IMG/VR virus record: IMGVR_UViG_3300010167_000010
Coordinates: 64,001 to 128,000 of that record
Direction: 5' to 3' (one strand)
From: a virus
Lineage: Duplodnaviria; Caudoviricetes
DNA length: 64,000 bases
Both the position numbers and the translations under genes were made by a program. Under the pieces are notes generated by a model, which worked only from the letters and a program-made list of their open reading frames with translations, was not told the origin of the DNA and searched no databases. Below, in pieces: positions 1-64,000 of the stretch. Within the stretch, counting starts at the first letter, position 1, and the number at the start of each line of letters is the position of its first letter.

Positions 1-1
1 G

Positions 2-259
2 ATAGTCATTTATCCTACAAAATCCTTAAAATCTGAATGGGTTGAAAGAGCAAAATCTCGTGGAGGTATTTCAGAATTTCCATTATTATTAGAAGAAAAA
101 TGGAATAAATGGATTGATACTTGTATGAATTGGTATGGAAAAAAATATGTTTTAGAAAGTGGTCAATATCTTACAGATATAATTAAACAATTATATGGAG
201 TAAAAGTTAATTTAAATTCAATGCCAGGAGAACGGGCATCAAAATTTGGATATGCTTAA
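2..259 (+). CDS. 5'-truncated phage protein (C-terminal part)
   Basis: Open frame from the window edge, IVIYPTKSLKSEWVERAKSRG...KFGYA, ending TAA at 257-259; not in the ORF track. Confidence 0.6.
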   Translation: MVIYPTKSLKSEWVERAKSRGGISEFPLLLEEKWNKWIDTCMNWYGKKYVLESGQYLTDIIKQLYGVKVNLNSMPGERASKFGYA

Positions 260-269
260 AAGGAAGTTT

Positions 270-512
270 ATGAAAAGATTATTATTTTTATTATTCGTAT
301 TTACGATAGGATCAATTATATTGATATCGTGTTTTGTTAGAATTGGAACAGGACCTAATTCTATGGGAGAAGCAGTTATAGTAAATTCAGAAGGTTTTCC
401 AATTGGTACGACTAGAGCATATTATACAGATAATTTACGAGGAAGAATGGGGACTTATGTTTTAGTTGAGAAAATGCCAGATGGTACTTTTATTCTTTGG
501 CAGCCTGAATAA
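270..512 (+). CDS. small putative lipoprotein
   Basis: ATG at 270 after AGGA; MKRLLFLLFVFTIGSIILIS-C signal peptide with a LISC lipobox. Confidence 0.6.
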   Translation: MKRLLFLLFVFTIGSIILISCFVRIGTGPNSMGEAVIVNSEGFPIGTTRAYYTDNLRGRMGTYVLVEKMPDGTFILWQPE

Positions 513-516
513 TATT

Positions 517-1260
517 ATGTTTAATGCTAAAAAAATAAAACAAGAATTAATTCAATGGATCAAAAATTGGTTTGAACAAAACGGGCCACATAGTCCTGCT
601 ATAATTGGAATATCTGGTGGAAAAGACAGTGCAATAGTTGCTGCACTTTGTGTAGAAGCTTTAGGAAAAGGACGAGTAATTGGAATATCTTTACCTCAAG
701 ATTGTCATGAAGGAGAATCCACTGAAGACCCAGATGTTCAAAAGTTAGTGAAACATTTAGGAATATCTTGTTTTACTTATGATATTGGTGGAATATGTGG
801 AAGTATTTTAGGTAATATTGGTGAAACATTTTATAAAGTGGCTAATTCACAAACGGTAGAAAATATCCCTCCAAGAGTACGAATGACTTATCTTTATGCA
901 CTTGCATCTATGTGTGATGGGCGTGTTGCTAATTGTAGTAATTTATCTGAAGACGTAGTTGGCTATACTACAAAATGGGGAAGTAATACTGGAGATTTTG
1001 CACCTATAGCAGATTTAACTGTAACAGAAATTAAACTGATTGGAAAAGAATTACGATTACCTCGTAAAATTGTAGAAAAAATTCCACATGATGGTTTACA
1101 AAGTTTAAGTGATGAAGAAAGATTGGGAATTACTTATAAAGAAATTGACAAATGGTGTAGACATTTATGTAATGATGAAAAAATTGATAAAAAAATTGTA
1201 GAATTAAAAAAGAAAAACGCTCATAAATTTAAATCAATTCCAAGATACAATTTTAGTTAA
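517..1260 (+). CDS. nadE: NH3-dependent NAD+ synthetase
   Basis: PP-loop GISGGKDS, NIPPRVRM, SNLSE..VGYTTKWG, GDFAPI, DEERLGITY; start moved to ATG 517 (MFNAKK). Confidence 0.9.
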   Translation: MFNAKKIKQELIQWIKNWFEQNGPHSPAIIGISGGKDSAIVAALCVEALGKGRVIGISLPQDCHEGESTEDPDVQKLVKHLGISCFTYDIGGICGSILGNIGETFYKVANSQTVENIPPRVRMTYLYALASMCDGRVANCSNLSEDVVGYTTKWGSNTGDFAPIADLTVTEIKLIGKELRLPRKIVEKIPHDGLQSLSDEERLGITYKEIDKWCRHLCNDEKIDKKIVELKKKNAHKFKSIPRYNFS

Positions 1261-1264
1261 TATA
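1255..1264 (+). promoter_or_regulatory. class A promoter-like motif AGTTAATHTA
   Basis: AGTTAATATA upstream of SD GGAG and ATG 1282; motif recurs before at least 10 other starts. Confidence 0.6.
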
Positions 1265-1281
1265 TGTAATATGGAGATAAT

Positions 1282-1674
1282 ATGACTCAAAAACAATATG
1301 TACCAATAGAAAGTGAAGATTATATTACTGGATTAAAAGAAGATGAAAGTATTTTTACTGTAGAATTTATACAAGAAGAAACAGGAGGACCTATGTTCTC
1401 CAATAAAGAATTTATATTTAAGAAATTTTTGAATAACGATTTTCATATTGAAGGATTACAAAAAACAGAAAATTCTATTCTAGCAGAAATAAGAGATATT
1501 AAATTTCCTGATACACCAATTAGAACAGATATAAGTAGAGGATTTTTTAGAACAAAAGCTGATGCAGCTTATGAATTTACTAAAATGTTAAGAGTTTTAT
1601 ATGAAGCATCATTAAAAGAATTTCATGAAAAGTTTGGTCAATACGAAGAAGCTTTAGGTATTAAACGTAGTTAA
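1282..1674 (+). CDS. hypothetical protein
   Basis: 130-aa ORF with GGAG SD. Confidence 0.75.
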   Translation: MTQKQYVPIESEDYITGLKEDESIFTVEFIQEETGGPMFSNKEFIFKKFLNNDFHIEGLQKTENSILAEIRDIKFPDTPIRTDISRGFFRTKADAAYEFTKMLRVLYEASLKEFHEKFGQYEEALGIKRS

Positions 1675-1678
1675 TCTA
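1669..1678 (+). promoter_or_regulatory. class A promoter-like motif
   Basis: AGTTAATCTA 6 nt before ATG 1685, no SD. Confidence 0.55.
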
Positions 1679-1684
1679 ATATAA

Positions 1685-2812
1685 ATGAATTATCAATACT
1701 TTGAGCTTTTAAAAAATAAATCTATTCACACAAAATGGAAAGCTTTAGATAGGGGCCAACACTTATCTTTTTTAAATGATAATTGTAATAAATATTATGC
1801 TCCCCTATTTTGTCATTTATTTGGTTCAAACATTAAAAAAATAATTCCTTCACACGTAAAAACTATTAAAGGAAATAAAACTATTTATGAAAATTATGTT
1901 TATGGTCATTTAATAGTAGGAAATAATCCAATAAGATTATCGACAAATTTAGATTTAAAAAATAATTCTATACAATTCCCAATAGAAGAATATTCTTATT
2001 TTAGCTATGGAAAATACTTATTTTTTACTTGCGGCGATTTATATTTAATAGTAAGTTGTAGTAAATTACAAGATTGTATAGAAAGTAAAACTATAATGAT
2101 AGAAAAGACAGCATTAAAAAATTATGAAATTTCTATTATAGATTTATTTAATAATAATATTATAGAAAATTTTGGTCTTTTAGATATAAATAATTTATCA
2201 GTAGAAAAAGACGATGGAACTTCTGCAGTTTTATCTAATACATTATCACAAACTTTCTTAAATACTAAATTAAGAGGTTGTTTAATTGGTCAAAAACCAA
2301 AATATATAGTAGCTAGAATAGAAAATTCTAATAGTGATTTATTTTTTGAATTATTCTTTTTTATGAATAGAAAAGATATTCGTAAAATGATATTTCGTAA
2401 TACAATTAAAAATATAAAAACCGATCAAGGTATTGGTTTAATTATTAAATATCATACTAATAATATTTTATCTGAAATACAAGAAATTAGACAGTCTAGT
2501 TTAATTAAAACTGGGAAAAACTTTTCTTATGCAATATTAAATTATAATAAAGTAAATAATATACATAAAATTAAACAATATTGTCAAAAATATTTACTTG
2601 CTAAACCGCCTGAAAAAGAATATTGTTTACATTGGGCTGTCAAAAAATCTATATATTGTAATAGCAAAGAAGAATACAACTATTATAAACAATTATTTAT
2701 TAGTTGTAATGGAAAGAAAAATAAATATACAGAAGAAGATATATACTTTTTTAAAGATTGTTTTAGTTATAAAAAATATATTTCTAAAAGTTCTGATCAC
2801 TTTTACAAATGA
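1685..2812 (+). CDS. hypothetical protein (very AT-rich, basic)
   Basis: 375-aa ORF; stop overlaps the next start (ATGA). Confidence 0.7.
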   Translation: MNYQYFELLKNKSIHTKWKALDRGQHLSFLNDNCNKYYAPLFCHLFGSNIKKIIPSHVKTIKGNKTIYENYVYGHLIVGNNPIRLSTNLDLKNNSIQFPIEEYSYFSYGKYLFFTCGDLYLIVSCSKLQDCIESKTIMIEKTALKNYEISIIDLFNNNIIENFGLLDINNLSVEKDDGTSAVLSNTLSQTFLNTKLRGCLIGQKPKYIVARIENSNSDLFFELFFFMNRKDIRKMIFRNTIKNIKTDQGIGLIIKYHTNNILSEIQEIRQSSLIKTGKNFSYAILNYNKVNNIHKIKQYCQKYLLAKPPEKEYCLHWAVKKSIYCNSKEEYNYYKQLFISCNGKKNKYTEEDIYFFKDCFSYKKYISKSSDHFYK

Positions 2813-4656
2813 TAAAATTAGCGTATGAATATGAACAACTTTTAATTCAAGCCTCAGGTAATAACTTTATGGAACAAGTTGAGTCTATTAAAGGAATGGG
2901 TGCTAGATATGATTCTAAAAGAAAAATATGGACAATTGGAATAGGTAAATATAATAAAATATTAGAAGAATTGAATCAATATAAATTTGATATTTCAGTT
3001 TATGATCAACAAGAAATAGATAAATATTTTAATAATTTATTAGAATTAGATATAGTAAATAAAAGATCAAATATGAGAAAATTTAATTCTAATCTTTTAT
3101 TAATGCCGCCGTTAAAAGAATTTCAATTAACTGATATAACTATTGCATTAAATAGAAATAGATATTTATTTTCTCATGCAACTGGTTTAGGAAAAAGCTA
3201 TTGTTTAGCAGCATTATTAGTTCATTTACGACATTATAATGAAATAAATAAAGCAATAATTTTAACGTCTTCAATTGGAATATTAAATTTAGCAAATGAA
3301 TTAAAAAAGTTTATTCCAAATTATGATGAATCTAAAACTTTAATCATTAGGTCTGTTACTGAATTAAAAGATAGATTAATTTTTAAAGATGATTATGATA
3401 TAATTATATGTCAATATGATACGTTTCGTTCTATTGGAGACGCATACGATAAAAATGTTAACAATCGAAAAAAGAAAGTTAAATATAGAAAAAGCTCATT
3501 ACCACTAGGAGAATGGTTTGGTAATTTTAATGGTGCATTATTTTTAGATGAATGTCATTTATTAGGTAGCCCAGATAGTTTAAGATCTAAATTTATAAAT
3601 ATGAATTTACAGTATTTTAAATATCGTTTTCTTTTTAGCGCAACACCTTGTGATAAAGAAGAAAAAATGTATATGATATTAAAAATACTAGATAAAAAAC
3701 TTGTTAATGGAGAAGATTATTTAGGTTGGTGTGAACAGTTTTGTGTTATAGGAAATAGATGGTCTCGCTTTGGAATAAATAAAGAAACTTGGAATTATCA
3801 AAAATGGGCAGAATTACAAGAAGAACTTTATAAGCAATACGCAGTAAAACGAGAAAAAAGTTTATTACAATTAAAACCAGCATATGATGTTCCTATCATT
3901 TCTTTAAATATGACTAAAGAACATAGAGAAATATATGAAGCATTTACTTATGAAGTTATAAATGATATTAAAAATAGAAATTCTATAAATGGCGCTGGAC
4001 TTGTCGCTAATTTAAGTAATATGTTTTCTTATTTGCAATTAGCTGTCGATAATCCACTTTGTCTTTTAACTACTCCTGGATTTTCTAAGTTTGATCCAAA
4101 ATTACAACAAAAAATACAAAATTTTAATTTTGAAAAACAGTTTAGAAAATTAGACGCACTAGATGCTATTATTGAAGAAGAATGTGTAGAAAAAGATAAT
4201 AAAATAATTATATCTTATCATCATCCAAAAACTTTAGAATGTTTAAAAGATCATCTTAAAAAAGGTTTTCATGTTTTATCTGCTGATGTTCCAATGGCTG
4301 ATAGATTCCAAGTAATAGAGAATTTTAAAAAGAGCAATGAAAAAATAATTTTAGTATCTATAAATATTGGTAATACTTCATTCACTTTAGTAGAATGTAA
4401 AGCAACTGTTTTCTTTGAACGAACTTGGACTTATATAATTTATGAACAACTTCGCGGCCGAAATTATAGAATTGGTCAAGAGGATGAGGTAAGATATTAT
4501 AATATGGTCTTTAATAATAGTATAGATAATTTACAACTTAAAGCATTAGAAACTAAAGGAAAAGTTTTAGATAATTTAATAAAAAAGAATGTTTTATCTC
4601 AAGATGAGTGGAAATATATTTTTAATGCTGACCAACATATAGATAAGTTAATATAA
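2809..4656 (+). CDS. SNF2-like SF2 helicase
   Basis: Walker A HATGLGKS, DECH, SAT, motif VI QLRGRNYRIGQ. Confidence 0.9.
   Translation: MIKLAYEYEQLLIQASGNNFMEQVESIKGMGARYDSKRKIWTIGIGKYNKILEELNQYKFDISVYDQQEIDKYFNNLLELDIVNKRSNMRKFNSNLLLMPPLKEFQLTDITIALNRNRYLFSHATGLGKSYCLAALLVHLRHYNEINKAIILTSSIGILNLANELKKFIPNYDESKTLIIRSVTELKDRLIFKDDYDIIICQYDTFRSIGDAYDKNVNNRKKKVKYRKSSLPLGEWFGNFNGALFLDECHLLGSPDSLRSKFINMNLQYFKYRFLFSATPCDKEEKMYMILKILDKKLVNGEDYLGWCEQFCVIGNRWSRFGINKETWNYQKWAELQEELYKQYAVKREKSLLQLKPAYDVPIISLNMTKEHREIYEAFTYEVINDIKNRNSINGAGLVANLSNMFSYLQLAVDNPLCLLTTPGFSKFDPKLQQKIQNFNFEKQFRKLDALDAIIEEECVEKDNKIIISYHHPKTLECLKDHLKKGFHVLSADVPMADRFQVIENFKKSNEKIILVSINIGNTSFTLVECKATVFFERTWTYIIYEQLRGRNYRIGQEDEVRYYNMVFNNSIDNLQLKALETKGKVLDNLIKKNVLSQDEWKYIFNADQHIDKLI
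4646..4655 (+). promoter_or_regulatory. class A promoter-like motif
   Basis: AGTTAATATA 7 nt before ATG 4663, no SD. Confidence 0.55.
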
Positions 4657-4662
4657 AATTAT

Positions 4663-5079
4663 ATGAATATAACAACATTACTTATAATTATAGCTGTTGT
4701 CAATACGTTGAATTTAATTGTTACAATATTTAATTCTATTCAAAGTAAAAAAAGATCAGCTGGAAAGGCACCAAATTTATTTGAAGATCAAACTGTAGAT
4801 CCTTTAATCACAGATTTAATGGAGTATGCATTTGATAAGGGATTACAATGTTCTATTAGACCTGGGTTAGATAACAAGTTAACATTGTATTATCATGATG
4901 AAAAAGATAATAATGAATATGCTATTACAGAATTACATACTACATCATCTAAAAAAGGTTCTTATTCTTATAATCAAATATTAAAAGAACTAACAACTAT
5001 AGTAGATGTTTTTTTAGAAAATAAAGATATAGTAAAAGAAAAAATTAAGGAAGATAAAAATGCCCCTACAGATAAATAA
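4663..5079 (+). CDS. hypothetical protein with N-terminal membrane anchor
   Basis: Hydrophobic residues 3-24. Confidence 0.7.
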   Translation: MNITTLLIIIAVVNTLNLIVTIFNSIQSKKRSAGKAPNLFEDQTVDPLITDLMEYAFDKGLQCSIRPGLDNKLTLYYHDEKDNNEYAITELHTTSSKKGSYSYNQILKELTTIVDVFLENKDIVKEKIKEDKNAPTDK

Positions 5080-5731
5080 TTTAGAATACGGTTTAATTCC
5101 ATTTGGACCTGGGTATGGTGAAAGAGGAATAATTATAGATATTGGTGAAATAAGTGATATAACTGAAGAATCAACATTAACTACTTTATTTGAAAAATTA
5201 AAAATTAAAATAAAAGAATTAGATTTAGAAAAACAATGGCTTACTGCAATTGATGGAACTAACTCTACATTTTTATTATTTAAAGGTAATAATGGAATTG
5301 AAAAAGAAGAGAATCAACCTGAGTGGGATAATTTTAATCGCCAATTATCTAAAGAATCAGTACAAATACAAATGACTTTAAAATTGAGGCCTGATCAATT
5401 AAAACCACCATTTTGTATCTGGTTTGGAAAACCAGAAAACTTTACTGGTAATAGATTATTTTATGAATATTTTAATTGTATTTATGGTATTATTGAAAAT
5501 AATTTTAATCCATTAGCTACTCAAGAAATAGTTAATCATAAATTTTCTGCTATAACTTTAATTGCAAATGAAAATTATAAATCTATAGTAGATGACCTTA
5601 ATTTAAAATATAAATTAAATAGAAAACTTTATATTATTGGAAAAAGCGAAGAACTTCAAGAGTATTGTATGATTAAAGGATATAGATATAATTATACTCT
5701 TGAAAATAAAACTTTTTTGAAGTTAATCTAA
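5060..5731 (+). CDS. hypothetical protein
   Basis: 223-aa ORF with AAGGA SD; N-terminus loosely resembles QueE but lacks CxxxCxxC. Confidence 0.7.
   Translation: MPLQINNLEYGLIPFGPGYGERGIIIDIGEISDITEESTLTTLFEKLKIKIKELDLEKQWLTAIDGTNSTFLLFKGNNGIEKEENQPEWDNFNRQLSKESVQIQMTLKLRPDQLKPPFCIWFGKPENFTGNRLFYEYFNCIYGIIENNFNPLATQEIVNHKFSAITLIANENYKSIVDDLNLKYKLNRKLYIIGKSEELQEYCMIKGYRYNYTLENKTFLKLI
5721..5730 (+). promoter_or_regulatory. class A promoter-like motif
   Basis: AGTTAATCTA then AGGAG and ATG 5753; heads the kinase-hydroxymethylase pair. Confidence 0.55.
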
Positions 5732-5752
5732 AAATATAGGAGATTAAAAAAA

Positions 5753-6292
5753 ATGGTATATATTTTTGAAGGTGTTGATAACGTCGGAAAGGGGACACAA
5801 ATTCAAAAATTAAAAAGACATCTTGAAGAAAAGGGAGAATTAGTTCATATACTACATTACTCAAATATTAAGGGTGATAATATTGAAGAAAGATCTAAAC
5901 AGTATTATTATGAAATGTTTAATTTAATAAAGTTTGCAACATTTAATAAAATAAATTTAATATTAGATAGAGCACATGGGGGTGAAACAGTATATTCACC
6001 TATATATCGTAATTATTCTGGTGATTATATTTATGATATTGAACAAAATTTTGGAAACCGAATATTACAAAATATAACTTTATTTGTATTTACAGACGAT
6101 CCAGAAAATTTAATTGATAGAGAAGATGGTCAATCTTTTTCTACAGAATTTGAAAAGAAAAGAGATGAAATTGTTAAGTTTATAGATTTCTTTGAAAAAT
6201 CTAAAATAAAAAATAAAGCTTTAATAAATATTCAAGATATGGATATTGAACAAGTTTTTAATAAAATGAAAGAATTTATAGAGGCGAAATGA
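5753..6292 (+). CDS. dNMP kinase (thymidylate-kinase fold), candidate modified-dCMP kinase
   Basis: P-loop FEGVDNVGKGTQ, DRAH..ETVY; ATGA overlap with the hydroxymethylase. Confidence 0.8.
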   Translation: MVYIFEGVDNVGKGTQIQKLKRHLEEKGELVHILHYSNIKGDNIEERSKQYYYEMFNLIKFATFNKINLILDRAHGGETVYSPIYRNYSGDYIYDIEQNFGNRILQNITLFVFTDDPENLIDREDGQSFSTEFEKKRDEIVKFIDFFEKSKIKNKALINIQDMDIEQVFNKMKEFIEAK

Positions 6293-7125
6293 GTTATAGT
6301 GTAAATGCAAGAAACTTTATTGAAGTTATTCTTGACCCCCTTTATAGGGAATTAAAAAATAATAATATAGTTAATGGGACTGTAGAAATTATTGATGCTC
6401 ATGTATTTTTTATGGCTAATGATGAGACAGCTATGGAATTAGGAACACATCGTAAAGCACAGCATAAATATATTGAGAATGAAAAAAAATGGTATTTAAG
6501 TATGGATAGATGTATTAAAGGACATCCTGGAATTGAAGATAATCAGATATGGAGTAAAATTTGTTCTGATGATGGTATAGTAAATTCGAATTATGGGTGG
6601 TGTGTATTTTCTGCAGATAATGGAACTTTAAGCAAAGGAAGTATTTATACTAATGCAGAATATGGTGGAGAACATATGTCTCAATATGATTTCGCATTAC
6701 AACAATTAAGATTAAGTCCAGAAGGAAGACAATCTATAATTTATTATTCTCGACCAGAAATGCAATGGGAATGGAATGACAATATAAATGCTAAATATGA
6801 TTTTACATGTACTATAAATACACAACATTTTATTCGTAATGGAAAATTAGATTATATTGTCAACATGAGATCTAATGATGCAATTAGAGGATTACATTGC
6901 GGAGATTTACCGTGGCATGGATATGTTTATAATAAAATGTTAGAAGATATAAATAAACATAGAGATATAAATAGTTATATTAAATCTGGTAAAATATTTT
7001 GGAATGCTGGTAGTCTTCATGTTTATAAAAGAGATTTTGAATTACTAACAAAAATAGTAGAAGAATATAGAGAATGGTATAAAGATAATCTTGGACCGAA
7101 AACTTTTCCTTTCGTAGGTGGATAA
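6289..7125 (+). CDS. dCMP hydroxymethylase-like protein (thymidylate synthase family, T4 gp42-like)
   Basis: NSNYGW, catalytic DFTCT, MRSND...GD-LPW (Asp rather than the TS Asn, so cytosine-type), WNAGSLHVY, colinear with T4 gp42. Confidence 0.85.
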   Translation: MSYSVNARNFIEVILDPLYRELKNNNIVNGTVEIIDAHVFFMANDETAMELGTHRKAQHKYIENEKKWYLSMDRCIKGHPGIEDNQIWSKICSDDGIVNSNYGWCVFSADNGTLSKGSIYTNAEYGGEHMSQYDFALQQLRLSPEGRQSIIYYSRPEMQWEWNDNINAKYDFTCTINTQHFIRNGKLDYIVNMRSNDAIRGLHCGDLPWHGYVYNKMLEDINKHRDINSYIKSGKIFWNAGSLHVYKRDFELLTKIVEEYREWYKDNLGPKTFPFVGG

Positions 7126-7155
7126 TTATTGGAAGAGGATATAATCAAATAAAAA

Positions 7156-7164
7156 TACTAATTA
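7156..7164 (+). promoter_or_regulatory. class B promoter-like motif WACTAAWTA
   Basis: TACTAATTA 2 nt before ATG 7167. Confidence 0.55.
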
Positions 7165-7166
7165 TT

Positions 7167-7838
7167 ATGAATTATAGAAAAAAATATATGAAAATAATTA
7201 GTAAAGCTAGAAAAGAAAGTAGAAGAAAAAATTGTGGAATTTATTATGAAGAACAACATATTTTACCACAAGCCATTTTTCCACTTTGGAAAAATCGTAA
7301 ATCAAATAAGATTCTTTTAACTGGAAGAGAACATTTTGAAGCACATAAATTATTAGCGAAAATTTATGGTGGTAAAATGATTAATGCTATTCATAGGATG
7401 GCGTTCGGATGTCATAAAAATAAATATAATATTACAGCTGAAGAATATGAAGAAATAAGAATTATTTGGGCACAAAGAGCACGGGAAATGAATACAGGAA
7501 AAAAACATTCTAATGAAGCAAAAATTAAATCTGGGAGATATTGGAAAGGAAGAAAAAGAAATATTGAATCTGTTAAAAAATCTGCTGATGCAAGAAGAGG
7601 TGTTTTAAGAACTGAACAACAAATTGTTAATATAAGTAAAGGGACTTCTGAAGGAATGAAAAAAGTTCCTTATGAAAAATTAGCTTATTGGAAAGGAAAA
7701 AGTTCTCCTGGAATGGCAAATATGACTGGAAAGTGTTGGTACAATAACGGTCAAATTGAAATAGCATCTTTTAATTGTCCAGATGGTTTTATAAAAGGAA
7801 GATTAAGTGGAAAAAAAAGAAAAACAAAAAAAACTTGA
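7167..7838 (+). mobile_element. free-standing HNH homing endonuclease with NUMOD-type repeats
   Basis: YYEEQHILP...N.I.LTGREHFEAH.LL HNH pattern, basic GKKHS/GRKRN repeats, C-terminal WYNNG..CPDGF.KGR. Confidence 0.8.
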
Positions 7839-8355
7839 TAAGTTTTTTTTAGAAACAGCGGTGAAAGCTGCGGAATTTTCTTCATGTATTCGATTAAAAG
7901 TAGGGGCTGTTATAACTAAGGATAATAGAATAATTTCTACTGGTTGGAATGGAGTCTCTTCAGGTGTTCCGCATTGTAATGAATTAAATAATGAATTAAG
8001 ATTAATTAATGATGATTCTTTATATCAAATAGAAGATAGAAAAAAACATCATATATTTTCTGAACAATTTGAAATTCATGCTGAAATGAATGCTATATTA
8101 GATATGGCAAAACGCGGATTATCACCCGAAGGAGCAACACTTTATACTACAATTGCTCCTTGTACAAATTGTGCGAAGCTCGTTATAGTTTCTGGTATTA
8201 AAAGAATAGTTTATTTAAAAGAATATGATAGAGATAATAATAAATTAGATATTGAGGGAAAAACTTTGAATGATGTCTTATATAATAATTTAAACGGACC
8301 ACAAATTATAAAAGTTTTATCACCTAATGTAATTATAGAAAAATTTGAGGAATAA
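7807..8355 (+). CDS. dCMP deaminase
   Basis: S.C.RLKVGAVI, GWNG, HAEMNAI, PCTNC zinc motifs. Confidence 0.92.
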   Translation: MEKKEKQKKLDKFFLETAVKAAEFSSCIRLKVGAVITKDNRIISTGWNGVSSGVPHCNELNNELRLINDDSLYQIEDRKKHHIFSEQFEIHAEMNAILDMAKRGLSPEGATLYTTIAPCTNCAKLVIVSGIKRIVYLKEYDRDNNKLDIEGKTLNDVLYNNLNGPQIIKVLSPNVIIEKFEE

Positions 8356-8358
8356 AAT

Positions 8359-8616
8359 ATGTTAGAACTTTGGTTATTCATGATAGTTTTAGTAAGTTTA
8401 TTTCATTTAATTTGTAATACACTTTGGAGAATAAAAGATCATCAAAATTGGAAGGCTACTAATTTATTTCATAATAGACTTATAAAAATACAAGAAGATT
8501 ATAATAGAATGCAACGAGATGCTCATAATACTGCAATGGCTAATCAACAAATTCAACACGAACATCTAATTAAAGCAATAGATGAAGGGAAAATTCAAGT
8601 AATAAATCCCAGTTAA
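8359..8616 (+). CDS. small membrane protein with coiled coil
   Basis: N-terminal hydrophobic helix; GAGG SD. Confidence 0.65.
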   Translation: MLELWLFMIVLVSLFHLICNTLWRIKDHQNWKATNLFHNRLIKIQEDYNRMQRDAHNTAMANQQIQHEHLIKAIDEGKIQVINPS

Positions 8617-8620
8617 TATA
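8611..8620 (+). promoter_or_regulatory. class A promoter-like motif
   Basis: AGTTAATATA then AAGGAG and ATG 8641. Confidence 0.55.
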
Positions 8621-8640
8621 AAAATCAAGGAGATATAAAT

Positions 8641-9285
8641 ATGTCACAAGTTCAAACTACGCCTAGCGAATTATTAGAAGAAGCATATGAAACATTAAAA
8701 GAAAAAAAGATGGCCTCTAAACATATGAACATGATAGCTTCAGATACGGCTAAAATGCAAAAAATAGAAAAACCTATTCTTGTTAGGGTAAAAGATTATT
8801 ATCATTATCGCGGGGCTGGTTGGGAAGGAAAAGATCCTCTTAGTAGAGTTCAAGATGAAAAATTTCCAGATAGAGTAACACCAACTATGAGAAAATTATT
8901 ACAAATTGTAGATGATTTGGCAGCAGTAGGTCAATTAGATATGCTAGATGTTTATTTTGATGCTCTAAAAGCTAAAGGAATTGAAATAACTGTTTCAAAT
9001 AAAGATGTAAGAGTAAGTGATGTTGATGAAACTTGGCAAGCAGTAGAAAATATGTCAGGATTTCAATCTAAAATATGTCAATTAGCTGATGAAATTAATT
9101 TTGGTTGTACACAAGTAGCAGAAGATATAAATTTTACACCTAAACAAGAATTTAAAGGTGTTCTTAATTTATACGCTAAAAAAGAAGAAGCTAAAGATGT
9201 AGATGATATGTATCAAGATAAAGTAACTGGTTTACAAATGACAGAAACGGCTTGGAATAATGTATACGACGAAAATCTAAATTAA
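8641..9285 (+). CDS. helical protein, possibly tandem T4 DsbA-like dsDNA-binding domains
   Basis: Strong SD; two halves each ending in a motif reminiscent of DsbA (IEKPILVRVKDYYHY / TPKQEFKGVLNLYAKK); function is inference. Confidence 0.45.
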   Translation: MSQVQTTPSELLEEAYETLKEKKMASKHMNMIASDTAKMQKIEKPILVRVKDYYHYRGAGWEGKDPLSRVQDEKFPDRVTPTMRKLLQIVDDLAAVGQLDMLDVYFDALKAKGIEITVSNKDVRVSDVDETWQAVENMSGFQSKICQLADEINFGCTQVAEDINFTPKQEFKGVLNLYAKKEEAKDVDDMYQDKVTGLQMTETAWNNVYDENLN

Positions 9286-9296
9286 GGATTATAAAA

Positions 9297-9464
9297 ATGG
9301 AAGTTAAACTTGCTTCTCATTTAGAACAATCTCTTTGGTTAAAATATTATGAAAAATTTTTAGAAAGAGAACCTAATCAATATAAAAATGCAGCTGCTTA
9401 TGCAGATAATATTGTTATTGAATTTAAATCTAGAAATAATTATATTGATCAATATGACGATTAA
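9297..9464 (+). CDS. small hypothetical protein (55 aa)
   Basis: MEVKLASHLEQ...QYDD* after AAGGA; below the ORF-track cutoff. Confidence 0.65.
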   Translation: MEVKLASHLEQSLWLKYYEKFLEREPNQYKNAAAYADNIVIEFKSRNNYIDQYDD

Positions 9465-9477
9465 AAGAGGAACAATA

Positions 9478-9720
9478 ATGGGAACAGAAATATCTCGAAC
9501 ATTTACTGATGAACAATTATTTAATTTAGAATTGTCTATAAAAAGTATTATATTAAATGAATTAGAAAGACAAGTTTTTCCTCGTCTTTTAATAGATGCC
9601 CCAGTAATTCCATATGCTGAATTATCTAAAATAATAAATAACTTAAGAACAACACCTACTTTAAAAATAACAGAAACAGGTGTTTCAATAGGATTACCAA
9701 ATGAATCAATACAAAAATAA
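9478..9720 (+). CDS. hypothetical protein
   Basis: Start moved to MGTEIS at ATG 9478, after AGAGG. Confidence 0.65.
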   Translation: MGTEISRTFTDEQLFNLELSIKSIILNELERQVFPRLLIDAPVIPYAELSKIINNLRTTPTLKITETGVSIGLPNESIQK

Positions 9721-10330
9721 ATTTATAGTTTTTGAAGGAGCTGATACGTGTGGAAAAAGTTCTACATGTGAATTATTTGTAGAACATTTAAAATCTAATA
9801 ATATAGATGTAGTAAAAACTTTTCAACCTGGAGATACTGAATGGGGTCCGTTAGCATCTTTATTTAGATCTCTATGTAAAGACAAGCGACATAATTTATC
9901 TGAATATGGTAATTTATTTGCATTTTTATTAGATAGGGCTGAATGTGTAGATAAAATAATTAGACCGGCTCTTAAAGAAGGGAAAACAGTTGTATGTGAT
10001 CGTTATACTTATAGTACAATTGCATATCAATTATACGGAAAAAATTTAATAGAAGATTTAACTTTAACTTGTGGACAAGAAATAGCAATGGCACTTCTTC
10101 AATGGTTTAAAAACCCTTATACAGATATTATTCCAGATATAGTCTATTATTTCCCAGAAAAAGTTGGAAATAGAATTAATGATATAAATGATAAATTTGA
10201 TAATGCGACTGATGATTTTAATAAAAGAGTTCAAAATGCTTATCATTTAATGTCTATAAAACATAATTGGAAAATAGTTAAACCTGGAAGTTCTGTTGAA
10301 GAAACTTTAACTAATTTGTTAGGAGTTTAA
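9701..10330 (+). CDS. tmk: thymidylate kinase
   Basis: FIVFEGADTCGKSS, FQPG, LDRA, VVCDRYTYSTIAYQ, PDIVYY. Confidence 0.9.
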   Translation: MNQYKNKFIVFEGADTCGKSSTCELFVEHLKSNNIDVVKTFQPGDTEWGPLASLFRSLCKDKRHNLSEYGNLFAFLLDRAECVDKIIRPALKEGKTVVCDRYTYSTIAYQLYGKNLIEDLTLTCGQEIAMALLQWFKNPYTDIIPDIVYYFPEKVGNRINDINDKFDNATDDFNKRVQNAYHLMSIKHNWKIVKPGSSVEETLTNLLGV

Positions 10331-11281
10331 ATGAAAGTAATAGTAACGGGACATGCTGGCTTCATAGGAAGCCATCTTTGTGATGATCTCTTAAAAAGAG
10401 ATTATGAAGTAATTGGTATAGATAATTTTTCTAATGGAAAAGAAAAAAATATAAAACACTTACATAAAAATAAAAATTTTACGTCTATAAAAGGCGATAT
10501 TATGAAAAGGCTTCCAGGTGAAGAAGAAAAAATATTTGAAAATGTTGATGCTATTTTTCATTTCGCAGCTAATTCAGATATACAAAAATCTTCTAAAGAC
10601 CCATCAATAGATTTTCGTAATACTTTTCATATTACTGTTCAAATGCTAGATTATTGTAGAAAATATAATATAAAGAATTTTATATTTTCCAGTACTAGTG
10701 CAATTTATGGTGATACTAATAATATGAAAGTTCCGGAAAACCATGGACCACTTATTCCTCAATCACATTATGGTGCTGCTAAATTATCAGCTGAAGCTTT
10801 TATTAGTTCTTATGCAGAAAATTTCGGAATTAAATCTTGGATAATTAGGTTTCCAAATGTTTGTGGTTCTAGAATGACTCATGGGGCTATTTATGATTTT
10901 ATTAAACAATTACAATCACAAAAAGATTTAGTTAAAAATTTAAATGTATTAGGTGATGGTAAACAATGTAAACCATATATTCATGTATCTGAACTAATAA
11001 ATGCAATTATTTATATTTGGTTAAGTTCAGCACGCAAAGTAAATATATATAATGTAGCACCTGAAACACAAACTACAGTAGCTGATATTGCTAAATGGTG
11101 TGGTGATGCTTTTGGTGAAGTTAATATAAAGTTTGAAGATAAACCAATTGGTTGGACAGGTGATATAGCAAAATTTCAATATAACACAAGTAGACTACAA
11201 AAATTAGGTTTTGAATTAAAAATGACTTCTGATGAAGCTGTTAAAACATCTATACATGAATTAATTAAGGAGAAACTATGA
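10331..11281 (+). CDS. NAD-dependent NDP-sugar epimerase/dehydratase (extended SDR)
   Basis: VTGHAGFIGS, SSTSAIYG, YGAAK, RFPNVCG, GDGKQ. Confidence 0.92.
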   Translation: MKVIVTGHAGFIGSHLCDDLLKRDYEVIGIDNFSNGKEKNIKHLHKNKNFTSIKGDIMKRLPGEEEKIFENVDAIFHFAANSDIQKSSKDPSIDFRNTFHITVQMLDYCRKYNIKNFIFSSTSAIYGDTNNMKVPENHGPLIPQSHYGAAKLSAEAFISSYAENFGIKSWIIRFPNVCGSRMTHGAIYDFIKQLQSQKDLVKNLNVLGDGKQCKPYIHVSELINAIIYIWLSSARKVNIYNVAPETQTTVADIAKWCGDAFGEVNIKFEDKPIGWTGDIAKFQYNTSRLQKLGFELKMTSDEAVKTSIHELIKEKL

Positions 11282-11850
11282 AAAAATACGAAGAAAATTT
11301 AGAACAATATTTCAATGAAGAAATAATGATTTTAGAACATTTAAAGAAGGATAAGAATATAGTTATCCTATTAGATCATTTATTAAATGCTAGAAATAAT
11401 TTAAGAACAATATATATTATGGGAAATGGTGGATCAGGAGCCGCCGCATCTCATTGGGTTAATGATTTTAATAAGGGAATGCATGGAACGCCACCATTTA
11501 AAATGATTTGTTTAAATGATAATATTGCAACACTTACTGCTATTGCTAATGATGATAGTTATGATAATGTTTTTGTTAAGCAATTAGAATTTAGAGTAAC
11601 AAATAACGATTTAGTAATAGGTATTTCTGGTAGTGGTAATTCTCGAAATGTAATTAAAGCAATAGATTATGCTAATGCTGTTGGAGCAATGACTTTTGCT
11701 ATAGTTGGTTTTGATGGTGGAAAATTAAAGAAAGAAGCTAAATGTGCTATTCATATAAATACTAATGAAATGGGAATATTTGAAGATTTATCTATGACTA
11801 TAGATCATGCTATATTTTATCTCTTTAAAAAAGGTTTGTTAAATGGGTAA
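11278..11850 (+). CDS. gmhA: SIS-domain phosphoheptose isomerase-like protein
   Basis: GNGGSGAAASH, TAIAND, GISGSGNSRNV, GFDGGKL, EDL...H. Confidence 0.85.
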   Translation: MKKYEENLEQYFNEEIMILEHLKKDKNIVILLDHLLNARNNLRTIYIMGNGGSGAAASHWVNDFNKGMHGTPPFKMICLNDNIATLTAIANDDSYDNVFVKQLEFRVTNNDLVIGISGSGNSRNVIKAIDYANAVGAMTFAIVGFDGGKLKKEAKCAIHINTNEMGIFEDLSMTIDHAIFYLFKKGLLNG

Positions 11851-13168
11851 GCGAGTTATAATTTTGGGTGGTGGGTTATCTGGAATAACTTTAGCTCATA
11901 CGCTACAAAATTATCCAGAAATAGACACTATAGATATAATAGAAAAAGAAGAAAAATTAGGTGGACTTTGTCGTTCATTTAAATCTAAAGATGGTATAGA
12001 TTACGATATAGGACCTCATATTTTCTTTTCTAAAAATAAAGATACTTTAGAATTTATGAAAGATATTATGATGCCTTATATAAATTCTTATAGACGTTCT
12101 AATCAAATAATTCATAAAAGAAAATTTGTTCAATATCCTTTTGAGAATGATTTGGGAAAATTAGACGAAGAAGAAAAAAAATATGTTCTTAGAACTTTTA
12201 ATGAAAATCCATACGAAAATTTAGAAGCAACAAATATGAGACAATTTTTTCTAAAAACATTTGGAAAAGGTATTTGTGATTTATATTTATTGCCTTATAA
12301 TGAAAAAATATGGAAATATGATTTATCATTTATGGATTTACAAATGGTTGAACGTATTCCTAAACCACCAACAGAAGATATACTTAAATCTATTAATGGT
12401 GAAACAGTTGACGGATATACACATCAATTAAATTTCTTTTATCCAGAAAAAGGAGGTTGTCAGACATTTATAGATTTATTTGTAAAAGAATTAAAACATA
12501 AGGTAAGATTTATAAAAGAAAAGGTTGTAAATATAGAAAATGGTTGTATAAATAATACATATAATTATGATATTCTAATTTCTACAATCCCATTAAATGA
12601 ATTTACTAATTTATTTCATGAAAAACCAAATGCGCCTTCTACACAAAAAACTTTATATCCAGTAAAAGAATATGGAGATAATCTAGTTTATAACGGAATA
12701 GAAATTTTTATAGTAAATGTTGAAGGTGATATTGGAGAAGAAAATTTTGCATTTATGACAGCTGATAAAAATATAGAATTTCATAGATTATCTAAATTAG
12801 ATTATTTTGGAAAAAATTATCATAAACCAGGAACTACCACATTTATGATAGAAGTTACTAAACCTAAAGAAGAATTACATTTATCTAAACATATAAATTA
12901 TATAAAACTTATGATAGAAAATGGTTTAATGAAATTATTTGGTACTGATATTAAAATAAATAATATAGATTGTAGTATGTATAATTATGCATATGTAATT
13001 AATGATATAAATCAAAAGGAGAATAAAAGAAAAATATTTGAACACTATAAACAAAAATACAAGAACATTTATTTTGCTGGTCGCTTTGGTTCATGGCAAT
13101 ATCTAAATATGGATCAAACAATTGAAAACGCTTGGAATGTAGCTAAGGAGATTAAAAATGACTTTTAG
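11843..13168 (+). CDS. FAD-dependent NDP-sugar pyranose mutase-like flavoprotein (UGM/Glf-like)
   Basis: GGGLSG Rossmann, EK...GGLCRS, GPHIFF, YNEKIW, GRFGSWQYLNMDQ. Confidence 0.75.
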   Translation: MGKRVIILGGGLSGITLAHTLQNYPEIDTIDIIEKEEKLGGLCRSFKSKDGIDYDIGPHIFFSKNKDTLEFMKDIMMPYINSYRRSNQIIHKRKFVQYPFENDLGKLDEEEKKYVLRTFNENPYENLEATNMRQFFLKTFGKGICDLYLLPYNEKIWKYDLSFMDLQMVERIPKPPTEDILKSINGETVDGYTHQLNFFYPEKGGCQTFIDLFVKELKHKVRFIKEKVVNIENGCINNTYNYDILISTIPLNEFTNLFHEKPNAPSTQKTLYPVKEYGDNLVYNGIEIFIVNVEGDIGEENFAFMTADKNIEFHRLSKLDYFGKNYHKPGTTTFMIEVTKPKEELHLSKHINYIKLMIENGLMKLFGTDIKINNIDCSMYNYAYVINDINQKENKRKIFEHYKQKYKNIYFAGRFGSWQYLNMDQTIENAWNVAKEIKNDF

Positions 13169-13343
13169 ATTCGGAGAAAAAAATATAACTATAGAGGAAC
13201 TTATAGATTTAATTCCTCGATGCGGTAATGTAGATTTTACTTTAACAGGTGTAGAAGCTATGGATTTAGCAATTATTATTAAAAAACTTTATGAAGATAA
13301 TAAAATGATATATGATTCAGAAGGAGAATTTGTAAGAGAATGA
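13158..13343 (+). CDS. hypothetical protein
   Basis: 61-aa ORF, AAGGAG SD. Confidence 0.65.
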   Translation: MTFRFGEKNITIEELIDLIPRCGNVDFTLTGVEAMDLAIIIKKLYEDNKMIYDSEGEFVRE

Positions 13344-13621
13344 TAGAAATAGTTCTTGTTTCTACTTTTATTAGTTGTATTGGATTATTCTTATTAGCTG
13401 TTATTATTGAAAAAGCTTATACTTATAATAGACATAAAACTAAAAAAGTTATATTTAAAAAAGTAGAAAAAGAACGTTATATAAAACCAATAGAACAGAT
13501 AAAGGAACAGGAAATTAAAAAAGTGGAATTTAATTTTGATGACTTTGTAGATTTTTCTGTTCCTGATAAAACAGAAAAAATAGATAATATAGATATGTTT
13601 AATTTAGGTGAATTTAAGTAG
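13340..13621 (+). CDS. small membrane-anchored protein
   Basis: N-terminal TM helix; ATGA overlap. Confidence 0.6.
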   Translation: MIEIVLVSTFISCIGLFLLAVIIEKAYTYNRHKTKKVIFKKVEKERYIKPIEQIKEQEIKKVEFNFDDFVDFSVPDKTEKIDNIDMFNLGEFK

Positions 13622-13637
13622 AGGTTAATGTATTAAA

Positions 13638-14528
13638 ATGAAAAAAACAGCAGTAATGATATTAGGTGGTAATGGCCCAAAATCTAAAATGTATAATTCA
13701 GATTTTCCAACTTTCCAAACTAATGAAAAACAAGATATGTATATATTTTATCCTGCGGGAAAATATCCTGATTGGAAATTAGACCCATCAATTGGAACTT
13801 TAATTGATGATAATGGTCCATTTAAAACACCAGTAGTTCCAACTATTAGAAATAATATGATAGAGTTTGTAAATAAAAAGGGCTATGAAATATTATGGAT
13901 AGTAGATGATGATATAACTAATTTTTATCGTTTTCATGAAAAACAATCAGACGATCAACCTTTACAAAAAGATAAAAAAACACCACTACCAGATGTTGAA
14001 GAATTATTTGGTGGGATTATTGGAGCTAACTTTAAACGATTTAAATTAAAGACTGGAAAAAAATATTCTAATCAAATACCTTATTCTTGTATGTACCTAA
14101 ATTTAAAAATGTATAAAGAAAAAGGAATAAACCCTTTGTTTGAAATAGGTGTAGCAACTTGGGATGACTTTGATTTTGCTTTACAAATGAGACAAAAAGG
14201 ATTTTTACCACAAACATTTAATCAATATGCTATTATAAAAACTGGAACTCAAGATAGTGAAACTGTTGGAAAAAGTATTGCTGCTTCTGGAATAGATAAA
14301 GTAAATAAATTGGGATTTGAATTATATAAAAAATGGGGACATGCTAATACAGCTGTAAAGTTAAAAGTAAATATTATTGATGTTGCTCCAGCTCTTTGTA
14401 AATCTTTTCAACCAAAGTTTTGGACATATAGAATTGATACATATGAAAATTGGAAAGAAGACGTATTAAAAGATTCTAAAAATTTACGAAAATCTGAAAA
14501 GGCTAAAAAAGAAGGATTACATGTTTAA
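13638..14528 (+). CDS. GT-A glycosyltransferase, TAGT/GREB1-like
   Basis: RNNMIEF...WIVDDDI, WDDFDFALQM, LYKKWG pattern. Confidence 0.65.
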   Translation: MKKTAVMILGGNGPKSKMYNSDFPTFQTNEKQDMYIFYPAGKYPDWKLDPSIGTLIDDNGPFKTPVVPTIRNNMIEFVNKKGYEILWIVDDDITNFYRFHEKQSDDQPLQKDKKTPLPDVEELFGGIIGANFKRFKLKTGKKYSNQIPYSCMYLNLKMYKEKGINPLFEIGVATWDDFDFALQMRQKGFLPQTFNQYAIIKTGTQDSETVGKSIAASGIDKVNKLGFELYKKWGHANTAVKLKVNIIDVAPALCKSFQPKFWTYRIDTYENWKEDVLKDSKNLRKSEKAKKEGLHV

Positions 14529-15213
14529 GTTTGGCGAAAATAAATCGTTACAACTATTTAATATTTTAAAAGATAAAAAAACAGGATTACTTTATAGAGA
14601 AAATAGTTCTGACGAAATTACTCTTAAAGACGTTAAATCTGAATATAAAAAATTATATCCTTTTTGTAAAGATAAAACTATTTTAGATATGGGCGCTAAT
14701 ATTGGAATATTTACTCATTATGCTTTAGAAAATGGTGCAAAAAAAGTTATTTGCTATGAACCTGAAGAAATAAATTATTCTATATTACTTAATCAAAATT
14801 TTAAACAAGTAGAATTACATAATGTAGCTATTACTCAATCAGATAGTTTTATAATGTTATATAGCACACCAATTAAAGAAGGAAAAAAAATATCTACAGA
14901 TAATCATTCTATAAAACAAATAAGAGGAAGAACTGCAAAACAAGTTGAATCTTTAAATTTTAGAAAACAATTAGATTTGCATCAACCTGATATATTAAAA
15001 GTAGATATTGAAGGTGCTGAGTTTATTCTTGATTTTAAAAATTTACCAGAATGTATAAAATATATTGCTATAGAAATTCATTATCAACTTGATGAAATTT
15101 GTTCTGATAAATTATTAGAAGTTTTAAGAGACCAATTTAATGAATTAGATTTTAAAATGAAAAATATGTTTAAGAAAAAGTTTGCAGCTGTTTTTATAGG
15201 AGAAAGAAAATGA
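14521..15213 (+). CDS. FkbM-family SAM-dependent O-methyltransferase
   Basis: LDMGANIGIF, CYEPE, LKVDIEGAE, IEIH. Confidence 0.9.
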   Translation: MFKFGENKSLQLFNILKDKKTGLLYRENSSDEITLKDVKSEYKKLYPFCKDKTILDMGANIGIFTHYALENGAKKVICYEPEEINYSILLNQNFKQVELHNVAITQSDSFIMLYSTPIKEGKKISTDNHSIKQIRGRTAKQVESLNFRKQLDLHQPDILKVDIEGAEFILDFKNLPECIKYIAIEIHYQLDEICSDKLLEVLRDQFNELDFKMKNMFKKKFAAVFIGERK

Positions 15214-16010
15214 AATATTTAATAGCTATTGCGGCAAGAAGTTCTACTTTTCTACACCCCAAACATCCTAATATTATTTATTTTATGGATGATGATCAAA
15301 CAGACCATTATAAAGATGTAAATCATATTGCTTATCCAAGAGCACATTTACAAGCTAAAAGAAACTTTGTTTTAGACTATGCACGATCTAATAATATAGA
15401 ACATTTAATAGTTTGTGATGATGATGTAGATTATTTCAGAACACCAGAAAAGAAAAAAATAGATTTTATTTCTGGTTGTGAAGAAATGATTAAAATAGCT
15501 AAAGAAGAAAAGTTAACTGGAATGATGTTAACACAAGATGTATTTATTCATTGGAAAAAAGATGCTGAAAAATTTACAAATTGTACAAAATTGGCTTGGT
15601 GTTCTTATTTAAATGTAAAACAAACTCCAGCTAATATTAGATATGATGAAACTCCTAAAACATTCGAAGATGTTGACATGGCCTTACAATTAATGCATGC
15701 TAATCAATCATTAAAGACTTATAATTGGTTATCAGCTCACATGATATCACATAAATCTACTTGTTTTGATCCAGAAAATTATGCAAAAGGTTTTCTTGAA
15801 TATATGTGTAGACTTTATATTAAATGGGGTGATGTAGTAAGTATACATCAACAAAAAAGATTTCCTAAATCACCATACGGATTTAGATTAAAATTAGATA
15901 AATTTCATAAATGGACTAAAAAAGAATTAGCTCAAGCAATATTAGATAATTATACTGAAGAAAATGTAAATAAGTTTTTTGATAAAAAATACGTCTTTGG
16001 TCAAGTTTAA
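15210..16010 (+). CDS. GT-A glycosyltransferase, TAGT/GREB1-like
   Basis: KRNFVLDYA...VCDDDV, RYDE...FEDVDMALQL, LYIKWG; paralogous to 13638..14528. Confidence 0.7.
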   Translation: MKYLIAIAARSSTFLHPKHPNIIYFMDDDQTDHYKDVNHIAYPRAHLQAKRNFVLDYARSNNIEHLIVCDDDVDYFRTPEKKKIDFISGCEEMIKIAKEEKLTGMMLTQDVFIHWKKDAEKFTNCTKLAWCSYLNVKQTPANIRYDETPKTFEDVDMALQLMHANQSLKTYNWLSAHMISHKSTCFDPENYAKGFLEYMCRLYIKWGDVVSIHQQKRFPKSPYGFRLKLDKFHKWTKKELAQAILDNYTEENVNKFFDKKYVFGQV

Positions 16011-16025
16011 TTACTAATTAGGATA

Positions 16026-16118
16026 ATGCTAAAAAATATATTAAAGATTACTCTTTCAATAATAATTACGATTATAATTCTTTTTATTTATTCAATTTTT
16101 ATGTTACGATTTATTTAG
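16026..16118 (+). CDS. 30-aa hydrophobic peptide
   Basis: MLKNILKITLSIIITIIILFIYSIFMLRFI* after the class B motif at 16012-16020. Confidence 0.4.
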   Translation: MLKNILKITLSIIITIIILFIYSIFMLRFI

Positions 16119-16692
16119 CATCAATAACTTCAACATTAGATAAGTTTAAATTTCTGGCTGCCTTTAAGTTTTTATCATCATCATCAATAAATACTACATT
16201 ATCGTACATATCAGCAATCATTTTTATAATTTTAGCTTTTCTTTCAAAATCTTTTAATCCATCTAACACTTCACAATATTTTTCATCCCCAACGGCATAA
16301 GATAATGATTTTTTAAAATTATTTTTTATATCTTGAAGTCTCCCATCTTTATCTCTAAATTTTAAAAATGACATCATTGCGTCTTTAATAACATCTTCGC
16401 ATCCCCTTGCTGTTAAAAAAGCACAATCATATCCCTTATTGATATAATTATCTATAATTTTAAGATTACTTAATAATGGTGTTCCATTCATTATAGAGCG
16501 TCTAACTATATCTGGATCATTAAATTCCCAATAATCGTATGTAATTCCAGGTTTTCCCTTGTCTGAATCATTTGCAAATTCTTCTGTAGATAATCGTTCT
16601 TTTTCTCCGTCTTTAAACTTCCAAATACCAATATCTTCTACCTTAGATTTAAGTATTGTATCGTCTATGTCGAAAAGAACTATACTGTTCAC
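16111..16692 (-). CDS. HAD-superfamily phosphatase/nucleotidase
   Basis: FDIDDT, LTAR, K, FIDDD motifs. Confidence 0.8.
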   Translation of the reverse strand: MNSIVLFDIDDTILKSKVEDIGIWKFKDGEKERLSTEEFANDSDKGKPGITYDYWEFNDPDIVRRSIMNGTPLLSNLKIIDNYINKGYDCAFLTARGCEDVIKDAMMSFLKFRDKDGRLQDIKNNFKKSLSYAVGDEKYCEVLDGLKDFERKAKIIKMIADMYDNVVFIDDDDKNLKAARNLNLSNVEVIDAK

Positions 16693-17099
16693 GTTATCAT
16701 ACCTTTATTTAAACTATTTTTATCTGTTTGATTTATATGATTTATTACCCATTCAATTAAAAAGAATACGACATCGTCTAAACTAAAATTAATTTCAGAC
16801 GTTTCTATAATACCACCAATTTTTTTAATAAATGTAGAGTGTTCATATCTATGTTGGTCTAAAAATCTTTTATTTATGTTATTTAATTCCATTATATTTT
16901 CTTCAGTAGAAAAATGTTCAATTATATAATTTGTAATTTCATCTTTTACTGAATTAAAATACTTAAGTTCTTTTTTATGATCTAAATCTATATTATTTGT
17001 TAAATCATTGATGAAATTTATTAGACCTTTATGCTGATTATCTACGATGTCTAAACCTGTAGCCAGTTCTTCTGACCACTCTAAAACTTGTGATTTCAT
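16689..17099 (-). CDS. bacteriohemerythrin
   Basis: W....TG...VDNQH, HF..EE, H..EH..F, W..NHI...D; all di-iron ligands present. Confidence 0.88.
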   Translation of the reverse strand: MKSQVLEWSEELATGLDIVDNQHKGLINFINDLTNNIDLDHKKELKYFNSVKDEITNYIIEHFSTEENIMELNNINKRFLDQHRYEHSTFIKKIGGIIETSEINFSLDDVVFFLIEWVINHINQTDKNSLNKGMIT

Positions 17100-17101
17100 A
17101 A

Positions 17102-17133
17102 TAATTAGTTACAATAAGAGTTATTACTAAATA
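17102..17133. promoter_or_regulatory. divergent pair of class B promoter-like motifs
   Basis: AACTAATTA (- strand, 17102-17110) and TACTAAATA (+ strand, 17125-17133), each 2 nt from its ATG. Confidence 0.65.
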
Positions 17134-17135
17134 AT

Positions 17136-18866
17136 ATGAGTGATTTATTAGATTATGTAAAACGTATTGAAAATAACGAAGAAACAGGTGTCGGTTTAGA
17201 TGATTTTGCTCCCCTTCCAGGAGCAAGTGATTATGACGAAAATAAAGATCCAGAAATGCAAGATCTTATTGAAAGTTTACAAGAAGCTAGAATGTCTAGA
17301 CCACAAGCTATCGAAGCATATTTAAGTTCAACTGAAGAACCAACATATAAAGATTTTATGAAATCACAATTTGCTCATCCAAAAATGACTGCAGACCAAT
17401 TTGCAAAAGATGTAGCTTATTTAAGAAAAAGAGGGGTTGGTGTTGGTACTGGAGTTAGATTAAAATCTACTGGTGGAACAGGTTATGCTGATGAAGCTGG
17501 AGCTATTCATAGAAAAGATCCTAAAAAAAGGCCGGGCCCTTACGATGAAGAAAAACCGGAAGTTTATGAGGGTGGGGAATATGCTAAAAAGGTAGCATCA
17601 TTAACACAACAATTTGGAACTGCATCATTAGATCTAACTTCAAAAGAAATATTTGATGAAATTACTTCAACTGTCAAAAGTATAATTGGAAAAGATCCAT
17701 TACCAAAAAGAAGACATATTATTATATATGGTGATCCTGGAATTGGAAAAACCTATGAAGTTACAAAAGCTTGTAAAGAACACAAGCATTCTAAATATAA
17801 GTTTGTAGAAATAATGGGTTCTGGATTAAATGATACTATTAAAGCAGTAGTTCCTTTTATGTTTATAAATTCTCAAGATTGTGTTATTTTATTAGACGAT
17901 TGTGATAAGATGTTAAAACAAGAAGCTAGAGAAGAAGTTTTATTATTCTTAAAAGGTATCATGGCTGAAGATGCTGATGAAAGACCAACAAGTTATCCAG
18001 TACATAGAAAAGATGAAATGGAAAGAGAAGTAGAAAAACGAAGAGGTGCAATAGCTTCTAAACAAGAGGGTTGTACAATTTCTATAGATTTACCAGCATT
18101 AAAAGAAAATAAATTTATATTAAAAATTGATAATGAAATAATTATAGATAAACATATTTCTCTTAGAGAAGCACAAGAATGGCAAAATAAAATTAGACCT
18201 TTAAAAAGAGAAGAAACAAAATACGAAAATATTTATTCAAGATCTTTAAGAGATTTTAAAAGACTAGATGAGGGGAATACAGTAAAAGATTTCTTAAATG
18301 ATTACGGAGCTGATCCTAATAAAGATAAAAAAGATTCAAGAAGAGATGACGAAGATGACAATGATATAATTGAAAGTGATGGTTCTATGCCAGAAAGCTT
18401 TACTTTTAATTCTTCAATTATATTTGTTTCTAATTTAGAAATGGAACATATAAATTCAGCACTCTTAACTAGAGTAAGTGCTAAAGGTGTTAAACTTTCT
18501 ATGTTACAATTCTTAGATAGATTAGGTGCAATTTATGGTGGATTAGCTAAAGGCGGAAATCCAGAAATAAGAGAATGGTCTAAAAAATGCGTTTTTACTC
18601 TTATTGGTATTTTGATTGAAGCTTGGAGAGCAAATGTTCCAATATTCGGTTCACCTGTAGAAATAAATAGAAAATTAACTTTTAGAATGTTTAACGAATT
18701 TGTTGATGATTGGGAAAGATATGCTGATGATGAATGTAGAAATACTTTTAAGAAAGATTTAGATCCTAGAAATAAAGATTTCTTAGATAAATTATCTGAG
18801 CATTTAATTCCAATTATGTTAAAGAGAAAATGTATTCCTTGGTTAAAAACTGTTGAAAGAATTTAA
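17136..18866 (+). CDS. AAA+ ATPase with acidic insertions
   Basis: Walker A GDPGIGKT, Walker B ILLDDCD, sensor IFVSN, ALLTR. Confidence 0.8.
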   Translation: MSDLLDYVKRIENNEETGVGLDDFAPLPGASDYDENKDPEMQDLIESLQEARMSRPQAIEAYLSSTEEPTYKDFMKSQFAHPKMTADQFAKDVAYLRKRGVGVGTGVRLKSTGGTGYADEAGAIHRKDPKKRPGPYDEEKPEVYEGGEYAKKVASLTQQFGTASLDLTSKEIFDEITSTVKSIIGKDPLPKRRHIIIYGDPGIGKTYEVTKACKEHKHSKYKFVEIMGSGLNDTIKAVVPFMFINSQDCVILLDDCDKMLKQEAREEVLLFLKGIMAEDADERPTSYPVHRKDEMEREVEKRRGAIASKQEGCTISIDLPALKENKFILKIDNEIIIDKHISLREAQEWQNKIRPLKREETKYENIYSRSLRDFKRLDEGNTVKDFLNDYGADPNKDKKDSRRDDEDDNDIIESDGSMPESFTFNSSIIFVSNLEMEHINSALLTRVSAKGVKLSMLQFLDRLGAIYGGLAKGGNPEIREWSKKCVFTLIGILIEAWRANVPIFGSPVEINRKLTFRMFNEFVDDWERYADDECRNTFKKDLDPRNKDFLDKLSEHLIPIMLKRKCIPWLKTVERI

Positions 18867-18870
18867 ATTA

Positions 18871-18880
18871 AGTTAATTTA
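18871..18880 (+). promoter_or_regulatory. class A promoter-like motif
   Basis: AGTTAATTTA 12 nt before ATG 18893. Confidence 0.5.
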
Positions 18881-18892
18881 AACTCATTAAAT

Positions 18893-20200
18893 ATGAAGAA
18901 GAGTAATCTCAAATGGGCTGTTATTCAGCCTTTAACTGGCGGCGTTTATTTTGCTGCTGAACAATCTTTTGGTAAATCGGCTGAATGGATTTTATCATAT
19001 CCTGGATTAGAAAAAGAATATTTTAATAAAGACGGTAAATGTATCAATATGGGTAATGAAAGACATTTACTCAAATATCTAGAAAAGAATAATAATTTAC
19101 CACCATATACACAATTTGATCATGATATGTTTGATGATAGAAACGGAAAAATTATTCATATAAAAAATAATGAAGAATATGGAAATAAAAAATTTAAAGA
19201 AGACGACATCATAAAAAATGAAATAGATTTAATTTGTGCTGTTCCTGTTTGTTCAGGTTTGAGCGCTGCTAATACTCAGGATCATGGAAAAAAAGATAGT
19301 ATTAAAAATAATAATATGAAATTTATTACTGAGTTTACTTTAACATCAATTCAGCCAAAAGTATTTATATTTGAAAATGCACCTAATCTTTTTACTAATG
19401 TTGGTATTGAAGTTAGAGATTATCTTAATAATGTTGCTTTAGATAGAGGTTATTCAGTTTCTTATATAAAAACAGATACTAGATTACATAAAAATGTTCA
19501 AAAAAGAATTAGAACATTTGTTATATTTTGGAAATGGTTAGATAATAAACCAACTCCTCCGCCAATGATTGGTTATGAAAATGCTCCTTTTGATACTGTT
19601 CAAGAATACTTAAATTTAATTCCAAAAAATGCTACACAACAAGATATAATATTAAATGAAGTAAATAAAGATAGAGAATATAATTTTATTAAAAAACATT
19701 TTGGTAAAAATTGGCGAAAAGAAGTCGGAAGACAAAGATTAAAAAGTTTTATTATATCGAGAGGACTAGAAAATGATTTCTATCAATTTCATAAAGACGA
19801 TAAATTAAAAGCTCATTATAAATATTGTAAACATAAACTAGATATTCAAAAAGGTTATTTTGATAGATCACATTTTGTAATGGGTAACGATTATATGCCA
19901 ACTGTTTATCATGGAAATACTTGGTCAGCAATACACCCGACAGAAGATAGGTGTCTAAACTTTAGAGAATATATTCATGCTATGGGTTTACCGCACGATT
20001 TTGAATATTTGCATAATAAACATACTTTTGGTTCTGTTATTGGTCAAAATGTTCCAGTAAATACTTTTAAATTTTGGATTGATGAATGTAGGTATATAAT
20101 TGAAGATTGGGATAATAGAAGAAAAAAAGCTCCAATAGGAGTAAATAGAACTAATGTTTATTTTCATGATAATATTCATCAACGCGGAGAATATAAATGA
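18893..20200 (+). CDS. divergent DNA cytosine-C5 methyltransferase
   Basis: Motif IV PVCSGLS, VI FENAP, VIII QKRIRTF, IX HPTEDR..REY..AMG.P, X GQNVP; motif I altered (IQPLTGG). Confidence 0.8.
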   Translation: MKKSNLKWAVIQPLTGGVYFAAEQSFGKSAEWILSYPGLEKEYFNKDGKCINMGNERHLLKYLEKNNNLPPYTQFDHDMFDDRNGKIIHIKNNEEYGNKKFKEDDIIKNEIDLICAVPVCSGLSAANTQDHGKKDSIKNNNMKFITEFTLTSIQPKVFIFENAPNLFTNVGIEVRDYLNNVALDRGYSVSYIKTDTRLHKNVQKRIRTFVIFWKWLDNKPTPPPMIGYENAPFDTVQEYLNLIPKNATQQDIILNEVNKDREYNFIKKHFGKNWRKEVGRQRLKSFIISRGLENDFYQFHKDDKLKAHYKYCKHKLDIQKGYFDRSHFVMGNDYMPTVYHGNTWSAIHPTEDRCLNFREYIHAMGLPHDFEYLHNKHTFGSVIGQNVPVNTFKFWIDECRYIIEDWDNRRKKAPIGVNRTNVYFHDNIHQRGEYK

Positions 20201-20751
20201 GCGATGACTTAAAGGTTCCCCCAGAGCCTAATTTCCCAATACCTAAAATTATAAATCCAATAAATTTTACTGAAGATAGATTTTCACAATTTATGTTTAT
20301 AGTTTATTATACTAACCCAACTAGAGATTCTGTAAGACTTATTTTAGATGATGGTAGTATTAAAGTTTGGATTAAACGAGATAAATTTTTAAAACTTATG
20401 AGTGATATTTTAAATGAAACTTTATTATACGAATGTCAAGTTACTTTATATAGAATTAAAGAATCTTTAAGTTCTTATGGTAAAATATATTATTATAACA
20501 GAGTTAGAAATCATTTTGAAGAACTTATGGAAGTAGCTGATTTTGAAAAAATTAGGCCGCAAGAATTATTAGAAGAATCTAGAAAACCGTTAGAACAAAA
20601 AACTATGCAAGATAATTTTAATAAAGTAAATAAACAATATAATGAAGAAATATTAAATAAAATATCTTTCTCACCACCTGAAAAATTATTTAATAAAGTT
20701 GTATCTGTTATAACTAAAGACTTTGCTAAAAGAAAAAAGAAAACACTTTAA
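20197..20751 (+). CDS. hypothetical protein
   Basis: 184-aa ORF, GGAG SD, ATGA overlap. Confidence 0.7.
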   Translation: MSDDLKVPPEPNFPIPKIINPINFTEDRFSQFMFIVYYTNPTRDSVRLILDDGSIKVWIKRDKFLKLMSDILNETLLYECQVTLYRIKESLSSYGKIYYYNRVRNHFEELMEVADFEKIRPQELLEESRKPLEQKTMQDNFNKVNKQYNEEILNKISFSPPEKLFNKVVSVITKDFAKRKKKTL

Positions 20752-21389
20752 CATTTCATTCCGACAATATAATTATTTTCTAATTTAACTACTGTTGTTT
20801 TTCCCTCTTTAACTATATCAGATAATTTTTTCATTGTCATTAATTGTTCTTCACTCATATCTTTTAAACAATCTTCAGTAAGTTTTTCTATTTCACTTTC
20901 TGGGTGAGCCTTTTGAAAACCAGAAACTACTTTATTTCCTGAAACATAAAATAAAACAGTAGAACCAAATGAAACAAATAATGGTGTTAAAGCTAAATCA
21001 GCATCAAAAATAGAATTTAATCCAACAGCTAATAAATAAATAAAAAAAGACATTACCATAACTTGTTTAAGATGTCCTATTTTTTCTTCTGTAAAAGCAG
21101 TAGTTTGATTCCCATTTTTAAATGCGTCTACTGAAAAAGCTGCTCTATCTAAACCAACATAAGCAGCAGATATTGCAGCCCAAAAATTTGATATCATTTC
21201 CATCGGAAGATTAAATCTGGCATTAAATATAGTTAAAAACCAAGCCCATTCTCCATTGCCATTTAATTCGGCCATTAATTGGAGAAAGGGAATTAAACAT
21301 TGTAAAATAAGAGATCCAGCTACAAAAAATCCAAAAAAGAGAACATAAATTGATGCACCTTTTAATCGCTTTTTAAACGGATCACTCAT
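20748..21389 (-). CDS. multi-pass membrane protein
   Basis: About 4 hydrophobic helices and a charged C-terminal tail. Confidence 0.7.
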   Translation of the reverse strand: MSDPFKKRLKGASIYVLFFGFFVAGSLILQCLIPFLQLMAELNGNGEWAWFLTIFNARFNLPMEMISNFWAAISAAYVGLDRAAFSVDAFKNGNQTTAFTEEKIGHLKQVMVMSFFIYLLAVGLNSIFDADLALTPLFVSFGSTVLFYVSGNKVVSGFQKAHPESEIEKLTEDCLKDMSEEQLMTMKKLSDIVKEGKTTVVKLENNYIVGMKC

Positions 21390-22380
21390 AATATCTTACG
21401 GCAGTTTCTGGTAGCCACGCTCCATATAAAGGTTCTTCTAATTGTAAATTACGTCTAGTAATAAAATTTAATATATTATTAGCTGGGGTATATTGTAAAA
21501 AATTAGTAAATAAACCTGGTTTCTTTTTTAATAATTTTGCATCAACATCATTTCTCCAAGCTCTTTTACTTTTATCAGCAGGGCATTCTAATACATTTTC
21601 TTTTTTGAGATATAAAGTTTTTAATTTAAAATCTGTTTGCATAAATACAGCAACCTCTCTTATAGTTTGTGAACGACAAATCATTTGACATTCATTTTTA
21701 GGCGAACCGTCTGTAACTATAAGTGCTGGTAAAAAATATGCTTTACATTCTTTACATTGAACTCGAGTATCAGTAGCATATTGTTCAGCTCTAGATTTAA
21801 ATCTAGGATCTGGTGTTGGATTCATATAATAATTAAAAACATCTGAAAAAGAATGAATTGCATTACATTTTGGACATGGAGAATAATTTATAATTTCTAT
21901 ATTCGTATCTGGAATTTTAACATTTCCCATGTTTTCTTTTTCATTAATTGCTCGTATATCTGATAAAATATTTTCTGCTTTACTATTTCCAGCATTTGCA
22001 GAAGTAAAAAATCGACATACAGAAATATCGCTATCCATCATTCCATAAACTCTTTCTTCTACTTGATTTCGATATTTTAAAAATTTCAAAAAGTGGTCAG
22101 TATTTTCAAATCTATCAGCTTTAAATCCACCTTTAACTGAGTCTAATAACAATTGAATTTCAGCATCAGACAATACTTTTCCAGTATCTGGGTCTAACAT
22201 TGGTTTCCAATACCTTTGATATTCTTTAGGCCAGTTTACATAAGACATTTTTTCTTCGCCTTCCCACTCATATTCAATAGTTCGGCCTAAAGCAGCTCTT
22301 TGTAATGAGTCTGGTCCATCATAGACAGGAATCTCATTATTTTTCCAACCTGTGGTTGTAGATGATTGTCTTATTCTCAT
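21382..22380 (-). CDS. hypothetical zinc-ribbon protein
   Basis: CPKC and CKEC pair; class B motif AACTAATTA at 22384-22392 (-). Confidence 0.7.
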   Translation of the reverse strand: MRIRQSSTTTGWKNNEIPVYDGPDSLQRAALGRTIEYEWEGEEKMSYVNWPKEYQRYWKPMLDPDTGKVLSDAEIQLLLDSVKGGFKADRFENTDHFLKFLKYRNQVEERVYGMMDSDISVCRFFTSANAGNSKAENILSDIRAINEKENMGNVKIPDTNIEIINYSPCPKCNAIHSFSDVFNYYMNPTPDPRFKSRAEQYATDTRVQCKECKAYFLPALIVTDGSPKNECQMICRSQTIREVAVFMQTDFKLKTLYLKKENVLECPADKSKRAWRNDVDAKLLKKKPGLFTNFLQYTPANNILNFITRRNLQLEEPLYGAWLPETAVRYYE

Positions 22381-22487
22381 ATATAATTAGTTACCTAATA
22401 ATCATTATTGTAATCAAATTTCGATCTCGAAATCTCTTTCGTTTTTAAAGATAAATTTAAAAAGGAAACAAAATCAGAGATCACATT

Positions 22488-22517
22488 TTGAACAAAAATA
22501 GGTGTTAATCTTATATT
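22488..22517 (+). promoter_or_regulatory. sigma70-like (early) promoter
   Basis: TTGAAC-N18-TATATT; near-identical arrangement at 54942-54970. Confidence 0.5.
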
Positions 22518-22550
22518 ATATAAAGAATATCTTAAACTAAGGGGAAAAGT

Positions 22551-22931
22551 ATGTCTAAGAGAACTTTAATATGGTTGGCGATTGCACTGTTTTTTCTGAC
22601 TATGGCGATTGGAGTCGCACATGGCGAATGTTTTGATAGTGCTCATCGTGAACTACGGCATAACTTTAATTTTATCGATTCTTATGAAAGAGAAGCATTA
22701 TCTATTGATAATTATGCGACTATCATATTTAACGATAATACTGGAGTTGCTTTTTTAATAGAGCAAGACGACAGGGTAGTTAGAGTTACTGTATTTGCCA
22801 AAGCGGGTAATCCTGAGGCGATAGAATCTGCGTTATCTTTTAATGTAAGAGAATTAAACGGTGGAGTTAAGAATATTGTTTCAATTGGAATGGCTCCCAT
22901 GAGAGGAATTAGAATTCTAACGACAATTTAA
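22551..22931 (+). CDS. secreted/periplasmic protein
   Basis: Sec signal MSKRTLIWLAIALFFLTMAIGVAHG; standalone unit between promoter and terminator. Confidence 0.7.
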   Translation: MSKRTLIWLAIALFFLTMAIGVAHGECFDSAHRELRHNFNFIDSYEREALSIDNYATIIFNDNTGVAFLIEQDDRVVRVTVFAKAGNPEAIESALSFNVRELNGGVKNIVSIGMAPMRGIRILTTI

Positions 22932-22951
22932 TTTTATTTTCTTTTCTTCTT

Positions 22952-22975
22952 AAGCTCCCGAAAGGGAGCTTTTTT
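22952..22975 (+). terminator. intrinsic terminator
   Basis: AAGCTCCC-GAAA-GGGAGCTT followed by a T run. Confidence 0.9.
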
Positions 22976-22985
22976 AGTTAATATA
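22976..22985 (+). promoter_or_regulatory. class A promoter-like motif
   Basis: AGTTAATATA 6 nt before ATG 22992, no SD, directly after the terminator. Confidence 0.6.
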
Positions 22986-22991
22986 ACAATA

Positions 22992-23357
22992 ATGAAAAAT
23001 ATAGAAAAATTATTTATATCAGATGCAGAACAAAAAGAATTGATTACTAAGATTTCTGCACTTTGTGGATTAAAACAAGATATTATAAAACAAGTTTGGA
23101 TGTATACTTTTTTTAATAGTTATCTTTCTCTTTTAGAACAAAAAGATAAAAATGTTAATGAAATTAAATTACCTTTTATTGGTAAAGTTATGTTACGATT
23201 TAATGAAGAAAATGCAGATTGTGAATCTTTTTTATGTTTGGACCATAACGTAAAAGAAATTATAAAAAATTTAAGAACTGGCAACGATACAGGCTTAGTA
23301 CAATTTTTTCAAGAAAATTTTATCAACAAAGTAATATCTAATATCGTAGAAGAATAA
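22992..23357 (+). CDS. HU/IHF-like DNA-binding protein (divergent)
   Basis: ELITKISALCGLKQDIIKQV helix pair and EIKLPFIGKVMLR strand match the HU pattern. Confidence 0.45.
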   Translation: MKNIEKLFISDAEQKELITKISALCGLKQDIIKQVWMYTFFNSYLSLLEQKDKNVNEIKLPFIGKVMLRFNEENADCESFLCLDHNVKEIIKNLRTGNDTGLVQFFQENFINKVISNIVEE

Positions 23358-23379
23358 GATATTTATAAAAAGGAAAAAT

Positions 23380-24552
23380 ATGTATATAGATAATGAAATA
23401 AAAATTTGTTTTAGTGATGTACTTATAAAACCAAAAAGATCTACTCTTTCAAGTAGAAAAGATGTTACTTTAGAAAGAACTTTTTTAACTAAAAATCAAA
23501 ATAGTATATCTGGTATTCCTATTATTGCTGCAAATATGTCTACAGGTAATTTTAATATGGCAAATATATTTATTAAAAATAATATGTTTGTAGCTATTGC
23601 AAAACATTATAATAATAAATGGATGGAAATTTGTAATGATACTATACAAGATGATGTAAATGATAATGATTTATTAAAATATATTGGGAATTGTTTTTAT
23701 ACTATCGGAATGTGTGAAGAAGAAGTAGATCAATTAAAATTATTTTATAATAGTGTTCGAGTAAAAGGCTTTAATCCTGATAATATTAAAATTTGTATAG
23801 ATATTGCTAATGGATATTCTCAAAAATTTGCAGACTTTGTAAATTTTGTTAGAATACATTTCCCAAATAATATTATAATGGCTGGTAATGTTTGTACTCC
23901 AGAAATGACTCAAGAACTTATTTTAGCTGGAGCAGATATAATTAAAATTGGAATTGGTCCAGGAAGTGCTTGTACTACTAGATTAAAAACTGGAGTAGGA
24001 TATCCACAATTAAGTGCTTGCATAGAAAATGCTGATGTTGCTCACGGTTTAGATGCTCTTATTTGTTTAGATGGTGGGATAACGTGTCCGGGTGATGTTG
24101 CTAAAGCGTTTGGAGCAAACTCAGATTTTGTTATGATTGGTGGTATGTTTGCTGGTACAGATGAATGTGACGGAGATATTATAACTAAATATGAGCATGA
24201 CGGTACTTTTAACAGAATAGGTATTCCAATTCATGTAGATGGAATGTCAGTACAATTACCACCGCAAAGACATATGTTTCATTATGAACCAAATATTATA
24301 GAAAAAAAATATAAAATTTGGTACGGAATGAGTTCAGATATTGCACCTGGAAATAAAGGAAAAGAAAAAAAATACAGAACTTCAGAAGGAAGAATTGAAG
24401 AAATTCTTTTAAAAGGTCCTGTTCAAAATATAATTGACGATATTTTAGGGGGATTAAGATCGGCTTGTACTTATGTCGGTGCAAGCCAACTTAAGAACAT
24501 GGGAAAGTGTACTCCTTTTGTAAAAGTTGGACGTCAACACAACAAGTTCTAA
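23380..24552 (+). CDS. guaC: GMP reductase
   Basis: PKRSTLSSR, AANM, DIANGYS, GIGPGSACTT, DGG, GGMFAG, YGMSS, GGLRSACTYVGA. Confidence 0.92.
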   Translation: MYIDNEIKICFSDVLIKPKRSTLSSRKDVTLERTFLTKNQNSISGIPIIAANMSTGNFNMANIFIKNNMFVAIAKHYNNKWMEICNDTIQDDVNDNDLLKYIGNCFYTIGMCEEEVDQLKLFYNSVRVKGFNPDNIKICIDIANGYSQKFADFVNFVRIHFPNNIIMAGNVCTPEMTQELILAGADIIKIGIGPGSACTTRLKTGVGYPQLSACIENADVAHGLDALICLDGGITCPGDVAKAFGANSDFVMIGGMFAGTDECDGDIITKYEHDGTFNRIGIPIHVDGMSVQLPPQRHMFHYEPNIIEKKYKIWYGMSSDIAPGNKGKEKKYRTSEGRIEEILLKGPVQNIIDDILGGLRSACTYVGASQLKNMGKCTPFVKVGRQHNKF

Positions 24553-24570
24553 ATCAAACTTAGAACAGTC

Positions 24571-24579
24571 TACTAATTA
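24571..24579 (+). promoter_or_regulatory. class B promoter-like motif
   Basis: TACTAATTA upstream of nrdD. Confidence 0.5.
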
Positions 24580-24606
24580 TTTTTATGGAGGAGCTTAAAT
24601 TTATTT

Positions 24607-26403
24607 ATGGCAGATAATGGAGATTTTGGTCCCGTTACTATAGATCCTATTTTAATTACTGATTCTTATTTAGAAAAACAAGATTGGAGAATTAAGGAAA
24701 ATAGTACATCAAACTATTCGGTTGGAGGGTTGATTTTACATCAATCTGGTACAATATCAGCAAACTATTGGTTGAATAAAGTTTATTCTACTGATGTTAA
24801 AATGGCACACCAATCGTGTGATTTTCATATACACGATTTACAACTTCTTGCGGCCTATTGTGCAGGTTGGTCAATAGCTACTGTTTTAGAAGAGGGTTTA
24901 GGAAAAGTTAGAGGAAAAATTGATAGTGGTCCTCCTAAACATTTAAATACAGCTGTGCAGCAATTAGTTAATTTTTTAGGTATTTTACAAAACGAATGGA
25001 ATGGGGCTCAAGCATTTAATGGCTTCGATACTTATTTAGCACCCTTTATACGTAAAGATAATATGTCTTATGAAGAAGTTAAACAATGTATGCAATTTTT
25101 CTGTTTCAGTATAAATACTCCGTCTAGATGGGGGAGTCAATCACCATTTAGTAATATAACTTTAGATTTAACAGTACCTGCCGACTTAAAAGATAAACAT
25201 CCTATTATAGGTGGACGTAAACAGCAATTTACTTATGGTGAACTTCAAAATGAAATGAACTTAATAAATAAAGCTTTTTTTGATGTATTTGAAACAGGAG
25301 ATTATTCTGGAAATATATTTCAATACCCAATCCCAACATTGAATTGTACACCAGATTTTTTTGAAAAATTAGATCCAGAGATAGAAGAAAGAATATATCG
25401 ACTTACTTGTAAATTTGGTAGCTTTTATTTTAGTAATTTTGTAAATACAGATATGAAACCAGAAGACGCGCGATCAATGTGCTGTCGTTTGAGATTAGAT
25501 CTTCGTGAATTAACGAGAAAGAATGGTTCATTATTTGGTGCTGGAGATAATACTGGAAGCATCGGTGTAGTGACGCTTAATTTACCAAAAATTGGATATC
25601 TTTCTAAAACTAGAGAAGAATTATTTGAAAGAATTGAAGCCTTAATGGTTATAGCAAAAAAGAGTTTAGAACAAAAACGAAATAGATTAAATGATTGGTT
25701 TGATAGAGGGATATTTCCTTATACTAAACGATACTTAAAAGCAAAATATGAAAATCATTTTAGCACAATTGGTTTAGTTGGAATGAATGAATTATGTAGA
25801 AATTATTTCCGAAATATTAAGAAGAAAGATTGGGATATTTCTACTAAAGAAGGGAAACAACTAGCAATAGATATTTTAAATTTTATGCGTACTAAATGTT
25901 CAGATTTTCAAGTAGAAACTGGTCATCTTTATAATTTAGAATCTACACCGGCTGAATCTACTTCTTATCGATTAGCTAAACATGATAAAAAGAAATATCA
26001 AGATATAATAACAGCTGGAACTATTCAACGACCATATTATACTAATTCATCAAATCTTCCAGTAAACTTTTCTGATAATCCTTGGGACGCTATTATGCAT
26101 CAACAAGATATTCAACCATTATATACTGGAGGTACTACATTCCATACTTATTTGGGCGAGGGTCTAGATGATTGGCAAAAAATTAGAGATTTTATTAAAA
26201 AAGTAATGTTTAATACTAAATTACCATACATAACTATTACACCAACTTTTAGTCATTGTATAAATCATGGATTTATAAAAGGGAACACTAATGGAGTATG
26301 TCCAAAGTGTAAAGAAGAAGTAGTAAGTAACTATAGAGAAAAACTTACTGAACTTGAAAATAAGAAAAAAGCTATTTTGGAAGAAATCGGCGGTGAAAAA
26401 TAA
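24607..26403 (+). CDS. nrdD: anaerobic (class III) ribonucleoside-triphosphate reductase, catalytic part lacking the glycyl-radical domain
   Basis: DWRIKEN, HIHDL, YCAGW, RSMCCRL, TGSIGVVTLN, TPAESTSYRLA, YTGGT, C..HG..CPKC; ends without the SRxxGY motif. Confidence 0.92.
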   Translation: MADNGDFGPVTIDPILITDSYLEKQDWRIKENSTSNYSVGGLILHQSGTISANYWLNKVYSTDVKMAHQSCDFHIHDLQLLAAYCAGWSIATVLEEGLGKVRGKIDSGPPKHLNTAVQQLVNFLGILQNEWNGAQAFNGFDTYLAPFIRKDNMSYEEVKQCMQFFCFSINTPSRWGSQSPFSNITLDLTVPADLKDKHPIIGGRKQQFTYGELQNEMNLINKAFFDVFETGDYSGNIFQYPIPTLNCTPDFFEKLDPEIEERIYRLTCKFGSFYFSNFVNTDMKPEDARSMCCRLRLDLRELTRKNGSLFGAGDNTGSIGVVTLNLPKIGYLSKTREELFERIEALMVIAKKSLEQKRNRLNDWFDRGIFPYTKRYLKAKYENHFSTIGLVGMNELCRNYFRNIKKKDWDISTKEGKQLAIDILNFMRTKCSDFQVETGHLYNLESTPAESTSYRLAKHDKKKYQDIITAGTIQRPYYTNSSNLPVNFSDNPWDAIMHQQDIQPLYTGGTTFHTYLGEGLDDWQKIRDFIKKVMFNTKLPYITITPTFSHCINHGFIKGNTNGVCPKCKEEVVSNYREKLTELENKKKAILEEIGGEK

Positions 26404-26680
26404 TTTTGTTTCACTTACTAGTCTATTTGATTTAGACGATGACCAAAGTTTCGAAGATGATTTTGGAGATTTAGATATGAGATATATGACTAACAGGCAA
26501 TCGCAACAACAAGTACCAAAAACAGCTGATCAATTATTAAGAGAAGCAATTGAAACTAATGGGATGTTATTAAGAGAAATTAATCAATTAAAAAATGAAA
26601 TGAAAATTATAAAAGATAGAATGTGGATTTTATATAAAGAATTTAAAAAATATGGTCATAGTATAGAATTATTTGAATAA
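26393..26680 (+). CDS. hypothetical coiled-coil protein between the two nrdD parts
   Basis: ORF 26354..26680; GTG at 26393 is the probable start. Confidence 0.55.
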   Translation: MKNNFVSLTSLFDLDDDQSFEDDFGDLDMRYMTNRQSQQQVPKTADQLLREAIETNGMLLREINQLKNEMKIIKDRMWILYKEFKKYGHSIELFE

Positions 26681-26687
26681 AGTTACT

Positions 26688-26696
26688 TACTAATTA
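26688..26696 (+). promoter_or_regulatory. class B promoter-like motif
   Basis: TACTAATTA then AAGGAG and ATG 26710. Confidence 0.6.
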
Positions 26697-26709
26697 TAAG
26701 GAGAAATAT

Positions 26710-26895
26710 ATGGATAAAAGAATAGAAAAAATAGACGAACAAATACAACAAATTACAGCTAAACTTAATGACCCACATTTATGTGAAGGAACAGCTGATA
26801 CTTATAGTAGAATATCAGGATATTATAGACCTACAGCAAATTGGAATGAAGGTAAAACAGAAGAATTTGTTCAACGAGTAGAATATTCTTTATAA
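26710..26895 (+). CDS. nrdD: stand-alone glycyl-radical domain of class III RNR
   Basis: YSRISGYYRPTANWNEGKTEEF..R is the canonical NrdD C-terminal radical motif. Confidence 0.88.
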   Translation: MDKRIEKIDEQIQQITAKLNDPHLCEGTADTYSRISGYYRPTANWNEGKTEEFVQRVEYSL

Positions 26896-26900
26896 ATTAT

Positions 26901-26927
26901 AAGGTGAACTGAAAAGTTCACCTTTTT
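26901..26927 (+). terminator. intrinsic terminator
   Basis: AAGGTGAACT-GAAA-AGTTCACCTT followed by TTT. Confidence 0.9.
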
Positions 26928-26947
26928 AGTTTTAAAACTAACTAATA

Positions 26948-28330
26948 ATGGAAGATTCTAATCTCACTATCAAACGTGTTTATGACCAATATGACCATAA
27001 AGATTATAATTATGGAACTCTTGACTCTACAAATTTAAATCCAAAACGAGAAATTAAATTTGATCGTTTAGATAAAGTAGCTGCAAGATTACAAGAAATA
27101 ACAGATGATATAATCCGAAAAAGAATTGCACCACCAAGAGAAGTAGAAGAAGTAATAAAAGGAGCAATTGGTAGAGAATCTTTTCCTCAAGGAATTCCTT
27201 TTAAGAAACAACAAGCTTTAGCTCAAACAGGTGGTGTTGGTAATGCTTTATTATTTCCAATAATTGCAACTGGATTAGAAGTAGACGCATTAGATAGATT
27301 ATTAGAAGTAATGGTTGGAACATACCCAATACCTGAATTATTATGGGAATTTGATAAACCAATTCAATTAGATTGTGAACTCATATTAAAAAAATTCGAT
27401 GTAGAAGATGCAGAAGATTTTGAAGAATGGGATGAAGTATCAGATAGAAGAAGTAGTTCAGATTCTATATCTGCGGAAGATACTAGTGACGATTCAGATG
27501 ATGGTGGTGATTCAGATGATGACAATAATGAAGATGATGACGATGAGGACGAGGACGAGGCAGCTAGAACTGCAAAAGAATGCGCAGAAATAGAACTAAC
27601 TTGGTTAAAAATACTTTTAATCATAATCAAAATAATAAAAATATTAAAAATGATTATAGATTTAATTTTATCTTTAATAATTCCAATTTTAGAAATTTTG
27701 CAATTGGCAATTGGTGCGTGGCTTAATCCTCCTAATATTGCTCTTATTGTTCAACTTATCATAAAATTAGTTACAGCTATTATTGTAATGTTGATAACCC
27801 TTCTAATTCAACTTATTTGGAATTTATTAAATTTAGATTGTGTCGCAGATCAATTAGCTTCTATTATGGATCAAATTAGAAAAGCTTTATCAGCTTTTTC
27901 TTCTATAATGAATGCATTTGATGCTAATGCAGTAAATATGTTTGCAAATAGAATTAAAGTAGAAATAACTAATCCTCTAGATGAAATTATAGATCAAGCA
28001 ATGCAGAAAAAAGAACTCTGGGCTAATTTAAGAGATGAAATGAAAGCTTCTTTTGAAGGAATGACTATTGAAGGATTAAAAAACGATTTAATAAATGGTG
28101 TGCTTCAAGGAGTAATGGAAATACCTGAAGTTGGAGAAGTAGGAGCACTATATGCACAAGGAGCAGATATAATGAATAATTCTTTAAGGGAAGCTAAAGA
28201 ATCTATGAAAAATGCAGCGGAAGGATTTAGGGCAATGCAAGCTATGTTTAGTAAAATGCCAAAAGGAAATGATCCAATAGCTGCTGCAATGAGTCATCCT
28301 TCTATTGAGAATATGAGTAAGGGGAGTTAA
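26948..28330 (+). CDS. probable virion protein with acidic tract and long Ile/Leu-rich hydrophobic segment
   Basis: D/E/S run followed by about 75 residues dominated by I/L; class B-like motif upstream. Confidence 0.6.
   Translation: MEDSNLTIKRVYDQYDHKDYNYGTLDSTNLNPKREIKFDRLDKVAARLQEITDDIIRKRIAPPREVEEVIKGAIGRESFPQGIPFKKQQALAQTGGVGNALLFPIIATGLEVDALDRLLEVMVGTYPIPELLWEFDKPIQLDCELILKKFDVEDAEDFEEWDEVSDRRSSSDSISAEDTSDDSDDGGDSDDDNNEDDDDEDEDEAARTAKECAEIELTWLKILLIIIKIIKILKMIIDLILSLIIPILEILQLAIGAWLNPPNIALIVQLIIKLVTAIIVMLITLLIQLIWNLLNLDCVADQLASIMDQIRKALSAFSSIMNAFDANAVNMFANRIKVEITNPLDEIIDQAMQKKELWANLRDEMKASFEGMTIEGLKNDLINGVLQGVMEIPEVGEVGALYAQGADIMNNSLREAKESMKNAAEGFRAMQAMFSKMPKGNDPIAAAMSHPSIENMSKGS
27398..27560 (+). 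repeat. low-complexity Asp/Glu/Ser coding tract
   Basis: GAT/GAC/GAA-rich codons encoding DSDDGGDSDDDNNEDDDDEDEDE. Confidence 0.7.
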
Positions 28331-31300
28331 ATGCAATATAATGCTAGAGAATTTTTAACATCTGAATCTTATTCGTCTCCAGAAAATTATTCTAACTTAA
28401 GAGAAAGATATGACATATATACAAAATTTTCCAGAGCTCAATTTTTCTTAGCAAATCCTAGACAAAGAGGATTAGAAAATTTAAACTTTATAAATATATT
28501 AGAAAGTAAAAAAGTAGATGAAGAAGGTCGTATAGTTTCTATTCAACAAAAAATGGATGAAGATTTACAAAATGCTATTGAAGGTACTTTTAATGATGAT
28601 TTAACTGAAGAAGCAAATGAAATATTAGAAAAAATTGATAACGAAGCTAAAATAAAATTTTTACAATTATATTTTGATTCTTATATGGCGCCGAAAATGT
28701 CAGACATCCAATGGAGATTAGGTGCAGTAGTTAGGACAATGTTAGAAACTGATAGTACTGATGATTTAGGTCTTTTAATAAATGGCCAAATGTATACTAG
28801 ATCAAATTTTGCTATTCCTTTTTATAGAAGATTTTGGGGCGGGAATGATGTTTTAGATAAAAAAGAATTTTTTACATCAATGTATTTTCCGCCTTTTAAA
28901 GTTGGTCATGAAACTAAAATAGAGGAACGAACAACCTTTATGAAAGATATTAGAAAAGTTAATCCTAATGCAACTTTTGATCAAGATAATTTTCTAATAA
29001 AAAGAGAAGGTTTTTCTTTTAGAGAACCGGGTTTTAAAGGAATAAATGATTATATAACTTTTTTACAATGGTTAGCAGAAGGAACAACTGGAATAGTTTC
29101 TACGTTTTTAACTGAATGGGATTTATCTGTTTATATGCAAGAAAACTTATTGACAGCTGTTGAGAATGGCGGGCCAATGAAATTATTCTTAAATTATAGA
29201 GTTAGACATGATAACCCATTATCAAATGCAGAAGGAAAATATACTAATGATAGAGCTCTTGTATTTAACGTAGCTGCTTCCGCTGTATCTAAAATAGATT
29301 TCGATTGTCAAAAATTATGGAGACCTTCTGACCATCCATTATCAGCATTTTGGATGCCTTATGTCAAAGATAGAGATTGGCATATGAATAATTTTAAAGT
29401 AGAGAACGATGAATATGATATAGAAATTCCTTATATGGATATTTATGACAATACTAAAGCTGATTTTCCTTATGAAGCAAAATCTATGAGAGAAATCATG
29501 CGACAACAAGATTACATTGGTTCTATATTAGGAACGTTTCCTAATTTTAATTTAAAATATTTCCAAGCATTTTATTATACTGACAATGATTCTTTAACTG
29601 ATTTTGAAATAAAAGTACAAAGCTGGTTAAAGAGAGTAGCTGGTGCAGAACCAGGGGCAGCAGCACAAATGAAAAGAGGCTTAAATGATTTTATAGAAAA
29701 AGCTAGAGAAGAAATGCTTATAAATGGTGGTTATTGGGGATCACCAACTCCTCCAGGTTTATCAGGTGGTTATATGGGCCGCATGATGATGAAAGATGCT
29801 ATCGGTGGAGGTGGTGGAGGTCAAATGACTGGTGGTAAAATGAGAAGTGCTGCTAGTTCTGGAGCTGATAATGCATTAGAAGATCAAGAATTAAATCAAA
29901 TTGGTAATAATGATGTTGCAAAAGATTTTATGAATTCTGGATTAAGTAATAAAGCAGATGCATCAACTATGGCTAGACATATTGGAATAAATAGATTTAG
30001 TCCAGCATTATTTGGTGGTCCTCATGGTTCAGATTTTAGTCCAAATACTATTCAAGGTTATTTTCAAACAGATAGTAAAATTATGAGAAATATTCCTCGA
30101 TTATCTCCTAATAATTCTAATTATTTTCAATCAGAAGATATTGAAGATAAATTTACTGATTTAAATCAATTTTATGATGATGGTACTCGTCTCGGGGCTT
30201 CACCTAATACATCATTAGAAAAATTAACTAATGGTATTTTAAATTATACGATAGAATATGGTTTTTATCGAGCTAGAAGATCTACTTGGATTGAAGGTCA
30301 AATACAATTTAATCCGGCCACTAATCAATTTAATACTTATATATTCCCAACTAGAACACCTCAAGGTGAACAAATAACTTATTCTGGAAATTATAGATTT
30401 GCAACAAAAGTAATAACAAGAACAACTAATCCTTGGACAGCTAGAAATTGGTGGTATAATTATACTGCTTACATGAATATATTTAATGTTTCATATTTTT
30501 ATAGAAGAGGTTGGAGATTTTTCTTTGTAACTATTGTCAATTTAGTTTATAGAATAGGAACATATTATTTTACTGGAATAAATCCATTTAGAAAAGTTTT
30601 ATTTCATAGTATGCCAGATACTCCATGGACAATTACACATCATAGTTTTGAAAATTTTGATAATAATAATGCTCCTGGTAGCCCGTTTTGGAATTGGGTC
30701 AGAACAATTGCACCCACTTATGGTGTAAAAAATAATAAAGAATTTACTGATCGTATACGACATAAAAATGCTTTTATATTAAAGTTTTATGGTAATGAAG
30801 CTAAAGAAAAAGAATTTATGAATTATATGATTGGAATAAATCAGGGCCAAAATGCTTCAATTCCAGTTATATTTTGTGAAGGAAATGAAAATAATAGATT
30901 TACCCAAGGACCTGAAAGTATTTTTAAAGCCAATTGTACTGTTAGATCTTTTAGAAATGTTATACAAAACTTTATGATATTAAAATTATTATTTATTAGA
31001 ATAAGAATCAGATTACCTAATAAATTTGCTCATGTTCCTTATATAAGTGTAGATATGGCTTCTTGTGATTTTTTTGAAGATAGATTACAAGATGTACTTG
31101 TTACTAATAGATTTCATACCGGGCAAGATTTTCCAATGCATTTAAAATCTATAGCTATGGGTCAACGCGCTTCTTTTTATAGAGATCATCCAATACAAAA
31201 ATTTGCTAATAGATATTTTGATACAACTGTTTCATTTAAAGTTCAAAACGAAACTTCGATGAATATGTTAGGCTTATTAGTGGGTGCAATGTTGGGCGGA

Positions 31301-33133
31301 TTTGTTTTAATGTTTGCAGCTCTACTTTTAGCATTTAGGAATAGATCGGCAGCAGCTAGTAATGATATAAATTGGATATCAAGTGGACGAATGGGTTTAA
31401 GCGGTATTGGTATTTTATCTTCTGTTCAAGGAATAAACCCCAGTACTACAAATTTAGTTGCATCAGGAATAAACTATAATTTTAGAGATTATTTAGCAAT
31501 GCCAACCTTTGCTAGAGATGTTCCATTAGCTAATTTACCGTTTAAAACATTTACGTTTAGAGGACATTCATCTGGTGTTAGAGAAAATGATATTATGATT
31601 AGATGGTGGTCTAGAGGTGGAATGCCATCTTATATTGCTAGAGATATGGACGATGGTCTTAAAAAAGCTTTAGTTAAAATATATACTCGAGCTAAATTTT
31701 TTCCAGCTACTCGACAATCACAGCCAGCGGCATTTATTGGTATAGATATACCAATAAGAAATTTTTTATCTATAGTTTTAACTCAAGTATCTTTTTATAA
31801 TTTTGCTAAAGATTGTATTATTGATAGTATAGACTTTGAAACTTTATATAATTCTTTATTTAATTGTGTAGATAAAGCTGTAATAAAAGCTTGTGGAATG
31901 AAAGCAGATGGAACTAGAATAGATCCAGATAAATCTCATGTATTATATAATTTCTGGATAGATAAGGCTATACAATTATTTGGTAGAAAATCCCAATTTA
32001 CTTCAATTAAAAATAATTTAAGAACAGAAATAAATACAAAAATTACTAAGTTTAATTTTGTAATAGATAAATTAGCACCATTATGCCAGAAAAACTTAAC
32101 TGAATTAACTTTTAATGAAATATGTACTTGTTATAATTTAATTGATTCATTAAAAAATGAAACTAGAAAAGGTTTATTAGAAGATTTCTTATTCTCATAT
32201 TTGAATATATTATATTATTATCGTCTTTTCTTTGTAGCAAAACGATTTAATAAAGAAAATGGAACTATGTGGATAATGAGAGCATTAGAATCTGTTCTAG
32301 AATTTATTGTACCTTATGCATCAGAAGATAATCCACCTAAACCACCTTCTAAATTACAAAGAAGAAGACCAGCTTATAAAATAGCTTTTTATGAATTACA
32401 AAATACTACTGTCGTTAAACAAAATGCTTTATTAAATGATATGTTCTTAGAAGAAGATAGGGTAAAAATTTTATATGTAAAAGTTAAATGGGTTACAAAA
32501 AAGGAATATGATAAATGGATAAATTATATTGATTATCAAAATGATGAAATTGAAGTACCAGAAGTAATTAAAGTATATAGAAATGGTATAGAAAAATATG
32601 CTGAAAAACCAATAAATGGTTTATATCAATTTACTTCAGCTGAATATTTAGAAAATGATAAAAATAAAAAATGGAATGCTTTACACCCACAAGATAGACA
32701 AAGAGTAATTAATGATTTCGATTCTTGTGTTTTACAAATAAATTGGGGAGACTCACCAGATTTAACACCAATTAGATGGGATATTTTTGGTACTATAAAT
32801 GTAGATAATTTATTCGAATATTCGCGAGCATCTGTATCTCCACAAGAGCTTCTTTGTTTAATTGAAGAAGGTGCTGATTTTTGGACAATAAATATTCCTG
32901 AATCTTTATGGCCTCGTGTAGAAGGATATAGAACAAAATTAAAAATTAGATTATACGAAGAAATATTAGACGATATAAATATTAAAAATGATCCTTATAT
33001 TACATTATTAGGACCAATGGCTTATACAATGTACCCAATTACTAATAAACAAGAAAGACCTGTTCCAGGAGTTAGTGCTGAAGTACCAGAAATATATAGA
33101 CATATGAACTCTGGTGTTGATGGTTTTAATTAA
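28331..33133 (+). CDS. large (1600 aa) probable virion/baseplate protein
   Basis: Long ORF converging on the baseplate genes; Gly/Met-rich linker and one internal TM-like segment. Confidence 0.6.
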   Translation: MQYNAREFLTSESYSSPENYSNLRERYDIYTKFSRAQFFLANPRQRGLENLNFINILESKKVDEEGRIVSIQQKMDEDLQNAIEGTFNDDLTEEANEILEKIDNEAKIKFLQLYFDSYMAPKMSDIQWRLGAVVRTMLETDSTDDLGLLINGQMYTRSNFAIPFYRRFWGGNDVLDKKEFFTSMYFPPFKVGHETKIEERTTFMKDIRKVNPNATFDQDNFLIKREGFSFREPGFKGINDYITFLQWLAEGTTGIVSTFLTEWDLSVYMQENLLTAVENGGPMKLFLNYRVRHDNPLSNAEGKYTNDRALVFNVAASAVSKIDFDCQKLWRPSDHPLSAFWMPYVKDRDWHMNNFKVENDEYDIEIPYMDIYDNTKADFPYEAKSMREIMRQQDYIGSILGTFPNFNLKYFQAFYYTDNDSLTDFEIKVQSWLKRVAGAEPGAAAQMKRGLNDFIEKAREEMLINGGYWGSPTPPGLSGGYMGRMMMKDAIGGGGGGQMTGGKMRSAASSGADNALEDQELNQIGNNDVAKDFMNSGLSNKADASTMARHIGINRFSPALFGGPHGSDFSPNTIQGYFQTDSKIMRNIPRLSPNNSNYFQSEDIEDKFTDLNQFYDDGTRLGASPNTSLEKLTNGILNYTIEYGFYRARRSTWIEGQIQFNPATNQFNTYIFPTRTPQGEQITYSGNYRFATKVITRTTNPWTARNWWYNYTAYMNIFNVSYFYRRGWRFFFVTIVNLVYRIGTYYFTGINPFRKVLFHSMPDTPWTITHHSFENFDNNNAPGSPFWNWVRTIAPTYGVKNNKEFTDRIRHKNAFILKFYGNEAKEKEFMNYMIGINQGQNASIPVIFCEGNENNRFTQGPESIFKANCTVRSFRNVIQNFMILKLLFIRIRIRLPNKFAHVPYISVDMASCDFFEDRLQDVLVTNRFHTGQDFPMHLKSIAMGQRASFYRDHPIQKFANRYFDTTVSFKVQNETSMNMLGLLVGAMLGGFVLMFAALLLAFRNRSAAASNDINWISSGRMGLSGIGILSSVQGINPSTTNLVASGINYNFRDYLAMPTFARDVPLANLPFKTFTFRGHSSGVRENDIMIRWWSRGGMPSYIARDMDDGLKKALVKIYTRAKFFPATRQSQPAAFIGIDIPIRNFLSIVLTQVSFYNFAKDCIIDSIDFETLYNSLFNCVDKAVIKACGMKADGTRIDPDKSHVLYNFWIDKAIQLFGRKSQFTSIKNNLRTEINTKITKFNFVIDKLAPLCQKNLTELTFNEICTCYNLIDSLKNETRKGLLEDFLFSYLNILYYYRLFFVAKRFNKENGTMWIMRALESVLEFIVPYASEDNPPKPPSKLQRRRPAYKIAFYELQNTTVVKQNALLNDMFLEEDRVKILYVKVKWVTKKEYDKWINYIDYQNDEIEVPEVIKVYRNGIEKYAEKPINGLYQFTSAEYLENDKNKKWNALHPQDRQRVINDFDSCVLQINWGDSPDLTPIRWDIFGTINVDNLFEYSRASVSPQELLCLIEEGADFWTINIPESLWPRVEGYRTKLKIRLYEEILDDINIKNDPYITLLGPMAYTMYPITNKQERPVPGVSAEVPEIYRHMNSGVDGFN

Positions 33134-33930
33134 AGCCAGACATTAGAAGCTGGAATAACTGGAACACCATTATCTACTGAAGGAGAATTTCCAACACAAC
33201 CAGCAGCTTTCATTCCGTGATGTGCTAAAATTAAATTACGTGCATCAAATTCTATAGTTGGTGCATGAAAATCTATTTTATCTGGAGTCATAGTAATAGA
33301 ACTATGAGCTACTGCACCAACAGTTACTGGATTAGGTGGAGTACCAACTCTCATATATATTTTTTGTTGTTGAACTGTTATAATAGAACCAGAAGTATTT
33401 AATAAAACCCAATCTCCAGTTAAATAATTATAACATTGAATCATACCGCCCCTGTCTGACGCAACCCACTGTACAACTTGAATATGATTATAATCAAAAT
33501 CAGACGGTAATGCTCTTCTTTGTTGTAAAAAAGATTTAACATCTCTATAAGAATAACTGTCTTCATATTTAACAGTACTTTTTCCGAAAACATTAGCTTT
33601 AGCAACTATATAACCAACTTGTAAATCTGGAGTACAAATACACCAAACATATTCAGCATCATCACCGTCTACAACGTGGCTCTTTCCAGTAATAACTTGG
33701 CCTTTTACCCAGGGTGGATATTTAGGAAGATCTTCCATTTCTTCATCATCAATTCCCTGTAATTCTGGTAATACTTGAACTTGAAGCCTATCATCACCAG
33801 GACCTAAACATTTATATATTTTAGCTTTTCGGAAAACATATTCATCTGAAAATGTTAAAGCTTTTCTTTTATTCATATTTAATGGGTCATTATGGAATTC
33901 GTCTAAATGTAAATCTTGAAATATATTCAT
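33130..33930 (-). CDS. baseplate spike / gpV-gp5-like protein
   Basis: OB-fold-like N-terminus (DDRLQVQVLPEL...VWCI) followed by beta repeats (SGSIITV, SSITMTPDKIDF). Confidence 0.55.
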   Translation of the reverse strand: MNIFQDLHLDEFHNDPLNMNKRKALTFSDEYVFRKAKIYKCLGPGDDRLQVQVLPELQGIDDEEMEDLPKYPPWVKGQVITGKSHVVDGDDAEYVWCICTPDLQVGYIVAKANVFGKSTVKYEDSYSYRDVKSFLQQRRALPSDFDYNHIQVVQWVASDRGGMIQCYNYLTGDWVLLNTSGSIITVQQQKIYMRVGTPPNPVTVGAVAHSSITMTPDKIDFHAPTIEFDARNLILAHHGMKAAGCVGNSPSVDNGVPVIPASNVWL

Positions 33931-33938
33931 ATTATCTC

Positions 33939-35234
33939 CTAAGGTGACTCATAAAGTAGTGGTAACATTGAAAGTGAAGTACTGTCTTCATTTCCAACAA
34001 ACGATGGTCTAACTAAATAAGATTTGGTTAAAAACTTTTCAACATCTTCTGCATCAGTATAATGTTCAAAGCCAACATTTAACCATTTACCATCCATCCA
34101 ATGTACTTTACTTCTTTCATCTCTTTCATTATATTTAATTGGAGTTATATTTATTTCAGAAGTATCCCCAATAGATACTTTGTCTCCAATAAAGTTGGTA
34201 TAAACAGTTAAAAAGAATAAATTATCAGGCACCCTAGCTGCTTGAAATAATAATGGAATAACATCAAAAGCTTGTCTATTATAAATAATTTTAACAGAAG
34301 TTCCTTTAGTTTTCATCATTAACATATTATCTATTGGTAACATGTTACCAAATGAAGAACCAGACCTATTTCTTAATTTATTAGATAATTTTTTACTTCC
34401 ACTTAAAAAAGAACCATCTTCTAAATTTTCAAACAAGAAATATGGGTAAATTTCTTTTAATATATCTTCATTACCAATTTTTAAATGTAATTCTGAAACT
34501 GGGAAATGGTGTGTTCCAAAATTTATATTATTTTTTTCACATATTTCTTTAATTCTTTTTAAGTTTGTTTCTTCTGAAAGATGCTCTTCATTTTGAGTAT
34601 ATATTATTTTAGAGTTTTCACTGTATAAATTTCTAAAAGATTTAAGAAAAAATTCTCCTCTATCATTACAGAAAAAATGCGCGGGCATTTTATTTATTGT
34701 AGTATATGGTAATAATTTATTTTGTATAAAATCCCAATCAGTTTCACTAATTTTAAATCGACTTAATTTTCCATTATCGTCTGTTTCATCAAAATTATCA
34801 TCATCAGCTTCAAAAGCCATTCCCCTATCTTCATCTTTTAAAATCTTTTTTATAAGTTCAGCTATGTTCATTGGCTTATAAGCATGATTTTTTATATTTT
34901 TATATAAAAACCAAGCATGGCCAAACCATATTCTTATTGTACCGGCCAATCTGGAAGAATTAGCTGAAAAATCATTTTCAAGTTGAAGAATATAAAACGT
35001 TGGATATTTATGAGTTTCTTGATTATCTGCAAAATTAGCTAAAGTTATATCTATTGACGCACCTATTTGAAGATTTTCAAATCTAGCCATTATGTAACTG
35101 TAATGATCGTCTACAGTTATATATCCGTATGGAAGGCCTTCTTTAATAGAAGTATATAATTTAAAACCTAATAAATAAACTGGGTCAATTTCTGTTATTC
35201 GATTTAATATAACCGATATTGCACTACTTTGCAT
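33939..35234 (-). CDS. baseplate hub (gp27/GPD-like)
   Basis: ETDWDFI, F.K SF..L and GKW...FEH patterns; adjacent to the spike gene; class B motif at 35237-35245 (-). Confidence 0.55.
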   Translation of the reverse strand: MQSSAISVILNRITEIDPVYLLGFKLYTSIKEGLPYGYITVDDHYSYIMARFENLQIGASIDITLANFADNQETHKYPTFYILQLENDFSANSSRLAGTIRIWFGHAWFLYKNIKNHAYKPMNIAELIKKILKDEDRGMAFEADDDNFDETDDNGKLSRFKISETDWDFIQNKLLPYTTINKMPAHFFCNDRGEFFLKSFRNLYSENSKIIYTQNEEHLSEETNLKRIKEICEKNNINFGTHHFPVSELHLKIGNEDILKEIYPYFLFENLEDGSFLSGSKKLSNKLRNRSGSSFGNMLPIDNMLMMKTKGTSVKIIYNRQAFDVIPLLFQAARVPDNLFFLTVYTNFIGDKVSIGDTSEINITPIKYNERDERSKVHWMDGKWLNVGFEHYTDAEDVEKFLTKSYLVRPSFVGNEDSTSLSMLPLLYESP

Positions 35235-35239
35235 AATAA

Positions 35240-35542
35240 TTAGTTAGACGGAGGTTCTCCTAAAATTATCATACCAGCAGGAATAATATTAGGCGGTTCA
35301 TTACCAAATCTGTCAAAAACAAGAAAATTATCTTTCCCACCTATTTTAAATCTATAAACTATAGTTTCTTTTTCTGATTCTATTAAATTGAATACTATAT
35401 CTGGATATTGAGACATAACATAATTTAAAATTTCTGTTCTTTGTTCTTCATTGAAAGCATTCATTTTATTTACTTTCAAATAAATTTTCTTGAGTTCATT
35501 ATATTCTTTTTCTGTCAATCTTTTAGACAAATTTTCTATCAT
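35240..35542 (-). CDS. hypothetical protein
   Basis: 100-aa ORF; class A motif AGTTAATATA at 35548-35557 (-), 5 nt before ATG. Confidence 0.65.
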   Translation of the reverse strand: MIENLSKRLTEKEYNELKKIYLKVNKMNAFNEEQRTEILNYVMSQYPDIVFNLIESEKETIVYRFKIGGKDNFLVFDRFGNEPPNIIPAGMIILGEPPSN

Positions 35543-35551
35543 AATAATATA

Positions 35552-36472
35552 TTAACTATTATCCATATAAGTTTTTATTTTCTGAACAGTATTTTTGTTA
35601 AACAAGCCCTCAGTTAAACAGAGCTCTTTAGCATGCGCATCAGATTCAAAAATTCTTTTTATATAACTTAATTGAAACTTATGTTTACTAGATATTTCTT
35701 TATCAAAATCAATTTCTTTTAAGATTTTATTTATATTAGATATTCTCGAGTCTATGCCTTTACTATGTTTTATTATAGAAAAAGTTTCTTTATATATTTC
35801 TATAAGAGGAGTTAAAAGATAAATTATACTCATAATAAATATTGCAGTAAAACAAGTTACAATATTAAAAGCTACCAATAAGATAAAACATAATGGGTAA
35901 AGATTTATAATATCTACAACAATATTCTTTTTAACGTTTCTTTCTAAAATATCAAATATAAAATTTATAGAACAAGATAAAACTGCTGTTACTATAAAAA
36001 ATATTAAAAATCTGGTAGTAAATAAAGATTGCAACCCTAAAACAAAAAGTTTAATATATTCTTCATAATAAATTTCTTCTACTCTGTATATAAATAGAGA
36101 AAAATCTGATATTCCAAATAATAAAAGAAATGCAAATATTAAAGAATATACGATATATATTAAATTTTTTATCTTATAAGAAATTCTAGCAATATGATAA
36201 CCAAGTAGTCTCCCTTTTATAGTTATAGATAAAAATAAGTTATAATAGAAAACTATAAAAAAAATCAATAAAGAAGAAACACTACTAACTGTGAAAAATC
36301 TAATTAGAAATATAATTAGAAATATATTAAAAATATAACTAAACACAATATAAGGAACACGCAAATCAGCACCATCTGTTAAAAATCTATTAGAGATACT
36401 GACTAATTGTATTCCGTTACTTACAACTATACTTATAAGTAAAAATATAACAAAAATTTGCTCTATAAACAT
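35552..36472 (-). CDS. multi-pass membrane protein
   Basis: About 6-7 TM segments plus a soluble C-terminal tail. Confidence 0.7.
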   Translation of the reverse strand: MFIEQIFVIFLLISIVVSNGIQLVSISNRFLTDGADLRVPYIVFSYIFNIFLIIFLIRFFTVSSVSSLLIFFIVFYYNLFLSITIKGRLLGYHIARISYKIKNLIYIVYSLIFAFLLLFGISDFSLFIYRVEEIYYEEYIKLFVLGLQSLFTTRFLIFFIVTAVLSCSINFIFDILERNVKKNIVVDIINLYPLCFILLVAFNIVTCFTAIFIMSIIYLLTPLIEIYKETFSIIKHSKGIDSRISNINKILKEIDFDKEISSKHKFQLSYIKRIFESDAHAKELCLTEGLFNKNTVQKIKTYMDNS

Positions 36473-37203
36473 CTAATATTCCTTTTATTTATTGTGGGTT
36501 TTTCCACACTATAACGACCCTTATCTATTACAATATTTTTTATTAAAAGAATTGTAAATAATAACTTACTTAAAAATATTATAAATAAATAAGTATCTAT
36601 AAGATTTCCTGATAAGAATGACACAAAAGATAAAACAAAATAAAATATAAACGAAAAGTATAAAATTTTTATAGAATTAGACAAAATTTTACTATTTCTT
36701 AATAAAGTTATTAAGAATAAAATTATATTTACTAGTGGAAATATAATAAATAAATTAAATAATGGATGATATTGGACAAATATATTTAAAAAAGACATTT
36801 CATGTAGATTAGTATTATATGAAGGAATCATTACGATTATTAAACACATTATAATTAAAACTATATAATTACTTATTATTGTAAAAAAGAAGAAAAATCT
36901 TTTATAGTAAGCATTTAAAAATAGCTTATAAAATTTTGAAAAGAATAATGACATATATGAAAAAGAAATTACAAATAAGTATATAATTATTATTTCATAA
37001 TGTAAAATATTGATATGATTACTTAACGGTTCATATAACAATAACATTAGATATACCATTAAGTATTTGACACAAGCTATTATTAGCCAATTAAACTGGA
37101 TAGATATGAATTTTTCTTTTACTATCAAGCGAAGAGAGTATACTATAATAAATATTTTAGCCAGTATTAAAACTAACAATATTATTATATTTAATGTAGT
37201 CAT
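36463..37203 (-). CDS. 7TM-like membrane protein
   Basis: About 7 hydrophobic segments; I/L/F/Y rich. Confidence 0.7.
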   Translation of the reverse strand: MTTLNIIILLVLILAKIFIIVYSLRLIVKEKFISIQFNWLIIACVKYLMVYLMLLLYEPLSNHINILHYEIIIIYLFVISFSYMSLFFSKFYKLFLNAYYKRFFFFFTIISNYIVLIIMCLIIVMIPSYNTNLHEMSFLNIFVQYHPLFNLFIIFPLVNIILFLITLLRNSKILSNSIKILYFSFIFYFVLSFVSFLSGNLIDTYLFIIFLSKLLFTILLIKNIVIDKGRYSVEKPTINKRNIRCL

Positions 37204-37208
37204 AAAAG

Positions 37209-37988
37209 TTATTCTCCGTTTTTATCTTCATTTGCAGTACTATCGTTATTTACCAAACTATTTAATCTTTGCGTGATTTGTTCAGTTCTGTTTTTTGTTA
37301 ACTCCAATATTTTATTTTGTTGATCTTTAGATAATCGGATAAAGTTTTTAATAGCTTCATCAACAGTATCGCGAATTCTATTTGTTGCTGTATCAAATAA
37401 CTTATTTAATAGTTTAATATCAGAAATTAAAATATATTCTCTAATTTTTAATTTCATTGCCCTAATACAATCATCAGTAATAGCTTGAATTTCATTATTT
37501 ACTTCTAAATCCGTTCTGTCTAAAAATGATGACGACTCTTTAAGCATATTTAGTCTAGTAAATAATACTATACTAAAATCTCTATGTAAATATAATTCTA
37601 AAATGTGACCCATTTTTTGTAAAGAGTTTTCTGCTGTTTCTTCGTATACATTACCGAATTCTAAACATAAGTGCTCTATTGCTCTAGTTAAAGCTAATTG
37701 TTGAATATTTTTTAATTCTTGATTAATTCGAGAATTTAATTCTTCTTCCGACAGAATAAATTTTTCGTATTCATCACCAATTATTTTCTGTATTAGAAAT
37801 ATGTTCTTTTTATTATCTGCATTAACTACAACTTTAGCACTATCTAATTTGACAGGGCCTATTGCCCTTAATCTGGGAAAAACTTTCCAAATGAACCAAA
37901 TTATTAAAGCTATTAAAGAAAAGGCGATTACAAATAACAGAATAGTTCCATGGGTTGTAGATAATAATACTTCTAGTATTTCTTTCAT
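37209..37988 (-). CDS. single-TM coiled-coil protein (holin-like candidate)
   Basis: One N-terminal TM then a helical domain; AGGAG SD with a class B variant motif upstream. Confidence 0.55.
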   Translation of the reverse strand: MKEILEVLLSTTHGTILLFVIAFSLIALIIWFIWKVFPRLRAIGPVKLDSAKVVVNADNKKNIFLIQKIIGDEYEKFILSEEELNSRINQELKNIQQLALTRAIEHLCLEFGNVYEETAENSLQKMGHILELYLHRDFSIVLFTRLNMLKESSSFLDRTDLEVNNEIQAITDDCIRAMKLKIREYILISDIKLLNKLFDTATNRIRDTVDEAIKNFIRLSKDQQNKILELTKNRTEQITQRLNSLVNNDSTANEDKNGE

Positions 37989-38028
37989 TTTTAAAATCGT
38001 TCTCCTATTAATTTAGTCTTAAAAAATA

Positions 38029-38054
38029 AAAAACCCTCGCTAGGGAGGGTTTTT
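38029..38054 (-). terminator. intrinsic terminator (bidirectional-looking)
   Basis: AAAAACCCTC-GCTAGG-GAGGGTTTTT. Confidence 0.8.
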
Positions 38055-38079
38055 CTCATTAAATTATTTTTATTATAAT

Positions 38080-38952
38080 TTATGCTAATCTTCTAAATGA
38101 TATATCAAAAGTTCTGTTATTATTTATAAACATCATTACAGCTTCATATCTAACAGGTATTTCAGTTCCTAAATAATTTCTTAAAAGGTCAAATTTATAA
38201 ATTTCATGATTATTTGCTTCAGAGTTCATTATATTAAAGGCATTTATTGCATTTGCTGCAGTTCCATTTCCTGAAATTGCATTTAAGGTTGTACCTGAAG
38301 CAGCATAAGTTCCGCCGCCAGGTTCTCCTCCAATAAAACATCTTTGTTCCCACCCAGCATTCCCAGCTACAAATATTTCTTCCATAGTATAGCCTAATGG
38401 AGGAACTGAAGGTCTCCTAGAAGATGCTATAGTAATAGCATTGGGACTATTATTTCCACCCTGTCCTGGTCTAATTCTGTCCATCGTCATAGACATAGAC
38501 ATAATTCTAATTGGATTATCATTTAGAATTATAGGGGAAAAAATAATTCTATATCTACTACGTTCAGATGTTGAAGTTCCAATGGCTGAATCAGCCTGAC
38601 CTCTTATAATTATAAAAGACACAAGATTATCTAAATTAAAATAAACGTAAGATTCTCTTCTTCTATTATCAGTAATTGCAGTATTAGTAAATCTTCCAAA
38701 TACTCCTATAAAAGGATTATTAGTATTATTAGTTGAAGCATTAGTTCCTATACCTGCAGCTGTTTCAAAAGTAACTCTATAAGTTATTATATTATTTGAC
38801 GTATGTCTTAAAATAGCCCTCCCACCATTAATTTCTGGTAAATCAATATCTACCATACCTTGTATTTCTAAATCTCTTAAAGTTAAAACAGACTCTGGTA
38901 ATAAATTTCTTTCTATTGGTATTCTTATATCATCATATATTATTTTTGGCAT
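38080..38952 (-). CDS. tail fibre / receptor-binding-like protein
   Basis: Start moved to MPKIIYDDIRI (AGGAG SD); N-terminal YDDI and C-terminal RRL shared with the neighbour; beta-rich. Confidence 0.55.
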   Translation of the reverse strand: MPKIIYDDIRIPIERNLLPESVLTLRDLEIQGMVDIDLPEINGGRAILRHTSNNIITYRVTFETAAGIGTNASTNNTNNPFIGVFGRFTNTAITDNRRRESYVYFNLDNLVSFIIIRGQADSAIGTSTSERSRYRIIFSPIILNDNPIRIMSMSMTMDRIRPGQGGNNSPNAITIASSRRPSVPPLGYTMEEIFVAGNAGWEQRCFIGGEPGGGTYAASGTTLNAISGNGTAANAINAFNIMNSEANNHEIYKFDLLRNYLGTEIPVRYEAVMMFINNNRTFDISFRRLA

Positions 38953-39725
38953 TAAATTAATCTCCTTACTATTACAGTGCAATGTACACCATTTTCAGAT
39001 ACATCTGTTATAGTTGTTCCGCTGCTACCTGTTCTAACTATTATTTCATATAAAAAAACTTCATTATTTAAAATAAAACTTATCCAATATGTTGGTGAGC
39101 TAGCTCCAGAGCCGAATAAGCATTGATTATCTATCTGGAACGATTCACCATTAATTATTGGTCTGCTTATTGTATGAGTAGTATTGAATCCCCGCGACCA
39201 ATCAATATGACTTGCATTATTTGTTACTATAGTACTTCCATTTGATCCTGAACCAGCCCATCTGCCCTGCATCCTTACTCTTAAAGATACATTAGAAAAA
39301 GCGATACTCTCTGGAAAAGTATCTAAATGACAAGATAAAATATAACCACTAGCATTCCTAAAAGTTGTTCTAAATCTTAACATATCAGCTAAAACTATAT
39401 TAGCATTCCAAGGTTGTAATATATTTCTAGCAATATTATCTCTTATTAAGGGGTCATTTGCTGTAGATCCTGAAGGTCTTCTATTATTAGGCATCCAATT
39501 TGGTCTATCATTTAATGCGGGATCCCACATTCTAAATAAAAAAGTAGAATAATCTCTAGAACCTCTTAAAAGGGATACAGAAGGTAAATCATTAAAACGA
39601 TTTATTATCATTGATAATTGAGGAACTTGTTCTTGAAATTCGTTATGCATTTTTTTAGTTAAAAGAGAATAAGAATTATTATAATCATTCATTATCTGAA
39701 TATCATCATAAACATTTTGTGACAT
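38952..39725 (-). CDS. tail fibre / receptor-binding-like protein
   Basis: MSQNVYDDIQI ... VIVRRLI; paralog-like termini with 38080..38952. Confidence 0.55.
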   Translation of the reverse strand: MSQNVYDDIQIMNDYNNSYSLLTKKMHNEFQEQVPQLSMIINRFNDLPSVSLLRGSRDYSTFLFRMWDPALNDRPNWMPNNRRPSGSTANDPLIRDNIARNILQPWNANIVLADMLRFRTTFRNASGYILSCHLDTFPESIAFSNVSLRVRMQGRWAGSGSNGSTIVTNNASHIDWSRGFNTTHTISRPIINGESFQIDNQCLFGSGASSPTYWISFILNNEVFLYEIIVRTGSSGTTITDVSENGVHCTVIVRRLI

Positions 39726-39732
39726 TTATTTC

Positions 39733-40401
39733 TTATCCTATAATATGAATTTCTTGAATATTTGGTTTAACAGTAGCTCCATTAAAATCTATTCTTAATC
39801 TATTTTGAATTACTTCATATTTTCTTGGAATTAATTCGGTATCAGTATTTTCAAAAAATTTAAAAATTGCTCTAGAAGGTAAAATCGTATTATTAAAAGT
39901 TATTTCTAAGATTCCATTTGCAAAAGAATTATTATCATTCCACATATTTGGTGTAAATACTTTATACATATTTTTTTCAGCAACAATATTTCTAGAACCG
40001 TCTAACATTTGACCTATTCCTAAAAAATTATTTTGATCATCTACAATAATATATAAACCATCTTCAGTTAAAATATCAGGACTAGTAGTATCACGAAACT
40101 TTTCTAAAGTTACTCTTGGAAATATAAGTTGAATTCCGCGCTCATCTCTTTTAAGATTAGCTGGTGAATTTGGTCTAAATATTTCATCAAAAGTTCCTGA
40201 GTCCATTATCCTTATTTGAATATTATTTGTATTACGATTAATTTCTAACCCAGGTCCAGCTCCTAATGGTACAGGTAAATTATCTAATCTATTATGGGCA
40301 TCTTCAGCTTTTATTTTTATTTCTTCAATTAAATCTAAAGGAGTTTTATCAGCAACTAACTCTTTTTTTCCATTTTTTATAGAATAAATACCTTTTTTCA
40401 T
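39733..40401 (-). CDS. tail fibre-associated protein
   Basis: N-terminal GIYSIKNGKK motif, AGPGLEI, DGLYIIVD. Confidence 0.55.
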   Translation of the reverse strand: MKKGIYSIKNGKKELVADKTPLDLIEEIKIKAEDAHNRLDNLPVPLGAGPGLEINRNTNNIQIRIMDSGTFDEIFRPNSPANLKRDERGIQLIFPRVTLEKFRDTTSPDILTEDGLYIIVDDQNNFLGIGQMLDGSRNIVAEKNMYKVFTPNMWNDNNSFANGILEITFNNTILPSRAIFKFFENTDTELIPRKYEVIQNRLRIDFNGATVKPNIQEIHIIG

Positions 40402-40415
40402 ATTTTAATTTCCTT

Positions 40416-41066
40416 TTAAGATAATTGTAATGATGGTAAATGTAAATTATTGATCATATGATTTTGCAGTGGATCACTAGTGATCCACATGGCTGAAAAA
40501 CTAACAATAGCATTACCACTAGGCCAACTTGGTGCTGGCGAAATAGATCCGCTAGTATTTCTAAAAAAAATATCTCCATTTGGTTCAATAAATACTAATC
40601 CATTATGAGAATCACTATTTCCAGACCCACCTTGCGCGGCCCAGATAGCAATAACTCTTTCCATAGGTCTCCAACCAAAAGGAATGTTACCTGGTATTAC
40701 ATTTGTAAACGTACCTGTTTTAGATCTATTATGATTAAAATGAACTAAAAATTGCATTCTGTTAATGAAAGCTGGGCAGTTATTAACCCACCCAGAACTA
40801 TTTTGAATAATACCAACCCTATAATTAGCTAAAGCTTCTTCTAATGAACCTGTCCCACCTAACCACGGTGGTATTCCTTCAATAAAATCCCAATGTACTT
40901 GATTAGTAGGATCGTTTAGTATTCTATGATTATGTGCTCCAGGTTGTATTGATAAAAGACCACCATCATTATCATCAGTATGACCATGTATTAATGTTTC
41001 ATTTAAATCAGCTATTCTTTTCTTTTTTCCATTTTTAATGGCGTATATTCCTATTTTATTCTTCAT
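40416..41066 (-). CDS. tail fibre / receptor-binding protein
   Basis: GIYAIKNGKK N-terminus, GAHNH, RBP-head-like IPFGWRP...FIEPNGDI; class B motif at 41069-41077 (-). Confidence 0.6.
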   Translation of the reverse strand: MKNKIGIYAIKNGKKKRIADLNETLIHGHTDDNDGGLLSIQPGAHNHRILNDPTNQVHWDFIEGIPPWLGGTGSLEEALANYRVGIIQNSSGWVNNCPAFINRMQFLVHFNHNRSKTGTFTNVIPGNIPFGWRPMERVIAIWAAQGGSGNSDSHNGLVFIEPNGDIFFRNTSGSISPAPSWPSGNAIVSFSAMWITSDPLQNHMINNLHLPSLQLS

Positions 41067-41082
41067 ATTATTTAGTTCTTTA

Positions 41083-41115
41083 AAAATAAAAAGGCGATAT
41101 ATTTCTATATCGCCT
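41083..41115 (-). terminator. intrinsic terminator
   Basis: On the - strand AGGCGATATA-GAAA-TATATCGCCT followed by TTTTATTTTT. Confidence 0.88.
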
Positions 41116-41136
41116 GTAAAAATTATTTATTAAATT

Positions 41137-42540
41137 TTATGGGTTGTCGTCGTCAGGTTCGCCGCCGCCGTCAATAATTGGGCTATCTTCAACTACAAAA
41201 TAAATACCCCAATTTTCTCTTTTACTTTTATCAATTTCATCGAATTCTGTTTCAGTTACAACATTTTGTCTAAATCTTATCCCAGCTTCTGATACAGTGA
41301 GTTCTTTTGAAGATCTTCTATCAATTTTTACTGAAATTGCATTTCCAGGAATATTTTTATTTATGTCTCCAACGATACCATCACCAGCAGTGTAAGGAAC
41401 AATAAATTCTGAAAGATTTGCAAAAGTATATTTAATAGTTGATACTGCATCAGTTTCAGTTTTCTTTGTAAAGAAACCTAAAATAAGATATCCTCCAGGA
41501 GTTAAACTATCTGGGGCTTGATCCATAATATTATTTCTAACAGTTTCTGGAATTTTAGCATCAAATTCCCAACCTGTATTCGATAATCTTAATACGCTTG
41601 CGAATGCAATTGTAGTTCCAATTGTAAGTTCTACTTTTCCTAATTCAAAAGGTTCACCTGTTTCATCATCTTTACCAAGTAATTTAAGAATATTACCTGA
41701 TTGTTCAAATGTTACATTTGCTAAAAGACCATCATCGTCATCCCATGTTAAAACTTTATCTGTTTCATCTACCTGTGTTTTAATAATTAATGCTTTAATT
41801 TCTTCAGCTACTGTCCCAAATTCATCGTTTTCAAATTCGACTGGAATATCTCCACCATCAATAGTAACTGCACCATTTGGATCTGGGGCGGCTCCATTAA
41901 CTGTTTTTACTAAACTATTTTGAAGAGCTTCAAGTGCTTCAACTCTTTGTCTTACACCAAGTAAAGCTACAGGGCATGCTGTTCCATGATTAGCTTCAGC
42001 ATCTTCTTGCATTTCAATCCACCAAAGTCTAATTAAAGCAAAGTTACCAAGTGGATCCGCATCCATTCGTGCAGCGTCCATTCTAGCTGCTAAAACAGGG
42101 TCGACTTCATGAAGTCTTGAACTTGGATCAATATCCCACTTTCCTGGTGTACCAGGAATATCATCTGTTCCCGGGACTGGGTCAACCCACGTTGCTGGAA
42201 TATAATTCCAATCTTTATTAAATTGTAAGAATAAAAGTTTATTTGCTACTGCAACTTCTTCTCTTATCCAATTTGTAAAATCCCAGTTATTTTGAAGATT
42301 TTTATCAGTTGCACCTAACAAAATTGCTAATTCAGTGATTTTATCTCTTACTGATTTATATTCTTGACCGTCTGCTTCTTCTTCAGAAGTAAAAAACGGA
42401 ATTTGATATGCCGCTAATCTTAAATCTTTGTAATATTTAGAATTTTTATCCTGCTCAGCTTGAAGACCATTAATTGTTTCAAGTTTGTTAACTTCAGCAA
42501 GAACTTTTTTCTCTCCATTAATTACTCTAATTACTGCCAT
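41137..42540 (-). CDS. tail fibre protein
   Basis: VKTVNGAAPDPNGAVTI, YTAGDGI and EFDEI...GIYFVVED fibre motifs. Confidence 0.7.
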   Translation of the reverse strand: MAVIRVINGEKKVLAEVNKLETINGLQAEQDKNSKYYKDLRLAAYQIPFFTSEEEADGQEYKSVRDKITELAILLGATDKNLQNNWDFTNWIREEVAVANKLLFLQFNKDWNYIPATWVDPVPGTDDIPGTPGKWDIDPSSRLHEVDPVLAARMDAARMDADPLGNFALIRLWWIEMQEDAEANHGTACPVALLGVRQRVEALEALQNSLVKTVNGAAPDPNGAVTIDGGDIPVEFENDEFGTVAEEIKALIIKTQVDETDKVLTWDDDDGLLANVTFEQSGNILKLLGKDDETGEPFELGKVELTIGTTIAFASVLRLSNTGWEFDAKIPETVRNNIMDQAPDSLTPGGYLILGFFTKKTETDAVSTIKYTFANLSEFIVPYTAGDGIVGDINKNIPGNAISVKIDRRSSKELTVSEAGIRFRQNVVTETEFDEIDKSKRENWGIYFVVEDSPIIDGGGEPDDDNP

Positions 42541-42567
42541 TTATTTCTCCTTATTAAATAGTTGTTC

Positions 42568-43194
42568 TTATAAAATAAAGTATGTTCCATCATACTTTTT
42601 ATTTCCGAAAATTAATTTGTCATCAATTTCTTTATCAAATTTTATTTTAGTATTTGTCCAAGCTTTTGGCTGTCTATCAGCATATTGATTTATAGTCATT
42701 CTTTCAGCATCAGCTTTTCTTTTATTAAAATTTTCATCAGTTTCATCATCATTTTTTTCAATAGATACAATATTCACAAATTGGGGGTTTGCATTTAATT
42801 GTTGAGCTTTAAGAATATCACCAGTTAAATCTTCTGGGTTTATATCTATAGAAATATCATTTATTTTTGTATTGAGAACATCAATAAATTGAATAATATT
42901 ATTTTTTCCTAATGTTTCTCGTAGTTCATTAAATATAGTTCTATCTTGACCTGATAATTCAGTTCCTATTGCATTATTAAATCTATTTGTAAAACCACCT
43001 ACAGAATCTATAGCATTTTTTATTTGTTCATATAAATAATTAAACATTTCTACAGGCATTGGGGCTATTTCTAATAATTCTTCATTAAAAGCACGAATTC
43101 CACCAAGTCTAGGATTTTCTTCTACAGATTCTCCTAAAACTTGTCTTTGTAATTCATCCCTTAATTCTATTAAATCATCTCTTGTTAACGGCAT
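42568..43194 (-). CDS. tail-associated protein
   Basis: Helical N-terminus, C-terminal KYDGTYFIL; AGGAG SD and class B motif at 43209-43217 (-). Confidence 0.55.
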   Translation of the reverse strand: MPLTRDDLIELRDELQRQVLGESVEENPRLGGIRAFNEELLEIAPMPVEMFNYLYEQIKNAIDSVGGFTNRFNNAIGTELSGQDRTIFNELRETLGKNNIIQFIDVLNTKINDISIDINPEDLTGDILKAQQLNANPQFVNIVSIEKNDDETDENFNKRKADAERMTINQYADRQPKAWTNTKIKFDKEIDDKLIFGNKKYDGTYFIL

Positions 43195-43216
43195 TTTTAA
43201 TCTCCTATTATTTAGT

Positions 43217-46200
43217 TTATCTAAATTTTTTAAATTTAAATCTCATATGAACAGGTAAACTTGCTCTAAAACCAATACCCGTTGGATTTTGATTATTTGC
43301 TGGAGTTGTATGAAAATCTCCAAGAATACCTTCGTAAGAACCATCATTAGGTCTTCTTGGTCCCTCTGATCTATGACGAATTAAAATTCCAGGTTCTGTA
43401 AAAAAATCTGTTTCAGTATCAGATGAAAGATATATGTTTAAATTACGTTTAATACCAGTCCAACCTTCTTCACTATCAAATTGACCTGCAAACATTTCTC
43501 CTAATTCTCTATTAGTAATAGGTAATTCAATATTAGCTGCAATTGCAGCTAATCTTATATTTTCAAATGTAATGATATTTAAACCACCATTATGTAAAAG
43601 ATTAAAATCCCATAAATCAGGTTCTATTTCAATTTCATTCCAAATAGCAATTAAGTTTATATCTTCCATAACAGTAATTGGCCAAGAAACTACGCCACCA
43701 CTTACATATTCCCAATGACTAAACTCATATGTAAATTCTTCAGTTGCAACTTTAGTTAATTCTATTGTTGGTGCTTCTAAAGAGGTACCTTCTTTTTTCG
43801 ATTCTAAATTTATAAGTGGTATACCACCATTTGTATCATAAGTTATTGTAAATATTACTTCATTAAAATCAGCTGTTAGAATAATATTTTTTGTAATTGG
43901 AGTACTAAAATCAAATTCTTCATTATTTTCGTTTAACCATTTTATAAATGTATAACCAATTATTTTTGGATTTTGGGGAATATCATCTAAAACTTCCCCA
44001 TGTAAAACTTCTCTAATAATATTAGTTTGGCCATGTCCAATTTCAAATGTAATTGTATGTGGTATTGGTAACCATTTAGCTACTAAAACTAGATTATTTA
44101 ATACTATCCCAGGAATATATTCTTCACTATTTAATTCCCAATAAACGAAATCAAAGCCATCTCTTGTAATAGTTGGTAATTCTATTTGAACTCCAGAATT
44201 AAAAGTTCTAATTAAGTTTCCATTATCATTCGGCCAATTAGGTATTGTTGTTGTAACATGAGTATTTCTTAATTCTACTATAAATGGAATTGGTAACCAT
44301 TTAGCATATACTATTATATTTTTTTCGACATAAACTTCATCAAATTTATTACTAAATGTGTTATTATCTTTATACCAACCATCAAAATAGAAATGTTCTT
44401 TAGTTAAACCTTGACCATTACTTAAACTAAAGATATTATTACTTGGTCTAATTCCAGTAATAATTATAGTTCCATTATTATTATCAATTGTCCAATTTGG
44501 ATTATTTCCATTTTCATATATTGCACCATTTAAGTGATATGTTACTGTAAAAGAAATTTCTACCCATTTAGCTGTTAATTCAGTATGGGTAGTAATTGTT
44601 CTATTTTCTTCACTTACTAAAGAGCTATTTAAAAGCCAACCATCAAAGGTATAATCATTTTTAATTGGTGTTGGTAAATTATTTATATTTAATAAATTAT
44701 TACTAACAGGTATTCTTAATGGATCATTATTTGTTAAAATTCCACCGTCTGTATTAAAAGAAACTTCATAAAAGAAACTTACGTTAGGAAAAATAAACTT
44801 TGGAATACTTTCTCTTTCATTTTCATCAATAAGAATAAATTCTAAACTCTCATTAGTAGTAAATGTTTGAGATAAATTAGGGTGAACATTAAATTCTAAA
44901 CTTGGTCCACCAGCTATTCTCATATTAGTTACTTTAAAAGAACCTTCATTAAAATATATTTCTATATTACTTATTGTAAATGAATCTCCTTGTTTTACTT
45001 CTTGAGGGTTTACATTAAAAATAATATCATATATGTCTGGTAATTTATAAGGATTAAATATTCCAGGATTTACTTCTATAGATCTAAAAGTTCCATCAAT
45101 GTTTGTTGCAGTAATTATAAATGGAGTATTATCTGTTATAGTTTTAGGTGATGTAAAAGTAATCGTTCCTTGAAAACCTTCTGTATAATTTATATTATTA
45201 AAAGGAATATTTTCACCATTATGTGTAATAGCTACTGATTGTAAATTTAAACCACCTTTATATATTTGAGCGTCAATCCCAGTAACTTGATAACTTAAAG
45301 TATCATGAAGTATATCTGGAAGTCCTAATAATTTTTTAGCACCAAAATGAGGTGGTATAATTGAATCATAAAATATCATATTAAATATATCTGAAAATGG
45401 TACATTATCAAATATAATACCTTGGCGGGCACCACCAACTGTATGTAAAGTTTTTACGAACTCGCCATCTTCTATAGGAGAAGTAAATGTACCTGCTGGG
45501 AAATTATGTGTATGATCACATCTAGCTGCTGTTGTTGAAGTTCCGTTTATTCCACCTGAAATTCCTAATTCTAAATGATGACCGTGATTTCTTATTTCAG
45601 AAATATCATGATCATGTATTTCGGGAGCTGCACCAACTTCTGAATATGTATAAGTTGGTTTTTCTATTGCTTTTGCCCAAGGGTGTACGTCTGAAGCTTC
45701 TCTTTTATCTATTAAACGATAGTCTCCTTCTTCAATATAATCACCGATTGGTTGATAACCGTGGACATGATCTACACGTGAAGCTTGAATAGCGTCTGGA
45801 ACATTTCCTGAATAATTTATTTTTGCCCAATCACTAACATCAGCTGCATTTCTAGCATTAGTAAGTCTATAATCGTTTTCTTCAATATAATTTCCAGCAG
45901 GTTGATAACCGTGAGTATGCCCTAATGGGGAGGCGCCAATATCAGCAGGTGTTAAAGCACCAGAAATTAAATTAGTAATATGACCTTCATCTGAAACTGT
46001 AATACCTTTATAAATAATACCCGAATTTAATTGAGAATTATTTAATAATCCAGTAACGTGTTGATATTCAGCTGGGAGTTGATCTGCTGTTAAATATTGA
46101 TCGTGAGTATGACCTGTTAATGCATATTGGTCATGGGCGTGTCCTGATAAAGCATATTGAGTATGTTCGTGACTAATAGGTGCAAATACATTACCAGATA

Positions 46201-47713
46201 CTGAAATAACATCTCCACTAATTATAATATTTTCACCTGGAGTATATGTAGTATTAGTATAAGTTGAATCTAATGTTCCATCATTTAAAGTTAAATTATT
46301 TCCTAGAATAAAAGCTCCGCTTATACCATCAATAGTTGTAACACTATTTGGGGAGCTCATATCAGTAACGTTTATTTCTCCTGTTGAAGTTATTGATAAA
46401 TTATTTCCAAGAGTTAAAGCCCCGCTTAATCCACTAATTGTAGTTGTATGATTTATAGCCCAAGCATCTTTTTCTGCCTGGGTAACGTGAAGCTCACCAA
46501 CACCATGTATAAATGTCATATCAGGTACTTGTATTTGTCCTTCAGGTGTAATAGAAATTTTACCGCTTAAAGTTAATGCTCCACTTAATCCACTTATTGT
46601 TGTAACATAATTAGGAGTTTCCATATTTGCTACATTAATAGTATTACCACTAAGAGATATATTTGATCCTAAAGTAAATGCACCGCTAATACCACCAATT
46701 GTTGTAGTATAATTTTTAGCCCATTCAATTTTTTCTTCTGCAGATACGTGATAACCAGATGGATGAGAAAAATTTTCTAAAATATCTAATTTATTCTTAT
46801 CTTCTGAGCTCATAAATCCGCTAATTGTAGGAGTAACAAGACCATGTGAATGCACAGCACTAATAGTTGTCCCACTAATTTGAATGTTTATCCCAGAAAT
46901 TAATCTATCTTGTTTATTATTCCAAGTATCTCTTTCCCCTGATGTTAAATGTGTTGTATCACCAACATGTTCTATTGGAGCAAATGGGTGCCCGTGTTGA
47001 TATTCAGGATGCTCATGTGGCAATGGTTGCCTTGCATTTTCAAGTCTTTCATCGCCTTCTCTAATTAAATCATCTGGTAAACTTGGTAATGCATGCATAT
47101 GATCGCTTTTAGCTGCTGTCAATAAAATACCATTTTGAACATCTTGTCCAAATTGTGGTGCAGTTTGATTACTTAAATCAGCTACATTAGCTCCACCATG
47201 ACCACCTTCACATTTATTATCATCTATATATTGTTTTATATTTATTGTTGAGCCATCAGAAATTGGCATTTCTGCACCATGATTCCAGTGATTTCTTTCA
47301 TCATAATGTGTAAGAAAACCAGACACTATCTGAGCATTAATAACTGCTATATGTGCTTGTTCATCTGTTAAGTGAGTATTTAGTACACCACTAATACTAG
47401 ATATTGAAGCTGTATTTCCTGATATTAGTCCTCTAATTGCTGTATCATCGTAACCTGCTACACCCTCTGGGAGATATGGAACACAATTAATATCTTGGAA
47501 CCCACCTGCAAATATATATTCAGTTGGTTGCATTGAGCCATTTATACCATCTCTGACAGTAAATTTAAGACCTATATATCTTTGTCCTACAGGTAATTGT
47601 TGCAATGCAAATGTTAAATTACCTGCAAAATATGTTTTTGAATCTAAAGGAGTTCTACTTTGTGTAAAAAAGTTTCCCATCCCAACATTATTTGAACTAT
47701 CATGTATACTCAT
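43217..47713 (-). CDS. long tail fibre/adhesin with ISG and HxH repeats and InlB B-repeat (Listeria-Bacteroides repeat) domains
   Basis: HxH motifs, TISGLSGALTL repeats, five xFxTxGG...Y/F.F..W...LTAKW-type repeats. Confidence 0.8.
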   Translation of the reverse strand: MSIHDSSNNVGMGNFFTQSRTPLDSKTYFAGNLTFALQQLPVGQRYIGLKFTVRDGINGSMQPTEYIFAGGFQDINCVPYLPEGVAGYDDTAIRGLISGNTASISSISGVLNTHLTDEQAHIAVINAQIVSGFLTHYDERNHWNHGAEMPISDGSTINIKQYIDDNKCEGGHGGANVADLSNQTAPQFGQDVQNGILLTAAKSDHMHALPSLPDDLIREGDERLENARQPLPHEHPEYQHGHPFAPIEHVGDTTHLTSGERDTWNNKQDRLISGINIQISGTTISAVHSHGLVTPTISGFMSSEDKNKLDILENFSHPSGYHVSAEEKIEWAKNYTTTIGGISGAFTLGSNISLSGNTINVANMETPNYVTTISGLSGALTLSGKISITPEGQIQVPDMTFIHGVGELHVTQAEKDAWAINHTTTISGLSGALTLGNNLSITSTGEINVTDMSSPNSVTTIDGISGAFILGNNLTLNDGTLDSTYTNTTYTPGENIIISGDVISVSGNVFAPISHEHTQYALSGHAHDQYALTGHTHDQYLTADQLPAEYQHVTGLLNNSQLNSGIIYKGITVSDEGHITNLISGALTPADIGASPLGHTHGYQPAGNYIEENDYRLTNARNAADVSDWAKINYSGNVPDAIQASRVDHVHGYQPIGDYIEEGDYRLIDKREASDVHPWAKAIEKPTYTYSEVGAAPEIHDHDISEIRNHGHHLELGISGGINGTSTTAARCDHTHNFPAGTFTSPIEDGEFVKTLHTVGGARQGIIFDNVPFSDIFNMIFYDSIIPPHFGAKKLLGLPDILHDTLSYQVTGIDAQIYKGGLNLQSVAITHNGENIPFNNINYTEGFQGTITFTSPKTITDNTPFIITATNIDGTFRSIEVNPGIFNPYKLPDIYDIIFNVNPQEVKQGDSFTISNIEIYFNEGSFKVTNMRIAGGPSLEFNVHPNLSQTFTTNESLEFILIDENERESIPKFIFPNVSFFYEVSFNTDGGILTNNDPLRIPVSNNLLNINNLPTPIKNDYTFDGWLLNSSLVSEENRTITTHTELTAKWVEISFTVTYHLNGAIYENGNNPNWTIDNNNGTIIITGIRPSNNIFSLSNGQGLTKEHFYFDGWYKDNNTFSNKFDEVYVEKNIIVYAKWLPIPFIVELRNTHVTTTIPNWPNDNGNLIRTFNSGVQIELPTITRDGFDFVYWELNSEEYIPGIVLNNLVLVAKWLPIPHTITFEIGHGQTNIIREVLHGEVLDDIPQNPKIIGYTFIKWLNENNEEFDFSTPITKNIILTADFNEVIFTITYDTNGGIPLINLESKKEGTSLEAPTIELTKVATEEFTYEFSHWEYVSGGVVSWPITVMEDINLIAIWNEIEIEPDLWDFNLLHNGGLNIITFENIRLAAIAANIELPITNRELGEMFAGQFDSEEGWTGIKRNLNIYLSSDTETDFFTEPGILIRHRSEGPRRPNDGSYEGILGDFHTTPANNQNPTGIGFRASLPVHMRFKFKKFR
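46094..46172 (-). repeat. coding tandem repeat (HxHxQYALxG)x3
   Basis: HEHTQYALSG HAHDQYALTG HTHDQYLT, about 30-nt period. Confidence 0.7.
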
Positions 47714-47722
47714 TTATTTCTC

Positions 47723-49405
47723 CTATAAATTTGGAAACACTATTGTAAAATTAGCAGATCCAGCTGTTCCACCAGTATTTTGTACCCTTAAACTATAAGT
47801 AATATCATCAATAATTTCATTTCGTTGATGAATAAAAGAACCAGCAACGTCTGCATTCATAGAATTTCTAATTTCCATTGGTCCAATATCAATAGGTATT
47901 AAAATTGCTGGCCAATTAAATTCAAATGGAACATTCCATGCTACAGGTTGAGTTCTTTCTGCTTTTACTTTGGTAAAATTAGTTATATTAAAATTATTAA
48001 TATTCATTGGTTCAGGTTCTCCAAAATCATTTTCTGCACCCTCTATTGCTCCCCAATAAAAGAACTTATCATCAATAATTTCTTCTAAATCAGCTATTAA
48101 AATAATATCTTCTTTTATAGGTGTATCAAAATCGAACTCTTCATCATCTTCATTTAACCAACCTTTAAAAGTATATCCATCAACAACTGGATCAACAGGC
48201 TTAGTTACTGTTTCATTCCAATTTACTGTTTCAACAATATGCTCAGCATCATTTATTTTAAAAGTTACAGTAAATGTATCAATATTAAATTTTGAAATAA
48301 TGGTTTCATTTTGAGTAATTATTGAAGTAAAATCGAAATCCCATGCATCAAATGTATGACCTTCTCTTATTGGATTATCTGTAGGAGGTGTTATATTTCC
48401 ACCATCAGCAACCTCTGTTATATAAAAATCTGTTCCATTATAATTTAAGAATCTAATTGTATGAGTTATTTGTTCATAAACAGCTTTAATTGTAATATCT
48501 TCTTGTGCAGATAACGGCCAATTTATTATATTATTATTTTCATTATTTATCCAATGTAAAAAATTAAATCCAGGTTTTATTGGATCAACTGGCTTTTCAA
48601 AATCAGTACCTTTAATTGCTTTAAAGTTTCTTATAATATTATCTTCATGATCTAAAAGAGTTAAAGTAATAAATACTAAATCTGTATCCCAAAATAAATC
48701 ACTTAAAACACCATTTGAATCAACTGTAGCTTTAAGAACATAAGTAACATCTTCACCAGTTGATGGAAGTGTTCTAGGATCTTGTATGTTTCTTCCAAAT
48801 AAACTGATAGTATTGCTTTCTGCTGGAGCAATAGAAGTATTTCCCAATGTAGAAATACCAGCTACTGTTAAATTATCTCTTAACGTTGTTGCACCAGTTA
48901 CATCTAAAGTTTGAGTAACTCCTAAAGTACCATTTATATTTGTTGAATTGTTAACTGTTAAAGTACCATTAATAACTACTGCACCTTCAGCTGTTAAAGT
49001 TCCTCGTAATAAAGTTACACCGCTAACAGTTAATTGCTGTATAGTTGTTGCAGCAATTTTATTTAATGGAATATTCCATTCTTCTTCTCTTCCATTAGTT
49101 CTTCTTAGAGTAAAAGATTCTAAATAATCATCTCCAATATAATTAGGAATTAATTCAAAATCCCAACCAATTTGGACTTTTTGTGTCATTGCTCCAGATC
49201 TATTTTCTAGAAGCCATGTATCATTATTAGCTCTATCGTATCTTATTTCGTAATCTGACAAAATAGTTTCTAAATTAAGTTTATCGCCATCGAATAATCG
49301 CAATATCGGTTCAGATAATCTATCAGGTTTAGTATATAATTCAAATTGTAAATCTTCAATTACAGCTACGTGATTACGATTAGCTTCTGTTATTCTATAA
49401 CTCAT
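47723..49405 (-). CDS. tail fibre protein with beta-helix segment and three InlB B-repeat domains
   Basis: GTLTxxG repeats; DPIKPGFNFLHW, NPIREGHTFDAW, DPVVDGYTFKGW. Confidence 0.75.
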   Translation of the reverse strand: MSYRITEANRNHVAVIEDLQFELYTKPDRLSEPILRLFDGDKLNLETILSDYEIRYDRANNDTWLLENRSGAMTQKVQIGWDFELIPNYIGDDYLESFTLRRTNGREEEWNIPLNKIAATTIQQLTVSGVTLLRGTLTAEGAVVINGTLTVNNSTNINGTLGVTQTLDVTGATTLRDNLTVAGISTLGNTSIAPAESNTISLFGRNIQDPRTLPSTGEDVTYVLKATVDSNGVLSDLFWDTDLVFITLTLLDHEDNIIRNFKAIKGTDFEKPVDPIKPGFNFLHWINNENNNIINWPLSAQEDITIKAVYEQITHTIRFLNYNGTDFYITEVADGGNITPPTDNPIREGHTFDAWDFDFTSIITQNETIISKFNIDTFTVTFKINDAEHIVETVNWNETVTKPVDPVVDGYTFKGWLNEDDEEFDFDTPIKEDIILIADLEEIIDDKFFYWGAIEGAENDFGEPEPMNINNFNITNFTKVKAERTQPVAWNVPFEFNWPAILIPIDIGPMEIRNSMNADVAGSFIHQRNEIIDDITYSLRVQNTGGTAGSANFTIVFPNL

Positions 49406-49416
49406 CTATTTACTCC

Positions 49417-52400
49417 TTATATTTCCTTTGTAGTAACATTTATAATTACATTGTTGTATGGCATTTCAAAAGTAAATCTTGTTGCACCATTTTGATGATG
49501 AACTAATCTAACATTTGGTAATTTATCTATTTGTTTTGCTGTTTTATCGCTTGCCATAAATCCATTAGTAAAGTTAAGTTGTACAGATATAGTATCATCA
49601 GCTCTCCACATTGCAGGTGTGCTAACGTTAACACCTAAAGAGTGTTCGTCTTCACTCGTAATGAAAGTTAACCAATACTCATTTCTAAATACTCTAAACT
49701 CTTGTGTCAATATTAAAGATGGTCCTTGTCGAGCATCAAGTTTATCAACTAATAAATTACTTACAGAAGTAAATCTTATAGTAAGTATCTCATAATCAGT
49801 TCCAATTGGTATTGGTTTATCACTTATTACTAATCTACCAGTTTCTTCACCTATAGTTGCCCTTTCTTTATCATCTGAAATAATTTCCCATTTTCCTCTA
49901 ATATCTGTTAATCCTGTTGGATTAAAAATGTTACCTTCATTATCAAACCAAGTAATTCCTAAATTATAACCATTACTTGTTCTAACTGGATGATTATTTA
50001 TTTCACCATTATATAAATGTACATAAACTTCAATTGGTAATCGTACTACTTTAGTTGGATCAAATGTTGGTGTAAATACTAATGTTGATGAGCCTATACT
50101 TAATGCAGTTATAATTGCTTTATCTAAAGAATTAGCTACTGCTGGTTCTACTGAAAAAGTATTTCCATCAACAGACCAAGTTCCTGTTCTATCAGCTGTA
50201 TAACTATTTCCCCAATTTATATGAGCTTCATATTCTTCATTTCTAGAAGGTGTTTTATGAATAAAATCTTCTATTCCTCTTCTATTAGCAATTACTTGAC
50301 CTTCAATTAAAAGTTCTTTTATTTCTCTTAATACTAATACATTTACAATTTTTGATAAACCTGATGCAGTTTGAATTGTAAATCTAGCGGTATCACCATC
50401 TTTTGGTTCTTCTATTACTCTAATTCTACCCCAACTGTTTATACCTTGGGTTGAACCAATAACTTCAATATTAGGAGTACAGTCTATAATAGTAATAGGA
50501 TCATTAACACCTAATGGTTCAATTATAAATTCTATAGTATTATTCATTCTTTCATCTTCAAACCATACTAAGTTTTTAGTATCTGTTATTGGATGATTGT
50601 TTATTTTATAGTCTAAAACAAATATTTTATGATAATAAGATGGCTCAATATGAAGTATTGCAATATTCCCATTCATAACTTCTGGTAATCTTCTAGCAAA
50701 AAACTTCCAAGCAAATGAATTTGCTAATTGTTCCATTCCAATTGAGTTGGTCATTTTCCAAATAAAATATCCAATTTGAGTTGTATTATTACTATACATA
50801 AATATTTCAAGTTTTATTTCTTCATAATATGCTTGATATAAAACACCATTAAAACCTGTCGTATTTGTAACATAACCAGATGGAATACTTGGATGCATTT
50901 GAACTTCAATCATTTGTCTAGCTGGTCTAAAATCTAAAATTAAATCTTCACCTGTTAAATTCATACCTTCTGGATTAAAAAACTTATGTTCACCAATTAA
51001 ACCATAATCTAAGATACGAGAAGGATTAGATTTTTCATAAAGTATCCAACCTCTTCCATCATCAGGGTTTCTCCAACCAGAATCTCTACCAATAACACCA
51101 TCACCATTCATAAATTGCGATCTAATTTGTACAACACCATTAGCATTAGAATAAGAATAAATTTCACCAGTTTTTCTACCAAGTGCATCTACTGCCTTAT
51201 CTCTTCTAATATTATCATATAATAAACCTTCAATATTTCCGACAATAATTCTATAACCTGAAATATGATTACAAGCTACTTTTGGGATTACATAATTTAC
51301 TATAAAACCATCTGGTCCTAATTCTTCTGTCCCAATTACATCAACTACTGTTCTCATATTTGGAATAAAATTAATGCTTGATTCGTCAAACTTAGTTAAA
51401 TCGTCTGCATTAAATTTAATATTTCCAATTTCCCAAGGATATACAATATCAATCTGATCAAAATAGAATGTATATTTTCTATTTGGTACTACGTTTTTAA
51501 ATGTAATTTTTGATGGAGCATGTATAACAAATTTATAAACTGAAAAACCAGGTTCTAATTCTATTTCAGTATCACCCCTAACATTATTAAATTCTTTAAG
51601 AGGCATTGCCATTCCAGTTGTTATAAGCGCATCAATTTCTGGTCTATTATAAGTTTCTTCTTTATTATATACTTCATCTTTTGTATATACATCTTCTTTA
51701 TCAGCTTTTTCATCTAATAAATCATCTGTTTCTTCTCGAGTATAATAATTTTCTAAAGTATCATCAATTTCATCTTTAGTATAATAATTTTCATCAAGAT
51801 AACCGCTTATACTTTCTACTTTATTATCTACTTCATTAATTAAACCTGATAACCAAAGATCACCTGAAACTCTGTTATTTTCTAATTCAAATGCTCTTTC
51901 AACCATTATAGTATGTAATCCAGAAATTCTTAAAGTATTATTAAATACTTCTCCTGAAACTACTTCTAATTCACCAGAAATAGTATGAACTATTTCAAAA
52001 GCTTTTTCATTAGTTATTTCACCAGAAATTAAATATCGTTCATCAATCTCTTGATTATAAACTTTTATTTCTTCGGCTTCAAGATCAATATTTTCAGCTT
52101 CAATTTTAATATCTTCTTCAATTTTAATATCTAATTCTTTAGTTCTAATATCGAAAGTTTCTGTTTCTAAATCTATTTTTTCTTTTGCTTCTACTTGGAA
52201 ACTTTTTGCAAATACAATTTCATCATTTCCAATATTTGTAGTTCTATCATTTTTAATTGTAGTTACAACATTACCACTAACAAAATTATTTTCATTTTCT
52301 AAAATATAAGTAATTTTATTTTTAATAAATGTATCTAATATACCATTTTCAGCTCTGTTATAAATATTACCGCTAGCATTTAAAAAATAATCTTTTGCAT

Positions 52401-54360
52401 TTTGCGTCCAATTAAAACCAGGAGCTTCGGCAACTACATCTGAATATTTTATCCAGTTTATAGTAAGCTTAATATCACTTAAGCTGCTTACTGTATGGCC
52501 TTTTACTATAATCTTATCGAATAATTCAAATGTTGGACCAGGCCAATACCATTCAAATTTACCATCAGTTACAGTTGCTGATGGTGCTACAAGACCTTTG
52601 TCTGTTCCGAAGAACACTGGGTTATTATTTGTTGCTACATGTCCAATTTCTAATCTGAAATCAAACGGAATTTTTTGATCATTAAGTAATTCAGTTACTC
52701 TTAAACCAATATTTTCTACAATTGGTTGATCAATATTTATATTATTTTTATTTCCAACATCAATTACAAATTGACCTCTATTTTCTTCAGGAATTTCTTG
52801 TTGGATTAAAGATGGTATTATAGTATTTCTAAATACATCCCATCTGCGAGTATCATTTGCATTAGCACCATTTACTTTTGGTTCTAATAAATCTGCTAAT
52901 TTTAATTTTAAATCTGTCTGTTTATTTATATCACCTACAATGTGTCCCCATTCTGTAGTTAAACTTTTTAATGCTTGAGAAATTGGTACACCATTATAAA
53001 GTGGTTCACCTTCAACTGGACCAATTAAGTTTACTGGAAGTGCTCTTGTTGGATCACCAATGTTAACTGATGTAACTGGTTTGAAGAGTAAATATATTCT
53101 GACATTATGTAATAAAGCTGTTCGAGTAATATCATCTAAATGTAAAGTTATTCTATTAAATCTTTGACCAGAAAGTTTCCAAAGAATTGTTGAAGTTGAA
53201 GACCATTTTTCTGATCTTTGACCTTGATCTGTTTCTAACCAAACAAAAGTTTGTTGAGTATTTAAACTTCCAATTTCTATCTGTACAGCTTCAATTTCAT
53301 TATGACCATCTGTTAAAGCATCAAAATGTGTTCCAAGATTAGTTGCTAATACTCCACCTTCTTGTAAAGAAATATTATTTGTTGAAAATGCTAATCTATT
53401 TCCTTCTGAACCTTTTTCTACTTGTTCAAATGCTTTTACATACTCACCTTGAGATACTACATATCTATCTGTTCCTTGTGGAAATGGCTTTATTGCTTCT
53501 GTAGTAATATTCCATTTTTCTCTTTCTTCAGGAGTAACATGAACTGATACTGGAGCTCCAATATCTCTAATATGTTCATCTAAACTCTCTGCTGTCTTTT
53601 CTGATAATTCTATATTTTCATTCCAAGCTTTTCTTTCTGAACCATCGCCTTTTAGGTGAAATTGTGTATCATTTACGTGATCATTAAACACTGGGAAAGT
53701 TACATAAGCTCTTAAATCGGGAGCATCAATTTCTACCCAAGTTTCATGCGGAGTTGGTGTTTGCTTCATATCCCAAATCCAATATGTTGCAGTATTATTT
53801 ATTCCTTCTTGACCAGGTTTTGGTTCTACTAAATAAAATCTTTCAACTACACCACCATCAGGAAAAGTTAAATTTAAAACTCTTTCTGCAGTTGTTGCCC
53901 ATGCATTAGTATCTGGATCTTTAATCCATCTAACATATGTAAACATTCTGTCTTGGTTATCTGCAATTTTTTGTTGAATCAATTCATATATTTCTATTTT
54001 AGAATATGTGTCAATAATTTCTGGTGTAATTTGAAGTTTAATTGCGCCATCACTATTTGGTAATTGCAATGGTCTATCATTTACTGCTATGGCTTGAATA
54101 CCATTAGCTTCTCCGTCTGGAATTTCCATCCAACCTGTCCATCGTGCAACACCATGAATATCTTTTACTAATCGTTTTTCGTATATTTTACCTTCTTCTT
54201 CTGTAGCTCTGAATACTTGTCGACCAGCATCAAAATCGTATTTCCAAGATTGAAAGATTCCGTTTTTAGCTTGAGGAAAATCGTTTAATTTACCTTCTCT
54301 ATAAAAAATTGTACCGTTAGTCTGTTTTTCAAAAACATCTGTAGGATATATTTTAGCCAT
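49417..54360 (-). CDS. large (1647 aa) tail/fibre anchor protein
   Basis: YTKxE repeats, HVTPEEREKWN, WGHIVGDINKQTDL, C-terminal Ig-like/FEMP..NV.I domains. Confidence 0.75.
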   Translation of the reverse strand: MAKIYPTDVFEKQTNGTIFYREGKLNDFPQAKNGIFQSWKYDFDAGRQVFRATEEEGKIYEKRLVKDIHGVARWTGWMEIPDGEANGIQAIAVNDRPLQLPNSDGAIKLQITPEIIDTYSKIEIYELIQQKIADNQDRMFTYVRWIKDPDTNAWATTAERVLNLTFPDGGVVERFYLVEPKPGQEGINNTATYWIWDMKQTPTPHETWVEIDAPDLRAYVTFPVFNDHVNDTQFHLKGDGSERKAWNENIELSEKTAESLDEHIRDIGAPVSVHVTPEEREKWNITTEAIKPFPQGTDRYVVSQGEYVKAFEQVEKGSEGNRLAFSTNNISLQEGGVLATNLGTHFDALTDGHNEIEAVQIEIGSLNTQQTFVWLETDQGQRSEKWSSTSTILWKLSGQRFNRITLHLDDITRTALLHNVRIYLLFKPVTSVNIGDPTRALPVNLIGPVEGEPLYNGVPISQALKSLTTEWGHIVGDINKQTDLKLKLADLLEPKVNGANANDTRRWDVFRNTIIPSLIQQEIPEENRGQFVIDVGNKNNINIDQPIVENIGLRVTELLNDQKIPFDFRLEIGHVATNNNPVFFGTDKGLVAPSATVTDGKFEWYWPGPTFELFDKIIVKGHTVSSLSDIKLTINWIKYSDVVAEAPGFNWTQNAKDYFLNASGNIYNRAENGILDTFIKNKITYILENENNFVSGNVVTTIKNDRTTNIGNDEIVFAKSFQVEAKEKIDLETETFDIRTKELDIKIEEDIKIEAENIDLEAEEIKVYNQEIDERYLISGEITNEKAFEIVHTISGELEVVSGEVFNNTLRISGLHTIMVERAFELENNRVSGDLWLSGLINEVDNKVESISGYLDENYYTKDEIDDTLENYYTREETDDLLDEKADKEDVYTKDEVYNKEETYNRPEIDALITTGMAMPLKEFNNVRGDTEIELEPGFSVYKFVIHAPSKITFKNVVPNRKYTFYFDQIDIVYPWEIGNIKFNADDLTKFDESSINFIPNMRTVVDVIGTEELGPDGFIVNYVIPKVACNHISGYRIIVGNIEGLLYDNIRRDKAVDALGRKTGEIYSYSNANGVVQIRSQFMNGDGVIGRDSGWRNPDDGRGWILYEKSNPSRILDYGLIGEHKFFNPEGMNLTGEDLILDFRPARQMIEVQMHPSIPSGYVTNTTGFNGVLYQAYYEEIKLEIFMYSNNTTQIGYFIWKMTNSIGMEQLANSFAWKFFARRLPEVMNGNIAILHIEPSYYHKIFVLDYKINNHPITDTKNLVWFEDERMNNTIEFIIEPLGVNDPITIIDCTPNIEVIGSTQGINSWGRIRVIEEPKDGDTARFTIQTASGLSKIVNVLVLREIKELLIEGQVIANRRGIEDFIHKTPSRNEEYEAHINWGNSYTADRTGTWSVDGNTFSVEPAVANSLDKAIITALSIGSSTLVFTPTFDPTKVVRLPIEVYVHLYNGEINNHPVRTSNGYNLGITWFDNEGNIFNPTGLTDIRGKWEIISDDKERATIGEETGRLVISDKPIPIGTDYEILTIRFTSVSNLLVDKLDARQGPSLILTQEFRVFRNEYWLTFITSEDEHSLGVNVSTPAMWRADDTISVQLNFTNGFMASDKTAKQIDKLPNVRLVHHQNGATRFTFEMPYNNVIINVTTKEI
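51640..51790 (-). repeat. YTKxE/YNKxE coding repeats
   Basis: YYTKDEID...YYTREETD...VYTKDEVYNKEETYNRPE. Confidence 0.7.
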
Positions 54361-54380
54361 TAGACATCTCCTATTTTTAT

Positions 54381-54389
54381 TATTTAGTT
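54381..54389 (-). promoter_or_regulatory. class B (late-like) promoter motif heading the tail operon
   Basis: AACTAAATA then AGGAG and ATG 54360; resembles the T4 late TATAAATA element. Confidence 0.65.
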
Positions 54390-54455
54390 AGTTTTTAACA
54401 TAAAAATGACTTTCAAACTTTATTGATTTTTTTAAAAAAGTTTACTAATTATTAA

Positions 54456-54707
54456 ATGGATTTTATTTGGTATAATAATGGTGAACGTAATAAAAAAATT
54501 TATGAAGGCCAAGACCCGCCAAAAGGATATAAAAAAGGGTATTTTATTGTAAAAAATAAAATGGAAAGACTTAAAAAATTAAATAAAATTTATGATAGAA
54601 AAATTGAAGCATTAGAAAAGAAAACTAAATTACAATTAAAACTTAAAAAGGAGAAATTAGAGAAAGAATTGAAAGAGAAACAACAAATTATCTTTCCTGA
54701 TCTTTAG
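54456..54707 (+). CDS. small basic protein with WYNNG (NUMOD-like) motif and coiled coil
   Basis: WYNNG...PPKGYKKG, same motif as the C-terminus of the HNH at 7167; class B motif at 54443-54451. Confidence 0.6.
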   Translation: MDFIWYNNGERNKKIYEGQDPPKGYKKGYFIVKNKMERLKKLNKIYDRKIEALEKKTKLQLKLKKEKLEKELKEKQQIIFPDL

Positions 54708-54721
54708 TTAATATAATAAAA

Positions 54722-54937
54722 ATGGAAACGATTTATGTATCAGAAAACACAACTCCTTTCTATTTAGCAAGGTGGTTATTTTTAAAGAAAAAGATTTCTC
54801 AAAAAGAGTTTAAAGAATATGTAAATATGAGTAAAGAAGAATTAATCAACATTTTATGTGATTTTAATTTCAAAATAAAATTTAGGGGACAAGATAAGGT
54901 AGTATTCGAACCAACAGGTAGTCAGTTATTTGATTAG
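54722..54937 (+). CDS. hypothetical protein
   Basis: 71 aa; class A motif at 54706-54715, 6 nt before ATG. Confidence 0.65.
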   Translation: METIYVSENTTPFYLARWLFLKKKISQKEFKEYVNMSKEELINILCDFNFKIKFRGQDKVVFEPTGSQLFD

Positions 54938-54941
54938 AATT

Positions 54942-54970
54942 TTGAACGATATTTTATAATATCTTATATT
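54942..54970 (+). promoter_or_regulatory. sigma70-like (early) promoter
   Basis: TTGAAC-N17-TATATT. Confidence 0.5.
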
Positions 54971-55009
54971 ATTATTGTAGGGATTTAATTCCTATAAGGG
55001 AGATGAAAT

Positions 55010-55237
55010 ATGAGACATACTATTAAAGTTGTTACGAGTAAACACGTAACTGAATCACATGCTACTTTTCTCCAAATGAACGGGTTCGATGTCCGGTCAA
55101 GAAAATCTAAAACTTTTATTATGGGACTTCCAGAAGATTTTGCTGATCTTTCAAGAAATGAAAGCATTTTTATGAGTGACATTATAAATGATGTTTCTCT
55201 TAAAATAACTGATGGTGATTTTACTTGGAGTAATTAA
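55010..55237 (+). CDS. hypothetical early protein
   Basis: 75 aa, AAGGGAG SD. Confidence 0.65.
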   Translation: MRHTIKVVTSKHVTESHATFLQMNGFDVRSRKSKTFIMGLPEDFADLSRNESIFMSDIINDVSLKITDGDFTWSN

Positions 55238-55341
55238 TGGTATTTGTAGTAATATTATTTAAGATGTCGATGTTAGCATTAGGTTGCGCATTAGCAATTT
55301 GGCTTACTTTGAGACTTATAAATTCTATAAGGAGTTTATAA
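55237..55341 (+). CDS. 34-aa membrane peptide
   Basis: MVFVVILFKMSMLALGCALAIWLTLRLINSIRSL*, GGAG SD, TAATG overlap. Confidence 0.5.
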   Translation: MVFVVILFKMSMLALGCALAIWLTLRLINSIRSL

Positions 55342-55371
55342 TATAAATTTATAGTTAATTTACTAATTATA

Positions 55372-55550
55372 AGGTAGTAATACCTCTTGGCACTGATTGA
55401 GAATTTGCTCTAGCCCGGGTATCCTGAAAGGATTGCTAATGGAGCTTATGAAGAACAGGTAGTTGAGTAAAAACTTACTGTGAGGGTAATCACCTATATC
55501 CTCGAGAAAAGATTAGGTGTTCGGCGGCTTTAAAAATTACTGCTGCCCAA
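55372..55550 (+). ncRNA. candidate structured ncRNA (about 180 nt)
   Basis: GC-richer than its flanks, no ORF in the track, follows overlapping class A and B motifs (55353-55369); hairpins AGGTA-GTAA-TACCT, ATCCT-GAA-AGGAT nested in GCTC-TAGC/GCTA..GAGC, CACCTA..TAGGTG, GGCGGC..GCTGCC. Confidence 0.5.
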
Positions 55551-55623
55551 CGGAAGGTTTGATAGCGGCTAATCGGCTTGGTTTGGGACCAAGATTTCGT
55601 GGGTTCGAGTCCCACCCTTCCGA
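55551..55623 (+). tRNA. tRNA-Pro (TGG)
   Basis: Acceptor CGGAAGG/CCTTCCG, anticodon arm CTTGG-TTTGGGA-CCAAG, T arm GTGGG-TTCGAGT-CCCAC; no encoded CCA. Confidence 0.92.
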
Positions 55624-55625
55624 AT

Positions 55626-55805
55626 ATGAATTTTGATGAAGAAAAATATGTCAGAAGTTTAGAAGCAAAATTGGATGCAATAAAACAATTAGCAGATGAA
55701 GCCTGGGAAAGTGGAAAACATTTAGTAATTTATGATCGTTCAATGTTACCTCTTTCTAATATTCGAGAAATTCAAATTATTTCTAATTTAGAAAAAAATA
55801 ATTAG
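55626..55805 (+). CDS. hypothetical protein
   Basis: Start moved to MNFDEE at ATG 55626, immediately after the tRNA. Confidence 0.55.
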   Translation: MNFDEEKYVRSLEAKLDAIKQLADEAWESGKHLVIYDRSMLPLSNIREIQIISNLEKNN

Positions 55806-55814
55806 GAGACTAAT

Positions 55815-56201
55815 ATGTCTACAAGATCACTTATTAATGTCGAATGTAATGATGGAATTGTAAGATCTGTTTATTGTCATTTCGACGGTTCTGATCATTT
55901 ACCCACTTTACAACTTCATTATAATTCGCAAGAATTAGCTGAAGCTTTAGTAAATTTGGGAGATATGAGTTCTTTAGGACCATTTATGTCTTGTCCAGAA
56001 GGTCACTCATTTGAAAATCCAGTTGATGATTATTCAGTATTTTATCATCGAGATCGTGGTGAAGATTGGGATGATACTTGTCCAGCTGAATTTGATACTT
56101 TGGCAGAAGCAAGAAAACAAGATCGTGGACAGCAATATATTTATGAATGGAAAGAAGGCGCTTGGCGCGGATATAATGTTTATAGAAAAAGATATATGTA
56201 A
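55815..56201 (+). CDS. conserved phage hypothetical protein (MSTRS...YCHxDG type)
   Basis: MSTRSLI, SVYCHFDG, YHRDRGE; AGGAG SD. Confidence 0.75.
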   Translation: MSTRSLINVECNDGIVRSVYCHFDGSDHLPTLQLHYNSQELAEALVNLGDMSSLGPFMSCPEGHSFENPVDDYSVFYHRDRGEDWDDTCPAEFDTLAEARKQDRGQQYIYEWKEGAWRGYNVYRKRYM

Positions 56202-56310
56202 GGGAGGTGAATAGATTGGTTTTGAGAAAAAGAGTAATATTTGTGATATTGATTTTAGTTGCTGCGTCATTTGCAGCAGTTGAGCTTTTTGTAAAAGTTC
56301 TATAATAATT

Positions 56311-56383
56311 TGCCTGGTAGTGTAATGGTTTAGCACTACAGACTTTGAATCTGTCAGTGGAGGTTCGAATCCTCCCTGGGCAG
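56311..56383 (+). tRNA. tRNA-Gln (TTG)
   Basis: Acceptor TGCCTGG/CTGGGCA, anticodon arm ACAGA-CTTTGAA-TCTGT, T arm GGAGG-TTCGAAT-CCTCC. Confidence 0.92.
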
Positions 56384-56402
56384 CTAATTTATGAGGTGAT
56401 AT

Positions 56403-56570
56403 ATGCCAACAATTATAAAAATTAGAAAGCCAAAACTTAATTACAGTTTTGAATATCTTAGTAAAAAATTAAAAAATAAAACAGTCGAACTTAACGATGA
56501 CGAATTATTGTCTCTAATGAATTCATTTCTTTATCTTTATAAAGAATTTAAAAATCAAGAAGGCATTTAA
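56403..56570 (+). CDS. small hypothetical protein (55 aa)
   Basis: MPTIIKIRKP...QEGI*, GAGGTG SD. Confidence 0.6.
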   Translation: MPTIIKIRKPKLNYSFEYLSKKLKNKTVELNDDELLSLMNSFLYLYKEFKNQEGI

Positions 56571-56845
56571 TGAAAGATGTTTATGGTTTTAATGTTGATG
56601 TTGGAGATTATGTAATATATCCAAATGAAATAAAACGATATAATTTTTATATTTGGAAAGTACATAAAGTTACACCCCAAAAAATTTGGACAGATAAATT
56701 TCCAGGAGCAAAAGAACCTTATTATAATGCATTTACTAGACAAATGGAAATAAGGGACACACAATTAGTAGGAAGAGAAAACGTTGTAAAAGCAACGCCT
56801 GAACAAATTGAAGTGGCCAGGCAAAGGGGGATGTTAGTTGAATGA
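56570..56845 (+). CDS. hypothetical protein (SH3-like beta pattern)
   Basis: MKDVYG..VDVGDYVIY. Confidence 0.65.
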   Translation: MKDVYGFNVDVGDYVIYPNEIKRYNFYIWKVHKVTPQKIWTDKFPGAKEPYYNAFTRQMEIRDTQLVGRENVVKATPEQIEVARQRGMLVE

Positions 56846-57054
56846 GTTGGAAATTTGGAATTCAATGTACTGAATGTAATAAAATTACAATACCTTATAG
56901 ATATGCAGATTGTATATGTGAAAAGTGCGGCGCGCTACTTTGGACAAGCGGAGATGATAAACGTATATTAAAATCTGGGCGCAGAGTATCATATAAAAAT
57001 CGTTTATTTAGAAAACCATTAGTAAGGACAGATATTTATGAAAACAATACTTAA
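56842..57054 (+). CDS. small zinc-ribbon protein
   Basis: CTEC...CEKC. Confidence 0.65.
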   Translation: MSWKFGIQCTECNKITIPYRYADCICEKCGALLWTSGDDKRILKSGRRVSYKNRLFRKPLVRTDIYENNT

Positions 57055-58246
57055 AGAAACAGCATCCATTAAAGTTTATCTTGAAACTGATAAGCTTGGA
57101 GATCAATGGAAAAAGTTTCGTTCAAAAGAATATAATTATAATTTTAATTTAAGAACAGGAATGTTCCAACGTTGGGGTATCTCAGAAAGAGATGATCCAG
57201 ATATGTCAGAATTTGGACCAGAAATTTTAGATTTTGAAATTACTACGTCTTGTAATGGAATTGATGGTAAACTTTGTAAATACTGTTATAAAGCCAATAC
57301 TCCAGAAGGAAAAAATACTTCATTTGAAGATTTTAAAAAAGTAATTCAAGAAATAAATTTTAATAATCAGCTAACTCAGGTTGCTTTTGGTTTAGGTTCA
57401 TCTGGATTAGAAAATCCAGAACTTTGGAATATGTGTGAATATCTCAGAGAAAACCACATTATACCAAACGGAACAATTGCTCAAGTTGATAATGAAACAG
57501 CCAGACTTATTTCAGAAAATTTTGGCGGAGTAGCTGTAAGTTTCCATTCTGATTTTGAAGTTCTAGCTGAAACAATTAAGAAACTTTCACTTGCATCTGT
57601 TAGTCCTTATCCAGAAAAAAGACAAACTTTACAACAGATCAATGTACATTTTTGTTTAATGGAAGAAACGTATGATGATTGTTTGAAACTTTTTGAAATG
57701 GTAAAAAGTGATAATCGATTTGAAGGGCTGAATGCAATAGTATTGCTTGGTCTCAAACAATGTGGAAGAGCCAAAACAGGTTTTAGTAAATTGTCAGACA
57801 AAAAATTTAGAGACTTAATTAGAATTGCATTTGAGAAGAAAATTGGAATTGGTTTTGATTCATGTTCTGCAAATAAGTTTATTAAGGCAGCTGAAATATT
57901 GTCAATGGAAAAAATACAACAAATTGAAGAGGGGTTAATAGATGATTTTGAAGTTGGCCATCAATTACCTAGACCAGAAGTAATGCTTGAAAAAATAAAA
58001 TTGCATAATATGCTTCAGTTAGTAGAGCCTTGTGAAAGTGGTTTATTTTCAAGTTATGTAAATGTTAATTGTATTTATCATCATTGTTCATTTGAAGAAG
58101 GGAGTGATAAAACTAATTGGAAAGGTTTCGATTTAATAAATAAATCTACTTCTTTTAAGCGATTTTGGCAAATACATGCTGAAATGAAAAGATGGAGAGA
58201 AGAATTGGCTGCATCTGGAAGAAGCTGTCCAATTTATGATGTTTAG
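57038..58246 (+). CDS. radical SAM enzyme with C-terminal Cys (Twitch/SPASM-like) region
   Basis: EITTSC-NGIDGKL-CKYCY (CX7CX2C), QVAFG, VAVS.H, GFDSC, PCESG..S.Y......HCSF, terminal CPIY. Confidence 0.85.
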   Translation: MKTILKETASIKVYLETDKLGDQWKKFRSKEYNYNFNLRTGMFQRWGISERDDPDMSEFGPEILDFEITTSCNGIDGKLCKYCYKANTPEGKNTSFEDFKKVIQEINFNNQLTQVAFGLGSSGLENPELWNMCEYLRENHIIPNGTIAQVDNETARLISENFGGVAVSFHSDFEVLAETIKKLSLASVSPYPEKRQTLQQINVHFCLMEETYDDCLKLFEMVKSDNRFEGLNAIVLLGLKQCGRAKTGFSKLSDKKFRDLIRIAFEKKIGIGFDSCSANKFIKAAEILSMEKIQQIEEGLIDDFEVGHQLPRPEVMLEKIKLHNMLQLVEPCESGLFSSYVNVNCIYHHCSFEEGSDKTNWKGFDLINKSTSFKRFWQIHAEMKRWREELAASGRSCPIYDV

Positions 58247-58248
58247 AT

Positions 58249-58335
58249 ATGATAGTATCAGTAATTATTTTAAGTTTTGGGTTCGGATTTTTATTCGGAA
58301 TATTAGCTGGTGGTAAATTAAGGAGTAAAATATGA
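58249..58335 (+). CDS. 28-aa membrane peptide
   Basis: MIVSVIILSFGFGFLFGILAGGKLRSKI*; ATGA overlap with the next gene. Confidence 0.45.
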   Translation: MIVSVIILSFGFGFLFGILAGGKLRSKI

Positions 58336-58772
58336 AAATAAGAAACGGTTTTGTTAGTAATAGTTCAAGCTCTTCATTTGTTATTGGATCAAATGAGAAA
58401 TTAGATAAAACTTTAAAAGAAAACTTTACAGAATTTTTTCCAGCTGAAAACGAAAGAACTAAAGAGTTTATAAAATTATTAGCAGATGAAATTGATTGGG
58501 AATTTGAAAGTTACGATGGACATGAAACAATGGAAACTTGGAAAGAATATGAGAAATATCATCGTGATGGTTGGGGTCAATATAATGAAGAAATTCCAGA
58601 AGAGGATATAAAACTTTATAAACCATTTTTTGATAATTGGAAATACGTTCACTTTATAAGAATACCTTCTGATGGTGATGGAGGAACTCGATTAAGTCAA
58701 GCATTACGATATGCTTTTCCAAGAGAATATAAAAGTGAAAAATGTGAAATTAAAATAGAATGTAATGGATAG
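58332..58772 (+). CDS. FVSNSSSSSF-motif protein 1
   Basis: MKIRNGFVSNSSSSSFVI N-terminus; AAGGAG SD. Confidence 0.8.
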   Translation: MKIRNGFVSNSSSSSFVIGSNEKLDKTLKENFTEFFPAENERTKEFIKLLADEIDWEFESYDGHETMETWKEYEKYHRDGWGQYNEEIPEEDIKLYKPFFDNWKYVHFIRIPSDGDGGTRLSQALRYAFPREYKSEKCEIKIECNG

Positions 58773-58784
58773 AAGGAGATAAAA

Positions 58785-59150
58785 ATGAAAATTAGAAATG
58801 GTTTTGTTAGTAATTCTAGTAGTTCAAGTTTTGTAATTGCTGGAGTAAGAATGGACGAAGATCAATTTGTTGAATTTTTTAATGTAGACGAAGATACTTT
58901 AGAAGAAATGAAAGAAGATTGTTATAATATTCCAACAAATTTTGACACAAAAGGTCTCGATATTGAAGTAGATTTTGAAAATGAATCTTTTTATGTAGGT
59001 AAAGTAATTATTGGTGATGACGGTGAATTTTATGGTGGATGCGCGCTTGATTTAAATGAAGCAACTAAAGCAATGAATTCTACTGAAGTAAAATCTATAA
59101 AAGAAAATGGGTATGTACCTAAAGTTTTAATAGTAACTATACCTGGGTAG
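58785..59150 (+). CDS. FVSNSSSSSF-motif protein 2
   Basis: MKIRNGFVSNSSSSSFVI N-terminus; AAGGAG SD. Confidence 0.8.
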   Translation: MKIRNGFVSNSSSSSFVIAGVRMDEDQFVEFFNVDEDTLEEMKEDCYNIPTNFDTKGLDIEVDFENESFYVGKVIIGDDGEFYGGCALDLNEATKAMNSTEVKSIKENGYVPKVLIVTIPG

Positions 59151-59161
59151 GAGAATTAAAA

Positions 59162-59446
59162 ATGAAAATAAGAACAGGTTTTGTAAGTAATAGTTCTAGC
59201 AGCTCATTTTGTATTTTTGGTACTTATGAAAATCTTACTAGCGAAATGATAGATAAATTAGAAGATGCTGGTTTTAGCGTTTATGATCCATGGGAATCAT
59301 CATGTCAATATGCTGGCATGGATTGTGATAAAATGGAAATGGATGAAACTCGTCGTCAATTTGAAGATCGTGTTACAAAAAAATTAGAAGAATTAGGATA
59401 TAAAGGTCCATTTGGACACTATCGTGAAGGCTGGTATAATGGGTAA
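59162..59446 (+). CDS. FVSNSSSSSF-motif protein 3
   Basis: MKIRTGFVSNSSSSSFCI N-terminus; GGAG SD. Confidence 0.8.
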   Translation: MKIRTGFVSNSSSSSFCIFGTYENLTSEMIDKLEDAGFSVYDPWESSCQYAGMDCDKMEMDETRRQFEDRVTKKLEELGYKGPFGHYREGWYNG

Positions 59447-59558
59447 AATCTTATGTTATTTAGGATTTCACGATTGGGAATATTGTTATGATACAGCTTC
59501 CCATGCACCCGTTAAACATTGTATAAAATGTGGAATTAAAATATTGAGGTGTACATGA
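59439..59558 (+). CDS. 39-aa zinc-finger-like peptide (DUF1660-like)
   Basis: MGKILCYLGFHDW...HCIKCG; below the ORF-track cutoff. Confidence 0.5.
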   Translation: MGKILCYLGFHDWEYCYDTASHAPVKHCIKCGIKILRCT

Positions 59559-59854
59559 TAAAAATTATATTTTTAATTATTTTAGTTTTATTTATTGGGT
59601 GTTCTTCATTTGAAGATAAAGTAACAATATCTCAAGTAATAATTTTTGATGAAGAACTTTTTACTATCTATAGTTCACAAACTCCTAGGGGTCCAATGAG
59701 AGGAGATATAGCTATTGTTGGTCTTCTTCATACAAGAGGTAGAGTATTTCCAATTACAGTTTTTGGAAAACAAGATGAACATACTGATAAAGTAATAGAT
59801 AATATTGGTAGATCACTTCCAGTAAAAGAATGGGAAAAGTTAATTTCAAATTAA
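59555..59854 (+). CDS. putative lipoprotein
   Basis: MIKIIFLIILVLFIG-C signal peptide and lipobox; GAGG SD. Confidence 0.65.
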   Translation: MIKIIFLIILVLFIGCSSFEDKVTISQVIIFDEELFTIYSSQTPRGPMRGDIAIVGLLHTRGRVFPITVFGKQDEHTDKVIDNIGRSLPVKEWEKLISN

Positions 59855-59863
59855 GAGGATAAC

Positions 59864-60580
59864 ATGAAAATAAGAAATGGATTTGTAAGTAATAGTTCAA
59901 GTAGTTCTTTTGTAATTAATGTTGCAGATATATTTATAATACCTGGAATGCCAAAAACTTTAAAAGATAGAAAAACTTTAATTGTGCCATTTATTTTTGG
60001 CGGAGAAACTTGTTTTGGTAGACAACGAGAAAATTATTCAGATTTTGGCAGTCGTTTAAATTGGGCTTATCTTCAAGCGAGATCATTAAAAAGAGCTTAC
60101 GATCTTTTACAACAAGATCCAACAATGAGTGTTCAACATACTCAAAAATCTATAAACTTAATAAAGAAACATAATAATGATATTACTATTTTAGAAGAAA
60201 TATTAAAAGAAAATTTAAAAATAGAAAATATAGAATGGAGATTATTACACGATTATGAAAAACCACCAACTAGATGGGAAAACGAATATCACAGTGGTCC
60301 TGGTGGAAACGAACCATTAGGTTATGTTCAAGGATATATTGATCATCAATCTACTTGGTATGATAGACCAGAAGAGTACTTAAATATTTTTGAAAATAAA
60401 GAATCTATTTTTCAATGGCTTTTCGGTGATGGGAATTATGTTGCAAATCGTTCTGATGAGTACGAAGATGCATCAGATCCGGAAGTAAATCATTTATTTG
60501 ATTATATGACATATGAATTATATTACAATGAACAAGATAATCCTGAGAAGTTTGATCAAAAAGGTAATTTTATAGAGTAA
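59864..60580 (+). CDS. FVSNSSSSSF-motif protein 4
   Basis: MKIRNGFVSNSSSSSFVI N-terminus; internal YIDHQS. Confidence 0.8.
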   Translation: MKIRNGFVSNSSSSSFVINVADIFIIPGMPKTLKDRKTLIVPFIFGGETCFGRQRENYSDFGSRLNWAYLQARSLKRAYDLLQQDPTMSVQHTQKSINLIKKHNNDITILEEILKENLKIENIEWRLLHDYEKPPTRWENEYHSGPGGNEPLGYVQGYIDHQSTWYDRPEEYLNIFENKESIFQWLFGDGNYVANRSDEYEDASDPEVNHLFDYMTYELYYNEQDNPEKFDQKGNFIE

Positions 60581-60608
60581 CTTCTTATATAATATCAGGA
60601 ATTATATT

Positions 60609-61268
60609 ATGGATTTTCAAGTAGCTTTAATGCATAGACGAAAATTTCCCAGAATTGGTCATACTATTGATAGTAAAAGTATGCAGGCCGATGATTTTGT
60701 AGTTAATCCAAATTTTTTACATAAAAATGTAGTAATTACTGAAAAACTTGATGGTGAAAATACTGTTATGGGCAATCGTTATATACATGCCAGATCTTTA
60801 GATAGTGGCGGAGCTGCATGGAGAACAATGGTGGCCGCAATTCACGCTAAAATTAGTTCGCATATTCCCGAAACAATGAGAATATGTGGAGAAAATATGC
60901 AAGGAAAACATAGTATCGAATATGAACTTGATTATCCTTTTTATGTTTTTCAAGTTACAGATAAACAAAAAGTATTAAGTTGGGACGATACATTAGTAAT
61001 ATGTGAATGTTTAGAATTACCTGCTGTCCCAGAAATTTATCGTGGAGAATATCATCCAGATTTAATTAAATTAGCATACAGTTTATATCAAAATAATTCA
61101 TTAAATGATGAAATTGAAGGATATGTAATTCGTAATGTAGACGAATTTAATGAATCTGATTTTGATAAAAATATAGCAAAATGGGTTAGACCTAATCATG
61201 TTCAAACAGATGAACATTGGACCAAAAATTGGACACCAAATAAAATAAGGAATAAATCGTGTTATTAG
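60609..61268 (+). CDS. RNA ligase family nucleotidyltransferase
   Basis: Motif I TEKLDGEN, ARS, CGEN, FYVF, EGYVIR, AKWVR. Confidence 0.85.
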   Translation: MDFQVALMHRRKFPRIGHTIDSKSMQADDFVVNPNFLHKNVVITEKLDGENTVMGNRYIHARSLDSGGAAWRTMVAAIHAKISSHIPETMRICGENMQGKHSIEYELDYPFYVFQVTDKQKVLSWDDTLVICECLELPAVPEIYRGEYHPDLIKLAYSLYQNNSLNDEIEGYVIRNVDEFNESDFDKNIAKWVRPNHVQTDEHWTKNWTPNKIRNKSCY

Positions 61269-61789
61269 TAACTGTAGGAATTTCTGGAAGCGGGAAAAAT
61301 AGATTAAAAGATTTTTTAGATCAATATTTTAGTAGCAAAGGAATTGCATTTACTAATGTTGAACCAGATGCAATACGTCGAAAAATGTGGGGAGACGTAA
61401 ACGAGCAAAAAAATGGCCACTTAGTTTTTAAGAAAGCTGGAGAACAAATTATTAAAGGTATTATTGAAAACAAAATAGTATTTTTTAATGCAACAAATAC
61501 AAACTGGTCACGTCTTAAAGCTTTTGTAGAAGAAAATACAGATTATACTCAAAAAGTTATTTATATTTTTATGATGGATAGCTTAAACTTTAATATTTGT
61601 AAACAACGTGTAAATGATGATATTAAAAGTAATATAGATAGATCTCGCGTTCCTGACGATATAATTTATCGTCAGTATCAAAATTTTCAAACATGTTTTA
61701 GAAATGCAAAAGATGATCATGAAGCAGAAATTTATGAATATGACGGGCAATATCATAAGCTTATTCTTTATATCGAAAAGTTAATTTAA
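61259..61789 (+). CDS. polynucleotide kinase-like P-loop protein (AAA_33)
   Basis: VGISGSGK, PDAIRR, NATN, R...R..VP. Confidence 0.75.
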   Translation: MLLVTVGISGSGKNRLKDFLDQYFSSKGIAFTNVEPDAIRRKMWGDVNEQKNGHLVFKKAGEQIIKGIIENKIVFFNATNTNWSRLKAFVEENTDYTQKVIYIFMMDSLNFNICKQRVNDDIKSNIDRSRVPDDIIYRQYQNFQTCFRNAKDDHEAEIYEYDGQYHKLILYIEKLI

Positions 61790-61793
61790 TATT

Positions 61794-62306
61794 ATGAAAT
61801 CAATATTACTCATCGTTCATGGGATGGATGGGTCTGGAAAAGAAAATTTACGAGATAAATTATTAAATTATTATAAACATAATTTTATTACTGTAGATTT
61901 AGAAGATATAAAGAATAATGCAATTGGCTCTTTAAATGAGAATACCCAACAATGGGTATTACAAATTGCTTATCATATTTTAAACAGTACTCAAGAAAAT
62001 AATATTTTATATTTCGATGTTAAAAGTTTTTATTGGGAAGACTTAAAAGAATTTATAAATAAAAGTGCACCTGATACTAAACAAATCTATTTATTTTTAG
62101 AAGATTCATTAGATCCAAAATTATGTATAAATAGAGCAAACGAAGAAATAGAAAACTCTTTGAATAAAGACATTATTACACCAGAAGAAATGATACTACA
62201 ATATAATAGTTTTATAGATAGTTTAGAAAAAGCTAAATTAGAAAATAACTACTATATTTACAACGATTTTGATAAGTTAATATCTTATATTAAGGAGAAT
62301 ATATGA
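61794..62306 (+). CDS. degenerate paralog of the P-loop kinase
   Basis: HGMDGSGKE.L and F..DSL...C..R shared with 61259..61789; class A motif at 61779-61788. Confidence 0.65.
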   Translation: MKSILLIVHGMDGSGKENLRDKLLNYYKHNFITVDLEDIKNNAIGSLNENTQQWVLQIAYHILNSTQENNILYFDVKSFYWEDLKEFINKSAPDTKQIYLFLEDSLDPKLCINRANEEIENSLNKDIITPEEMILQYNSFIDSLEKAKLENNYYIYNDFDKLISYIKENI

Positions 62307-62575
62307 CAATAGAAATTATAAAAACAGAAACTATAGAAATAAAACCGGGAATTGAAACTATTTATTTTTATCACTCTGAGGACCCAACATTAAATAATTT
62401 AATTTATGTGTCGTCCCGCGATGATGACTTTAAAAATGCTGCAAGTTTTCTAAGATTAGATAATAAACCAATAGTTTTACGAAAAATTGAAGGAACTGAA
62501 AAAGAATGGTTTGAATTAAGAAAAGAAAAAGAAGAACTTATGGCTCAGGGAACAAAATGGGAAGAAAACTCTTAA
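62303..62575 (+). CDS. hypothetical protein
   Basis: 90 aa, AAGGAG SD. Confidence 0.65.
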   Translation: MTIEIIKTETIEIKPGIETIYFYHSEDPTLNNLIYVSSRDDDFKNAASFLRLDNKPIVLRKIEGTEKEWFELRKEKEELMAQGTKWEENS

Positions 62576-63159
62576 AAATATTTGATAATGAAATTAAAAA
62601 AATAAATGATGAATCTTTAAAAAGAGCTGTCAAAGATATTTTAATTTTATGTGATGATAAAAATGCCGTTGGCGCCGCATCGTCTTCTGGAAAATATCAT
62701 CCACAATTTAGTTTAGGAGAAGGTGGCTTAATTAGGCATACAAAAGCAGTATGTCTATTTGTAGAAAGAATTCTTTCTATGATGCCACAATATGACAATA
62801 AAGAAGCTTGGGATATTCCTTATTGTGCTGCAATTCTACATGATATGTGTAAATATATAAAAGGTCAAGAATATACTGAAATGCAACATCCTCTTATTAT
62901 GGGAAAAATGATAAGAGAATATGCTAAAGAAAAATTTGCTAATTTTGATAATTTAATAGAAGGCGATTATACTAAAATGTTATTGGTTGCAGATGCTGTA
63001 GAATGTCATATGAGTAGATGGCATACTGATAAAAAAACGGGTAAACCATTAGGAATACCACCTACAAAAATGGAACATTATATTGTTGCTATTGCAGATA
63101 TGATAAGCGCAACTAGAAATATTAAAATTGATTTTGATGAAAATAATAACATCAACTAA
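62557..63159 (+). CDS. HD-domain phosphohydrolase
   Basis: ASSSGKYHP...GGLIRHT, LHDMCK, HP, HM, AD. Confidence 0.85.
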   Translation: MGRKLLKIFDNEIKKINDESLKRAVKDILILCDDKNAVGAASSSGKYHPQFSLGEGGLIRHTKAVCLFVERILSMMPQYDNKEAWDIPYCAAILHDMCKYIKGQEYTEMQHPLIMGKMIREYAKEKFANFDNLIEGDYTKMLLVADAVECHMSRWHTDKKTGKPLGIPPTKMEHYIVAIADMISATRNIKIDFDENNNIN

Positions 63160-63164
63160 TTATT

Positions 63165-63386
63165 ATGAATAAAGCACTTTATTATTTTAAAACCGAGTAT
63201 AATCACGAAGAACATGATTTATATCAATTATATGGTGAAGATTATTCTCATTTAAAATATTGCTTAGAAAAGAAAGAATTATTAGATCCAGCAGACGAAG
63301 TATTAGAAAAAGAAATGAAATGTATTATTGATGCTTTTATGCATGAAAAATTTCAGGAGAATAAAAAAAGAAGACGTGCTTATTAA
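63165..63386 (+). CDS. hypothetical protein
   Basis: 73 aa; class B motif at 63154-63162, 2 nt before ATG. Confidence 0.65.
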   Translation: MNKALYYFKTEYNHEEHDLYQLYGEDYSHLKYCLEKKELLDPADEVLEKEMKCIIDAFMHEKFQENKKRRRAY

Positions 63387-63628
63387 TGAACTTTGTACCG
63401 GGTACTTTAGTAAAAATATCTAATCTCTCAAAATCTAGTTATTATGTTTATAAATCTTATTTACAATATACACCGTTGCTTATTTGTCCATGTCATGTTA
63501 AACGAGATAAAATATTAAGAGTTGAAGATGTATTCGATAATGGATTAGTTATACTATCTATAAAAGGTTCTAAAGCATTAACTATGACTTACAAATCTGA
63601 CTTGGAGGCTATATATGAACGATATTGA
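63386..63628 (+). CDS. hypothetical protein
   Basis: 80 aa; TAATG overlap. Confidence 0.6.
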   Translation: MNFVPGTLVKISNLSKSSYYVYKSYLQYTPLLICPCHVKRDKILRVEDVFDNGLVILSIKGSKALTMTYKSDLEAIYERY

Positions 63629-64000
63629 AAAAACAGAAAAATTTTATAATCGTTATTCTAAATATAGAATTATGGAAATACAAACAGATAGAAGATTACA
63701 AGTAACTTCATTTAAACAACTTCTTAAAAATTTTAATCTTTATGATACACCTTCTGATATTTCAGATGAAGAAAACTTTATAGATAAAATAGACCATCTT
63801 TTAAAATCAAACTTATCTCTTTATGAGGTAAAAAATTTTTATAGTTATCTTAAACTCGTGTATGATAAAGCATTATATCAATATCATAATTTTATAGAAA
63901 AAGATTTTGAAGATATTGATAACATTAAGATGAAAAAAGATGAGGAAATTTCTGATTTGAAAACTACCCTCCAAAGAACTACAGATTTACTATTAGATTA
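63615..64000 (+). CDS. 3'-truncated hypothetical protein
   Basis: GGAGG SD, ATG 63615 (MNDIEKTEKF...), frame open to the window end. Confidence 0.6.
   Translation, partial: MNDIEKTEKFYNRYSKYRIMEIQTDRRLQVTSFKQLLKNFNLYDTPSDISDEENFIDKIDHLLKSNLSLYEVKNFYSYLKLVYDKALYQYHNFIEKDFEDIDNIKMKKDEEISDLKTTLQRTTDLLLD

Follow-up and report, generated by a model that had tools for sequence, protein, structure and literature searches.

A jumbo phage gene block predicted to make hydroxymethylcytosine and decorate it with a phage-encoded heptofuranose

Phage T4 glucosylates the hydroxymethylcytosine (hmC) of its DNA from host UDP-glucose using the gp42 hydroxymethylase, the gp1 kinase, the gp56 dCTPase, and GT-B alpha- and beta-glucosyltransferases. 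Metagenomic 5hmC glycan clusters have been reconstituted at NEB, with contig 53 yielding both mono- and di-heptosyl-5hmC and 5-HepmC reported at 449 amu, and the same study described epimerase-dependent GT-A DNA transferases as well as ThyS-associated GT-A contigs that carry a dCMP deaminase and epimerases (bioRxiv 10.1101/2023.12.21.572611). RB69, DLP3, and Rhizobium phage RL38J1 have glycosylated 5-hydroxycytosine systems, and the published signature that separates 5-hydroxycytosine makers from hmC makers is D169N (NAR 2026, PMC13326640). In the C. jejuni HS:10 and HS:41 capsules, tailoring enzymes and an FADH2-dependent mutase lead to GDP-heptofuranosides, the mutases themselves being still uncharacterized (PMC10680097).

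The gene block described here occupies positions 5753-16692 of a 64,000-nucleotide stretch of viral DNA (the window) and belongs to a 329-kb jumbo phage genome of 27% GC. A first-pass annotation had listed its genes as a candidate DNA hypermodification pathway, and the ORF list together with Pfam/NCBIfam profile searches returned every listed gene at the same position and in the same family. From the dTMP kinase gene through the second glycosyltransferase gene (9701-16010), the block forms a tightly packed run of ten ORFs, i.e. seven assigned genes (Tmk-SDR-SIS-mutase-transferase-FkbM-transferase) and three small unassigned ORFs, in which every gap is ≤16 nt and most gene pairs overlap. The block is syntenic with IMGVR_UViG_3300006226_001721 (L002) at 25-77% amino acid identity, and its core is also present in two more metagenomic phage contigs (L010 and L012) and is thus kept across four phage lineages; from this synteny and recurrence we can conclude that these genes did not come together by chance. 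The block is interrupted by a mobile insertion that lies outside the pathway, an HNH homing endonuclease gene (7167-7838, plus strand; phrog_655, E 3.5e-32) with no counterpart in L002, L010, or L012. The best-conserved gene of the block (8641-9285, plus strand) encodes a 214-aa protein with 77% identity in L002 and, in L010 and L012, identically placed counterparts of 212-213 aa; Pfam, PHROG, NCBIfam, and Atlas returned no assignment for it. Two small plus-strand entries of the ORF list (61 and 93 aa; 13158-13621), the second with a hydrophobic N-terminus, are not conserved in sequence in the relatives, and L002 has different small ORFs there.

The block opens on the plus strand with a gene for a 179-aa Tmk-like P-loop nucleotide kinase (5753-6292; Pfam Thymidylate_kin E 1.6e-9; phrog_761), which has a GKGT P-loop at 12 and LDR at 71. 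Its stop overlaps by 4 nt the start of a plus-strand gene for a 278-aa T4 gp42-like dCMP hydroxymethylase (6289-7125), indicating translational coupling. This pairing of the kinase with a ThyA homolog is kept in L002, L010, L012, and the 462-kb phage LR756500 (five lineages counting the present phage), and we infer that the kinase acts upon 5hm-dCMP. The top PDB matches of the ThyA homolog are T4 dCMP hydroxymethylase (1b49/6l18/6a9a; E 6e-37), while thymidylate synthase reaches only 7e-8. It has Cys174, Asp171 (L143 position), a retained Asp197 (D169 position), and Asp206 (N177 position), and the published discriminating residues are all of the hmC type. Its motif reads RSND, versus RSQN in RB69 gp48, and the Asp at the D169 position is kept in the present phage and all four relatives, versus Asn in RB69 gp48. 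These residues support the assignment of the protein as a cytosine-type, hydroxymethylase-type enzyme, as the first-pass annotation had proposed from its cytosine-type Asp. That annotation had allowed for either hmC or hydroxy-C as the base; the RSND motif and the retained Asp speak for the former and disfavor the latter. A glycosylated, ether-linked 5-hydroxycytosine of the RB69/DLP3/RL38J1 type, which the combination of a Tmk-like kinase, a ThyA homolog, and an SIS isomerase might otherwise bring to mind, is very improbable given the absence of D169N, a PDB match to T4 dCMP hydroxymethylase that leads by 29 orders of magnitude, and the lack of meaningful similarity of the kinase and the SIS protein to RB69 gp45 or gp55, the SIS protein showing none to the RB69 arabinose-5-P isomerase.

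The gp42-like gene is the sole ThyA-family gene genome-wide, and since a ThyX is encoded elsewhere in the genome, it is not the dTMP synthase of the phage. Nucleotide supply is further represented by a dCMP deaminase (7807-8355, plus strand; Pfam dCMP_cyt_deam_1 E 5e-23), which is kept in all three of the L002, L010, and L012 relatives, and by a canonical dTMP kinase (Tmk; 9701-10330, plus strand; NCBIfam TIGR00041, 97 bits against a cut-off of 83), whose gene opens the packed run with a 0-nt gap to the SDR gene. The search of the genome for a dCTPase that had been suggested at the outset relied upon weak tests and found none.

Three overlapping plus-strand genes for sugar-nucleotide enzymes come next. 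According to its PDB matches, the SDR protein (10331-11281) is an NDP-sugar 4-epimerase nearest the archaeal GDP-sugar 4-epimerase subgroup, as its best match is 8rdg (PhGal4E_1; E 5e-64, end to end) followed by 3ehe, 3icp, and 3aw9, all of which are termed GDP-sugar 4-epimerases (PMC12171764). It keeps YGAAK, N176, H184, and GWTGD; in the comparison with its PDB relatives, it departs from the GDP-sugar 4-epimerase at P80 and R83. The gene for a GmhA-like sedoheptulose-7-phosphate isomerase (11278-11850; best family TIGR00441 gmhA, E 2e-26, below cut-off) sits between the SDR and mutase genes and overlaps both. The PDB matches of its product, the SIS protein, are all GmhA or DiaA, and it is 49% identical to the product of an SIS gene in a bacterial heptose operon. 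The third protein is a UGM-family flavoprotein (11843-13168; T. cruzi UGM 4dsg, E 5e-25, residues 4-421) with >3600 bacterial homologs, and its structural relatives are all UDP-galactopyranose mutases. The earlier description of this protein as UGM-like therefore holds at the level of the family, but its branch is PRK07208/eukaryote-type rather than classical bacterial Glf. We consider it a candidate NDP-heptopyranose/furanose mutase.

The first-pass annotation had found no sugar kinase or nucleotidyltransferase in the block and expected them elsewhere or from the host, and indeed an HddA-like kinase is encoded at genome position 234.3 kb, with a GmhB-like phosphatase and an HddC-like nucleotidyltransferase at 295.8-297.1 kb. 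Genome-wide there is a single SIS-domain gene and a single GHMP kinase hit, as well as one NTP-transferase, which precedes the GmhB-like HAD. The heptose genes are spread across three genome loci and score under the NCBIfam equivalog cut-offs (GmhA 93 bits vs 209, HddA 153 vs 600, GmhB 153 vs 178). All six phage sugar proteins are matched by one bacterial operon at 35-52% identity. In four of the five sampled bacterial contexts, mutase homologs share an operon with an SIS gene, a GHMP kinase, and an NTP-transferase-HAD fusion, and one sampled operon is minimal (HddC-GmhB/HddA/GmhA/mutase), lacking an epimerase. Because the six functions of the phage are united in bacterial operons, the product of the phage enzymes is probably an NDP-heptofuranose, which agrees with the heptofuranose idea raised previously. 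The cassette clearly stems from bacterial polysaccharide genes; in bacteria it belongs to surface polysaccharide loci that also encode GT2 enzymes and ABC transporters. The block might instead specify a hexofuranose, with the SDR as a GalE-type 4-epimerase, the flavoprotein as a Galf-type UGM, and heptose added separately or never to DNA. Among NCBIfam families, the SDR matches GalE TIGR01179 best (E 6e-46), the solved relatives of the flavoprotein would fit such a role, and RL38J1 employs a UGM for galactose on cytosine (PMC13326640). However, we find this quite unlikely, as the nearest solved relatives of the SDR are of the GDP-sugar subgroup rather than UDP-GalE, the bacterial mutase orthologs are co-operonic with heptose genes, once even without any epimerase, and the SIS gene lies overlapped between SDR and mutase.

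The packed run also encodes two candidate DNA glycosyltransferases on the plus strand. The first (13638-14528) is a TAGT-family GT-A glycosyltransferase (Pfam TAGT 38 bits, cut-off 27.5) with just 21 relatives among 1.84 billion representatives. Its AF2 model (pLDDT 84) has a GT-A fold (Z 12.5), and among viral structures it comes closest to phage TAGT proteins and the T-even-type beta-glucosyl-HMC-alpha-glucosyltransferase, from which we infer a role as a DNA 5hmC glycosyltransferase. The second (15210-16010) is a divergent TAGT-like enzyme that scores just below the Pfam TAGT cut-off (24.7 bits), while its L002 counterpart passes this threshold (E 4.5e-12); its AF2 model (pLDDT 72) gave a GT-A fold at Z 11-12 in a Foldseek-independent search. 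Both models thus adopt the fold anticipated for them, at Z about 12. Both proteins also bear R..DDD..(E/D)D, a motif known from JGT and from phage GT-A enzymes acting on DNA (R71, D90-D92, and D176-D177 in the first; R51, D70-D72, and E153-D154 in the second). Between them lies the plus-strand gene for an FkbM-family SAM methyltransferase (14521-15213; TIGR01444 64 bits, cut-off 37.7; GANIG at 58), which adjoins the transferases in L002, L010, and L012 as well. It is a putative glycan O-methyltransferase; the acceptor and the position of methylation are likewise conjectural.

In L010 and L012, the transferases and FkbM are kept, but SDR, SIS, and mutase are absent, so the transferases are not strictly dependent upon the sugar of the block. 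They might glycosylate hmC with a host sugar nucleotide such as UDP-glucose, while the heptofuranose serves other transferases on virion proteins or the host surface. The HddA-like gene translationally adjoins a GT32 gene, and a 776-aa GT2+GT4 fusion is encoded 3 kb away; with the heptose genes scattered in this way, heptose could feed these enzymes, and the bacterial cassette feeds surface polysaccharide loci. Nevertheless, we view this division of labor as somewhat unlikely. SDR, SIS, and mutase share one overlapping run with the two TAGT transferases and FkbM, and this is kept in L002. GT32 and the GT2-GT4 fusion have Rad50-like, PIF1 helicase, and HD genes as neighbors instead of structural ones, so these enzymes may act upon DNA too, and dispersed DNA transferases are usual in RL38J1 (PMC13326640). 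It is even harder to credit that the block serves no DNA hypermodification and merely places ordinary nucleotide metabolism beside host-derived auxiliary polysaccharide genes. The deaminase and Tmk are of kinds often met among phage nucleotide genes and the sugar cassette has its bacterial source, but the ThyA homolog carries residues of the hydroxymethylase type alongside a ThyX that makes it redundant, the transferases are in a DNA-associated family with phage DNA transferases as their nearest structures, and the core is conserved in all four lineages.

Two further conserved genes lie beyond the run. The minus-strand HAD phosphatase (16111-16692), which had been listed as following the block, is DUF2608/polynucleotide-kinase-phosphatase-like (Pfam DUF2608; phrog_415 'polynucleotide kinase', E 6e-9), with 66% identity in L002 and a counterpart in L012, and is a conserved neighbor, probably unrelated to the sugar; the GmhB-like phosphatase proper is encoded apart from it. 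A C5-cytosine DNA methyltransferase homolog (18893-20200, plus strand; Pfam DNA_methylase E 6e-17; PVC at 118, ENA at 161) has 61% identity in L002 and is present in L012. Such a conserved neighbor would be odd if cytosine were fully replaced.

Overall, we assign a probability of roughly 60% to the reading in which the phage replaces cytosine with hmC before replication and glycosylates the DNA with its own seven-carbon, five-membered-ring sugar, probably methylated. The gp42-like enzyme would convert dCMP to 5-hydroxymethyl-dCMP, which the coupled kinase would phosphorylate for incorporation by the phage polymerase, while dCMP deaminase, ThyX, and Tmk would draw down dCMP and provide the dTTP needed by a genome of 27% GC. 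The GmhA-, HddA-, GmhB-, and HddC-like enzymes would make an activated heptose from sedoheptulose-7-phosphate, the SDR would 4-epimerize it, and the flavoprotein would then contract its ring to the furanose. After replication, the two GT-A transferases would place one or two sugars on the hydroxymethyl of 5hmC in DNA, and FkbM would O-methylate the glycan.

Such a pathway would resemble that of the T-even phages in its gp42-type hydroxymethylase, nucleotide kinase, dCMP deaminase, and post-replicative sugar transfer to hmC, the last as predicted from the genes, and in the structural proximity of the first transferase to the TAGT-like T2/T6-type enzyme. It differs from T4 in that the kinase is Tmk-like rather than gp1-like, a gp56-like dCTPase did not emerge from the weak genome tests, the transferases are of the GT-A and not the GT-B type, and the sugar-nucleotide pathway, a ring-contracting mutase, and a methyltransferase are all phage-encoded. 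With the NEB clusters it shares paired GT-A (TAGT/JGT-like) transferases with an R..DDD..EDY/F motif, partner epimerases, and, if the prediction holds, heptose, which those clusters have already demonstrated as a DNA sugar. However, hmC would arise here pre-replicatively via a ThyA homolog rather than via MT+TET, and whereas contig 53 has a GT-B transferase, an HAD/APH bifunctional enzyme, and a cytidylyltransferase and draws upon E. coli metabolites, the present phage has the full GmhA/HddA/GmhB/HddC-type set, a GDP-sugar-type 4-epimerase, a pyranose-furanose mutase, and FkbM. RB69, DLP3, and RL38J1 also combine a ThyA homolog and Tmk-like kinase with an SIS isomerase, kinase, HAD phosphatase, and nucleotidyltransferase leading to an NDP-furanose, and RL38J1 encodes a UGM and has its transferases dispersed. 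These phages differ in the D169N signature, an arabinose-5-P isomerase versus the GmhA-type SIS, arabinose or galactose versus the predicted heptose, and GT-B transferases, and they have no counterpart of FkbM. The C. jejuni pathway likewise joins GDP-heptose to a pyranose/furanose mutase, but its products go to capsule rather than DNA, and its mutases act upon 6-deoxy-heptoses after a dehydratase and a reductase, two enzymes not seen in the present phage.

The earlier statement that no characterized base is known with this gene set still holds, although novelty is lowered by prior art, since a metagenomic cluster has served to reconstitute heptosyl-5hmC and a DNA glycan that depends on UGM has already been published. 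If the proposed pathway is correct, it would represent a novel form of the sugar coating that conceals phage DNA from bacterial nucleases, and the expected gain for the phage would be resistance to restriction, CRISPR, and glycosylase defenses.

The gene block at 5753-16692 most likely encodes an hmC-based DNA glycosylation system, a reading to which we assign a probability of about 0.8 based upon homology and the context of its genes. The window covers bases 64,001-128,000 of a 329,018-bp IMG/VR virus record that carries direct terminal repeats and is estimated to be complete; the GC content is about 23-33%. A megablast search of the block against 50,697 deposited phage records returned no nucleotide-level relative. 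Our ORF list and the accompanying Pfam, PHROG, and NCBIfam scans placed every gene named in the first-pass annotation at the coordinates proposed there, and also identified an HNH homing endonuclease that it had missed. The block opens on the plus strand with a Tmk-like kinase (5753-6292), whose stop codon overlaps the start of a ThyA-family gene of the hydroxymethylase type (6289-7125). It continues on the same strand with the HNH gene (7167-7838; phrog_655, E = 3.5e-32), a dCMP deaminase (7807-8355), a 214-aa protein without a detectable family (8641-9285), and a canonical Tmk (9701-10330). From Tmk through GT2, the second of two putative glycosyltransferases, the intergenic gaps are all ≤16 nt and most of the genes overlap. 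The HNH gene separates the genes for the hydroxymethylase and the deaminase, runs 32 nt into the latter at its 3' end, and has no counterpart in the syntenic contig L002 (IMGVR_UViG_3300006226_001721) or in L010 and L012, two further metagenomic phage contigs. Its absence from all of these relatives indicates that it is a mobile insertion. The 214-aa protein is the most conserved product of the block, exhibiting 77% identity in L002 and occupying the same position in L010 and L012 (212-214 aa); an Atlas search with this protein yielded only sub-threshold portal-like leads, and its structural model was poor. Between its gene and Tmk are 415 nt without a convincing gene (9286-9700), and because the two counterpart genes overlap in L002, this stretch appears to be an insertion or regulatory region specific to this phage. 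A promoter and terminator scan gave no signal above shuffled expectation. At its far end, the block closes with a HAD gene on the minus strand (16111-16692), downstream of which is a minus-strand gene encoding a hemerythrin-domain protein (16689-17099) that has no counterpart in L002.

The identity of the modified base is indicated by the ThyA homologue, which matched T4 dCMP hydroxymethylase (PDB 1b49) with an E-value of 5.7e-37, compared to 7.4e-8 for the best thymidylate synthase. In this enzyme family, specificity for cytosine comes from an Asp at the N177 position, and an acidic L143 position leads to a non-methyl product through hydration of the exocyclic methylene; the flavin-dependent 5-hydroxy-dCMP synthases of phages RB69, DLP3, and RL38J1 are recognised by an Asn that replaces Asp169 (E. 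coli ThyA numbering; PMC13326640, NAR 2026). Cys174, Asp206, and Asp171 of the phage protein align with T4 Cys148, Asp179, and Asp145, and thus the catalytic Cys as well as the N177 and L143 positions are all of the hydroxymethylase type. The Asp169 position is occupied by Asp197 within an RSND motif, whereas RB69 gp48 reads RSQN in the alignment; Asp is likewise kept in L002, L010, L012, and a further relative, L009, such that our phage and these four relatives all read RS(N/G)D. A 5-hydroxy-dCMP synthase of the RB69 gp48 type is disfavoured, because the D169N signature is absent. Thus, the hydroxymethylase-type residues point to 5-hydroxymethyl-dCMP as the predicted product, rather than 5-hydroxy-dCMP. 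This gene is the only ThyA-family member in the genome, and as the phage encodes its own separate ThyX, the ThyA homologue is not expected to be the dTMP synthase. Single-profile and single-protein searches of the genome for MazG and an RB69 gp56-like dCTPase, which are weak searches, found no match, and the TET/JBP profile PF12851 had no match in this genome or in the control genomes. Beside the block, a C5-cytosine DNA methyltransferase homologue (18893-20200, plus strand) contains an unusual P-V-C catalytic motif together with an ENA motif and is shared with L002 (61% identity) and L012. Its presence is difficult to explain if cytosine replacement precedes replication.

Both putative glycosyltransferase genes are encoded on the plus strand. 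GT1 (13638-14528) scored 38.0 bits on PF20691 (TAGT), for which the gathering threshold is 27.5, and GT2 (15210-16010) fell just below with 24.7, while the L002 gene at the GT2 position exceeded the threshold with 46.8 bits. The GT1 family is very rare: a word-index search of 5.8 billion proteins found three relatives, and a profile search of 1.84 billion representatives gave 21 hits. Neither tblastn of GT1 against the phage records nor a viral-contig scan produced a match, and a PDB sequence search returned nothing useful. The AlphaFold2 model of GT1 (16-sequence alignment, pLDDT 84) matched the GT-A enzymes GalNAc-T2, LH3, RmlT, and TarP with a Foldseek probability of 1.0 and Z-scores up to 12.5. 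Among viral models, the top matches were phage TET-associated glycosyltransferases, phiRSL1 transferases, and a beta-glucosyl-HMC-alpha-glucosyltransferase (E = 1e-9 to 3e-7, TM 0.5-0.6), which outscored every cellular enzyme. For the GT2 model (pLDDT 72), a Foldseek-independent search likewise matched GT-A enzymes with Z-scores of 11-12 (best 11.7). The first-pass annotation had made its proposal depend upon a GT-A fold in both proteins, and this fold was found in both models. In addition, the motifs R..DDD..(E/D)D(Y/F) are described for phage GT-A enzymes acting upon 5hmC and for the trypanosome JGT (bioRxiv 10.1101/2023.12.21.572611), and the Arg, DDD, and (E/D)D motifs are present in both GT1 and GT2. 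From their location beside the hmC synthase and the structural neighbours of their models, we infer that both would transfer sugar to 5hmC in DNA. The sole close relative of GT2 (L016:10001-10804, 57% identity) is found on an 83-kb contig beside HTH, RadC, HNH, and GIY-YIG genes, a setting that suggests this type of transferase moves between elements. A C-terminal tail of the form (F/Y)x(F)G-x1-3 was also observed in GT2 (15210-16010), P0025, L002:13825-14697, L010:10935-11822, L010:10001-10969, and L012:10001-10978. Tails of this FxFG type occur in only two ORFs of this genome and in none of the reversed sequences, and the tail shared by these TAGT-like proteins might be a docking motif.

Candidates for the sugar kinase and the nucleotidyltransferase that the first-pass annotation had reported as absent from the block are encoded elsewhere in the genome, namely a GHMP kinase (234.3 kb) and an NTP-transferase (295.8 kb). 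The best NCBIfam family for the GHMP kinase is HddA (NF049969; E = 2e-44; 152.6 bits, cut-off 600). An HddA search found no match in the L002 contig, which is 29% complete, or in LR756500, a 462-kb uncultured phage, and no PfkB kinase was found. The HddC-like NTP-transferase scores similarly with NF049969-type, MurU, and ManC families and is overlapped by a HAD phosphatase that matches GmhB (E = 6e-45; PRK08942, 153 bits versus a cut-off of 178), with the histidinol-phosphatase domain scoring above its cut-off. The opposite-strand HAD of the block was rejected as the sugar phosphatase due to its match to phrog_415 (polynucleotide kinase phosphatase) and the GmhB-like gene located elsewhere; a PDB sequence search with this protein returned nothing useful. 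Within the block, the GmhA-like SIS protein (11278-11850, plus strand) is the sole SIS-domain protein encoded by the phage, has TIGR00441 as its best family (92.9 bits versus a cut-off of 209), and carries the phosphate-binding motifs GNGGS at 49 and SGSGNS at 117. Its PDB matches were all GmhA or DiaA, and it did not resemble the arabinose-5-phosphate isomerase of RB69. The SDR epimerase (10331-11281, plus strand) aligns end to end with Pyrococcus PhGal4E_1 (E = 5e-64), and the three PDB structures that follow in the ranking come from the same archaeal group, whose members have been characterised as GDP-sugar 4-epimerases (PMC12171764, 2025). The catalytic Tyr-x3-Lys is kept as YGAAK. Of the PhGal4E_1 key positions P80, R83, N174, and H182, the last two are kept as Asn176 and His184, and P80 and R83 are replaced by Ser and Gln, respectively. 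The Trp of GW(K/T)GD is also kept and may correspond to the guanine-stacking Trp.

The UGM-like flavoprotein (11843-13168, plus strand) aligns with TcUGM (PDB 4dsg) across residues 4-421 (E = 5e-25) and contains an FAD-binding GGGLSG motif at 9, a GPH motif at 57 that aligns to GGH of TcUGM, and a GRFG motif at 413. As it misses the classical bacterial family TIGR00031 (67 vs 304 bits), we place it in a separate UGM branch. The flavoprotein has >3600 bacterial homologues of about 48-50% identity. In four of five sampled bacterial contexts, the homologue is co-operonic with an NTP-transferase-HAD fusion, a GHMP kinase, a SIS gene, and usually an SDR. These operons, in which the fusion is of the NTP-transferase-GmhB type, are located at L025:1119-9317, L027:2251-11317, L028:2152-8252, and L029:2726-7078, the last of which is a minimal four-gene operon with the flavoprotein directly after SIS, as in the phage. 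The fifth context contained no heptose genes within the stretch examined. The phage SIS protein shares 49% identity with its counterpart in bacterial HddA/GmhB/HddC operons, and all six phage sugar proteins match six functions of one bacterial operon with 35-52% identity, a correspondence that supports the HddA, GmhB, and HddC roles proposed for the genes outside the window. This operon association is the strongest evidence on the sugar. Its simplest reading is that the flavoprotein family would function as an NDP-heptopyranose/furanose mutase, and from its recurrence in four of five contexts, we infer NDP-heptose as the probable substrate. The capsule loci of C. jejuni offer a precedent for GDP-heptose mutases, themselves uncharacterised (PMC10680097). 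The complete pathway would be distributed over three loci and would lead from sedoheptulose-7-phosphate to an epimerised NDP-heptofuranose. Overall, the balance leans towards a sugar that would derive from phage-made NDP-heptose.

The HddA-like kinase gene is coupled to a GT32-type transferase gene with a DXD motif (genome 234299-241025; L008:2300-9026), and 3 kb downstream is a 776-aa GT2+GT4 fusion amid Rad50-like, PIF1 helicase, and HD-domain genes. The main rival explanation is that the GT32-type transferase and the fusion protein may direct the heptose to a different acceptor. However, both may instead lengthen the DNA glycan, as the DNA transferases of RL38J1 are reported to be dispersed (PMC13326640). 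As an hmC glycosylation system, the block would follow the same logic as that of the T-even phages, in which a hydroxymethylase and a kinase precede post-replicative glycosylation. The block is likewise similar to the systems of RB69, DLP3, and RL38J1, in which an NDP-furanose is built by a SIS isomerase, kinase, HAD phosphatase, and nucleotidyltransferase, with RL38J1 also encoding a UGM (PMC13326640).

The FkbM methyltransferase gene (14521-15213, plus strand) overlaps both transferase genes, and its product scores 64.2 bits versus 37.7 on TIGR01444 and 40 versus 22.7 on PF05050, while a PDB search matched only generic SAM-binding stretches. Since every relative keeps the gene, even where the heptose cassette is missing, its product probably acts upon DNA-linked glycans generally. 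The literature surveyed contained no precedent for methylation of a DNA glycan. That the sugar would be a furanose and would be O-methylated on DNA is a tentative proposal, which we hold at less than even odds.

The 94-kb IMG/VR contig L002 contains the whole block with its gene order kept (25-77% amino acid identity), and it was the only contig recovered by viral-contig scans with the mutase and with the SIS alignment. L010 and L012 both retain an SNF2 helicase, the kinase, the ThyA homologue, the deaminase, the 212-214-aa protein, one or more TAGT transferases, and FkbM. Tmk is retained in L010, with a 208-aa gene of no assigned family at that position in L012, which also has the DUF2608 HAD and the C5-methyltransferase. 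The SDR, SIS, and flavoprotein genes are missing from both contigs, each of which encodes a 437-442-aa radical SAM enzyme (L010:11828-13156 and L012:10975-12288) next to their TAGT transferase and FkbM genes, in the place taken by SDR/SIS/mutase in this phage. This suggests a different tailoring of the DNA glycan in these relatives. The pair formed by the kinase and ThyA homologue is also present in the 462-kb uncultured phage. From these conserved gene sets, we can conclude that a conserved core is combined with an exchangeable sugar-tailoring cassette. As the cassette is swapped for radical SAM while the hmC core, transferase, and FkbM stay, the locus resembles a natural system in which DNA glycan modules are exchanged.

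Whether a phage can escape a given restriction, CRISPR, type IV, or glycosylase defence depends upon the sugar coat of its DNA, and such coats have also yielded practical tools, among them the T4 beta-GT employed in 5hmC mapping. A metagenomic cluster has already been used to make heptosyl- and di-heptosyl-5hmC, with a GT-B enzyme and activating enzymes that differ from those of this block, and epimerase-dependent GT-A DNA transferases are also established (bioRxiv 10.1101/2023.12.21.572611). What is new here is the predicted combination of pre-replicative hmC, TAGT GT-A transferases, a complete phage-encoded GDP-heptose-type pathway, ring contraction, and O-methylation. Our full proposal, which as a whole is possible but somewhat less likely than not, is that in virions of this phage and of its L002 relative, the DNA would contain 5hmC with an O-methylated heptofuranose and possibly a second sugar, that a large, uncharacterised bacterial family of NDP-heptose mutases would contract the ring, and that the radical SAM enzymes of the sister phages would lead to another glycan. 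If true, no nucleobase would previously have been known to carry a furanosyl heptose or a methylated glycan. In the predicted glycan, a furanose ring and an O-methyl group would be joined with a heptose of wholly phage-encoded synthesis, three features that have yet to be reported in combination, or at all, and the transferase family used has only ~20 detectable relatives in 1.8 billion proteins. Likewise, a bacterial flavoprotein family of >3600 members, currently labelled 'FAD-dependent oxidoreductase' or 'protoporphyrinogen oxidase', would gain a testable function as an NDP-heptopyranose/furanose mutase.
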